Source: the human T2T-CHM13v2.0 reference genome, Homo sapiens. From it: a stretch of DNA of 64,000 bases. Position numbers and translations under genes: made by a program. Shown piece by piece: positions 1 to 64,000 of the stretch. The notes beneath the pieces were generated by a model. That model made no database searches. It was not told the origin of the DNA and was given only the letters and a program-made list of their open reading frames with translations. The stretch's first letter is position 1. Every line of letters begins with the position of its first letter. The stretch is taken from NCBI GenBank assembly GCA_009914755.4, contig CP068257.2, positions 40,704,001 through 40,768,000 of the forward strand, written 5' to 3'.

Positions 1-115
1 TGAAGCCGAGGCACAAGAATTGCTTGAACCCAGGAGGCGGAGGTTGCAGTGAGCTGAGATTGTGCCACTGCACTCCAGCAGTGAGTGACAAAGCAAGGCT
101 ATCTCAAAACAAAAC
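1..115 (+). mobile_element. Alu, 3' portion (truncated by window start)
   Basis: gcttgaacccaggaggcggaggttgcagtgagctgagattgtgccactgcactccagc, then an A-rich tail. Confidence 0.85.
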
Positions 116-746
116 AGCTGAGGCCTGGATCTTGCCTGGAGATGCCCTGATGTAACTGGTGTGCCCCAAGCATTAGGATTTTTAAAGCTCTCCAGGTGAT
201 TCTAATGGGCTGCAAGTTCGGGAACCACTGCCTTTGACCCTGCTCAGAAGACACCCAGATAAAAGCCATGCCCTCATTCCTTCAAACTTGGGTTAATGGA
301 GCAGCCACACCCCATGGCAGGGTTGCTGTGCAATGGCTAAATGAACCTTGTGCCTGCCGGTATTGACAGTGTTCTGAAGTCAGGGTTTTTCTCCTGCATC
401 TTTCCTTTTTCTTTGTAAATGTGGAACAATGCATAAAGACCTATATTGTAATTTAGAAATCTCCAGCAAAGATGGCTATGGGGTCATAGGGGATGGGCTC
501 AGGCTCAAACCCTGATTTCAACACAGACTGGGCAGGGCTGCCTTGGATAAGTTGTTAACTTTCTCTGAGCCTCGGTTTCCTTGTCTGTGAAATGGGGACA
601 ATAAAGACCCACTTCAAAGGGCTAGCGCAGGAAAAAGTGTATATGTGACAGGTGGCCATTATTAAATGAATGCAGAATCCCCCCTTATCCTGGATCCCTT
701 CCCTTCACGCCCACCCTGCCACCGGGGCAGTCAGGGCAGTACTCAC

Positions 747-828
747 ACAGGCCCACGTACTCCTCAGCAGAGCTGGAGGACAGCAAGGCCAGGACCAGCC
801 CCAGCATGCAGAGCGCTCTGGCAGCCAT
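747..828 (-). CDS. TFF3: TFF3 exon 1 CDS (MAARALCMLGLVLALLSSSSAEEYVGL plus 1 nt; phase-1 donor GTGAGT at 746-741). An in-frame upstream ATG at 870 would add MKRVLSCVPEPTVV.
   Basis: Exact match to the TFF3 N-terminus. Donor consensus immediately after codon 27. Confidence 0.88.
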
Positions 829-885
829 GACCACCGTGGGCTCCGGGACGCAGCTCAGGACTCGCTTCATGGTCCAGGAGGCCTC

Positions 886-892
886 ATTTATG
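886..892 (-). promoter_or_regulatory. TFF3: TATA-like box (CATAAAT) of the TFF3 promoter
   Basis: Minus-strand CATAAATGAGG lies 58 nt upstream of the MAAR start codon. Confidence 0.4.
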
Positions 893-1573
893 CACCGTTG
901 TTTGCACAGCTGCTCTGGATTGTTTGCTTGGGGAAGGCTCTCCCTCCTGGCTGTGGCTGCTCCTGTTCTCTCCTGCATGCCTTTGTCAAGCTCCCAGACA
1001 GTTTTTCTCTCCCAAAGGGGAGAGGTCAGTTCAGCCCCCACTGTTTTGGCAGCAAGCGGTAAGGGCGGATTCCAGTTCTGGTTCCGGGTCCTCTACTGGG
1101 GAGCGGATGTGTGTCAATTGCCCTCCTAGCCTGGCCTGGTGTAGTGTGCAGGAGCCATGTGGGGTGGCAGGACCAGGGTGTGGTGTCCGTTCCATCTCAG
1201 CCTCCCAGCCAGAAGCCCTCAGAACACCCCTGGTCCCATGACAAGAGAGCCCCAGGCTGCTTCATCCCAGATCGGCCTCGGAGACAGGCAGCTCTGAGTG
1301 AGTCAGGACCCTGCGGCTCTCTCACAACTCCTGAAACACAGAGATTCCTTGTCTTTCCTTTTTGCTTTCTCCCCTAAAAATTAGTAACTACATTTTAATA
1401 AGTGGATGAAATGAATTGATTGAAAATATGTTAGTAAAAACATGGTACACATAATTGATTTTTAAAATCAAATAATACAAAAGAGCCTTTCCTATCCAGA
1501 GGCATCTATTGATCTATTGTGAACACTTTTTTAGGTATCCTTTCAGAATTTTTCTCTCTGGATCTAAGCACGT

Positions 1574-1645
1574 TTTTTTGGTTTGTTTTTGTTTGTTTGT
1601 TTGTTTGTTTTTTTTTTTGTTTTGTTTTTTTGTTTTTTTTTTTTT
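1574..1645. repeat. (GTTT)n / poly-T simple repeat
   Basis: Direct reading of gtttgtttgttt and t-runs. Confidence 0.9.
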
Positions 1646-1921
1646 GGAGACAGGGTCTTGCTCTGTTACCCAGGCTGGAGTGCAGTGGCACAATCTCAAC
1701 TCACTGAGACCCCCGCCCTCGCGGGGCTCAAGTGATCCTCCCACCTCAGCCTCCTAAGTAGCTGGGCCACAGGCATGTGTCCAGCTAATATTTTGTATTT
1801 TTTTAGAGACCAGGTGTCGCCATGTTGGCCAGGCTGGTCTCAGACTCCTGGACTCAAGTGATCTGCCTTCCTTGGCCTCCCAAAGTGTCAGGATTACAGG
1901 CATGAGCCACTGCACTCGGCC
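1630..1921 (-). mobile_element. Alu (antisense)
   Basis: ggagacagggtcttgctctgttacccaggctggagtgcagtggc ... cctcccaaagtgtcaggattacaggcatgagccactgcactcggcc. Confidence 0.9.
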
Positions 1922-2760
1922 ACATTTTTAACACAAACAGGAACTGACTCTCCACCTTTGCCCAGCGTGCTCTTTTAAAAACTAAAGACTACATCTCAGG
2001 AATTGTTTTATAACAACATATCAGATGAGACAGCGATGATTCTATCCATTTTCCAGAGGAAGAAACTAAGACTCAACATTTCCGGTGCCTATCAGAGGTT
2101 ACTCCAGTGTCCCTGGTATAGCTGGTATTTAACCCACTCCCAGGACCCTAAGCCTCCGCCCTCGGCATCCGCAGCATCCCCCAACCCCCCAACCTCCTGC
2201 AGTGGACTGGCTGGTAGTGGGCAAGAGACTAATCTCATTCCAGGAAAACGGGCCCCTAGATTTTGTGTTCTCCGTGTTTCTTTTCCAGGGAGGCATTTTG
2301 ATGACCCCCACTGGCCCTTCCAGGAGCCTCTGTCTGAAGGGTGGACTTGGTTTATCACCCCGAGAAATGGGAGCGCCTGGCTGCTTGGATTTAGCCTGCA
2401 GCTGGGGTCCCCGGTGGTGTGTGCAGGGCGGCCTTGAGCCTCCAAGGGTGCATCCACAAACTGCCCTTCCCCGAGTGACCCGTGGGAGCTCGATGGCGTA
2501 CGTGCTGAGCACCAGGATGTGTCCTGCCCTGTGACTCCCAGGCCCCGCCCTTGCGCTCAGCACGCCCTTTGTGGATGGATTTGAGGGCCCCTGGCCTCTG
2601 ATGTGCCACTCCCGCTGAGGCCAGCGAAGGAGGAAGAAGGAAAGAGCGTTGCCTGCCTTGTTTTCGGGGCACTCACTTTTTCTGGGAGACAGCGGACCCA
2701 GGTTCATCAATGGACAGCAGCATTTTCATGTTATTAAAAAGGTCATTGTAGGGGAAATCC

Positions 2761-2808
2761 CTGGGGGATCTGGTGAGATCTCCCTGGGGGATCTGGTGAG
2801 ATCTCCCT
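2761..2808. repeat. 24-bp perfect tandem duplication (ctgggggatctggtgagatctccc, two copies)
   Basis: Seen directly. Confidence 0.9.
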
Positions 2809-4278
2809 GCCTTCCCACTGCTCCTAGTACCCAGAGGCCAGGCCAGGTCGTGGTGCAGGGCTGAGTTCCAGGAGGGTGCAAACACCCCAGGAACAGACTG
2901 CTGCCCCTCCGGCCCTCATGACCTGCTGGGGAAGGACCCCCGCAAGGAGCTTCTGCAGGTGCTGTGGTCTCCACCTGCTGCACTCAAAATTGCCTGGAGT
3001 GGGGAGAATATCAATGCCTGGGCCCCGCCCTGACAGGTGGTTCTGTCGCCTGTGATTCTTCTCTGCGGCCAGCACCGAGAACCCTGCTGGGGTTTGCTTC
3101 CGTTTAACTAGTGAATGTTGACTGAGCTCCTACTGCCTACACCCAGGGTTTAGGGCTGGGGAAGGAATAACAAAGGTGACACATTCTTGTCCTTGAAGAG
3201 TCCCCCCGCAAAGGGAGACGGGATCATGTCAGAGTTAAGATGGTGAAGCCAAGACTAGGTTCTGTGCTGCCTGACCTTGGGCAAGTCAGGTCCCATCTGT
3301 ACCTCAGTTTCCCTACATGTCACAGGGTGCTCACCCCACAGGACAGCATGAAGTGGTGCTGCACAGCCCAGCCAGGTGCCTGGGACACACACTGACCACC
3401 TGCCGGGTGTGCTGGATCAACCATGATGGCAGAGGAGAGGATTCCTGGTCCCGGCTCTGGTAGGAGCAAAGGCTGTGGCAAGGGGGCCAGAGCTGGGTCC
3501 TGTCAGGTGGAGACGCACAGGCTTCTCAGAGAAGGGGGATTTGGGCTGCACCTCTGGAGAGGTCAATGGGGAGGCCCGTGTGTGTCCCCTCTCTCTGTTC
3601 TAGGAGCCCCCTCCCCAGGAGCCCTGGGCTCTGTACAGGAACAGAGGATGGCATGGGAGAGCCCAACCTGCCTTCCAGAGCCTGCATTCCCACAGCCTTC
3701 CCCAGCCACCCTATTCCCCTGAGGGAGTTCCAGTTCCAGAGAAAAAGCAGAGCTGTTGTCAGAGCTGTAGGCCGTGCGGTAGTGGGCATCGGGCCCAACC
3801 CAGACAGGTGGCTCCCCTGGGCAACCCAAGACCTGGGGGTGAGCAGGACTGGCTCTAAAGGAGCCTCTCCCTTTCCTCCTTGGGAGCCGCATCCCGCATC
3901 CCTGCAGCAGCCTCGTCAGCTGTGTGCGGTGTGGCGGTGTGGGCCGTCCCAGGAGCCCTGCAAATCCCTCCCGCCCTGGGCCTTGTGCAGGGGCTCCTGG
4001 ATGGATCCAAGAAGAAGACAGTCTGCTCCCCCATGCCGGGGCTGCAACCTTTCACCTCCCGGATGCGTGGTCATTGTCACGTGCATATAACAAGCACAAG
4101 CTGAGCATGGGTCCCAGGTCAGGCACTCGGCCTGCAGATGTGGGAGCCCCAGAACATCAGGCAGAGCCCGTGCCCTCAGAGCTCACAGGCTGGTGAGGAG
4201 GAACAAGCCTTCAAGCATGAATTGTGGTGCAGTATGATTAGAGCTGGCAGAGTGGGGTGAAATCTGACTAGGTCTTGA

Positions 4279-4807
<529 letters not shown>

Positions 4808-6289
4808 TAACACTGCCTACTTTGCACTAACTCACTGCCCCACAGAAAACTCAGAGTTGATGTGGCACATGCAGGTTATAGGGTCTGCATCACCGCTCAG
4901 TTTTCTGGTATTGTCACTCGATTACTCAAGCAGCAGACAGTCCGAGGGAGGAAGGAAGTAGGAAGTTGTGCTAATCAGCACCCGTGGGTGGCCCAGGGCC
5001 GCACACCTCCCAGGAGCACCCTGCTGCCCAGCTGTCTCTCGGTCTGCAGCTGCCATGGGTGCCGCCCCTCACTCTGCACAGAACTTCCTCCTGCCTCCCT
5101 GAGAGAGGCTCGAAGACCCTTCCTGAGTCATCACGACCTGAATGTAGGTGCTTTGGGGAGGCAAACGCAGTGACCCATTCAAGGATGCTTCTGTCTTGAC
5201 ACATAGTCCACTGAGGACAAATGGGGGTGGGGACCAGGAGCAGAGCAAATGCCACCACCACGTGTAAAACAGGAAGGTCAGAACGCAGAGCAGCCCAGTG
5301 GGCTCAGAAGGGGGCATGGGCTCCAGGGTTCCCTTGTGCAGCTCAAGGAGCACTTGGTGCTGTTTCAGCCACTCGTCTTGAGAAGCAGCCACAGAGCCCT
5401 CTAAACCCAGAGCGTCTGTGGGTTTGGGACCGTTGCATCAGCCCCACGTGCAAGGGACAGGAAAGGTTCCCAGAAAGGCATGGACTGACGGCCAGAAATA
5501 ATGCAGCTGACCGCCGTGGACAGGAGCACCTCACCCGCAGCCCCACCTGCTGGACCCAGATGGGCCCTTCCCCAGCAGCCAGACCTGCTCTACCAGGAAG
5601 CAGAGCCTGAGAGGAGGGTGCAAGGCCCTCACCCAGGCACCGGAGGCACGGTGTCACCTCACCTTCCGTGTGATGCACTCCAGTCTGCAGTCCTGCACTG
5701 AGCCAGTCCTGGGCCGACAGCTGGGAGCCCCTCTTGTACCAGACCTGGGCTGATGGCATGCAGTTCTCAGAGACAGTCCCTGAATGCATTGGTGCAGGCA
5801 GCCAAGTTCAACAGCCCCAGACAGCACAGGGGACCCCATGGGGAGCCAGGTCCTCCCACCACCAGACTGGGAAGCCGCAGCCGCTCTCGGCCTTCGGACT
5901 TGGCTCATACCTGTGAGTCAAGCCTTTATCACCAAGTGATTCCCAAGTACATTGAGTTGAAGGGTGTCCTCCCCAGAATTCACATCCCTCCTGAAACCTC
6001 GGAATGTAACCTTATTTGGAAATAAAGTTTTTGCAGTTGTAATTAAACTAAGATAAGGTCTAGATCAAGCTTGTTCAATGTGAGGTCTGTCTGCCGCATG
6101 CAACCCAGGATGGCTTTGAAGACGGCCCTACACAAATCCGTAAACTTTCTTAAAATGTTATGAGATTTTTTTTGTGATTTTTTTTTTGGCTCATCAACTA
6201 TCTTTAGTGTTAGTGTATTTCACGTGTGGCCCAAGACAATTCTTCTTCTTCTGGTGTGACCCAGGGAAGCCAGAAGACTGGACACCCTC

Positions 6290-6700
6290 GGTCTAGATGG
6301 ATCCGCTCGCCATCTGGCCTGGTCTAGATGGAGTAGGGTGGGCCCTAAATCCAATATGACTAGTGTCATTATAAGAAGAGAAGAAACACTGAGACACACA
6401 CAGGGGTGCAGATGTGAGCACAGACGGGGCAGGGAGGCCACATGGCGATGGCAACTGGGGCAGAGACCGAGTGATATGCCTGCAAGCCAAGGAGGCCGGG
6501 GACTTCAGCACCCCCAGGAGCCGGAAGAGGCAGGCAGGACACTTCCCTGGAGCCCTCAGAGAGAGGAGGCCCTGTGACACCTTGACCTTGGACTTCTGAC
6601 CTCCAGAGCTGAGAGAGAATAAACAAGAATAAACATCTGTTGTTTAAACCACCCAGCTTGCGGTGCTGGTTATGATGGCCCAGGACCCTCACACACAAGG
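6290..6700 (+). mobile_element. ERVL-MaLR-type LTR fragment (MLT/MST-like)
   Basis: ggtgggccctaaatccaatatgactagtgtcattataagaag ... tctgttgtttaaaccacccagcttgcggtgctggttatgatggc resembles MaLR LTR termini. Classified from memory. Confidence 0.4.
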
Positions 6701-9059
6701 GGCGCCTGGCAGCAGGGTCTTTTCAGCCTGTGCTTTCTGGTGTGAGGGAAGAGGGAAGGGAAGGACACATTGAACGATCCCAGTGGCTTGTCTCATGGTG
6801 ACCTCTCCCTTCCTGCCCTGGCCTGGCTCCCTGGGGCCCTGGATGAGCTCTTCCCGGGTGCTCAGTGCCCCCTAGCCAGGACCACGGGTCCACTCGGCCG
6901 CCTGGATGCCTTTGACCCCACACATCGCCAGGCCTCGGCCTTCGTCCTTCCCGGCACCCATCCGATTGCTGGTCTCCATGAGTCCCTGGCTATCATCAAT
7001 CCCCAGACATGTATTTGATCCCTTCCCAAACTCCCCTGTCACCAGAATTATCCCCAGTGGACTCTTTCATTCCCATTTCCTTGTCTCAGGGGAGGCTAAG
7101 ACAACACTGGCTGGTGAGGGCTCCGGGACTCTCGCGTTCTGGTGGGGCTTGGGCTGGGCTCTGCCCGATGGAGGGCAGGGCACGCGGCAGCTCATGCCCA
7201 GGGCACAGCGGGACAGAGAGGCAGCCCTGTGAGAGGCTGTCAAAGCCAGGACACTTTTCAGACAGGTGAGTGGAGGTGCTGTGAATAATGATGCCAGGAC
7301 AAGAGTTGTGGCCAGGGAGTGTGCCTGGCAAACTGGGACCAGGACCCCCTGCCAAGAGGACATTCCACAAGCCCCCCACTGGGCTGCAGTCATTTCCAGA
7401 GACTTGAACACTGTGGAACTAGGACAGAGGGAGGAACAGGCACCCCCCCCAACTTTGGAAATGGAGACACAGTCAGGTGATCCCAACACACGTGTGGCAT
7501 AGCATCATGCCCTGACATATGTGGTCGTGCACAGATGGGGAAGGTACATGGATACATGTGTGTGCATCTGGCCCTGCAATGGGTCGGGGAGCTAAGGAGC
7601 CACACAGCACTCACGGGGCCAACCACAGCACTAGGTGTCTTTGTCTTTGTCTCCCATTCTGTGGGGATTGGTTCCTTCTCTTTTGGAAAGAAAAGTCAGT
7701 TAATCCTATGGTTTCTAAAGTCACAAAACATAGTTGCCATTTAGGCATAGTTGCCATTTAGGAGTTGACATGTCCAGTCCCATATGACAATCAAAATTCT
7801 GAACTTGACTTAAAATTAGATGTTTTCATTTGATGCCATAAAGGAATTAGTGGACATTTTTAGCATGGGGTGGATCTTTGAGTGTGTAGCTCTACGTATA
7901 TGACACACATATGGATGTAAACGTTTACATGTATCAGTATCTCTTCAAGGTATAGACTGAAATATTATGTATAATCTGTGGAATTGTCTTCAAAATAATT
8001 CAGGAAGGATAATTAGAGGTAGTAAGTATAGATAAAACAAGATTGGCCATAAGTTGATACTTGCTGAAACTCATTGATGGGGGTTCATCATACTATTATC
8101 TCTACTTTAATATATGTTTGCAATTTGCCATAATTAATAAATTGAACCCTCTCCCTCTCCTGGCCTGCTGCTCCAGGGGTAGGAACAGTTGTTGGGGCAA
8201 GGGCAGGGTAGAGGGGAGTAAGGGGAACTGGGAATGGGGAACGGAAGCTCTTCCTATACTGGACTGATGTTTCCCAGGTTGGCTCCACATTCTCTGGGCC
8301 CATCAGGTGCTTGAAACAAACGCCTTATCTCATGTGCTGCTTCCGGGGGGTCTTCAGGGGTTCCTCATCTGCAGATCCTTGGACGCTGGGGATGCACTTT
8401 CCACTAGCTCATCAATTTCTCCTCCCATCCCCGGGAACATGGTGTTGTCTTTGGTTTCTCTGAGATGATGTCTGCTCCCACCTCAAGTGTCTCTCTTGTA
8501 CAAAGTCTAGGATGACGGACACAGTTCTCTTGAGCTCCATGGCTTACCTGTGGTTCACCGGACACATTTGTGCCTCCTTCACCCCAACACACTCTGGGAT
8601 GCAGGCAGATCCTAACGGTTCGTCCTGTTCCTCACTAGATATTAGAGTCCCCAAGAGTCAGAAACCGGTGTCCTGTAGCCTCCAACCATGGAGGACATGC
8701 ACCACGCTCTCTTGGTGGACCCACTAAGACCTCATTCCTAAGACCTGAGACTAGAGACAGGCACACCCCACCCTTACCCCCTGTGGCAAGATGACAGTGA
8801 GAGAGACTCACAGCATATCAGCAACTCCTTAAAAATTCTCACACTTAGCATTTTCTACAAAATTCCCTTCCCTTAAAGCTTTTGTAGCATCAGTAGAGGC
8901 AAAATACTGAAGAATCATCTAACAATTCTCAGCCAAATTGTTTTTGATGTTTCATGGTCTATTGTCTCACTTTGAAATATGACATCTACTGTTTCTTGAT
9001 GTCTCAGCTAAATCTCCTCTCCAACACCCACAACACCAAGAGTTCCAACTATATTTATT

Positions 9060-9560
9060 CATTGTGTTACGGGAAAGGCGTCCTGATCCAAACCCCAAGA
9101 GAGGGTTCTTGGATCTTGGGCAAGAAAGAATTCAGGGCGAGTTCACAGTGCAAAGAGAAAGCAAGTTTATTAAGAAAGTAAAGGAATAAAAGAACGGCTA
9201 CTCCATAGACAGAGCAGCCCTGAGGGCTGCTGGTTGCCCATTTTTATGGTTATTCTTGACGATATGGCAAACAAGGGGTGGATTATTCATGCCTCCCCTT
9301 TTTAGATCATCTAAGGTAACTTTCTGACGTTGCCATGGCATTTGTAAACTGTCATGGCGCGGGTGGGAGTGTAAAAATGAGGACGACCACAGGTCACTCT
9401 CGTGGCCATTTTGGTTTCAGTGGGTTTTGGCCGGCTCCTTCACTGCAACCTGTTTTATCAGCAAGGTCTTTATGACCTGTATTTTGTGCTGACCGCCTAT
9501 CTCATCCTGTGACTTAGAATGTCTTAACCGTCTGGGAATGCAGCTCTGTAGGTTTCAGCC
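9060..9560. mobile_element. Unclassified LTR-like interspersed repeat
   Basis: Resembles a retroviral LTR segment (gggaaaggcgtcctgatccaaaccccaagagagggttcttggatcttgggcaagaaagaattcagggcgagtt). The family could not be assigned without a repeat-library search. Confidence 0.25.
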
Positions 9561-11614
9561 TCATTTACCCAGCTCCTATTTAAGATGGAGTTGCTCTGGT
9601 TCATATGCCTCTGACAATTGGATTCTGTATTTAGATATAAAACCCAAAGACAGAGGTCTAAATTTGTTTCTTGAGGGCTCCTACTGGGCAGATAACTGTG
9701 ACAGACTCTGGTGAGAGAGAACAAAGGCAAAAAATGTGTAGCTCCTTCCCATGAGAGACTTTGGAGTATAAGGGAAGACTAGATGTGCAGACAAATTATG
9801 GACTTTACCGAAGGGCCTGAAAGAAGAATTGAGGAAGCAGAGACGTGCCTATTCAAGGATGAGAAGACCATGGATTCTAAAGGTGGTAATTTTCTCAAAA
9901 TAAACTATATATTCAACTTATTTTCTATCAAAGTCTCAAAGGAAGATCGTAATTAAATGTCACAAACTGACTTCAGGATTTAAATGAAAAGATAAAGCAC
10001 CAAAAATACCTAGTAAAAGTTTAAAGAACGGTTCCCAGGAAGAGGAAAAGAAGAATCAGAAGATATCTATCCTATCAGACATTAAGACTGATTACAAAAC
10101 TACTGTGTTTAAAGCAGGGAAGTACGGGTGCGGGGATAAAATCAGACAACTGGAGCAGAACAGAAAGGTCAGAAATAGATCCATACACATAAGAAAATGT
10201 GGATAATATATTTGATATCAATGGGGAAACAGGACAATTGAATAAATGGTACCATGACAATCAGTTATCTGTATTTTAAAAAGACAAATTCAGATCCCCA
10301 CCTAATGACGCTAAGCTATTTTTAATTATCTACATTGAAAAAGGTAAATTTAGAACCACAATTTAACAACCCATTAACAAGTTTTCCTCTCTGCCCTGGC
10401 TGGCTTCCTGGGGAGCTGGACGAGCTCTGCCTGGGTGCTCAGTGCCCCTGAGCCAGGACACTTAGTACTGCGGTCGGTCCCGTTTATGCTGTGTGGCTCT
10501 TCAGCTTCCTGACCCATTGCAGGGCCAGATGCACACACATGCATCCATGTACCTTCCCCGTCTGTGCATGACCATGTATGTCAGAGCATGACAATATGCC
10601 ACATTTGTGTTGGGATTGCTTGTCTGTGTCTCCGTGCCCAAAACTGGGGGAGTGCCTGTTCCTCCCTCTGTCCAAGTCCCACAGTGTTCAAAGTGAATTA
10701 CAGGCCCAAAGTGAAAAGTAAAACTTTAAGTCACTAAAAGTAGAGATAGTCAACCAGCTCATACTAGACCCTGCCCTTCTTGATATAACAATGAAAACTC
10801 TGGAAAAAGCACAAAGCAATGGCCTGATGGCACTGGAAAGTGAGAAAAACAAACCAAGCACAGCTGTCTGAGATCCTGGAGGGGAGCTGACCCTGGAAGA
10901 AGGAGAGGGAATGCTGCGAATTTACTTCTGTATGGGATTTTGCCTGAGGGTAGGTCACAGTGGGTGTTGTATAGTTGCGGCTAAAACACCAGTGGAATCC
11001 TGTGGTCCTTCAGGCTGGAGAATCACTGTACTGAGAAAAGGGCAAACCCAGCTGCAGGAAAGCGAAAGAGGAATCCCAGAAAGGAGAGAGCTAGAGAGGA
11101 GAAGCTCCAAATTCTGTGTGAAAACCCTTCCCAAGTCTCTCTCTGACCCATGGACCATCCACATACAGGACAGACTCTGGCTAAAGATGAAGAAACTGAA
11201 GTTTGAATGACACCCAAGAAGCAGAGTTTGACGTTTGAATCCAATGGAGATGATTGCCTGTCAAAACAAACATACAAAATAAATAAACAGGCAAACACAA
11301 CTATCTTCAGAGGAATAGAACAGAATCTGCATTCCCCACAACTTAACAACACAATGTCCTGGCCACAATCGGAAATTACTAAACACACAACCAACAGGAA
11401 TGTCTCATGCGTTCTGAAGAGAAAAAAAGCCATCAACCTGAGATGACCCAGACATTGCAATGACCAGATAAAGATTTTAAAACAATTAGTATAAGTATGC
11501 TTGAGGAAATAAAGAAATATTGCTTATAATGTATGTAAAAATAGAAAATCCCAGAAAAAGAAAATTTAAAAACTGTGTAAAAATAACCAAGTAGAAAGTA
11601 TAGAACTGAGGGGA

Positions 11615-11918
11615 GTCAGGTGTGGTGGCTCATGCCTGTAATCCCAGCACTTTGGGAGGCTGAGGCGGGTGTATTACGGGAGGTCAGGAGTTCAAGACCA
11701 GCCTGACCAACATGGCAAAACCCCGTCTCTACTAAAAAATACAAAAAACAAAAAATTAGCTGGGTGTGGTGGTGCACACCTGTAGTCTGAGCTACTTGGA
11801 AGGCTCAGGCAGGAGAATCACTTGAACCCAGGAGATGGAGGTTGCAGTAAGCCAAGATCACACCACTGCACTCCAGCCTGGGCAACAGAGCAAGACTCTG
11901 TCTCAAGAAAAAAACAAA
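11615..11918 (+). mobile_element. Alu (sense)
   Basis: gtcaggtgtggtggctcatgcctgtaatcccagcactttgggaggctgaggcgggtg ... gactctgtctcaagaaaaaaac. Confidence 0.9.
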
Positions 11919-12152
11919 AAGAACTGAGAAGTATATGTGTGAATAATAAATCTACAGTGAATATAAACTAAATAAATAAGTAAATGAAAGAATAGTAAAT
12001 ATGTACATGAAAGTAAAACGTATTGAAGTCTTAGAGTAAAATGAAGATGACAGAGGAAAGTCAATTAACGTAAAAGATAGCACACTTTAAATTATCCAGT
12101 TTGAAGAATAGAAAGAAAAAAAAGGTTGAAGAAATGAACAAAGCCCCAACTA

Positions 12153-12523
<371 letters not shown>

Positions 12524-12649
12524 TTAAGAATGCTGAATCTTTGAGAAGATATTTCTTTTTAAAAGATAAACCTCTAACGAGACTGGTCAGGAGAAAAAAT
12601 AAAGAAAACACAAGCTACCAACATCAGGAATGAAAGATAGGCTATTACT

Positions 12650-14330
12650 ATCATGGTACAGACATTAAAAGGATAACTAGATAATATTTAGAGTAACTTA
12701 ATACCAACAAATTTGGTAACTTAAATATGAAATGAACAAATTCCCTGTAAAACACAATTTACCAAAATGGACACAGACAAAAAATAGGAAACCTAAATAG
12801 TCTTATGTCTATTAAAAATTTTGAAGTTGCTATCAAAAACCTTCCTACAAAGAAAATCGCAGGCTTGAGTGGTTTCACTGTTGCATTCTACCAAACACAA
12901 ATGAAGACCTTTAATCCATACAAACCTAGGAAAAAGATGAGCTGGGCATATTTTCCGACTCACTTTATGAGGCCATCATAAGCCTAATATGAAAACTTGA
13001 CAAATATATTATGAATAATGAAAGAGCAACATCAACACAGATTGAAAAATACTTATAAAAATATTAGCAAATTCAACCCAGCAAGATATAAAAACAATAT
13101 GTCAAGATGTAGATTTTTTTTCTAAGAAAAACAAGGTAGAGTTTAACATCAAATAATCAATGCAGTTTAACAGAAAAAAATTTTAAAACATGTAATCATT
13201 TCAATGAATGTGTAAAAAGCGTTTAACAAAATTAACACTGATACATGATAAAAATTCCCAGAAAACTCGGAATAAAGAGATTATTCTTAAGCTAATAAAG
13301 GAAATCTACAAAAAATACAACATTATACTAACTGGTGAAATATTGAATATTCTCCTCCTAAAATCTAGGCCAAAGCAAGAATTCCCACTCTCATCACTTT
13401 TATTTAACATTGTAATGGTGCTTCTAGCAATGGTATAAAGCAAGGAATAAAAGGCATAAAGATCAGAAAGGAAGAAGGAAAACTGTCTTTATTCAAGGAA
13501 GATCATTTGATTTTCAATTGCCTGTTGCTAATATATGAACACCATTGATTTTTGTATATTAACTTTGTTTCCTGTAACCTTGTTTTAAAGAATTTTTTAA
13601 ATAGATTTTTTAAAGGATGCTCTAAAATAGCACAAATCATGAAGGTGCAGTTGATAAATCTGACTCAATTACAATTAAGGATATCTATTCATCAAGACAT
13701 GATAGAGGAGTAAAAAAAAAGTCTAGTCATGAACTAGGAAAAGATATTTGAAACCCATGTAACTGACAAAGGATTGCTATAAAGGATAGGTAAAGAACTC
13801 CTTCAAACCAGTGAGAAAAAGACAAATAACATGATTTTTTAAATATACAAATAGGATTGCCACTGAAAAGAAAAGCTAGGTAGTCAATAAGGATATGGAA
13901 AGAAGCTCAACCTCACAAAAAGTCAAGGAATTACAAATAAACCAATGTTAAAATATCACTTTACTTAACATCAGATTGCACTGATTACCAAATGTCGACA
14001 AGTTGTGGAGAAATAGAAACTCTTATGCAAATCTGGCAAAAAGGTAATTGACACACCCTCTTTGGCAAGCATTTTGACAACAGCCAGTAAATTGAAGAAG
14101 TCCGTATTGTTCTGATAGAAAGAAACTGGAAACATTATACCTAGTTGCCTATCAATTGGGGATTGAATCCTGTGGAATATTATACACATGTTAAAATGAA
14201 TGAAGCAAATATATTTTTATTAATGCAAATACATTTCAAAAGTTAAAAATAAGATATAAGTTGAAAAGGCTGCATACTAGGATACCATTTCTGATTATTT
14301 TAAAAAACAACAAAATAATACCATGTATTG
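12650..14330. mobile_element. Old L1 (LINE-1) fragments, AT-rich, including an ORF2 3'-end/3'UTR-like segment
   Basis: ttccgactcactttatgaggccatcataagcctaat and gcaaatctggcaaaaaggtaattgacacaccctctttggc resemble L1 ORF2 and 3'-end sequences. Recognised from memory only. Confidence 0.45.
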
Positions 14331-17300
14331 TTTATGGGTATCATGGGAATAATGCCCACTGACTCAGGAAGAGTGGTTAATTCTGGGGAGGGAGGAAAAA
14401 GGATGGATTAAAGGAGTACTTTTATGATTTTATTTCTTTTTAAAATGAGAGGCATTTTTAAAGTGAGAGGCATCAAGGCATAAGTAACTGACAAGTTGAT
14501 GAATCTGGGTAGCACATATATAGATGACACTACATTAGATACCATTCAAGGAAAGGCATTTGACATATGGCTATTTAAAATTTTTATTTAAAGAAATCCA
14601 AATAACGCAGGTGGTGTGGGCAGCAAGTCCCAGCTGCTGGGTGTGAGAGAGGCTGGGAGAAGCCAGCCCTGAGGCTGGGAGTGGCACATGGGTCCTGGTT
14701 TGGGGGCCATTCTCATGCTTCATCCCGGTTGCCTGGCCAATACCCCAGGGGTTTATCTGGTGAGGGATGGGGAAGGGACCACTGACAGAGTAGGAGCATT
14801 GCCATCTTGGACAAGCACCGCCATTTTAAAGTTCACCTTGATCAAAAACTGCCTAAATCCAAAGGGCATCAGCCTAATGGCTAAGGTCAGCAGGACCATA
14901 AACCACAAATGACATCTCTGACCAGAAACTTTCCAACCATAAGAAATAAACTCCTCCCCGACCAGAGGCATGCCAGGCCCAAGATAACCTCCCCTCCAGC
15001 CAGAGACATTCCAACCCCACCATAAAGTTCTCCCCAACACGGAAACATTCCAAGCTTGTGATAAGCTCTCACCCTAAAACCAATAAATACTCTTAGTCTG
15101 TAAGAGAGAGTGCTCCTGACCAAAGTGACCAGAAGCCCCTCTCAGGTTTATTCTCCAAAATCAACCTGTCTTTGACTGTTGAGCCACTTTTTGCATTTCT
15201 TTCCTCTTTCTTTAACTCTTACAACCACTTTTAAATCCCAGAAGCATCCAGCTTGATGGCAAATAAAAGTCTTAAGTCCTTTCACATTTTAAAATTTTAA
15301 TTCCCAGGTCTTTGGGCCCCTGCAGTGCAATCTCAACTTTCTCTCTATATTAGCAGAGTCGACAGATCCACCTGAGGATGAGTGCCTGACTGTGTCCTGG
15401 ACAAGCAAGGAGCTTGAACTAGAGAGGGAATTAACATCCCAGTGGAGAAGCACTAGAAAGAGTCAATGTTTAATACAAGTAATCTCTGGATCAAATGCAC
15501 CATGGGTGTGTCACCCATGCTGTGCCCCAGGTCATCCCTCCCCTCGAAGTCTGTCAGAGAACATAAACTAAAGATTATTTTTCTGACTTCTTGAAAATGA
15601 CCATTACTTTGTTCAAAGAGAAGAAGGGTCATTGGTGGCTGCTCACCACTAGAGGAGAAGAAACGGTCTCTTTGATTTTTCATGGGAATCTAGAAATAGA
15701 ATGGTCAGAATTGAAAGTACCTTACATCTCATAAAATGCAACCATAGCTGGTGCCTAATCCCACCACATTCTCTGCAATTGTTAGCCTAGATGACTAGAG
15801 AGTAGTTTTTAGGGAATTCAAAAGAAATTGAAAGCAGGGCCCACCCTTAAGAAATATGTTGTCTACCAAAACAAAAACATGGTGGGACTATCAGAACTGC
15901 AAAGTGACTGTATGAGATGGCCCAGATGGAAACCACACATGACCTCTGGAGCCTTACCCTGGGGCTTCCCTGTTTGTGCAGAGAAAAGGGTGATTTCCCT
16001 GTGTGGAGGAGGAGCCCCTTACAGTCGGCTACCTTTCCAGGGCTGGTGTCCACAGGACTCTGGGTGGTTTGTGCTAAAGGTGCCCTGTGGACATTTCTTA
16101 GGTTTGAGGCAGGCATGCCTCTCACTTGACTCTTCCTACTCACCATCAGCTCCATGTTTCAAAGGATGCTTTTTCCCTGCTGTAATGTATTCATCTCATT
16201 CACTGTTTACTCCATCCAGGAACTGAAAGCAAAGTGTGAGATCACAAAATATGGCAACATCTTCAGGCAAGAGCCTACCTTAATTGCCAATGCCTCCTGG
16301 TGGCTCTTCATTATAGAGGCAGCCCATGTTCTCAAGACTTATAATAGCCCTGTTTTACATATCAAATGGCAAGAAGCTAAATACCAACTCTCCTTAATAC
16401 ATTATTCATACTTCCGTGGCACTCATATGATATCTTGTTTTTCAATGTCTTAAGGAGTTTTACCGAAGAGTTAAGATTTGTTGAGTTCCTATGGACAGAA
16501 GTATTATTGAACAAAGAATATCAGTCAATATTTATTTAACATCCACTGTGTGCACAGCCTTCAGTCCAGGTGCTGTGGGAGGTTACAAAAGAAGAAGATG
16601 ATATGGTCAGTGTTGATAAGAAAGCTGCAGTCATGGAGGCATCATAAACTCCAACTCAGCCCCCAGCATTATGAAATCCATGCAGCATTCATATCGATAT
16701 GTCGTGTCCTCTAGCAGCTCAACATATTAAGAGGGGTTGAGAAGGTAAATATGGTCATTTAAAAAATCAATTCACAGATACACATACAGTCAACAGGGAG
16801 GAAAAATATGTGGTTTTAGGCCTCAATGTTAGCACAACACTCCTAATAGAGGAAGTCTTAAAGGGAAAGAAGACTCTGAATTGGCTCTGCCAGGCAGAGG
16901 TGATCTGACTGAGTCAATGGAGATGTGTTACTTGAGAGGTGAGAAAGAGGATAGTAAATGGAGATGCAACAAGAAAATACCTTTCTCCAGGGCAGCAGGG
17001 CAGGGCCAGACAGTCCTGAGACTCAGAGTAGAAATGGTGGATGATGCCCTGGACAGCCCTTGGGCAGAAGAGTACTTGACTTCCAGATGGCAGCTGCTCA
17101 AGAACCCAAGGTGCAGTGGCCATGACCTGGGCTCTTCACTCTCCTCTACCCTCTTAGGTTCTTCAGCTCTCTGCAAATTAAACTTGTTAAAAAGGAAGAT
17201 TAACAGGAGAAAAAGAAAACAAACTTGATGTTGATATTTTAATTTTTATGTGCATAGAGACCTTCATAGAAAAGAAATGAAGATCCCAAGAAGTGGTTAC

Positions 17301-18691
17301 ACCTAGGGGCTTATATACCACTTTAACAATAGGTAATAAATTATGGAGAAGTGATAAGGGGAAGGGAAAGAAATTTGGAGTCCTAGAGGTGGGAAATTGT
17401 GGGAAGGTAAATATCTGAGGGAAACTAATGGAAGATGAAGGTTATTTTAGTAAAGTTCATTTGTGCAGACCCATCTCAGTGCCAACTTTCAGTCCCCTGG
17501 TAGGGGAGAGAGGAAGAAATACCTTCACAAAGGAAAATTTATGTCCTGCTTTGAGGCAGATTAAGGAGGCCAAAGTGCTCTTTCTGCATTTGATGCTTCT
17601 TCATTGCCTTCATCTCAAAATAATTCCTATTCCAAAGCGGCATATCTCGGGGATAGCAATTCTGATCTCCTTCACTTTCATCTCTGCTGAGGTACAGGAA
17701 GACTGACAGGTGATGCCCCATAGGGTCTAGAGACAGAAAAGTGGAATTCAAGTTTTGTGGGTGTCATTGGACATCCAGCCATAGTTTCCTGCTGGATAAT
17801 AATGATGCCTTCCTTGCCCACCCTCACAAGGTAGGTGTGAGGCTCAAGCAATGGTAGGCAGTGCAACCTGAAGGGTGAAGCACTGTCCACCTGCTGTTAG
17901 CAGATGTCATTGCTGTTATAAGAAGTAAACACACAATGACTACTCTATAGTGGTTGTGACTGTCTCAAGATGCAAACTCTGTAGACATACTCAATCAGTC
18001 CCTCATGATTCTGTTCAGTTTGACTTGACCTAACTCACCGGCCAGCCTCCTGGGCTGTCTCCCCCTCGAGGTTTCATGCCCAGAGTGACTGTTCACTCCT
18101 GGAGCAGATCCTTGCCTTCACCATCCCTTCTAGCTCTTCTCCTGAGCCTCCTCTGCTTGGGTGGGAGTGGCTCTCAGCTCAGCTCCCTGCCACCCCAGCT
18201 GCAGGAGGATGGAAGTCATTGATTGCAGTAGGGTGTGTGTGAAAGTGGGATGGGTAAATGAAGACAATAAACCATCTTGACCTGGCCCGAAGCTCACAGG
18301 TTTGGAGCCTTGAAGTGCAGTGCTGACCTCTGAGCCCAGAAGTCAGTTTTCCAGCAAATGGCATGGCTCTGGTGGCTGAATGATTAAAAACCTTCAGCAA
18401 AGGAGGCTGAATGCCTGCTGATCATCAGACTTTTATAGATTCCAGGTAAAGCAAAGGCAGGAAGAGAGGCAGGGACCCTGGGCTTGTTTATTTGACATAA
18501 TGAGGGTTATTTGGTCATAATTCAATACACTCAATGTGCCAAGGTACAGTTTGCAAAAGAACACAGCCATAAAGCAGGTGAGTTCAGAGAAATCCAGAGA
18601 TAATACAAAGCTCATGGGGTTATTGTGAGTGACAAGGAATGCAGAAGCAAGCACTGGGATCGCATTTCCCAACCCCCACCCCACTCCTTTT

Positions 18692-18978
18692 TTTTCTGAG
18701 ACAGAGTCTCACTCTGTCACCCAGACTGGAGTGCAGTGGCATGATCTTGGCTCGCTGCAACCTCCAACTCCAGGGTTCAAGTGATTCTCCTGCCTCAGCC
18801 TCCTGAGTAGCTGGGAATACAGGTGTGCACCACCACGCTCAGCTAATTTTTGTGTCTTTAGTAGAGACGGGGTTTTGCCATGTTGGCCAGGCTGGTCTTG
18901 AACTTGCGACCTCAAGTGATTCGCCCACCTCAGCCTCCCAAAGTGCTGGGATTACAGGCATGAGCCACCGCGCCCGGC
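18692..18978 (-). mobile_element. Alu (antisense)
   Basis: ttttttttctgagacagagtctcactctgtcacccagactggagtgcagtggc ... ggattacaggcatgagccaccgcgcccggcc. Confidence 0.9.
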
Positions 18979-19234
18979 CCCCAAACCTTTTTGACTTGTG
19001 AACACATTTCACAGGGAAAAGAAACCCATCTTACCCATCTTGTTTGGAATTTTACAAAAACTTATTTGCAGTAACCTTGTCTGGCATAAGATAAGATGAA
19101 CTGATATAAAACTATTTTATTTTAGATAAGCGTTTCATCAAAAATGCAATAATTCAGATTATGGTCATTTGTTTTCCTTTTTAACCTTATTTTTAATTCT
19201 AGAGAAATTTTGATGTGCTCTATGAGACTTTTAA

Positions 19235-19891
<657 letters not shown>

Positions 19892-20249
19892 TAGAGCTTT
19901 GAAGCACTTGATGACCAAAACTGATGTAACTACTAGGACCTTGAGCTGAGCAGGGGCTGCAATCTCAACATCAGACAAAATAGAATTCAGGCCAGCAGGC
20001 ATCAGACATGATGAAGACAGACGCTTGGCAGGTCACAGTTCACAATGGAGCAATAACAGTTATAAATATTTTTGCACCAAGAAAGGGATAGGAAAAGTAT
20101 ATTTATTTTATAAGCCAGAAACAGTGAGATACAAGCAGAAATAGACAAAACCCATAACTGGTCATGAGAACATCATTCTGAAGATAAGACAAGTCAAGTG
20201 AACAAAGAAAAAAGTAAGTAAAAAAATAGAACTCAAGGAATATAATTAA

Positions 20250-21430
<1,181 letters not shown>

Positions 21431-21954
21431 TGCTTATTTTTTTAAAAAAGAAAGAGACTTTATTCCAGTAAACATTTTGCAAACCAGGGAGACACCCCCT
21501 TCGGTACAAAACAAAGGTGCAATCTGAGACAACAAAGAGAGGGGTTGTCTTTTAAAGAGAAAGCTCCCTCTGGGTTCCCACTCTCGTCTGCTATGCAAAT
21601 AGGGGATGCAAACTTGCTTAGCTGTGGTTAGTTGACGCTTGTTTAGTTCTGATTGGTAGATGTGGGCCACATTCTCCTGGTGAGCTCCAGGGGCCGAGGG
21701 GAGGCTTTCCAGTAGCCGTTGATACAGGAGTGAACAGGAGCAGCTATGAATGTCCCAGAACGAAGCAAACATGTGGGTTTCCAGGAATGCAGAGTACGTG
21801 TGTGACGTCTAGTCAGCAAATGGCCACACGGCTCTATTTTGAATTTAGCCCCAGTTGGCTCCCCGGGATCCACCTTGAAGGGCTGGTTCTTTCGGGATTC
21901 CCAGAAAAAAAAGCCGTAAGAATCTCCATGTCCAGATAATCTCACAGGGAAATT

Positions 21955-23230
21955 CTAGCCAAGCTTCAAGTACCTAACAGTCCCAATGCTGCAAAAATTG
22001 TTTCAGACACTTAAAAACAAAGGAAAATGCACAAATTTATACAAAAATGTGAACTGAAAATGTGTCATAGACAAAAGTATAAGCACCAAAGTTATAAAAC
22101 TCCTAGAAGAGAATATAATAGAACACGTCCGTGGCCTTGAATTAGGCAAAGATTTCTAGGTAGGAAACATAAAGTTTGAATCATAAAAGAAAAATGAGAA
22201 AAACTAGATTTCATCAAAATTAAAGATATTTTCTCTTTGAAAAATATTCTTAAGGAAATGAACGAAAAGGTAAGTCACAGACTAGGAGAAAATATTTGCA
22301 CAAAATATATCTAGTAAAGGACTTGTATGCAGAATATATAAAGAATTTTACAACTCATTACAAAGAAGAAAAAGACACCTGAGTTAAAAAGTGTTGAAGA
22401 TTTAGACAGATACTTTACCTGAGAAGATGTGTGAAAAATAAGCTCATGAAAAGATGTTCAACATCCTTAGTTACTAGTGAAATGTAAATTAAAATGAAAA
22501 CAGGATATCACATTCCACACACCACAATGGCTAAAATGTAAAAGACTAGTAAACCAAGGATGTAGTAAGCATTTGCAAATCTCCTCCATTGTGGCTGGGG
22601 AGACAAAATGGCTCAATCCTTGGAAAACAATTTTTTCAGATTCTTATGAAGTTAAACATAACACCGTACTATCCAGAAATCCACTCATAGCTACACTTCC
22701 AAGAAAAAAGGCATTTCCTCAAGCATTTACCCAAATCCCTTCACATACATGTGCATAATTGTTCATAGTAACTTTACCCATAATAGTAAAAAGCTGGGAA
22801 TAATCCAGATGTCATCACCTGGTAAATAGGTAAGCATATTGCAGTGTATCCTGCTGTGGAATACTACTCAGCAATGAAAAGGAACGAACCACCCTTCTGT
22901 GCAACAACCTGGAAGAATCTCAAAGAAAGCTGTGTGCTGTGTGAAAGAAAACAGACTTCAAAGACTGTGCACTGTCTGCACTGTGTGATTAAACTTACTT
23001 GAAATTCTAGAAGAAATGAAACTAAAGCAAAAAAACACAGATTCTTGGTTTTCTGGCGCTAGGGAGAGGCTATTGACAGCAAAGGGCACGACGGGATTTT
23101 CTTGGAGGGAATGAATGTTCTACATCTTGATTGTGGTAGTGTTTACACAGTTGTATACATTTGTCAAAACTCAATGAACTGATTCATTTAAAATGGGTGA
23201 GTTTTATTGTATGTGAATTATACCTCCGAG
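21955..23230 (+). mobile_element. Old L1 fragment (sense), ORF2 3' region and 3'UTR-like
   Basis: L1-like text (ccacaatggctaaaatgtaaaagactagtaaaccaagg...gcaaatctcctccattgtggctggggagacaaaatggctcaatccttggaaaacaatttt...). Recognised from memory. Confidence 0.5.
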
Positions 23231-25277
23231 AAACTAATTTTTAAAAAAATCTCAAGGCATGAGCATTGCCATCATCAGCGTTACTAATGTGAACACAGTG
23301 AACTGATGAAATGACGGGGCAATTTGCAACGTGTGATAGGCACTGAGATCTCTCTCTGGACATCAGGAAGCTGCGTGTTGTCAGATGCCGAAGCCGAACC
23401 CACTTGCCCATTGGGCTGCAGGAAGGCTGAGAGTCTGTCCCCAGCATGGATAGCAGAGGGCGCTGTGGAGCATCATTAGCCTGTAGGGTTCTTTAGGGGA
23501 AAACACCTTAATGAGCCCTGTGCACTCGGAAGGTTGAATAGAGGGCCCTTCCTTCCTCTAAGCCACATTTCTGGTTGCGCCACATTAAGTCAAACAATTA
23601 TTAAGTGCTGAGCAGTCTTTGGATCACAGAAAACAAACACAGAGGCTGCAGCCACTGGGCCCTGTGGAAAACTGGCGGCCGTCCTGCGATGGTGTCAGCT
23701 CATCCGTGTCCGCGCTGCTGGAGGCCTGGCAGGAGCTGAGATCAGAGCCCTTCAGCGGGAGTGGGGCTACTCCTCCCTCCCCTGGTTTCCCTGGAAGCTG
23801 AGAAAGTTCCCAGGAAAGTGCTGAAAACCTCCCACCACTCTTTACACAGACCTGAGAGGGGGCTGAGGTGGGGGAAGCTCTGTTGCAGAGATGGGCTGAC
23901 TCGGGGAATAGGCCGGTGGGGCGGGACAGATGCTGGAGGGACAGATGGGGCGTCAGAGGAGACAGAGGCTGTCAGGGAGCTGTGGTCCTGCACATGGGAA
24001 CCAGTCCTTGCCCAGCCTGTCTGGAGGCCCCTGGGCTGCTGCTAGTTACTGAGAGGGCGCAGTGGCCAGGCTGCACCTCCCTGTGGCCTGGTCCCTCCAC
24101 TAGCTGGAGGAAGGTGGGGCTGCTCCCTCCCAGCCAGTGCCGAGTGGCTGCAGACCCAGAAGACACACGCTGTATATATTCCTGCATGCATGGCCCTGAA
24201 ATGGTGGCCTCATGGGTTGCAGTGTCCACGCTGCTTCCACAAGGAAGAAACGGCTGCTTGCTCCACGCCTGGGGGCCCCAAGGCTCAGGCATCCTTGCCG
24301 TGGCCCACCCAGCAAAGTGCAGCAAGAGGGAAGGCAACACGCCTGCCTATTTCACTGGCAAGGGCAGGCCCCCAGGGGTTTCTGGGAGAGGTACAATAGC
24401 AGAGTTCCAGCTTGGGGTGGGGATAGCTATGTGTCAGGACCACAGCATTAGCCAGGGCCACAGGCAGGTGAGGCAGAGGTAGGCAACCATGGAAGAGCCC
24501 CTGGGAGAGGAACCCCGATGTGCTTATGGAGGGGCTTGGTAGGCATTGGCCCTCCTGTGTGAGCAGGTGGAATGCTGAGGGTCTGATGGCCGGGTGCCCG
24601 CCACTGGGACAGTCACTGTGAGACAACCAGGACCACGTGTGTCTTCCCGGAAGAATGGGCCTAGGATATGAGGATGTGCATGTATGAACAATCATAGCAA
24701 GAACAGCTCTAAGCACATCCTAATTCAACTCATGAAGCCTCACCACAAACCCAGAAGGGAAGATGTTATGAATATCTGTACTTAGCATATGAGTAAAACT
24801 AGGGTCAAAAAGTCTACGTAACTTGTCCAAGGTCACACAGTGACCCTGAGAGAGAAATCGCTGTAGAGCCGAAGTGCGATAGATATTTTTGAGATCTGAT
24901 TCACACACCCTCATTGCAGCCCCCTGACTCCAGTTAACTGCCCAGCATCCCATGGTGGGGGTCAGATTGGGCTTCTAAGGCAGGGTGGGTTGAGGGGGAC
25001 ATCACACTGGGGCTGGCCCCTGAAGCAATAGCTAGAGATATTCATGCGTGTACCACAACTCCAAACTATAGATAATGAATATAAAATGCATGTAATGAAT
25101 ATGCAGTCTATTCCCATTACATATTCTCTATTTGCAAATTCGCCTACTCACTAAAATTTATTGGTGACCCTAAATCAATACTTGGGGTGCTTTCAAGGTC
25201 GTTTGCAGAAACGTACAAAGTGGTGACAAATTTGAGTCACAGACATGCATATTCCCAACTGAAGTCACACAAGGCCT

Positions 25278-25575
25278 TTTTTATTTTTGAGATGGAGTCT
25301 TGCTCTTTTCGCCCAGGCTGGAGCGCAAATGTGCGCTCGCAGCTCACCACAACCTCTACCTCCACCACCCAGGTTCAAGCAATTCTCCTGGCTTGGCCTC
25401 CAGAGTAGCTGGGATTACAGGTGCCTGCCACCACACCTGGCTAACTTTTGTATTTTTAGTAAAGACAGGGTTTCATCGTGTTAGCCAGGATGGTCTCGAT
25501 CTCCTGGCCTTGTGATCCGCCCGCCCCAGCCTCCCAAAGTGCTGGGATTACTGGCATGAGCCACCATGCCCAGCC
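25278..25575 (-). mobile_element. Alu (antisense)
   Basis: tttttgagatggagtcttgctcttttcgcccaggctggagcgcaaatg ... ggattactggcatgagccaccatgcccagcc. Confidence 0.9.
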
Positions 25576-26307
25576 ACACAAGGCCTTCTTGCCTCAACCC
25601 ATACTGTGAACTAATGTCCTTTTCTTGGTCTATGTAGTGCCACGTTTTTATGCCTGTTGTTGGTGATTTCCCATTTAAGATGCCCCCATGTGCCATAGTG
25701 AGGAGCTGTCTGGTGTCCTGGGTGTGAGGTGATATGCCTCTGGGGAAAACACCAGGGGCAGGGCAGCCTCACTGGGGCTGGGAGACAGGGTGCCGGCCTG
25801 GAGTTCACCATTAATGTAACCACCGTGTGCACTCCACAAGGTGTCTACAGGAAACACCCTCGAGCCTGGCTACATATGGCTGGTTAATGAAATGCTCCCA
25901 GAAGCTTGCAGAAACCTGACCCTGTACTTCCCCAGGAGCGAGGGTTCCAGATTCACTAAGTCAGGGCTGGCAGCGACTTCATAGAGCTTAACTACATGAA
26001 TGCCAGAACGTACTGTATAGATACCCACTATAAATCAGCACTAAAGTGCCTGTGCACATACAGCTGTGCAGCACTTAACGACAGGGAAATGTTGTGAGAA
26101 ACGCGTCATGAGGGGTTTTGTCGTTGTGTGAACACCGTAGAATGTGCTTAATGCATAGCTAGAGGGCAGCGCCTGCTGCACACCCAGGCTGCACGGTTGG
26201 CTCCCAGGCTGCAAACCCGTGCAGCGACTGACTGGACTGAACACTGGAAGCAACCGTAACGCAGTGGTAAGCATTTGTGTATCTAAACATAGAAAAGGTA
26301 CAGCCAA

Positions 26308-26612
26308 GGCCGGGCATGGTGACTTATGCCTGTATCCCCAGCACTTTGGGAGGCCGAGGTGGGCAGATCCTGAGGTCAGGAGTTCGAGACCAGTCTGACC
26401 AACACGGTGAAACCCCGTCTCAACTAAAAGTACAAAAATTAGCTGGGTGTGGTGGCGAGTGCCTGTAATCCCAGCTACTTGGGAAGTTGAGGCAGGAGAA
26501 TCACTTGAACCCAGGAGGCGGAGGTTGCAGTGAGCCGAGATTGGTGCCATTGCACTCTGGCCTGGGCAACAGGGCGAGACTCCTTTTCAAAAAAAAAAAG
26601 AAAAAAGAAAAG
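26308..26612 (+). mobile_element. Alu (sense)
   Basis: ggccgggcatggtgacttatgcctgtatccccagcactttgggaggccgaggtgggcagatc ... poly-A. Confidence 0.9.
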
Positions 26613-26829
26613 ATACAGTCAAAACATGGTGTGAAAGATAAAGAATGGGACGGTATGTAGGCACTTACCATGAACGGAGCTTGCGGGACCGGACAAGACA
26701 GGGAGGGAGTGGGGAGTGAATTCGAAGGCCCAGGACACGACTGTCCTACCATAGACTTCATAAACACACGACATTTATAAAAAATACTATTCTTTCTTCA
26801 ATAATAAAATTAACCTCAACTTACTGTAA

Positions 26830-27176
<347 letters not shown>

Positions 27177-27966
27177 AAAATTCTGACTCTTTTTAATAAT
27201 ACTTGCTTAAAACACAAATGCATTGTGCAACTGTACAAAAATATTTTCTTTCTTTATATCCTTATTCTATAAACTTTTTAGTAATTTTAATATTTTTTAA
27301 CTTTTTTAGACTTTTTGTTAAAAGCTAAAACACACACACATTAGCCGAGGCCCTCGCAGGGTTAGGATTCTCACTGCCACCGTCGTCCACCTCCACATCT
27401 CGTCCCACTGGAAGGTCTTCAGGGCCAGTAACACGCAGGAAGCTGTCATCTCCTATGATAACAATACCTGACTCTGGAACCTCCTGAAGGGCCCGCCTGA
27501 GGCTGTTCACAGTTAACTGTTTTTATATAAGTAGAAGGAGTACACTCTAAAATAACAATAAAAAGTGTAGTATGTACATAAGCCAGTCACACTGCCATTT
27601 ATAATCATAGCCAGTATTAGGTGGTGTACATGATTTTATGTGCTGTACTTTCATACAACTGGCAGTGCAGTAGGTGTGTTGACTCCAGCCTTCCCACAAA
27701 CAGCTTAGTAACGCGTCATGCTGTGACGTTACAATGGCCCTGATGTCACCAGGTGATGGAAATTTTTCAGCTTCATTGTAACCTTATGGGATCACAGTCA
27801 TATACGAGGCCCACTGTTGACCAAAACATTGTCATGCGTGGTGCATGACTGTGTATGCGGCGAGCGCTAGGTATAGTGAATATATAAAGAATAAGTGTGT
27901 GTTATCCAGGATTACCACATTCTGGAGGCAGAGCTGGCTGTCCTACATGGTACTTGGAAGAAGTTT

Positions 27967-28070
27967 GTTTTTTTTTTTGATACGGAGTCTCGCTCTGTCA
28001 CCAGGCTGGAGCGCAGTGGCGTGATCTCAGCTCACTGCAACCTCCGCCTCCCAGGTTCAAGCCATTCTCC
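27967..28070 (-). mobile_element. Alu fragment (antisense, ~100 bp, truncated)
   Basis: tttttttttgatacggagtctcgctctgtcaccaggctggagcgcagtggcgtgatctcagctcactgcaacctccgcctcccaggttcaagccattctcc. Confidence 0.8.
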
Positions 28071-28184
28071 TTGGAAGATGCTTTTTTATAGGAGGCCACA
28101 GGACAAGACCACAAGGCCACCGGCGGCCTCTGGCAGGAGCTCCATGTAGTGGGGGCCTGCTGTGTGCACCAGGCAGCTCACAAA

Positions 28185-28185
<1 letters not shown>

Positions 28186-28239
<54 letters not shown>
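28186..28239. repeat. (ATT)n microsatellite, ~18 units
   Basis: attattatt... read directly. Explains the poly-Tyr run in ORF 28149..28364. Confidence 0.95.
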
Positions 28240-28556
<317 letters not shown>

Positions 28557-30289
28557 TAATCATTACTCATATTTTACAAACAGAAAGCCTGAGAATCTGA
28601 GAGATTTTTAAAAACCTCCCCACGGTGACCCACCTGGGCCATCAACCTGCACACATGGTGACAGCTCCTGCTGTTCCCACCCCCAGCGAGCTGACCGACC
28701 CCATCTCCTATAATTGCTTCTCAAGCCATCTCTGTTACCTGGACCAGCCAGGCAGGGACCTGGAGGAGCGCAGGGAGCCAGGAGGGCAGGCAGTTGACTT
28801 GAGGGCCACAGCGGCTGTCCTGGTTAGGTCGATGGCCACTGGGCCCTCCCGCCAAGCCTCACCGGCTCTGCCATCCATGAGGTCCCTGCCTGCACTGGAT
28901 AGGGATTATTGGAGCCTCTGCAGGGAAAGGGAACAGAAGGGAAGGGAACCAGGGGCAAGCAGAGGAGACGAGAAGCAGCAGGAGACCCCAGGAGGAAGGG
29001 GCAGGGAGGCAATGATTGGGGGAGAAAATGGAAAAGAGGGCGAAGGGAAAAGAAAGCCTTGTTTTACTCAAGGGGTGGGTTCAAATGTCACCAGCTGTTG
29101 CTCCAGGGCCCCTGGGGGGACCCCCCAAAGGAGGAGGAAGGGGGTGGCCCACTCTGAGCTATCTTGTGGTGGCACGTGGTTAATTAACTCACTCATAGTG
29201 CTGGAGCCAGCAGGAGCTGTACTATCGGTAACAGATCAGAGTGGCCCACGGACCCCCAAGCCCAGGCCCATGGCAAACACAACGGAAGTTGCTTCAGAAT
29301 GCCTGCTCAAGGATCCGAAGGGCAATGTAGGAACTGGTTCAGAAACTGGGGCCTTCATGGATCAGAGAATTTCTGAAGGAGGAAATGGGATTGGAGTACC
29401 AGCATGAGAAGAAAGTTCCCAGAAAGACACCATGGGAAACACAAGTGCCCACATATTAAAGACGTTCCTGCACCTAGAGCCTCATGCCAAGTGGCCTGCA
29501 GACAACTGCCTGAGAACAAAAGTCTGCAGACCAGAAACTGCCCGAAGAGGCATGAAACCAGAAGCTTTCACCTCATCCGGCACCCAAGAAGGCCCCAGTG
29601 CCAACTCCGGGAGCAGAACCTCCACACTCTTCACCCGGGAGGCACAGATAATTCACATGCCCCTGGAGAGCATGCCAACCACCCTTTCCAGGAATCCACT
29701 GGCCTGATTTGGCTTTTCCGCCAGTGTGGCCAGGGCTGGCTGACCCTGGAACCCATAAACTAAGTGTACTGGGGGGGACAAACGAGAGAGGACACGGCAG
29801 TCTGGGAAGGATAAATTCACAAGCATGAGCATCCGTCTCCGCCACCTGATTATCTTGAGTGTTTCTGAGACCCCGTGTTGCTAACAAGGGCCACTGTTCA
29901 TTGAGCTGATGATATGTTGTAGGTAAGACTGAGACACAGCTGAGACCCAAGGCAGCATGTGGCCTCCTCGCAAAGCAGGCATCCGGAGAGTTGATGTAAG
30001 GCCACATCCGTTCCTTGAAGAAGCACTTCCTAATACTCCCATCTTCCAATAGGAAGCTAGTGGCACTGGCCCCACCCCACCCTGGAGGGCAGAGGCCTTG
30101 GATTTTCTGGGGTGACAGGAGTGGGCTATTGGGTGACACATTTGCTAAGGCAATTGGCTTCGGGTAGGAGAGGGATGTTGGGGGAAGCAACAGAAAGACT
30201 GGCCTAGCGTCATCCACTCTGCACTCCCACCACCGAGCTGAATGACACCAGGACCTCTTAAAGGAGACACAAAAGAATCTTTCAACTAA

Positions 30290-30850
30290 ACACAGAGCTG
30301 CTATTCAATGCAGCAGTCCCCACTGAGTATCTATCCAAAGGAAATGAAATCATTCTATCAAAAAGATACCTGTACTTGTACATTTATCGCAGCACTATTC
30401 ACAATAGCAAAGATATGGAATCAACCTAAGTGTCCATCAACAGGCAAATGGATTTAAAAAGTGGTATGTATACACAATGAAATAATATTCAGCCATAAAA
30501 AGAATTAAATCATGTCTTTTGCAGCAACATGGATGGAACTGGAGGTCATTATCTTAAGTGAAATGAACTAGACACAGAAAGTCAAATATCACCTGTTCTC
30601 ACTCGTAAGTGGATGCTAAAAATGTGTCCACGTGCACATAGAGAGGAATGGTGGGCAATGGACATGTGGATGGCTGACGGGGGTAGGGGGCAGATGATGA
30701 GAAGTTAGTTAATGGGTACAGTGTACGTGATTCAGGTGGTGGACACCCTAAAAGCTCTGACTTGACTACTATGCAAACTACACATGTAACAAAATTGCAC
30801 ACGTACCCTGTCAATTGGTACGATAATAATAATAATAATGAATAAATAAG
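30290..30850 (+). mobile_element. L1 3'-end fragment (sense), ending in an (AATAAT)n/A-rich tail
   Basis: ctattcacaatagcaaagatatggaatcaacctaagtgtccatcaacaggcaaatggat...catgtcttttgcagcaacatggatggaactggaggtcattatcttaagtgaa is the characteristic L1 3'-terminal region. Confidence 0.65.
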
Positions 30851-31333
30851 AATATTTCACACAGTGATCTCCGCACGGCTGGCATTGCCTTAATGAAATG
30901 CTGTCAACTTCCTCCCTTGAATATCCTCAACTGTTAGCAGATTACCAAAGCTACCCTCAGGCAGAGGCCAGAAAACACAGAAGCAAAGAGTTGGGAGAGA
31001 ATTTTTGGCCTACCTGGTCAAGGCCCCTCCCTGCTTGCCTTAGAAATAGGAGACGACCGGCTGCCGCACAATCGTCTCAAAATCGAGGGGTCTGCGATGC
31101 ATTCGGTCAAAGAGAAAGGATTTTGCAATTGCAATCTGAAGTCACGTATCACTCCAAGAGGTTTTTAGGGCTAGTCATTTGAGTTTTTATAAAAAGGACT
31201 GAGAATGGGAGTTACAAAGTGATTGTGAATTCTGAAATGTTCTTACATGCAATACTTTTTTATTGCTTTTAGAGAAACCTGAATGTATTTGATGAATTTT
31301 TTCTCTTAGAAAAATGGAAGGGACATTAAAACT

Positions 31334-31760
<427 letters not shown>

Positions 31761-31811
31761 ACCACCTCTGTGTTAATGAAACCAAAAAGAAATTTAGCAG
31801 ATTTTAAGGGT

Positions 31812-31817
31812 TTTATT
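31812..31817 (-). terminator. TFF2: TFF2 polyadenylation signal AATAAA
   Basis: Minus-strand AATAAA lies ~150 nt downstream of the TAA stop, consistent with a short 3'UTR. Confidence 0.6.
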
Positions 31818-31968
31818 TAAAGAAATTATATGTTAAACCATTGAAAATGAGGAAAAGATGGTTAAGAAAACCCAGGATTTCATGAAATATGAAGCTGATA
31901 AGGCGAAGTTTCTTCTTTGGTTTCGGAACACCCGGTGAGCCAGATGCATCCTCTGGAACCAGCCTCTC

Positions 31969-31982
31969 TTAGTAATGGCAGT
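31969..31982 (-). CDS. TFF2: TFF2 exon 4 CDS (completes D, then C-H-Y, then TAA; 14 nt)
   Basis: Minus-strand cttctag|ACTGCCATTACTAA. Joined to exon 3 it gives ...PKSVEDCHY*. Confidence 0.85.
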
Positions 31983-32921
31983 CTAGAAGTTTAAATGCAA
32001 GATGGTTGGTAAGGGAACCCCAGAAATGGGAGTGCCTAGGCTGCGAAGCTGGGGTGGGCGTGCATCACTTTGCCCAGGAGCTTCCTACTGAAGAAGGAGC
32101 TCCTTTCCCGGGGAGGGGGTGTAAAGGGACCAAATCTTCCCACCCCAGGCCAGAGTTTCCTCTGTGGGGCGCATTCTCCCCAGACAAGTGAACATTTTCT
32201 AGGTGGACCTTTAGGTCACATAAAAAAAATCACTCGGAAAATCCTGAACATGAAATATTTCGCTCTTTGGAGTGCTTTGATATCCTAACAAAAGGAAAAG
32301 AAAAGGCATCCTTCAAGGGCCAGTAGCTCTTTCCCCATTTTCCTGGATCTGCTTGGTCTTTTTTTACCTCGCCACACTCCGAGTCAGGAACACACTATCA
32401 CTAAGCGGGTGGGAGAAGTGGACCCGTTCACCTCTGCCGGCGGGACCCTCCCGGGACTGCCCGGAGCAGGACGTTGTGGATGAGGTTTGTCATTCGGGGT
32501 CATGTGGGGGAGAACGGGGAAGCCACGGGAGAAGGGGCCAGGTCTGCTTGAGTTGGGCCCTCTCTGGTACCCAGCACAGTGCAAGACACTCAGTAGCCTC
32601 CAAATGCAGATGGGCTTGCAATAAAACAGGCAACGCCTCTGAACGTTGCAACACCTGGGGAGGCAACAGGGATGAGCCGCTGTTTCTAGAACCATCACAG
32701 ATGACGCAGTGGCAATGCTGGAGGCTATAAACTTATTGAATAGACGCTGTCTTTGCCAAGAACATTCTGGAATTGCCTTCAGAATCCCATAGGAGGCAGG
32801 GGCCCTGGCCTCGATGGCACTGAGGCAGCGAGGCAGCTCCCCTCCCTGCACCCCACCTCTACGGACGGAGGAGGAATCATGGTGTCCGGGAACCAGACAG
32901 AGAGTCCCACAGCGACGTTAC

Positions 32922-33068
32922 CTTCCACAGACTTCGGGAAGAAGCACCAGGGCACTTCAAAGATGAAGTTGGAGAAGCAGCACTTCCGAGAGGCGCATTC
33001 CTCGGGGCTGATGCCCGGGTAGCCACAGTTTCTTCGGTCTGAGACCTCCATGACGCACTGATCCGACT
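32922..33068 (-). CDS. TFF2: TFF2 exon 3: second trefoil (P) domain
   Basis: Translates to (E)SDQCVMEVSDRRNCGYPGISPEECASRKCCFSNFIFEVPWCFFPKSVE. Acceptor ...tcccatggcag|AG, donor G|gtaacg. 147 nt. Confidence 0.95.
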
Positions 33069-33206
33069 CTGCCATGGGACAGGCACAGCACCGAGACCCA
33101 GTCAGGCCTGCTGTGCCCTGGAAAGCTCCACCCCTTCCTCCTCTGAGAGCAGCGCTGATTTGCAGCCTCCGTGGATCATGAGGTGCTGCCTGGGGCAGCA
33201 TCCCCC

Positions 33207-33286
33207 GGGACGGCCTCCCCCGGGGACTGTGGAAGTGTCGGCCCCTGGGACCGCCTCCCCCGGGGACTGTGGAAGTGTCGGCCCCA
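33207..33286. repeat. 40-bp tandem duplication (gggacSgcctcccccggggactgtggaagtgtcggccccW, two copies) in TFF2 intron 2
   Basis: Two near-identical adjacent copies read directly. Confidence 0.9.
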
Positions 33287-33992
33287 GCGACGCTTGGCTG
33301 GCCTGTCCTCCGCGAAGGTGGGGCCCATGTGGGGTGGTCACAGTCAGAAGCTCTGGAGTCCCCCGCCTTGGGGAAATCATTTTGCCTCTCGGGACTCAGT
33401 GTTCTCAGTAAATGGGGTGGTCCCCCGGGCCAAGATGAGAAAAGGTTTGTGGGCACCTTGGTAAGATGGAAAGCGTTTGGACATGGTATTGATTCCCAAA
33501 GACACTGCCATTCAGTGGGCGCTCGTGAACAATCCACCATCTGCCTGGTTTCCCTGCGGGGCCCAGCAAGCCTCCCAGCAACAATCTTGGGGATGAATCC
33601 TCCTTCTCCAGAGGACGTGCCTGGTTCCACGCACACAGGTGCACGACACACACACAACCTTCCTTTGAGCACTCGTCGGCGTTACAACTTGGGTCCTGAT
33701 CCCGTGCACTAACATAAAACTCACTCCCAAAGAACCCTAGAAGGCTTCACTTCCTTCCCTAACATTTGAGGGCTGTCAGCCCTTATGTTACTGCTGTCCT
33801 ATTAAATACCTTCATTTCCCCATGGAAGCTTCTTCAGAAGTCACACTTCAAAAACTAGAGGAGACCTACTATATATATATATATTTTTTTCTCAACTAAA
33901 GTAAAACTGATGGCTCCACACACACATGTCTGTTGAAAGAACTAACAGTGTAGAAACAGGGTAGGTGGGAAATTTTCATCTCACTGTTGGCT

Positions 33993-35215
33993 GACCTGGG
34001 TTACCTCTAGACTAACAGTCCAGGCTGGCCCCAGGCTAACCAACCTGGGCTACCTCTAGACTAGCAGTCCAGACTAGTCCCAGACTAACCAATCTGGGCT
34101 ACCTCTAGACTAACAGTCCAGGCTAGTCCCAGACTAACCAACCTGGGCTACCTCTAGACTAACAGTCCAGACTAGTCCCAGACTAACCAACCTAACCAAC
34201 CTGGGCTACCTCTAGACTAACAGTCCAGGCTAGTACCAGACTAAACAACCTGGGCTACCTCTAGACTAGCAGTCCAGGCTAGTCTAAGACTAACCAACAT
34301 GGGCTAGCCCCAGACTAACCAACCTGGGCTAGCCCTAGACTACCTCTAGACTAGCAGTCCTCTAGGCTACCTCTAGACTAGCAGTCCAGGCTAGTCCCAG
34401 ACTAACCAACCTGGGCTAGCTCCAGACTAAACAACCTGGGCTAGCTCCAGACTAACAAACCTGGGCTAGCCCCAGACTAACCAACCTGGGCTACTAGCCT
34501 CAGACTAACCAACCTGGGCTAGCTCCAGACTAACCAACCTGGGCTAGCTCCGATTAACCAACCTGGGCTAGCCCTAGACTAACCAGCCTACGCTAGCCCT
34601 AGACTAACCAACCTGGGCTAGCTCCAGACTAACAAACCTAGGCTACTAGCCCCAGACTAACCAGCCTATGCTAGCCCTAGACTAACCAACTTGGGCTAGC
34701 TCCAGACTAACCAACCTAGGCTACTAGCCCCAGACTAATCAACCTGTGCTAGCTCCAAACTAACTAACCTGGGCTAGCCCTAGACTAACTAGCCTACACT
34801 AGCCCTAGACTAACCAACCTGGGCTAGCCCCAGACTAACCAACCTGGGCTACTAGCCCCAGACTAACCAACCTGGGCTAGCTCCAGACTAACCAACCTGG
34901 GCTAGCCCCAGACTAACCAGCCTACGCTAGCCCTAGACTAACCAACCTGGGCTAGCTCCAGGCTAACCAACCTGGGCTACTAGCCCCAGACTAACCAACC
35001 TGCGCTAGCTCCAAACTAACCAACCTGGGCTAGCCTTAGACTAACTAGCCTACACTAGCCCTAGACTAACCAACCTGGGCTAGCCCCAGACTAACCAACC
35101 TGGGCTAGCCCCAGACTAACCAACCTGGGCTAGCTCTAGACTAACCAACCTGGGCTAGCCCCAGACTAACCAACCGGGGCTAGCTCGAGACTAACCCACC
35201 CAGGCTAACCCTAGA
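33993..35215. repeat. TFF2: Minisatellite/VNTR in TFF2 intron 2: 25-bp unit (ctagactaaccaacctgggctagcc and variants), ~49 copies, ~1.2 kb
   Basis: Obvious periodic repetition. The 5' half has a ~50-bp higher-order unit (ctagactaacagtccaggctagtcccagactaaccaacctgggctacct) and the 3' half has simple 25-mers. Matches the 25-bp TFF2 intron-2 VNTR described in the literature. Confidence 0.95.
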
Positions 35216-35316
35216 CTAGCAACTGGGCCTCCTCCGGCCCCTGCTCTGGGCTCCGCCTGTGAAGCTGGGTCCTGGGTTGCCAGCTGCTGGCCCAGGAAGA
35301 TTCCCTGGAAGATTAC

Positions 35317-35466
35317 CTTGCTTTGGGAGGGGGTGGAAACACCAGGGGACCCCAGTGACACTGGAGTCGAAACAGCATCCATTGTCAAAACACTGGTCAC
35401 TGGTGATTCCAGGGAAGCCGCAGTTCGTCCTGTTATGGGGGCTCAGCCTGGAGCACTGGCAGGGGG
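35317..35466 (-). CDS. TFF2: TFF2 exon 2: first trefoil (P) domain
   Basis: Translates to (S)[49 protein letters not shown]. Acceptor tctttccacag|CC, donor CAAG|gtaatc. 150 nt. Confidence 0.95.
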
Positions 35467-35681
35467 CTGTGGAAAGACCCTCAGTCGGCCCCACCCTGGT
35501 ACCCCAGACCACACTGCTCCTTCTCTCAGAGGTTCTAGGGGATGCCTCTACTGTCTTGTTGCCACATAGAGAAACACAAAGTCTTATCTTGCCCATATTT
35601 AAGCAATGCGGTTTCCTCCTGAGAAGCCGATAGGGCTTTGCTGAAATTGTTATATTAGTTTAAAAGGAAAAAAAAAAAAAA

Positions 35682-35990
35682 GCCAGGCATGGTGGCTCAT
35701 ACCTATAATCCCAGCACTTTAGGAAGCCGAGGCGGGCAGATTGCTTGAGCTCAGGAGTTCAAGACCATCCTGGGCAACATGTCGAAACCCCATCTCTACA
35801 AACAATACAAAAAAAAAAATTGGCCGGGCATGATGGTCCACAACTGTGGTTTCAGCTACTCAGGCGGCTGAGGTGGGAGGATCACTTGAGCCTGGGAGGC
35901 AGAGGTTGCAGTGAGCCAAGATCACACCACTGCACTCCTGCCTGGGCGGCAAAGCCAGATCCTGTCTCGGAAAAAAACAAAAACAAAACC
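35682..35990 (+). mobile_element. Alu (sense) in TFF2 intron 1
   Basis: gccaggcatggtggctcatacctataatcccagcactttaggaagccgaggcgggcagattgc ... poly-A. Confidence 0.9.
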
Positions 35991-36314
35991 CTCCTAGAGG
36001 AGGGTGAACAGATGGACCCAAGGCCAAGATCCAGGCGAGAGGTGAGTGCTCTGGGACTCCAAGGACCCTTGGTGGGAATGCCCTCCTGGCCCGACACGGG
36101 GCCCGCTGACACCTGCCGTCACTCAGCCTTTCCCTAGGAGGGAGGCCCTTCTTGGAGCCACCCTCCTGAGCAGTGGCAAATCCCATGTGAACAACACACA
36201 TTGCCAGATGCCTTTATAGCCATTCCCCCTCTCAAGTTAATTTATGGTTGTGCTTTTTTTTTTTCTTTAAGAGAAATAAAGAAAGCACATAAAAAGACCC
36301 TCTCCTTCACTTAC

Positions 36315-36393
36315 AGGGTTTCTCACTCCCCGCCAGGGCACATAGCCCCAGGACGAGGAGCGCTGCCAGGAGCTGGGCGTCTCGCCGTCCCAT
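36315..36393 (-). CDS. TFF2: TFF2 exon 1 CDS (signal peptide MGRRDAQLLAALLVLGLCALAGSEKP, plus 1 nt)
   Basis: ATG at 36393-36391. Donor T|gtaagt at 36314-36309. Confidence 0.92.
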
Positions 36394-36454
36394 GTCTAGC
36401 TCAGCTGCACCCCAGGGTGGCTTGCAGAATGCATGGTGTCCACTGCCGGGTATG

Positions 36455-36461
36455 TTTTATA
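36455..36461 (-). promoter_or_regulatory. TFF2: TFF2 TATA box (TATAAAA), ~60 nt upstream of the ATG
   Basis: Minus-strand ggggagattATAAAAcatacc. Its position relative to the ATG fits a ~30-nt 5'UTR. Confidence 0.6.
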
Positions 36462-37329
36462 ATCTCCCCTCTGTTTGTCCAACAAGCAGAGATAACCTTT
36501 CTTCTCTGCCCCGTGGCCCCAGCCCTTCCACCGTGGAGGCGAAGAGGAGGCAAGAGGCAGCTGTGCCCTGTGCAGGCGAGGCTTCCGGGCCAGGGTGACT
36601 CTCTCCCTGCTCGGTGATACTTCTTCCTGCCCTGGACAGAGAGTTGGGTCATGCCAGGCTGCCAGCGTGGAAAACCGGCCACGTGCAGGTCTGGGGCTGG
36701 GCACACACAGGGTCACACCCAGGAAGGGATAAGCTATGCATTTCTATTGATAGAGTGGGCAGGGACCACAGGAATTTAGAAAATATTAGGGCCAAGTTTA
36801 CTGGGGAAAATGTACAGGCCAGCAGATAGCATGGAAAAGTCCCCTCCCTGAGGAAGGGAAGCATCTCAGAGGAGGTAAGAGACTGCTCCCAGGGCTGTGG
36901 TTAGAGCCTCCCCAACCGCAGCACGATGCCCTTTGTCCCATCTTCAGCAGGAGGGGCTGCTCTCCATGGAGATGAGGCTGACAGGGTCAGCGGAGTAGCC
37001 TGTGACAGGCAGGTTTTAATAAGTTCATTTTCAGCCAACCCCTGAAATGGGTTATTTTTGTTCCATGGGAATGCTCTACATCTTCTGAAAGATGGCACCT
37101 GGGACCCAGCCCATGGCCTTCCTGGGGTAGGATGTGCTGGAGAAGGATTCTGTGGACCTGACAGAGAAGACAGAAGCCAGAGAGTAGACACCCGGAAAGA
37201 AAGAGGGAAAAGTGTGGTGGGAAGGACAGAGGGGACCCGAAGTTCCCCACGCCAGGGAAATGACAGGGGGTTGCCAGTCTGTTTCTGATGGTTGAGCAGT
37301 CAGGGGCCCAGAGACGCAGGAAACCCAAA

Positions 37330-37850
37330 ATCCTTGGTCCACCACGGGGCTGTCCTCAGGGTCTGGAGAGCAGGCCCCATACTCCAGGCCCCCATCCTCC
37401 AGGCCCTCGTCCCCCAGGCTCCATCCTCCAGGCCCCCATTCTCCAGGGCTCCATCCTCTAGGCCCCTGTCCTCCAGGCCCCCATCCTCTAGGCCCTCATC
37501 CTCCAGGCTCCATCCTCCAGGCTCCATCCTCCAGGTTTCATCCTTCAGGCCATCATCCTCCAGGCCCCCGTCCTCCAGGCCCCCATCCTCCAGGCCCCAT
37601 CCTCCAGGCCCCCATCTTTCAGGCCCCTGTCCTCCAGGCTCTTGTCCTCCAGGCCCTCATCCTCCAGGCCCCTGCTCCTCCAGACCCTCATCCTCCAGAC
37701 CCTCATCCTCCAGGCCCCCATCTTTCAGGCCCCTGTCCTCCAGGCCCTCTTCCTCCAGGCCCTCATCCTCCAGGCCCCTGTTCCTCCAGACCCTCGTCCT
37801 CCAGACCCTCATTCTCCAGGCCCCCGTCCTCCAGGCTCCATCCTCCAGGG
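37330..37850. repeat. Imperfect 15-bp minisatellite (consensus ~tcctccaggccccca), ~35 copies, ~0.9 kb upstream of the TFF2 start codon
   Basis: Visible periodicity. Produces the artefactual Pro/Ser-rich ORF 37292..37996 (SSRPPSSRP...). Confidence 0.9.
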
Positions 37851-40099
37851 CTCCTCTGGGTCCGGGTCAAGTACCTCCAGGCTCTCTGCTGACTGTTCAC
37901 CACTGGGCAACCACAGGGACTCGATCCATGAAAACTCTGGCAAGGTCAGTTTCCTTGTTCTACATCCCTGTCACTTTAGTCACCATCATGATATAAGTGA
38001 CTGAGTCATTGTTTTCTCTCATATTCCCACCCACCTCTCCTCTCTGCTTCCTCCCCATCAACTCGACTTCCCACCGCTCACTGCAGCCCCTTCAGGATTC
38101 CTGCTGCGACCACCTGACCCATGCAAAAGAGACCACTTCTCAGCCTCTCTCACTCTCCTGGCCCTGGCGGAAGCCTGTGTTGTCATAGGCATGCTTCCCT
38201 GGAATCCTGCTCAGGCCCCCACGCAGGGACACTGAGTGCCCACAGAGTTGGGAAACCATTACACGAGATGGGATGTCTGCAATAGAGTGGCATCGCTAGT
38301 TGAAAGTGGAGCTGTTCACAACCTCCACAACTGTACTTGGTGGCCACGTCCCCATCACATGGGCTCAGACTGGGGGCTGGACATTGACTTTGAGCCCCAA
38401 GTCTTCACCCTCATGCAAAAACCATCCTCCTTGGAGATGCAGGCTGGGAAGGGCGCCATGTCCGGAGTCCCTGCCCTGCTGTCATCTGCCGACCTTTGTG
38501 CAGCCTGTCCCTTTCGTTAAGAATTTCAGCACTGAGTTCACTGTGTTCCTTGTCATGCTAAGACTTGGCCACATCCCAGGCATCTTCAACATGGCGGTCG
38601 ATGTTTCATCAAAATTCACAGTCGCTCAGATTTTATTTTTCCTCATCTCTAGGAACTTCCATCTCCACTCCACTTCTGCCACTTCTGCCACCCTCCCATG
38701 ACCACACTCAGAACTTGAGCTCCACCTCTGAAAGAGGGTATGCAAATGTCCTTTCTGCCCAGGATGTCCTAAGCTCCTAACATTCTCCCTTTGTCTGAAT
38801 CCTAAAGCCCTCCAATCCCCTATTCCCCTGTGAGCCCCCTCCTGTCTATCCTTCCTTCCTGCTTCTCCAGCCTGATTTCCACAGTGCTCACTTCACCCAC
38901 CGTCTTCCTCACTGCTGTTTCCCACTGTCTCTGTGCCTATGCCATCTGCCTAGCATGGCCGACACCTACCTTGAATTGTTGCCACTCTCAACGCATGATC
39001 TCAGCGCCATCCAGGCACTCAGGGCTGGCGCCCTCCTCTTTCTGTCTATCCTTCTCCACCCCTGCTCACTTCCATTTTGCACACTTTGGGGATGATACTT
39101 TCCATCAGTTCACATAGAAAGTCAACAAATGGGAACCACCTCAGCTATCACCCATGTGGACTTCCGCTTTTGACTATGGAGTCACTGGTACCAGGCTAGC
39201 CTCCCACCATGAGTAACTCTAAAACTACATAAGTAACAGTCTGCAGATGCTGAGCAGCAGGCAGTGCCAGACAGCGATCCCTGAGAGAAGGGAAACAATA
39301 GGGGGAGTCCCATGGCTGCCTTGGTTTCCTGGAGACGCTCTCCAGACTACAGCACAGGGAGGGGAACCCAAATAGCACTGAAGTCCCATCGGGCTGAGGA
39401 GACAGAGGTCAGAATTGGAAGCTTCTGAGGCAGGCGGGTTATCAAGGTAAGAGAAGGAAGCTCCAGAAATATAAAAGTGTGTCCTTTGAGCTTTTCATCA
39501 AATACTATGCTGTTCGTGCCCACAAGGCCAGGCTAAGTAGCCCCTGGGGACAGAACAATCACTGGGGAGGCTAAACTGAACAACTAGTGTAGGGTTCGTG
39601 GGGCTGGAAAGCATTTGAGCTCAGAGCAGCCAGAGGTGTTGACCACTTCAAGCATTCAATAAAGGCCATGCCGTAAAAAGAAGGCTGATCTTTCTAGAGG
39701 AAAGCTACTCAAAATCCATTCGAACAAAACTTTAAAACAAGTCTTGCAGGAATCAAGTTAACCTGCAAGTAAATTAACTGCTTGTATTAGTTCACTCAGG
39801 TTGCTGTAACAAAATACTACACATTGTGTAGCTTAACCAACAGAAGTGTACTTTCTCACAATTCTGGTGCCCAGAAGTCCAAGATAGGGTGTCAGCACAT
39901 CTGGTTTCTACTGAGGCCTCTTTCTGCTTGCAGATGGCTTTTTTTCCCCATATCTCACATGGTCTTTCCTCTGTGCACGCACATCTCTGGCGACTCTTTT
40001 CTTATAAGGACACCAGTCAAATTGAACCAGGGCCCACCCTAAGAGCCTCATTTTAACCTGATTACCCCTTTTAAGACACTGTCTCCAAATGTAGTCACA

Positions 40100-40900
40100 T
40101 TCTTAGGTAATGGAATTTAAGGCTTCATATATGAATTTGGGGGAAATAATTCAACCGATAACACTACCTGAGAGAGCAAAGCATTCAACACTTTACTAAT
40201 GAAGACAGCAAAACCTAAATACACAACATAACATCCCTAACGTCTAACAGAAAATCAGAAGTTACTAGATGTGTGGAGAGAACTAGGAAATATGGCCCAT
40301 AATCATTAGAAAAATCAGTGAACAAAAACAGACTTAGACATGGCATAAAATGTTCAAAGATTGAAAGAAAAACATAATATAATAAAGGAACAAAAAGGAA
40401 TCTCAGTAGATAAATGGAAACTAAAAATTAACCAGGTACAAATTTTAGAAATAAAAAATACAACATCTGAAATGAAAAATACACTGTATGGGTTTTTGAT
40501 TAGATACTATTAGATGCTGCAGAGGAATGGTCAGTTTACTTGAAGTGAAGCCAGTGCAAGATAAACTATGCGAACTAGAGCATAAAGTGAAAAAGGGCTA
40601 AACAAATAAACAAGATTCCAATGACCGGTGAGACAATGTCAAGCAATCTAACATACATGTAATTGATGTACCAGTAGGAGAGGAGAGAAAAAAATCTTTT
40701 AAAGAAATACTTGATCAAGAATGAGTATTGAGTAAATATTCATTAGATTTTTCTGAAGTTGGTGAAAAGTATAAACCTACAAATCTTAGAGGCTCAAAGA
40801 ACTTCAAGGAAGATAAATACCAAAAATATCACATCAAGGCACAGCATGATTCGTCTGTTGAAAATCCGGTGATTTAAAAAACTCTTAAAGCAGCTGGAGG
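40100..40900 (+). mobile_element. Old L1 fragment (5'UTR/ORF1-like region, sense)
   Basis: gcgaactagagcataaagtgaaaaagggctaaacaaataaacaagattccaatgaccggtgagacaatgtcaagcaatctaacatacatgtaattgatgtaccagtaggagaggagagaaaaaaat resembles the L1 ORF1 upstream/ORF1 region. Confidence 0.5.
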
Positions 40901-40919
40901 AAAAGACTTCTATAATTTG

Positions 40920-41300
40920 AATGTCCCTCCAAACTCATGTCGAAACTTAATCCCCAATGTGGCCGTATTGAGAGGTGGGGCCTTTAACAGGTGATTGGAT
41001 CGTGAGAGCTCCGCTCTCATGAATGAATTAATCCACTCATGAATTAATGGATTCATGGGATGATGGATTCATGGGTTATTGTGGAAGGGGACCTGGTGGC
41101 TTTATACGAAGAGAGACCTGTGCTAGGACATGAACACACTCAGCGCCCTCACCATGGAATACCCTGGGCTGCCTTGGGACACATCTGAGAGTCCCCACCA
41201 GCAAGAAGGCACTCAAGAGATACAACCCCTCAACCTTGGACATCCCAGTCTCCAGAACTGTAAGAGATGAAGTTCATTTCTTATAAATGACCAGTTTCAA
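40920..41300 (+). mobile_element. ERVL-MaLR LTR (THE1/MST-like)
   Basis: ctccaaactcatgtcgaaacttaatccccaatgtggc...ggtgattggatcgtgagagctc...ccagtctccagaactgtaagagatgaagttcatttcttataaatgaccagtttc parallels the THE1/MST LTR consensus. Confidence 0.55.
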
Positions 41301-41593
41301 CTTAGCAACAGAAAATAGGCTAAGACAAAGACATACAGCATGGAGGAGAACATAATAACAATAATGACTGATAACACAGTATTATTTACTCAACACTCAT
41401 TCTTGATCAAGTATTTCTTTTTATCTGATAATGCAAACCAGAAGACAATGGGATAACATGTGTAAGTGCTAGGGAAAAGTTCTATACTCTGAAAATATGC
41501 TTTCGAAACAATTGCAGAGTTGATTCATTGTGACAAAGACTGTAAGGCCTCCAAAACCTACAATATTTACTATCTAGCCGTTTAAAAAAATCC

Positions 41594-41805
41594 AGGCTGG
41601 GTGCAGTGGCTCACGCCACAATCCCAGCACTTAGGGAGGCCTAGGTGGGCAGATCACCTGAGGTCAGGAACAGCCTGGCCAACATGGTGAAATTCCATCT
41701 CTACTAAAAATACAATAATTAGTCAGGCATGGTAGCTCATGCTTGCAATCCCAGCTACTTAGGAGGCTGAAGCAGAAGAATCGCTTGAACTCAGGAGAGG
41801 TTGCA
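41594..41805 (+). mobile_element. Alu (sense), 3'-truncated
   Basis: ggctgggtgcagtggctcacgccacaatcccagcacttagggaggcctaggtgggcagatcacctgaggtcagga... Confidence 0.85.
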
Positions 41806-44526
41806 CATACCCCTATATTGTAGCCTTAAGCTGTCTAAAAATAAAGTTTAAAAATAACAATGGAGGGAAATATTTGTATTCTATTTTTCTTAAGAAAATG
41901 TTACAGAAATGAGCCTTGTGAGCCTTAATCCTTTTTCCTCCCTCTATAATCTTGTCCTGAAATTAAGATATTTAGTATACTGGTTGTTGGGAGACAGTTC
42001 TCCATAAAGTTCTCACATTTCTGCACATCCTGTGAATAAGAAACTAACTATCCTTATGGCATAAGACCTAAACTTAAGGCACAATATTAAGTACTGCCTT
42101 GACATCTGGTGAAACAGAGAGGGCCTCAAGCAGCCTCACCAAAAGTTCCCCTCCCATCTCTACTCGTGGATAAGGTCCCCTAGCCAAACAACCCTCCCTA
42201 TCAAGGGGTCAGGCACTGTGCTTGCTTATCCGTGAGTAGCAGATTTCAGTTTTCTGCCAGCCCACAGAATTATTTAAACAAGCCAATTGCATCCTCCTGG
42301 GGGAACCACTAGCCACTACGCCCTCTTGATACTACAAAGCCTGCTTTCCGCAGCCTTTGCTTATTCACTCTGCTCCTGAATGCCACCTCTGTGTGGCTCC
42401 ACATGGCACAGTGTCCTCAGCCCCTGAGCTATAAGGATATGGGACTCACAAACTGCTATTGTTCTCACCTATGTTGTGTTGGGGTTGGCGTGTTCAGTCA
42501 TCCCATCATCCTAGGGTGAAATCCCTCCCTCACTAACGAAATGCATAGGAGGCAATTAAAACAGTTCTTTCTTCCAGACTATCTCTCCAAGGATGTTTGG
42601 GTCACAAACAATCTTGGAAAGTGGATAAAGTGTCTCCCTCTGAAGCAAAGAGCAGGCAAGCTCACTGTCCCTTATAAAACACTTGGATCCCTAAGTCCAG
42701 GGCTTCTCTCCTATAAGGCAACCCACTGTGTGTGCAGGTACCCATGTGAGCCCATTCCCGGTCCCAGTCCCTTGGGGGTCTTGGAGGCAAAGAGAACCAA
42801 CACAAGTAACCTTTCTTCATGCTGCTTGCTGTAGCATGAGTAATAAAGTCATTTATCTTTGAACCAGGAATCTCCTGTCTTCTGCCAGCAAACAGGAAAC
42901 TGGCAGACTCACCTGCTGGCTTGCACGTAGGATATAATAAGCTCAGCCCTTCCCACTTCTCGACACTGATAGACTAGATCAGATGAAATGTAGAAAATTC
43001 TTCCAATACTTGCCTTTAGCTTCACTGAGTCCCCTTGTAGCACGTGCATGTGTGGGCATGTATGGTTTGGTCTAATTTAGTCTGTTTGCTACCTCAAAAA
43101 TGTCCAGCTCAGGGCACTGTTAAGAGCTGAAAAGAACAAGTCAGAAATCCTTTAAAAATAATACTATTTATTCTTGTGTTACCAACTGGTGTCTTCTGTC
43201 TACTTGGACCTTTAAGTCAGGGAACCCCTTCTTCCTAATGGCCATCCCTTCCTTCTGGTAAGTTACAAGGACTGGGATTTGCCAGGTGTGTGTCTCTTTC
43301 TTATGAGCTGATGTTTCCTATCAGACTCATAAAAATTAAATATTGCAACAAACCACCCCTCCCTCTACTTGCAAAGAAAGGTGAGGGAGTTTTCTTAAGT
43401 TAACGATATCTTTCCCAGTGACCCTACAAATATGAACTTAAGCCACAGCTTGCCTTCGAGAATTAGTTCCTGGTCTGACCTTTAGTTCAATAAATGCCCT
43501 GAACAGAACCCTGTTGTGTAGGAAATTATCTAGAAGCAACTGTGGCCTCCGAGTACATAGCCAGTGGCAGAACAGAGGTGTGCATAGACCAAATTAAGGT
43601 GTGAAACCTGCTATTTATTAAATCGATTGACAGCACGTAGTGAAAAATGAAGGGAAAGAGAAGGTGAACACCTCATACAGGTGTGGGAGGGTAGAAGGAC
43701 CACATGCCTGAATTCTGGCCACGAGGAACTCACGCATCCTCTCCGTCTCTCCACCTTCTCCACCAGGGTCATAGTAATGGACATCTCAGCTGGGGACCAG
43801 GAGGTGGAGGGAGCCTGGGGCTAACACATGCTCTTGCTTTGTCTAAGAGATTCTGGGGGAGGGCTTGTGAGCTCAGCTGCAGCCCCGCACGATCCACAGA
43901 GCAGCCCATGTTTACTGCGCATTTCCGGGGCCAAGCGCAGGGTGGGTGGTCACCGTGAGCTGCTGGTTCAGGGCTGAAGGAGTTGTCAGCCTAGAGCACA
44001 CCATCGGTTCCCTGTGATGCGGCCTTCTCATCCTTTTCTCTCCCTAATGACGTTCTTGTTGGTTCCATCCTTCTCATCACACAGCATATCTCACAGAAGA
44101 CCACTCTTTCACTGTCCACCTTGAATACTCCTTATGAATGTGTGCCCCCATATGCACCTGACATACCTCCAGTTTCCCAAAATCCACTTTGTTTTCTTGC
44201 CTCCCACAGCAGAATTGCCTTATCTCACACAGTGGTGACAGCACTCTGTAATAATCTGCATGGGCCAGGGCTCCTTGGTTGCAGGTAACAGATACCACTG
44301 TTACGGCCCAACTCTGTTCTTCTATGTTGAAGCCGGAACCCCCAGCGCCTCAGAATGGGATCACATCTGGAGAAGGCGCCTTTAAAGAGGTGATTAAAAT
44401 TGTGAAATCAAGTTTAGCCTAAAGCTTCCCCCTTACATATTTTAAATTTGGACTAAAGGTTTCTCTGTACATCGTGAACTGTAACAGGTGGAGGCGTAAA
44501 CCGACCGTAGCCTACACTTGTGCCAA

Positions 44527-44623
44527 TCACCGAGTTCTGACCAATCAAATGCAGCCAACTGTCCGAACTGAGGTGCCAGTCACCGAGTTCTGACCAATCA
44601 AATGCAGCCAACAGTCCGAACTG
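44527..44623. repeat. Two copies of a 43-44-bp direct repeat (caccgagttctgaccaatcaaatgcagccaaCWgtccgaactg) separated by a 10-bp spacer
   Basis: Read directly. Confidence 0.9.
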
Positions 44624-44837
44624 CGTTCAAGTGAGGCAAAGGCGGAGCTGTAACCAGTCGGGCTGTTTTTGTGCCTCATATCCATTTTCTGTGCCTCACT
44701 TTCCTGTCTCTGTCCATAAATCTGCTTCCACCCCATGACTGTGCTGGAGTCTAAGCCTACTCTGACTCAGCAGGCTACCCGATTCGTGAATAGTTCTTTG
44801 CTCAATTAAACTTCTTTAAATGTAATTCAGCTGAAGT

Positions 44838-44882
44838 TTTTCTTTTCTTTTCTTTTCTTTTCTTTTCTTTTCTTTTTTTTTC

Positions 44883-44905
<23 letters not shown>
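44838..44905. repeat. (TTTTC)n simple repeat merging into the Alu poly-T
   Basis: ttttcttttcttttc... read directly. Confidence 0.95.
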
Positions 44906-45193
<288 letters not shown>

Positions 45194-45427
45194 AAGTTTT
45201 TCTTTTATCAAGTTAAAATGGGGTTGTTAGGGTGGGCCCTAATCCGACCTGACTGGTGTCCTTATGAGAAGAGGACATTTGGACACACAGACCCCAGACA
45301 CACAGACAGACAAGCATGGGAAGAGGCAGCACAAGGGTGCTGCTTGCAAGCCAAGGAGCAGCTTACAAGAAAAGTGTAAACTGACATGTAACTCCATTGA
45401 GCAGATCTGAAGTGGAAGGGTGCTTTT

Positions 45428-45637
45428 TATTTTTTTTTTTAAGACAGTGTCTCACTCTGTCGCCCAGGCTGGAGTGCAGTAGCACAGTCTCGACTCACTG
45501 CAGCCTCCACCTCCTGGGCTCAAGAAATCCTTCCACTTCAGCCTCCCTAGTAACTGGGACTACAGGCATGTACCACACACTCAGCGAGTTTTTGTATTTT
45601 TAGTAGAAACAGAGTTTTGCCCTGTTGCCCAGGCTCC
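45428..45637 (-). mobile_element. Alu fragment (antisense, truncated)
   Basis: tttttttttaagacagtgtctcactctgtcgcccaggctggagtgcagtagcacagtctcgactcactgcagcctccacctcc... Confidence 0.85.
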
Positions 45638-47439
45638 ACTGAGTGGAGGCCCAGGGAAACCACAGGAAGGCAGTGACCCACCTTGTTAACTGGCTCTGCC
45701 TACAGTCCTTGGTGAGAGCGGTTGTTCCTGGCCATCGTGGCTGGGCCATAGGCTCACTGCTCTGTGGTAGATGGAAGATATGGGCCTTGGTAATATACTG
45801 AAATGCCACAGGAAACCAAACCAGAAGTGATTTAACCCACAAGCACACTTAGGTTTATTTAACATGATGTCTCAAGGTGGGTGGGGGGCTCAAATCAGTA
45901 GCTCAGGGTTATTAAGGCTCTAGGTCTTGGGCCTTACCTCATTATTACATAATGGCTGCCTGCAACACCACATCACACCCACCTTCCACAACACCCAAAG
46001 GCAGGCTGCAAGGGCTGGCCTAGGAAGCCAGAGGGCGCTCTTCATTCATCAAGGGAGAAGCCTGCCCCACCTTCAAGGAGATGCCCCCTATGTCTCATGG
46101 GCCACATAGAATTGCACGGCCACTTCTGGCTAAAAGAGGGGCTGGGAAAGTGAATTCTTTCTCCCCCTTCCTTCGTAGAGTGCAAGTTAGGTAAGAAAGA
46201 ACGGATGGTGGACAGCCAGGAAACAGTCAGCTACGAGATGTTGTGTGGAAAGCCCACCTTTCTGACACTGGAGAACTGTGGGAAGAACGGACAGGCCACA
46301 CACCAGCTGGGCTCTGAGAACCCCCAGCTTCTGCTCCACAGTGAGCCAGCAGGAATCCAAAGGGCATGGGCAGACCCCAGGGGCTCCTTCACCCCACCCA
46401 GGGGTAGAGAGGGCAAGACGGAGTAGAGCGAGGTAAGAGACTGAGCAATGCGTTCCCAAAGACTGTGACTGACAGAAGCTGTGCAAATTATTATGACAAA
46501 CTGAATTTTAAGAGGAATTGGACTAAATAAAGTTAGCTCATTTTTACCTGTAATTAGCAGACAGAGAGTGTAAGATCAGACATACCATAGATGGAAAAGA
46601 AAAGCTAAAACTTCCTTGCACATCTGAGAGGTAAGAGGAGGTGTCTGTGGCCCCCCTGACACATACGTGACATATGTATTATTACGGCTCATGTGTGTGC
46701 TGCTGTGTGCAGGGGGCAGGGGGCTTCCCGTTCCTGATGGTTCTTCTTGGTGGGTGTCTCCCGGCCTCTCAGGCCTCTTTATCTGCTGAACGTGGTAGCC
46801 AAGGGTTTGGGAATGATTTGCCAGACTGGTTAATGTGGAAAGAGCTGGCCCCGCTCAGTTCTGCACCTCCCTCTTCCTCCCTGGAACCGTCTGGCTGCAG
46901 AGAGCAGGAGCTTTCCAGAGCTCCCGGGGGATCCCATCTCCAGTATAACTGTGCAACGTGTGCCCAGCACAAGAGCACCAGATGGAGGGACAGGTGGGAG
47001 GAGGAGGAACCCAGGGTGCATTTAGCTTGGGGCTTGCTGAGCTGAGGTCCCCAGAGCAAGGACGACTAGGTTGGGGGGACACCCTCTCCCAATCCTTGCC
47101 AAGCTACAGAGGGGCCAGTGGGAATAAAGTGACATTTTGGCTTCTGTATCCCTCCTCTGCTGTTCTATTTTCTAGTTCGTTCAGATCTGAGGTTGGGGAG
47201 GGGTTTTCCTGGAGGGGTCAGTCCATGCCACCCTCTGCAATTTTTATTACACATGCTTTCAGACATTCTGCTACAGGTTTCATCTCCTACGCCAATTTCT
47301 ATTTGGGAAAGCAAATAAACGGAAAGCTAACTTGTGTCACTTGGTCGCTGGGGCATCCGCAGTGAGTAGTTAAGAAATGCCAGGGGAGTCGGTGTCCATT
47401 TTCATGCCTGGACAAGAGTGCGTCTTGGACTTGCGTCCT

Positions 47440-47580
47440 GCTGCACACCCCACCGTCCCGCTGCACACCCCACCGTCCTACTGCACACCCCACTGTCCTA
47501 CTGTACACCCCACCGTCCTACTGCACACCCCACTGTCCTACTGCACACCCCACTGTCCTACTGTACACCCCACCATCCCT
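47440..47580. repeat. 20-bp tandem repeat (ctgcacaccccaccgtccta), ~7 copies, ~150 bp downstream of the TFF1 poly(A) site
   Basis: Read directly. Produces the repetitive ORFs 47377..47661 and 47418..47732. Confidence 0.9.
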
Positions 47581-47743
47581 GCTTTCTGCACTCAGCTGCC
47601 CACTTGTATCCCAGCTCAGGAAGCCCAGAAGATGCAGAACCTCTGCGAGAGCCCAGGGTGAAACGCTGCGCTTCACTTTCAAAGAAAGGAAAATCATTCA
47701 TATTCTTTAAAAGAATGAACAGCACAGATTAATATCGATCTCT

Positions 47744-47749
47744 TTTAAT
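47744..47749 (-). terminator. TFF1: TFF1 polyadenylation signal (ATTAAA variant)
   Basis: Minus-strand ...ggcctaaaaATTAAAagagatcgatatt lies ~180 nt after the stop codon. Confidence 0.5.
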
Positions 47750-47925
47750 TTTTAGGCCAATTTTGAGTAGTCAAAGTCAGAGCAGTCAATCTGTGTTGTG
47801 AGCCGAGGCACAGCTGCAGAAGCGTGTCTGAGGTGTCCGGTGGAGGTGGCAGCCGAGCTCTGGGACTAATCACCGTGCTGGGGACGGCACCGCGTCAGGA
47901 TGCAGGCAGATCCCTGCAGAAGTGT

Positions 47926-47942
47926 CTAAAATTCACACTCCT
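47926..47942 (-). CDS. TFF1: TFF1 exon 3 CDS (17 nt: completes E, then E-C-E-F, then TAG)
   Basis: Minus-strand ctctacag|AGGAGTGTGAATTTTAG. With exon 2 it gives ...VPPEEECEF*. Confidence 0.85.
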
Positions 47943-48073
47943 CTACAGGGGTGAGGGGGAGGGAGAAAGAGATGCTTTAGTGAGGATAAACATTTTCTTT
48001 CACATTTAAACAATTACAGAGTTTTTACTTTAAAGTATCCATAGGCACATTCTTTAGAAAACATGAACTGTCA

Positions 48074-48367
48074 GCCGGGCACGGTGGCTCACGCCTGTAA
48101 TCCCAGCTCTCTGGGAGGCTGAGGCGGGCAGATCACCTGAGGTCAAGAGTTCAAGACCGGTCTGGCCAACATGGTGAAACCCCGTCTATACTAAAAATAC
48201 AAAAAAAATTTAGCTGGGCGTAGTGGCACACACCTGTAATCTCAGCTACTAGGAAGCTGAGGTTGAACTCAGGAGGCAGAGATTGCAGTGAGCCAAGATC
48301 GCACCATTGCACTCCAGCTCAGGGGCAACGGAGCGAGACTCCATTTCAAAAAAAAAAAAAAAAAAAG
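48074..48367 (+). mobile_element. Alu (sense) in TFF1 intron 2
   Basis: gccgggcacggtggctcacgcctgtaatcccagctctctgggaggctgaggcgggcagatcacc ... poly-A. Confidence 0.9.
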
Positions 48368-48701
48368 AATACATGAAATGTCTTCAGATTTCCTCATGCC
48401 TTCCCCCTCTATCCTAGGCAAGCTAGAAAGCGTTACCAACAGTGGCTCTTCCCAGGCTTTTGGTTAGAGATGTGAAGAGAAGCCGGGGGGAAATCAGGTT
48501 TCTTCCCAAGTCCCTTAGCCCTGCCTTTCTATTCCTGGACCTGAATGCAGCCTGACTCAGGCTACCCCATTGCACCACCACTGGCGGCCGTGACTCTGTG
48601 TAAAGGCATAGCTGGTGATGCTGATCAGAGCCTCTGTAGTCTTAAATGACTTTTCTAACTAATTCTAAATCTTCAGAACCCATCGTATAAAAAGGCCATA
48701 C

Positions 48702-48854
48702 CTTCTGGAGGGACGTCGATGGTATTAGGATAGAAGCACCAGGGGACCCCACGAACGGTGTCGTCGAAACAGCAGCCCTTATTTGCACACTGGGAGGGCG
48801 TGACACCAGGAAAACCACAATTCTGTCTTTCACGGGGGGCCACTGTACACGTCT
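48702..48854 (-). CDS. TFF1: TFF1 exon 2: trefoil (P) domain
   Basis: Translates to (E)[50 protein letters not shown]. Acceptor cactttcag|AG, donor GAAG|gtatgg. 153 nt. Confidence 0.95.
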
Positions 48855-49276
48855 CTGAAAGTGCACAGGTAAGAAGCAAAGTAAGTTGTGGGCTGAATTC
48901 CTTGATGTTATCATGCACACACCCATCCAGCTTCCTTCTCCAATGACATCAGCAACTGTCCAGTGAGGCGGATATAAAACCCTCAGGACATGAGAGGGAG
49001 ACGTGGTCCTCACATCCTGATGTGCAAACATTACGCTCAGGGAAAATGCAAGGTGCCCCAGGTTTGTGGACTTTGCATCTTTCTAGGTAACTTATTTATT
49101 CACTTTTTAATTTCAACAAATGATTATTAAATTTTACTCAATACATAAATATTTACTGAGCACCATTTGTGTGCATGAGAAGTGGGAGCTAGCATGGCAA
49201 AAGCCAGGCACTGTGCCAGGTGAGAGAGACCCAGAAATTAAAACCAGAGAAGTCATTAATAAGAGTCTAAATATCT

Positions 49277-49573
<297 letters not shown>

Positions 49574-51857
49574 CTAAGGATCTGATGGAGGAGAAAGGCA
49601 AGAACATGTGCGAGACAACGCAAGGCCATCGTCCCAGGGTGCCCAGGGTAACCACGGGGGTAGGGCACTCCCCGGAGAGGCCAATGACAAGCAGGTTGAA
49701 CAAAGCAGGGGGGCTCCCTGCAGGAGGAGGTTCACCAGGTGAAGATGGAGCCGCATGGGCAAAGGCCATTCCAGAGACCCAGGTGTGTTCAGGAGGTGGA
49801 AACCCATTGCAGGTAAGGTAAGAGGACCGGGTGGGGTGGTCTAGGAGGAGCCGACAGAGGGTACAAGCTGTGAAACAGCTTGAAGCAGGGCAGTGAGGAA
49901 AGGGATCTAGAGGAGGAAGACACGTGGACAGATGGGGCTGGCTGGGGGCTGCCGCAGGATCTTATGCAAGAGGTTCTAACACCAGAGCTTCAGGCTCTGA
50001 GCTCCGCGGAATCAAAGGTCTCAGAAAGCAACCTATTAGGATCTGGTGGTTGACAGCCTGCAGCAGGGGGTGAAAGAGGAGCCCAGAGCACCCTCCGGTC
50101 CCTGTCCCTGCCTTGGGGCATAGGAGGGGAGGAACTCAGTCTGGCCACACTGGCTCAGGTGAGGGCGCCCCAGGGGAGGCCGAGAGGGGCTGTTCTCTTG
50201 TCTGCTTTGCTATCAGGGACTGCCTCGAGATGTCTTTGGAGAAAGTGTTCCTGGCTTGCTGGGAAGGATCCGTGTTCAGCTCCCGCTGCCCAGCAGCTTC
50301 CATGGGAACCTTGCCCTCCTGGGGTCTGGATCCATTGCGACGTGAAGGTGATCATCGCCCACCCCCGGGACACTGTGGGGGTCAAGAGAGGCCCCGTGGT
50401 GAGGGAGGATCATCATCCTGGGGGTCGGGGGGGTTTCCTCCTCAGGGAGGAAGATTTCCAGCCCCGGTGCTCTGCCTCCGGCAGACTCTGTCTTGCCCAC
50501 CCGCTTTGTCTTTGTCGCATGATGGAAATAAATGGAAATGGTTTCCACACACGAATGCACTAAACTGTAATCACAATTTTCTAGATTTCAGTTGTAACAG
50601 GATCATGGACCTGAGTGACCCGCAAAGACGCTCTGAGCCTTGAGCCAGAGGGTGTGTGGGGTGGGGAGGGGAGTTTGCCACGGCCTCTGTGATCCCACAG
50701 CACAGGGGGCAGAGCTGGGGGCTGGGGTGGGGGCAAGGGCGCAGGCAGATGGGCCTGGGGGTGGCCAGCACGGGGACCCACCCAGTTCGTTCTGTACACC
50801 GAGGCCACTTCCTCTCTCGGGTTCCAAAGCTCCCCCGCTCCCTGCCATGGGCTTGGGGGTCTTCCCACTGCAGCCCAATGCTGGCTGCTCTTCTACGCTG
50901 CCCAAGCCCACCCCTCAGGCCCGGTACCCCACAGCAGAGATCAAGAGGTGGCTGGAGGGCAGTGGGGGCACGGACAGCACCACTGGGCGCTCCCTCTTCA
51001 GGCCTCTCTGGAAACCCTTGCTTTGGAAACGTAGAAAGCCCTTTCTCCTGCCCCCACCTTGAAACTGTACCTAATAACGGCAAATAAGTTATTCAGCTCC
51101 CCACAGCTGGCAAAGTGCAAGTCGCAGATGCTGCCACACAGCATTTCCTGACAGCCCTAGGGCAGACCGTTGATCCATTCTGCAGGTAAAGGAGTTGAGA
51201 TGCAAACACTTCCCAAGGAAGCAAGAATGGCCTCCTCCTCCACTCCCTAGAAGGACCCAGGGCAACCGATCCACTTGACAACACCAGGGAATATGGGTTG
51301 CCAGCCACGCACTCATGAGAGAGGTGGCTTTGACTCCCAGAGCATGGATCCCAGGGGAGCCCAGGAACCTGTAGGAGAGGGTCTCCCAGTTGGCCACCAC
51401 TGGGATGGGCATTCGGGCCTGTGGGAGAGGGTCTCCCAGGTGGCCATCACTGGGACCGGCATTTGGGCCTATCTGGATGGGCCTTGGGAGGGTCTGCCCC
51501 TGGGGGAGATGTTGGCATGAACAGTCAAAAGCACTATTCTGAGACCCCACGCCAACACTTCCTCTTTGAAACATGACACTTGGGAGGATTGTATAGTCTT
51601 CCTAACACAGGAAAACAGCCCCGACTGAAGGCAGCCCCCTCCTCGTCGCATTTCTCGAAGGTCTCCGGGGGCCCTGCCACCCTGAGTTACTCTCCACCTG
51701 CTTTTGCCGATCCTGTAAATTGGATATACTTTTAAGGGCCTAGAACAGCACCTGGCACAAAACAGGTGCTCAAAAATATGTATGTAAAACAGTGGCTCCT
51801 GGCGGAGGCTGCCAGAGCTGGCTGTGGCCCCACAGAGCAGGAAGAAGCATGCCTTAC

Positions 51858-51942
51858 CTGTCTGGGCCTCGGCCAGGGTGCCGAGGGCCAGCATGGACAC
51901 CAGGACCAGGGCGCAGATCACCTTGTTCTCCATGGTGGCCAT
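51858..51942 (-). CDS. TFF1: TFF1 exon 1 CDS (signal peptide MATMENKVICALVLVSMLALGTLAEAQT, plus 1 nt)
   Basis: ATG at 51942-51940. Donor ACAG|gtaagg at 51857-51852. Confidence 0.95.
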
Positions 51943-52004
51943 TGCCTCCTCTCTGCTCCAAAGGCGACCCCGAGTCAGGGATGAGAGGCCGCCCGAGCCC
52001 CGGA

Positions 52005-52011
52005 TTTTATA
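52005..52011 (-). promoter_or_regulatory. TFF1: TFF1 TATA box (TATAAAA)
   Basis: Minus-strand gccctATAAAAtccgg lies ~65 nt upstream of the ATG, placing the TSS near 51982 (40-nt 5'UTR). Confidence 0.7.
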
Positions 52012-52313
52012 GGGCAGGCTCTGTTTGCTTAAAGAGCGTTAGATAACATTTGCCTAAGGAGGCCCGGGGATCCTCTGAGACAATAATCTCCACTGATTTT
52101 TATCAAAGGTGTTTCCTAGACATGGTCAAGCTACATGGAAGGATTTGCTGATAGACAGAGACGACATGTGGTGAGGTCATCTTGGCTGAGGGATCTGAGA
52201 TTCAGAAAGTCCCTCTTTCCCATGGGAGTCTCCTCCAACCTGACCTTAATCCAGGTCCTACTCATATCTGAGAGGCCCTCCCGCCAGGGTAAATACTGTA
52301 CTCACTGCAGAAG

Positions 52314-52320
52314 TGATTCA
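52314..52320 (-). promoter_or_regulatory. TFF1: AP-1-like motif (TGAATCA) ~-335 in the TFF1 promoter
   Basis: Minus-strand tgaatca. An AP-1-like element has been reported at about this position in the pS2 promoter. Recalled from memory. Confidence 0.35.
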
Positions 52321-52374
52321 TAGTGAGAGATGGCCGGAAAAAGGCTTGGCCGTGACAACAGTGGCTCACGGGGT

Positions 52375-52387
52375 GGCCACCGTGACC
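52375..52387 (-). promoter_or_regulatory. TFF1: Imperfect palindromic oestrogen-response element GGTCAcggTGGCC (pS2/TFF1 ERE), ~-393 to -405
   Basis: Minus-strand AGGTCACGGTGGCCACC read directly. Its distance from the TATA box and ATG matches the classical pS2 ERE location. Confidence 0.8.
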
Positions 52388-52480
52388 TTGCAGGGGGAAG
52401 GGAAGGAGCTCATGAAGCCCATTCCGTCTAGGCCTAAGCTAATTCTTTTACAGTGGAATTGTTTTAATAATGAAATTGTA

Positions 52481-52768
52481 GGCCTGGCGCAGTGGCTCAC
52501 GCCTGTAATCCCAACACTTTGGGAGGCCAAAGCAGGCGGATCACTTAAAGTCAGGAGTTTGAGACTAGCCTGGCCAACATGGCGAAACCCCGTCTCTACA
52601 AAAAAAAAAAATACAAAAATTAGCCAGGCATGGTGGCGGGTGCCTGTAATCCTAGCTACTCTGGAGGTTAAGTCAGGAGAATCACTTGAACCTGGGAGGC
52701 GGAGGTTGCAGTGAGTCGAGATCACCCTACTGCACTCCAGCCTGAGCGACAGATTAAGTCTCCTTCTG
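52481..52768 (+). mobile_element. Alu (sense), ~500 bp upstream of the TFF1 TSS and immediately distal to the ERE
   Basis: ggcctggcgcagtggctcacgcctgtaatcccaacactttgggaggccaaagcaggcggatcac ... Confidence 0.9.
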
Positions 52769-53894
52769 GGAGGAGCTGGGGGCAGGAGGGAGAAAAAAAT
52801 AGTATATACGAGCTGCCATCAAAAACTGACAAAGTGAACGTGGTTCACTCCCCTGTGTCTATGGGGCTCCCTCCCTCCCCCTCCCACACCTTCCCAGTTA
52901 GTCCCCTGGACTCCTGTATTTTAGAGGACAGCCTCCTGCTCTCCTGTACCATGCCTCACTCCCCTCCCCTGCTCGGAGCTTTCTCTTTCATAGCTCTTAT
53001 TACCTCCTGGTGGATAAAACAAGTGACTGACACATTATGTTGGTTATTTATTCATTGCACTCCTCCCTGCAGCAGACGGGAGGGCGCATGGGAGCAGAAG
53101 TCCTCATCTCCTAGTGCCTTGAGGTGGCCCCAGACCCTAGAACAGTGGCTTTGATTGGCATTCGAGAAACAGCTGTTGAAGAGCTGCATGAAGAAATGGA
53201 CAACAGGAGAAATCTTTTCTTCTTCAGTGAGAAATTAGGCCCTGAGGAAAATGCATGCTAGCCTAACAAAGGTACTATCTTTTCTTGGGTGACCTAGTCA
53301 GTACATTTCTGCAGCCCCTCTGGGAGGGGAGCCTGGGCCAGAATGGGGGCGGCCATGTTCCTCTTCGCTCCATCCCAGGACCCAGCCCCTCCTCCAGGGC
53401 TGCCACTCCTGCACCGGGGTCTCCACTCCTGGGCCAGGGTCTCCAGGAGGGGCCTGACCGCAGGACCCAGGGAGGGGCCGAGGCCTGGTGTCCTCTGTGG
53501 TCAGCTTAAGTTTATTGAAAACAGGACGGGGGCACCAGGCCCAGGGTGGTGCTCATAGTGACGGTGGTTTTCGCTGCTCTAATTTCTCGGATCAAAATGG
53601 GGGCTCTTGGAAATGGGATGTAAATTGCACAATCATTTGGAGAAAAGGTGGGCAGTGTTCGGTGAGGTTTAAGCCATACAGATTTTACAGCTCAGCAAAT
53701 TCTTCTGTTTCCAGGCCTGGTCTCTTAATCCCAGAAACATGTTCATACTTGGGCAGAAGAAAACACAGGCAAAGATATTCTTTTTAGCATTGTTTGTAAC
53801 AGCTGGAAACAGGGAAAGAAGGAAGGAAGGAAAGGAGGGAAAGAAAAGCAAAATAAATATTCATTAACCAGGGAAAGGGAAAATGAACTTAAAA

Positions 53895-54530
<636 letters not shown>

Positions 54531-56229
54531 GAACTAATTGCATACATGTATTATACTTTACATATATTATATATGTATGTATGTGAGTATCTTTCAGAAG
54601 ATGAAAATGAATAAATAATGAGAAATATTGAAAACAAAGCGAAGTGAAAAAATCCGTTAAAATGGTTTGTAAAGTAGGATATCATTTATAATGTAGATTT
54701 CCAAACTATGTGAAACAATGTGATATACTGTTGGAACTGCATCCAGATGAACAAAATGATGACAGTGTAGACAGGAACGAGACACTGACTTCAGCATGAT
54801 GGGTCTGTCTAGGAAGGAGGAAGCAGGAAAAGGCGGCGGGGTAGGGCGCAAAGGGGCCTTCGATGTCTCCGTAATGTTTTCTTTTGTTGAAGAAAATCTG
54901 AGGGAAATAAGGTAAAAAGGTTAGCATCCATTAATGAGGGGCAGCGTAGATTCACGGATGTTGTTCTAGCATTCTGTACATGTTTGCAATTGCTTTCTTG
55001 GAAAGCCCAGCTCCTATCTCCTTGGGAGAGCTGTGAGATAACTACCAAGTGCCGGAGTTTGGCCTCCCACATTAGGGTTGGAGCGGCTGGAGCTGCCCCC
55101 GGGACTCTCTGTTTCTCGGGACAAGAGCTTTATCCCTGTGAGAGTGGGCGGAACCCAAGACCACACCATACATAACCTTATCCATAAAAACTTGTTGAAG
55201 ACAATTCCAGTGTGGCGAGGGAGAGAATGCAGAGGCGAGCGCCAGTCCATCATCAGTGGGGGACCCTGTGCCAGCATTTTCACAGCTCTGGGTCTTAGTT
55301 TTCTTATCTGAAAGACGCAGTGGCTGGGCCACAGGACATCTGAAGACTCCGCACCTCAGACCCTCTCCGGCAGGCATCTATGGCCGTGGGGGCGTCTGTG
55401 GCTGTGCAGGCATTGCTTGTTTCCTGCGCCCAGCCGACCTCCCTGCGGTCTGGCGAGAGCCCCTCATTTTCAGTGGGGGGCCCCGCAGCCGCCCAGATTC
55501 CCCACAAGGGGGACGCGCAGTTGGGGAGTCAGTCTCCTCCTGACGCTCCCCACCTGCCCGCTGCCCCTGACCTGTGCCTTGGCAGGAGGGGGTTCTGTAG
55601 GTGGCCCTGGAGGGAGGGAGGAGTTTGGGAGGAAGTGGATCCAGGGCTCTCCTCCAGGATCCCTCCTGGGATCACCTGGGACAGGCCACGTCCCCCTCTC
55701 AGCCACAGCCCAGGTGGGCGTCCTCTCCACACACCATCTTCCCCAGGCCCCAGAGCAGACCCCTCACCCCCCTGCCCCAGCCTGGGGGGTTTACCAGCCG
55801 CAAGGAGACTTTTACAGTCTTCACTCTCCTCGCATTGCCCAGATCCGCTGTGGTGAAGCCCGTTTCCTGCCAGGCCTCTGGTCAAAAAAGCAACTGCCAC
55901 CCCAGGGACCCTTTACAAGGACACCCAGCTGAGGCCCTGGGGTTGGGGTCCTCAGGTATTGGAGGAGGCAGGTACTTTCCTGGCCAGGGAACTTGAGGCA
56001 CAGACCCACAGCATGGAGCGGGACCACATTCCTCAAATTAACCCAGAAGGAGAGGGGAATGATTGGAGTGTGAGGCCAGGCTCCTCCAGGGAGAGTGGCT
56101 GAGGCGCTATGCTTCCATGGTGACAGTAGGGCGGTAACCTCGTCAGGTTAGCCAGCTTCTTCCAGAGCCACACACACCCAGAAAGGGAAGAGGAGATCCA
56201 GGACTGAGCATGGACGCAGGACGATCAGA

Positions 56230-57175
56230 AAGGCGTCCTTGGTGGTACACCCTCCAGACACCATCCACTCCCTCCGGACACCGCTCACACCCTCCAGCCA
56301 CCGCCAACTCCTTCTGGCCACCAATCACACCCTCCGGTCACTGCTCAGTCCCTCCAGTCAGGGATCACTCCCTCCAACGACCACTCACACCCTCCAGCCA
56401 CTGCTCACACACTACAGCCACCACTCCAACCCTCCGTTCAGGTCTTACATCCTGTGGCCACTGCTCATTCCCTCCAGTCACCACCCACACCCTCCAGCCA
56501 CTGCCCACACCCTCCAGCCACCGCTCAAACCCTCCGTCCAGGTCCCATATCTGATCACTGCTCACTCCCTCCGGCCACAGCCCACACCCTTCAGCCACCA
56601 CTCACACCCTCTGGCCACCACTCACTCCCTCAAGCCACCGCTTACTCCCTCTGACCACCCCTCACACCATCTGGCCATTGCTCACACCTTCCTGCCACTG
56701 GCCACTCCCTCCAGCCAGAGCTCACTCCCTCCGGCCACACCCTTCGGGTGCCACTCAAAACCTCCGGCCATGGCTCACACCGTCCAGCCACCGCTCATAC
56801 CATCCAGTCACCACTTATGCTCTCTGGCCACCGTGCACTCCCTCTGACCACCACTCACACTCTCCGGCCACTGCTCACACACTACTGCCACCACTGAGAC
56901 CCTCCATCCAGGTCTCACACCCTCCAGCCACCACTCACTTCCTCCGGACACCACTCACACACTGTGGCCACCACTCAGACCCTCCATCCAGGTCTCACAC
57001 CCTCCGGCCACTGCTAACTCCCTCTGTACAGGGCTCACTCCCTCCGGCCACCACTCACACCCTCTGGCCACCACTCACTCCCTCCGGCCACCGCTCACAC
57101 CCTCCGGCCACCGCTCACTCCCTCCGGCCACTGCTCACTCCCTCCGGCCACCGCTCACACCCACTACTTTGCCTG
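56230..57175. repeat. Minisatellite, ~0.95 kb, 15-30-bp degenerate units resolving to a 20-bp unit (cctccggccaccgctcacWc) at the 3' end; lies between the TMPRSS3 3' end and TFF1
   Basis: Periodic ccctccRgccaccRctcacWc read directly. Produces the artefactual ORFs 56239..56847 (202 aa) and 56678..57193 (171 aa), rich in HSLRPLLTPSGH-type repeats. Confidence 0.9.
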
Positions 57176-57744
57176 GCCTTGCTCTACTTTTGAGTTCTGT
57201 GTATGACACGAGCTGATGCTGATCTGCTGAGCAACCTGTTCCGACAGAAGAATGCCAAGTCCACAACGCACACAGGAGAGATGACAGTAATGGAGCCCCT
57301 GGAATTCAGTGGATGATTTTGATTCACGTCACCAGTCCACGCAGACACGCCAGACAATGAGGGAAGGAAACATATTATTTGGAATCAAAGGACAATAATA
57401 CGTCAAGCACCAAATGCTACAAAGAAATCATGAAAATAGGCCTTAAACGAGTCATTCCTAGATTAACCTCCCCACATGTGAAAATAAGTCTTGGAAGTAG
57501 AAAGGGTGGGTTTGGTTCTGGTCCCTAGAGATGAAAACGTGCAGTGACTGCAGTTCTGCACTTCTGGGCTGGTGCGTCTTTTCTGAGTGGCTGTTGGTGG
57601 CTTTGCACGTGAGGTCACATAACTGCTTATCTCGTCAGGAATTTTGCAAGACCCTGGAGAGAAAACCAGATGGACCAGTGGGAAAGGCCGCCCTTGCAAG
57701 TTGCTGCTTCTTTTGTTCTTAGTGAAGATCAGAAAGGAGCGTGA

Positions 57745-58115
<371 letters not shown>

Positions 58116-58228
58116 TCAGAGCTCCAAGGGTGTCTGCTCGTGTGCAGGTTCCTACACGGGAGTCCAGGGGAGGATCGGGCTGTCTTCATCACCTCAGGAA
58201 CTCAGGTGGCTACTTGTCCCCTTCCTCT

Positions 58229-58246
58229 TCAGGTTTTTAGGTCTCT
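58229..58246 (-). CDS. TMPRSS3: TMPRSS3 terminal coding exon (R-D-L-K-T then TGA; 18 nt CDS, followed by the 3'UTR)
   Basis: Minus-strand ctttgttttcatttatag|AGAGACCTAAAAACCTGA, in phase 0 with the previous exon. Confidence 0.8.
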   Translation of the reverse strand, partial: RDLKT

Positions 58247-61148
58247 CTATAAATGAAAACAAAGGCGTTATTGTTTTTAGCACTTCCAGCCATCCGTCCA
58301 ACATGATGACGGAGCGGGCACCTGCATTTTGCCCTGTGGGAATTGTGGGGCTGTTCTCCACGATGAAGACAAGGTTGGCCTCCCCCTGGGGCTGCCAGCT
58401 CTGAGTGGATCCCAGGCAGGCATGAAAAGCTCCAACCAGCAATGCATCCGCAGGTCCCATCTCCGCCCTGCGACAGTTCCGTCACTTCCGTAGGAAACTT
58501 CCAGGTCTCGGCACTATGTTCCTGAGTTCTGGTTTGAGTCACAACAATTTTGTTTTAAACCCCCAACTAGATAGAGAAAAGTGCTGGATGAAAATGAAGA
58601 TGAGGCCATGGGCATGCCACCAACTAGCACACGGGACACTTCCCCGCAAGACAGTGAGTCTTCCAAAGGCCCTCACGTTGACTTTCCTCACAATGGACAA
58701 CTGAAACGCACAGCGGGCCTGCTGGAAAGCCTCCCAGGAAAGGAAGTCTCTTCTGGGTCTCCCCTAGGACGTCTGAAGAGGGACTTGGGAAAGGGCGTGT
58801 CTGAGGCTGCGCATCTCTCGCATGCACTGGTGGGTTGGAGGCAGCGGATGACTAAGGCGTTGTGCAGGGAGCAGGGGCCCCAGGCATCGCCGGAGCCAGC
58901 GTCACAGACGAGCTCCTCCACCACAGCTTCACCACAACAGGGGAAACTGCCTCCAAGACCCTCCCAGGGTTTCTCAGTGTGCTCTGAAGCCCCCATGCAA
59001 CACATTCACCAGGGTCTTCACCCCAGACCTCCCAATCAGACTCCAGATAAACGCCCTGCAATCTTCACATTTAACAAACATCCTGAGAGAGGCTTCTGCA
59101 CCCCTAAGTTTGAGATCTGTTGATTCTGCTGTGCAGTCACACTGGGGCCACGTCGGGGATCTGATGTGAGGCACACTCTGCCCTTGTTAGCTGGGGGGGC
59201 CTCATGCAGGTCGTCTCCGCTGTAGTACAGGGAGGGTCACAGGCTCTGTGGCCCAGGACGGTGCTGACATGGGAGGGGCTGAGGTGGCCCCGTCATGGAA
59301 CCGTTGTGAGCGGGCTCCCCAGACTGATTTTGAACGTTTGTCTCCAGCTCACCCACGACAGCTGGAAGACACGGCGGTGGGCTTCTCTGCCTTGCGCCTT
59401 CAGTGTCTTAAGGGGGACTTTTAGGATCACCAGCTCAGTGCTCAGCCCCTGGGGATCTGTGTCCCGTGAAGGCCTCCATGTACTGCAGACCCGTGTGGAG
59501 GACCGGCTTCTCCTTTCCTGCCCTTTGCCCTCTGTGCCCACGCGACCCTTCTGTGCCCCCCAGGCTCCCACAGCACCCTGAACAGTGAGGAGGTCTCCCA
59601 TTCAGTTGTCCATCCTGGTCCTTTCTACAGTGCGGGCGGGCTGGGCTGAGCTTTATACTGAAGAGCATAGCAGGCCACTCAGTGCCTAGTATGGGGCCAG
59701 GCTGCCTCTCCCAGCAAGGTGAGCAGGAGCAAGCACTTTCCACCCAGCCCGAGCACAGCCCTCACCACGCCCCGAGGGGGTGCTCAGGGCTGCAGGGCGG
59801 CAGTGCTGGAGGTGAAGCTAGCCCAGGTCTCAGTCCCAGGCCTCACCCTGAGCCCGTGGGCACCATTCTTTAGTTTCTCATTTAAAGCACAAAATCAGTG
59901 AGAGCAAAACGGGAATTAACGCCTGAGGCACATTCAGCATTTGATGTCCTTTCTTGGCCAATTGTTTCAAATTAAATGAGCTTTTTAAAAAGGTCTTTGA
60001 GCCTTGGAGACAGAAAGCTGACTGGTGGGTGCCAGAGGCTGGGGAGAAAAGTGGAGTGGGGAGTAACTGCGTGCTTCTAGGGTGCCGCGTGTCTTTTGGG
60101 AGATGAGAATGCTGGGAACTGACAAAGGTGGTATCTGCACAGCCCTGTGAATGTGCTGATGCTACAGGGTTGTTCACTTTAAAATGGTGAATTGTATGTT
60201 ATATAAATTTCACTTGAATTAGGGAAAAAAAACGTACTTACTTTGACGTCATTGTTAGTTCTTGGAAACTACGACTTTAAGCAAAATGATATATAATGAA
60301 ACCAATTTTTTTTTTCTCATCGACTTTATAACAAAATTACATTGCAAGCAAGGACGTTGCTGGAGGGCCTGTGCGCACTGTTTCTCCTAAAGCTGCAGTT
60401 TCTAAGATCCCATCAACCGTATTAAGTGAGGACCTCCTGTGTTTGAAACCATCCCAAGGAGTGGGGTGAGAGACTTCATCTGAGATCAAGCCAGCAAATG
60501 TTTCCCCGGCGCCCACATGAGAAAGGCGCCGCGTTCACCTGCCAGCACGCAGCTGCCAGGGTCCCAGCGAAGCCCTAAGCCTCCTTCTTCCTCCTCCACC
60601 GTCTCAGGTTTCCCCTCCATGCGCGGGTCCTGCCAAGCCAGCCTCGCTGTTGGGTGCCCCCCTGCAGGCCCCTCCCACTTCCACGCCTCCCCCTCCGGGA
60701 CCCCCCACCCCCCCACACCACCAATGCAGAGCTCCCCAAGCCTCTCCTGACTGCTGCCTCTCATCCCTGGCTCCCAGCGAGGTTCCAGCCCCTCAGCAGG
60801 CAGGCAAGGTCCTCTCCCGCACTGTCTCAGCCCCCCGCCCCTCCCACTTTCTCCCTGCTCCTGGCACACGGGGCACGCCCGACCCATCCCCATCCCAGCA
60901 GGGGCTCCTCCTCGCTGCCTCCTCCTTTCCCATGTCGTGAGGCTCCTTCTTCCTCCCGGGCCCCAGCTCCTCTGCCTGCCAGGCTGCACCCACCCAGAGC
61001 TGCCCAGGACTAGCTGTGATCTCTGTTTTCAGCACAAGCGTCTGACACCCTGGAGCCACCAAGTCACTGCTGCTGAATTGACAACCACTGGGTCACGCCC
61101 TGGTTTTTATAGCAAGACCAGGGTTGCATTTAAGGGACCTTAGGGTCA

Positions 61149-61379
<231 letters not shown>

Positions 61380-61937
61380 TCACCGCCATGCGAGATTGCT
61401 TTCTGTGGACAGTCTGCCGTGTGAGGCTGCTTGCTATGGAGTTGGGACCCCCCTTCATGATGTCCCAATGGATGACCCAGGTTACAGAAGGGAACCCACC
61501 AGCCCTTCCAGACACAGCATCCCCAAGGGAGGATGTCCCTCGGCCCCTTTGGGGTGCTGCCTCCAGCTGTGTGTCCCTTCCAGAATGCAGACCCTGACCC
61601 TCTGAAGCTCAAGGGCAGCTGGTGAGAGGGAGGGTCCACCTGGCCAGGGCCCTCAGGTGACCTGTGATCCACCTAGTAGAACTGGAGTCCCAGCCACTGC
61701 AGCTTTCGGAGGGCCAGATTCACTGGTTCCCCGCCACCTGCCTCCCCACCACCTGCCTCCCCTGTGGTCCCCCACAAAGTCAGAATTGGAGGGGAGCAGC
61801 ATGAGTCCCCTCCCACCACCCAGCACCCACGCAGAGCCAGATCACTGGGTAAACACAGGCCTGGCAGCCAGGAAAAGGAGTGATATCTTGAGCAAATTTC
61901 TTCTCCACGCCCTGTAAATTTACTTTTTGTCCTGTCA

Positions 61938-62345
<408 letters not shown>

Positions 62346-64000
62346 TCAAGCCCGAGCTTGCCCTCCTACGAGTGGCCGCAAGGGGCCAGTCTGCTTCAAG
62401 GCAGGGCCACCGACTCCCCTAAGGTGTCCAAAGAGGAGGAGGAGTAGGGGCAACAGTGGCCAAGACACCTCCCCAGGGCACCAGCCCAATCAGCCATCAG
62501 AACACCCCAGGTTATGGGAGGGAAACTGAGGCTCAGGAGGGTCACTCACTCAGCGTCTTTGTGAACTCTGGGATGGTCAGCAGAAAAATGACCCCAAAGA
62601 CATTCTCACCCCAATCCCCAGAACCTGTGACTGTGTCACCTTACAGGGCAAATGAGACATTGCAGGTGCATTGAGGGACAGGCCTTGAGTGGGGAGATGA
62701 TCCCAAGTAAGAGGGTGGACCTGACGAAGTCACAGGGGTCTTTGGAGGAGCCGGAGGAGAAGCTGTGACGACAGAGCAGGGACCAGAGTCAGAGAGTCAG
62801 AGAGAGATTCGAAGATGCGGCATTGCTGCCCCGGAAGACCAAGGAGGGGCACGAGCCAAGCAGTGTGGGCAGAGTGCAGACGCTGGGAAAGGCAGGAGAC
62901 AGATTCCCCAAGGGCCTCCAGGAGGAGCCAGCACAGCCCACACTTGACGCCAGCGCCCTGAGACTGAGTTTGGACCTGTGACCTTCCTAACTATGAGATG
63001 ATACCTTTCTGTCATTTTAAGCCACGAATTTGGGGTCGTTTGTTGCAACAGTCACAGGAGACTTAATCCACGTGCAGTGGGCCAAGCACGCCCCCGACAC
63101 CGAGGGATGGACCCCTCCAACTCAGCTGGTTTGTGACCCAGGCATCTTGGTGTTTTAAAGACTCCATAGATTCCATGGAGACAACAAAATCACACAATGA
63201 CAGGACCCTGAGGGGCTGCTCTGAGGAGCACATGGTATCACAAGACACTCAGCTTCCTGCCCGGAACGTGGCGAAACAGCTCAATGCATTATGGGAGAAG
63301 ATTCCAGGACAGGCTGGAGCTGAAGCTACATCAGGACAGGGGCTCGTCAGACCTTTTGCACTGGACAGAGCAGATTGACAGCGAGAAGAAAATCGGCAGC
63401 GGGATGGAGAATCTCCTGGGAGGATGAAGCTGTTGCACAGCCTCCTCTTCAGAGCCCAGTGTCATCAGAATGACTCTGGTGGGCTGGTTGGTCCGGAATG
63501 AGAGCCCACCATGAGAGGAAGGGGAGCGTAGATTGGTGTCCCAGCTCCCACCACACACCAGGGGTGCTGGTTCTGATGAAGCTAGAAAGGCCCTGGACCA
63601 GCCACACTGGCACAGAACTGGGCCTGGGCCATGTGGGTGGGTTGGAAACTACAGAGAGCTGTGAGTGCCCTCGGCCAGGTGGGCAGCACTGCCAGTGGGT
63701 GGGGGGTAAGTAGGCCCACAGACTCGAAGCATCCGGGTTAGCTCCTGGGTGCCTTCAGCTGGGGGTGGGCTCAAGTAATTGGTGTTGAGTGGAAAACACT
63801 GAAATTCCTGTGTTAGGTTGAACTGTGGGCCCCTCCAAAATATGCCTACCTGCCACTATGGAGCCCAACCTTATTTGGAACAGGGTCTTTGCAGATGTAA
63901 TTAAGGTAAGAATCTCAACATAAGATCTCCCAGCGTTTAGGGTGGACCCTAAATCCAACGACTTGCTGTCCTTATAAGACACAGGAGAGGGAAGTTTGAG

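What the first reader, a model, noticed from the sequence alone, without database searches (positions are those of the whole stretch)
33993..35215. Large 25-bp VNTR (~49 units) fills most of TFF2 intron 2, with a nested ~50-bp higher-order periodicity
This is the longest and most regular tandem array in the window. It sits between the two trefoil-domain exons of TFF2. Its 5' half alternates two unit types (ctagactaacagtccaggctagtcccag / actaaccaacctgggctacct) while the 3' half is a simple 25-mer array, which suggests two phases of expansion. A 25-bp polymorphic VNTR in TFF2 intron 2 is in the literature. The copy number here is one allele, and length alleles could affect splicing efficiency between exons 2 and 3.
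Basis: partly seen in the sequence, partly recalled or inferred. Interest (0 to 1): 0.6.

Follow-up and report, generated by a model that had tools for sequence, protein, structure and literature searches.

The report
Known 25-bp minisatellite in TFF2 intron 2
This is a real 1.2-kb tandem array of about 49 units of roughly 25 bp inside intron 2 of the human stomach gene TFF2; it grew in place from a short motif during primate evolution, shows no sign of function, and I believe it has been described before.

Summary
Window 33994-35218 is a 1225-bp tandem array of about 49 units of 25 bp. It lies in TFF2 intron 2 (33069-35316, minus strand), between the two trefoil-domain exons, and takes up 54.5% of the intron.

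It missed that the other block is not a simple 25-mer array: it carries a 5-unit (128-bp) higher-order repeat.

Orthologous TFF2 loci show the same array at the same intronic position in every primate genus sampled, with about 8 to 125 copies. A rodent has one proto-unit there and rabbit has two; lynx and elephant have none.

The 49-bp dimer is found only in catarrhines. The 128-bp repeat is shared by human and orangutan. This supports stepwise expansion.

Human and orangutan arrays are colinear and 96.6% identical, the same as neighbouring non-coding DNA. Only two whole-unit indels separate them.

No splice-site consensus, G-quadruplex, PRDM9 motif, ORF, Rfam family or exonisation was found.

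Best reading: an old, slowly evolving, neutral intronic minisatellite. I recall it from the literature (Kayademir et al. 1998) but could not retrieve that paper. Human length polymorphism and any splicing effect could not be tested. Interest is low.

The parts
33994..35218 (-). Whole minisatellite: about 49 units of ~25 bp, 1225 bp. Sense-strand consensus TTAGTCTGGGGCTAGCCCAGGTTGG.
   Evidence: TRF; unit decomposition; pattern search (32 matches, none expected by chance).
34389..35218 (-). Exon-2-proximal block: 25-bp units with a 28-bp variant (TAG insertion), arranged as a 5-unit, 128-bp higher-order repeat with a weaker 256-bp level.
   Evidence: TRF period 25 x 32.6 and period 128; autocorrelation peaks at lags 25, 128 and 256; permutation test lag 5 z=2.7 and lag 10 z=2.5; the same repeat in orangutan, lag 5 z=3.6.
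34302..34388 (-). Irregular junction between the two blocks, with truncated units of 16-24 bp and a 27-bp duplication.
   Evidence: (period 27 x 2.0 at 34335-34387).
33994..34301 (-). Exon-3-proximal block: two unit types alternate (sense TTAGTCTAGAGGTAGCCCAGGTTGG, 25 bp, and TTAGTCTGGGACTAGCCTGGACTG, 24 bp), giving a 49-bp dimer period.
   Evidence: Autocorrelation 0.70 at lag 49; TRF period 49 x 6.5 on the sense strand; lag-2 z=3.5; these dimer units are present only in catarrhines.
34500..34729 (-). About 230 bp (9 units) present in human but absent from the orangutan array. Which lineage changed is unresolved, and placement within the repeat is approximate.
   Evidence: Pairwise alignment. 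The best paralogous segment in the human array is only 208/230 identical, so this is not a recent human duplication.
33069..35316 (-). TFF2 intron 2 (2248 bp, GT..AG). The array begins 98 nt after the 5' splice site and ends 925 nt before the 3' splice site.
35317..35466 (-). TFF2 exon 2 (first trefoil domain).
   Evidence: tblastn; boundaries.
32922..33068 (-). TFF2 exon 3 (second trefoil domain).
   Evidence: tblastn; boundaries.

Best explanation
This is an old, slowly evolving and most probably neutral intronic minisatellite. A ~25-bp motif about 100 nt downstream of TFF2 exon 2 was already present in the common ancestor of primates, rodents and rabbits. It was amplified in place along the primate lineage. 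The array then gained and lost whole units through replication slippage or unequal exchange, in steps of one unit (25 bp), a two-unit block (49 bp, catarrhines) and a five-unit block (128 bp, great apes). It is transcribed as part of the TFF2 pre-mRNA and removed with intron 2.

Shown: position, structure, orthology, whole-unit step changes and a neutral substitution rate. Inferred: the slippage or unequal-exchange mechanism, a possible contribution from the near-palindromic core CTGGGGCTAGCCCAG, which could stabilise slipped-strand hairpins, and the absence of function.
For: 1. Real array in TFF2 intron 2.

2. Same position in all nine other primate genera sampled. Arrays start 91-114 nt into intron 2. 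Copy numbers by TRF: Homo ~49, Pongo ~41, gibbons ~49 and ~31, Macaca 22-25, Mandrillus ~16, Sapajus ~40, Plecturocebus ~74, Carlito ~8-9, Lemur ~125.

3. Growth in place, not an insertion. Peromyscus has one proto-unit and rabbit two at the orthologous spot; lynx and elephant have none recognisable. The 5' flank and first unit align across primates, rodent and rabbit.

4. Whole-unit steps. Macaque assemblies that are 99% identical differ by 25, 25 and 49 bp within the array. Human and orangutan differ by 230 and 25 bp.

5. Neutral rate. Human-orangutan identity is 96.58% in the array and 96.20% across 6662 other non-coding positions of the locus (Fisher p=0.65). The two trefoil exons are 99.3% identical.

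6. Nothing functional was found. There is no PRDM9 13-mer, canonical G-quadruplex, consensus 5' splice site, stop-free stretch above 25 aa, or poly(A) or TATA motif. No Rfam family reaches its gathering score. The longer predicted TFF2 isoforms do not use the array.

7. Two adjacent units fold as single-stranded DNA into a hairpin of about -12 kcal/mol, z=-3.4 to -3.8.
Against: An array has persisted at this position in every primate lineage sampled, probably for more than 60 million years (the timescale comes from general knowledge of primate divergence). That is long for a neutral minisatellite, so some constraint on having an array or a long intron here is not ruled out.

The unit consensus is highly conserved among anthropoids, although homogenisation within arrays could produce that by itself.

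No expression, chromatin or population data could be consulted, so the lack of function is inferred from sequence alone.

Some assemblies, such as Mandrillus and Carlito, are older builds that may have collapsed the repeat.
Confidence: 0.85

Rival explanations
1. The array modulates splicing. It could tune splicing of exons 2 and 3 through intron length, through G-runs in the sense strand acting as intronic splicing enhancers, or through about 24 decoy 5' splice-site-like CAG|GTTGGT motifs. Length alleles would then change TFF2 mRNA yield.
For: The sense strand carries 39 G-runs of 3 or more and 24 AGGTTGGT motifs. The array begins only 98 nt from the exon-2 5' splice site, a distance conserved across primates at 91-114 nt. 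The array RNA is predicted to be strongly structured (256 nt, -134 kcal/mol, z=-7.8).
Against: The G-run positions (8 and 10 of the unit) are the most variable, both within arrays and between species: GGGG in apes, GGAG in Old World monkeys, capuchin and tarsier, AGAG in lemur. No motif matches the AGGTRAGT consensus. Copy number ranges from 8 to 125 across primates while the trefoil-exon structure stays intact, and mammals with no array splice the same exons. No predicted isoform uses array sequence. The strong fold follows directly from a tandem repeat with a palindromic core. Substitution rate is neutral.
Confidence: 0.06
2. The array is a transcriptional regulatory or chromatin element. 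Repeated units would act as a multimerised binding platform within the TFF gene cluster, and copy number would set TFF2 or TFF1 expression.
For: An array has persisted at a fixed site throughout primates, and the unit consensus is conserved, including the GCTAGC core found even in the rodent and rabbit proto-units. Intronic VNTRs elsewhere are known to act as length-dependent cis regulators (general knowledge).
Against: The substitution rate equals that of flanking non-coding DNA. Copy number varies 15-fold among primates, and non-primates lack the array. I recognised no known motif in the unit by eye, and the regex scans found none of those tested. CpG is strongly depleted (observed/expected 0.07), so this is not a CpG island. 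No chromatin data were available.
Confidence: 0.05
3. The array is a hypervariable, recombination-hotspot-type minisatellite or the internal repeat of a transposable element.
For: GC content is 54%, the array is tandem, and it lies in a distal chromosome-arm gene cluster (the location is from general knowledge).
Against: There is no PRDM9 13-mer and no chi-like core. Human and orangutan arrays are colinear unit by unit, and three orangutan assemblies have identical length. The flanks and proto-unit are orthologous in rodent and rabbit, so there was no insertion. The unit occurs nowhere else in the 64-kb window.
Confidence: 0.02

Closest known systems
The 25-bp tandem repeat in human TFF2 intron 2 (Kayademir et al. 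1998, Eur J Hum Genet 6:121-128; cited from memory, not retrieved here)
   Same: Same gene, same intron and same 25-bp unit. The copy number here (~49) falls within the range I recall being reported (high 40s to low 50s). From its title, that paper also dealt with mammalian evolution of the repeat.
   Different: As far as I recall, the following were not described there: the 5-unit, 128-bp higher-order repeat; the unit-by-unit colinearity and neutral divergence between human and orangutan; and the copy numbers from modern assemblies (lemur ~125, titi ~74, tarsier ~8). I could not check this.
Classical non-coding minisatellites / VNTRs with 10-100-bp units, such as the INS 5' VNTR
   Same: Head-to-tail array of short units, non-coding, changing length in whole-unit steps, with interspersed variant units.
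   Different: It is much more stable than hypervariable minisatellites. It has no recombination-hotspot motif. No phenotype or expression association is known to me or was found in the library.
Higher-order repeat organisation, as in alpha-satellite arrays
   Same: Diverged monomers are arranged in multi-unit blocks (2-mer of 49 bp, 5-mer of 128 bp) that were themselves amplified.
   Different: The scale is tiny (1.2 kb). The array is intronic and euchromatic, is unrelated to centromere function, and its higher-order copies are only about 85% alike.

Membership tests
Minisatellite (tandem array of 10-100-bp units) | Head-to-tail copies of a 10-100-bp unit, well beyond chance | tested here: met
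   TRF period 25 x 32.6 and period 128 x 9.6; about 49 units; 32 matches against 0 expected.
VNTR in the strict sense (variable number within a species) | Copy-number polymorphism among individuals of one species | not testable with these tools
   No second human haplotype could be reached. Indirect evidence: three Macaca assemblies of different species differ by 25- and 49-bp steps, while three Pongo assemblies have identical length.
Published TFF2 intron-2 25-bp repeat | Located in intron 2 of human TFF2, 25-bp unit, about 50 copies | tested here: met
   Location, unit and copy number are established. The match to the publication rests on memory because the paper could not be retrieved.
Hypervariable recombination-associated minisatellite | PRDM9 or chi-like core motif, and rapid turnover that erases orthology of internal structure between species | tested here: not met
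   No such motifs. The human and orangutan arrays are colinear at 96.6% identity with two indels.
Transposable-element-derived repeat | The insertion is absent from the orthologous empty site in outgroups, and dispersed copies exist elsewhere | tested here: not met
   The proto-unit is present at the orthologous site in Peromyscus (1 copy) and rabbit (2 copies), with alignable flanks. There are no other copies in the window. No genome-wide search was possible.
Higher-order repeat array | Unit similarity peaks at a multi-unit lag above what random unit order gives | tested here: met
   Lag 2 z=3.5 (0 of 1000) in the distal block. Lag 5 z=2.7 (8 of 1000) and lag 10 z=2.5 in human. Lag 5 z=3.6 and lag 10 z=3.9 in orangutan.
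G-run intronic splicing enhancer cluster | G-triplets or G-quadruplets conserved across orthologous introns | tested here: not met
   Unit positions 8 and 10, which make the G-run, are the least conserved. The consensus is GGAG or AGAG in most non-ape primates.
Structured non-coding RNA or miRNA host | Match to a curated RNA family at its gathering score | tested here: not met
   Only sub-threshold miRNA-like hits of 21-26 bits against gathering scores of 65-94.

The most novel reading that the evidence does not exclude
The array may be a selectively retained element specific to primates. An array has been kept about 100 nt downstream of TFF2 exon 2 in every primate lineage sampled, with lineage-specific re-expansions (lemur 125 units, titi 74). 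One explanation would be that multimerised units, or the structured intronic RNA they encode, set TFF2 transcription or co-transcriptional splicing in gastric mucous cells. Copy number would then act as a tunable dial on the output of a mucosal-protection gene.
Probability: 0.05. Interest if true: 0.5.

Novelty: already known. Interest (0 to 1): 0.12.

Why it matters
It matters little as a discovery. To my recollection the repeat was described in 1998, and nothing here suggests a function. It has some practical value. The array is a usable length marker inside the TFF cluster on 21q22.3, it is a trap for short-read assembly and variant calling in TFF2, and it is a tidy small-scale example of stepwise minisatellite growth. 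The stages can be roughly dated across the primate tree: one motif, then two copies, then a 25-bp array, then a 49-bp dimer array, then a 128-bp pentamer array. If array length were ever linked to TFF2 expression, it would be relevant to gastric mucosal protection and to metaplasia research.

Tried and rejected
- Literature. Ten full-text searches on TFF2 with VNTR, tandem repeat, minisatellite, Kayademir and title phrases, plus a guessed DOI, failed to find the original description or any association or eQTL study of this repeat. The 'TFF2 + VNTR' hits concern mucin, IL1RN or INS VNTRs.
- Other human alleles. The protein collection returned no human, chimpanzee or usable gorilla locus. Two metagenome scans for human-contaminant contigs found nothing.
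- Exonisation of the array. Rejected. The 172- and 188-aa monkey isoforms read through into intron 3 or start upstream of exon 2. The gorilla model uses an acceptor near window 33308, about 690 bp beyond the array.
- Recent human-specific duplication as the source of the 230-bp human excess over orangutan. Rejected. The best internal paralogue is only 208/230 identical. Which lineage changed remains open.
- ncRNA or miRNA, G-quadruplex, PRDM9 hotspot motif and coding potential. All negative.
- The strongly negative RNA folding z-score was not treated as evidence of function, because any tandem repeat with a palindromic core gives one.

Full report
**Observation**

It reports period 25 x 32.6 copies with 82% matches over 34389-35218 (score 1070). 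The best-scoring description of the whole array is period 128 x 9.6 copies (score 1230).

A wrap-around alignment to the 25-mer consensus splits the 1225 bp into 48 units of 22-30 bp, one 16-bp internal fragment and two terminal partial units, so about 49 units. The 25-mer, allowing up to 3 mismatches, occurs 32 times in the window, all inside the array; 100 dinucleotide-preserving shuffles gave none. By length and TRF score this is the largest array in the window. It is not the most regular: (TCTT)36 at 19376 reaches 93% matches and a 20-mer array at 47434 reaches 91%.

**Context**

tblastn with the three human trefoil proteins (sequences recalled from memory, confirmed by 96-100% matches) shows that the window is the human TFF3-TFF2-TFF1 cluster, with all three genes on the minus strand.

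The TFF2 coding exons are 36393-36315, 35466-35317, 33068-32922 and 31982-31969, all with canonical GT..AG boundaries. Intron 2 is 35316-33069, 2248 bp. The array takes up 54.5% of it. It begins 98 nt after the exon-2 5' splice site and ends 925 nt before exon 3.

**Internal structure**

- **Exon-3-proximal block (33994-34301).** Two unit types alternate: sense TTAGTCTAGAGGTAGCCCAGGTTGG (25 bp) and TTAGTCTGGGACTAGCCTGGACTG (24 bp). This gives a 49-bp period, with autocorrelation 0.70 at lag 49, TRF period 49 x 6.5 copies, and unit similarity at lag 2 of z=3.5 with 0 of 1000 permutations reaching it.
- **Irregular junction (34302-34388).**
- **Exon-2-proximal block (34389-35218).** This is not a simple 25-mer array. 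Every fifth unit carries a 3-bp TAG insertion, making it 28 bp, and unit variants recur with a 5-unit, 128-bp period. Autocorrelation shows peaks at 128 and 256. Lag 5 gives z=2.7 (8 of 1000) and lag 10 gives z=2.5 (7 of 1000).

**Comparative evidence**

A protein search with TFF2 returned mammalian orthologues, and cluster listing added more primates. Their genomic loci, introns included, were fetched. Intron 2 was delimited in each, and TRF was run on every intron.

Every primate sampled has a 25-bp array starting 91-114 nt into intron 2:

| Species or assembly | Array size |
|---|---|
| Homo | ~49 units |
| Pongo (three assemblies, two species) | ~41 units |
| Gibbons (two assemblies) | ~49 and ~31 units |
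| Macaca (three assemblies) | 22-25 units |
| Mandrillus | ~16 units |
| Sapajus | ~40 units |
| Plecturocebus | ~74 units |
| Carlito | ~8-9 units, degenerate |
| Lemur catta | ~125 units, 94% matches |

Outside primates:

| Species | Orthologous site in intron 2 |
|---|---|
| Peromyscus | One proto-unit, TTTGTCTAGAGCTAGCCCAAGTTTA |
| Rabbit | Two adjacent copies |
| Lynx and elephant | Nothing recognisable |

The 5' flank and the first unit align across primates, rodent and rabbit. The array therefore grew in place from a motif that was already there, not from an inserted element.

The dimer units of the 49-bp block are present in all catarrhines and absent from New World monkeys, tarsier and lemur. 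The 28-bp units occur in human, orangutan and one gibbon, and the 128-bp period occurs in both human and orangutan.

**Tempo and constraint**

Human and orangutan intron 2 align colinearly straight through the array. Only two indels of 3 bp or more separate them: 230 bp extra in human (about window 34500-34729) and 25 bp extra in orangutan. The 230-bp segment is only 208/230 identical to its best internal paralogue, so it is not a recent human duplication, and which lineage changed is unresolved.

The three orangutan assemblies have no length differences. The macaque assemblies, which are 99% identical, differ by 25, 25 and 49 bp within the array. These are whole monomer or dimer steps, as expected from slippage or unequal exchange.

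Substitution divergence between human and orangutan gives 96.58% identity in the array and 96.20% over 6662 other non-coding positions of the locus (Fisher p=0.65). The two trefoil exons are 99.3% identical. The array therefore evolves at the local neutral rate and is much more stable than a hypervariable minisatellite.

**Search for function**

- The array has no PRDM9 13-mer, chi-like core, canonical G-quadruplex, AGGTRAGT 5' splice-site consensus, poly(A) or TATA signal. It has no stop-free stretch above 25 codons, and CpG is depleted (observed/expected 0.07).
- The sense strand does carry 39 G-runs and 24 AGGTTGGT motifs. However, the G-run positions (8 and 10 of the unit) are the most variable within arrays, and the consensus there differs between lineages: GGGG in apes and titi; GGAG in Old World monkeys, capuchin and tarsier; AGAG in lemur. 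This argues against a conserved splicing-enhancer role.
- No Rfam family reaches its gathering score.
- Longer predicted TFF2 isoforms in monkeys and gorilla do not use array sequence.
- The array RNA is predicted to fold strongly (z=-7.8). Two adjacent units fold as single-stranded DNA into a hairpin of about -12 kcal/mol. Both follow from the near-palindromic core CTGGGGCTAGCCCAG in each unit. I read this as a plausible aid to slipped-strand mispairing (inference), not as evidence of function.

**Comparison with what is known**

From memory, this is the repeat described by Kayademir et al. 1998 (Eur J Hum Genet 6:121-128, 'A novel 25 bp tandem repeat within the human trefoil peptide gene TFF2 in 21q22.3: polymorphism and mammalian evolution'). 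I recall the reported human range as the high 40s to low 50s of repeats. I could not retrieve the paper, or any paper citing it for this repeat, in the library provided. The identification and the claim of human polymorphism therefore remain unverified here.

No human population data or second human haplotype was reachable.

**Verdict**

The locus and the stepwise expansion hold. Human polymorphism is untested. A splicing effect has no support.

The best explanation (confidence about 0.85) is an old, slowly evolving, neutral intronic minisatellite that is already in the literature. The details added here are the pentamer higher-order repeat, the neutral colinear divergence between human and orangutan, and the range from 1 copy to 125 across rodent, rabbit and primates. 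These are incremental. Interest is low.

Noticed in passing
window 33202-33285 (TFF2 intron 2, 134 nt upstream of exon 3): A second, 40-bp tandem repeat (2.1 copies, 95% matches). It is present in anthropoid orthologues with 2-6 copies, and two macaque assemblies differ there by exactly 40 bp. A predicted gorilla TFF2 isoform (XP_055229812.1, P0086) reads through it from an alternative acceptor near window 33308.
   Followed up: partly
window 37371-37880 (about 1 kb upstream of the TFF2 start codon at 36393): A 15-bp array (CAGGCCCCCATCCTC, about 32 copies, with 91- and 106-bp higher-order periods). The orthologous drill locus has about 45 copies (L001 1321-1992), so there is a second conserved minisatellite in the TFF2 5' flank.
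   Followed up: partly
L012 about 2966-6073 (Lemur catta TFF2 intron 2): The lemur array has about 125 units at 94-96% identity and is dominated by four unit variants (34, 33, 30 and 10 copies). This points to a large, recent, lineage-specific expansion that brings intron 2 to 4136 bp.
   Followed up: partly
window 56247-57162: A 916-bp array with 20-, 40- and 60-bp periods (ACACCCTCCGGCCACCGCTC-like, 67-71% matches) on the far side of TFF1. It is the second-longest array in the window.
   Followed up: no
window 32782-32922 (start of TFF2 intron 3): Several Old World monkey TFF2 'isoform X1' or 'hypothetical protein' models (171-188 aa) result from reading through the exon-3 5' splice site into intron 3. 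The homologous reading frame is also open in human, with 83% identity over 47 aa.
   Followed up: partly
window 35682-35970 (TFF2 intron 1): Sub-threshold Metazoa_SRP, mir-1268 and mir-3135 hits on both strands, the typical signature of an Alu element.
   Followed up: no
protein collection: Human and chimpanzee TFF2 proteins were absent from the homologue list and from the 90% clusters, and the gorilla entry had no contig. No African-ape locus could therefore be compared.
   Followed up: no
window 19376-19522 and 47434-47578: Two short, very regular arrays: (TCTT)36 at 93% matches, and a 20-bp repeat x 7.2 at 91% matches about 1.1 kb downstream of TFF1 exon 2.
   Followed up: no
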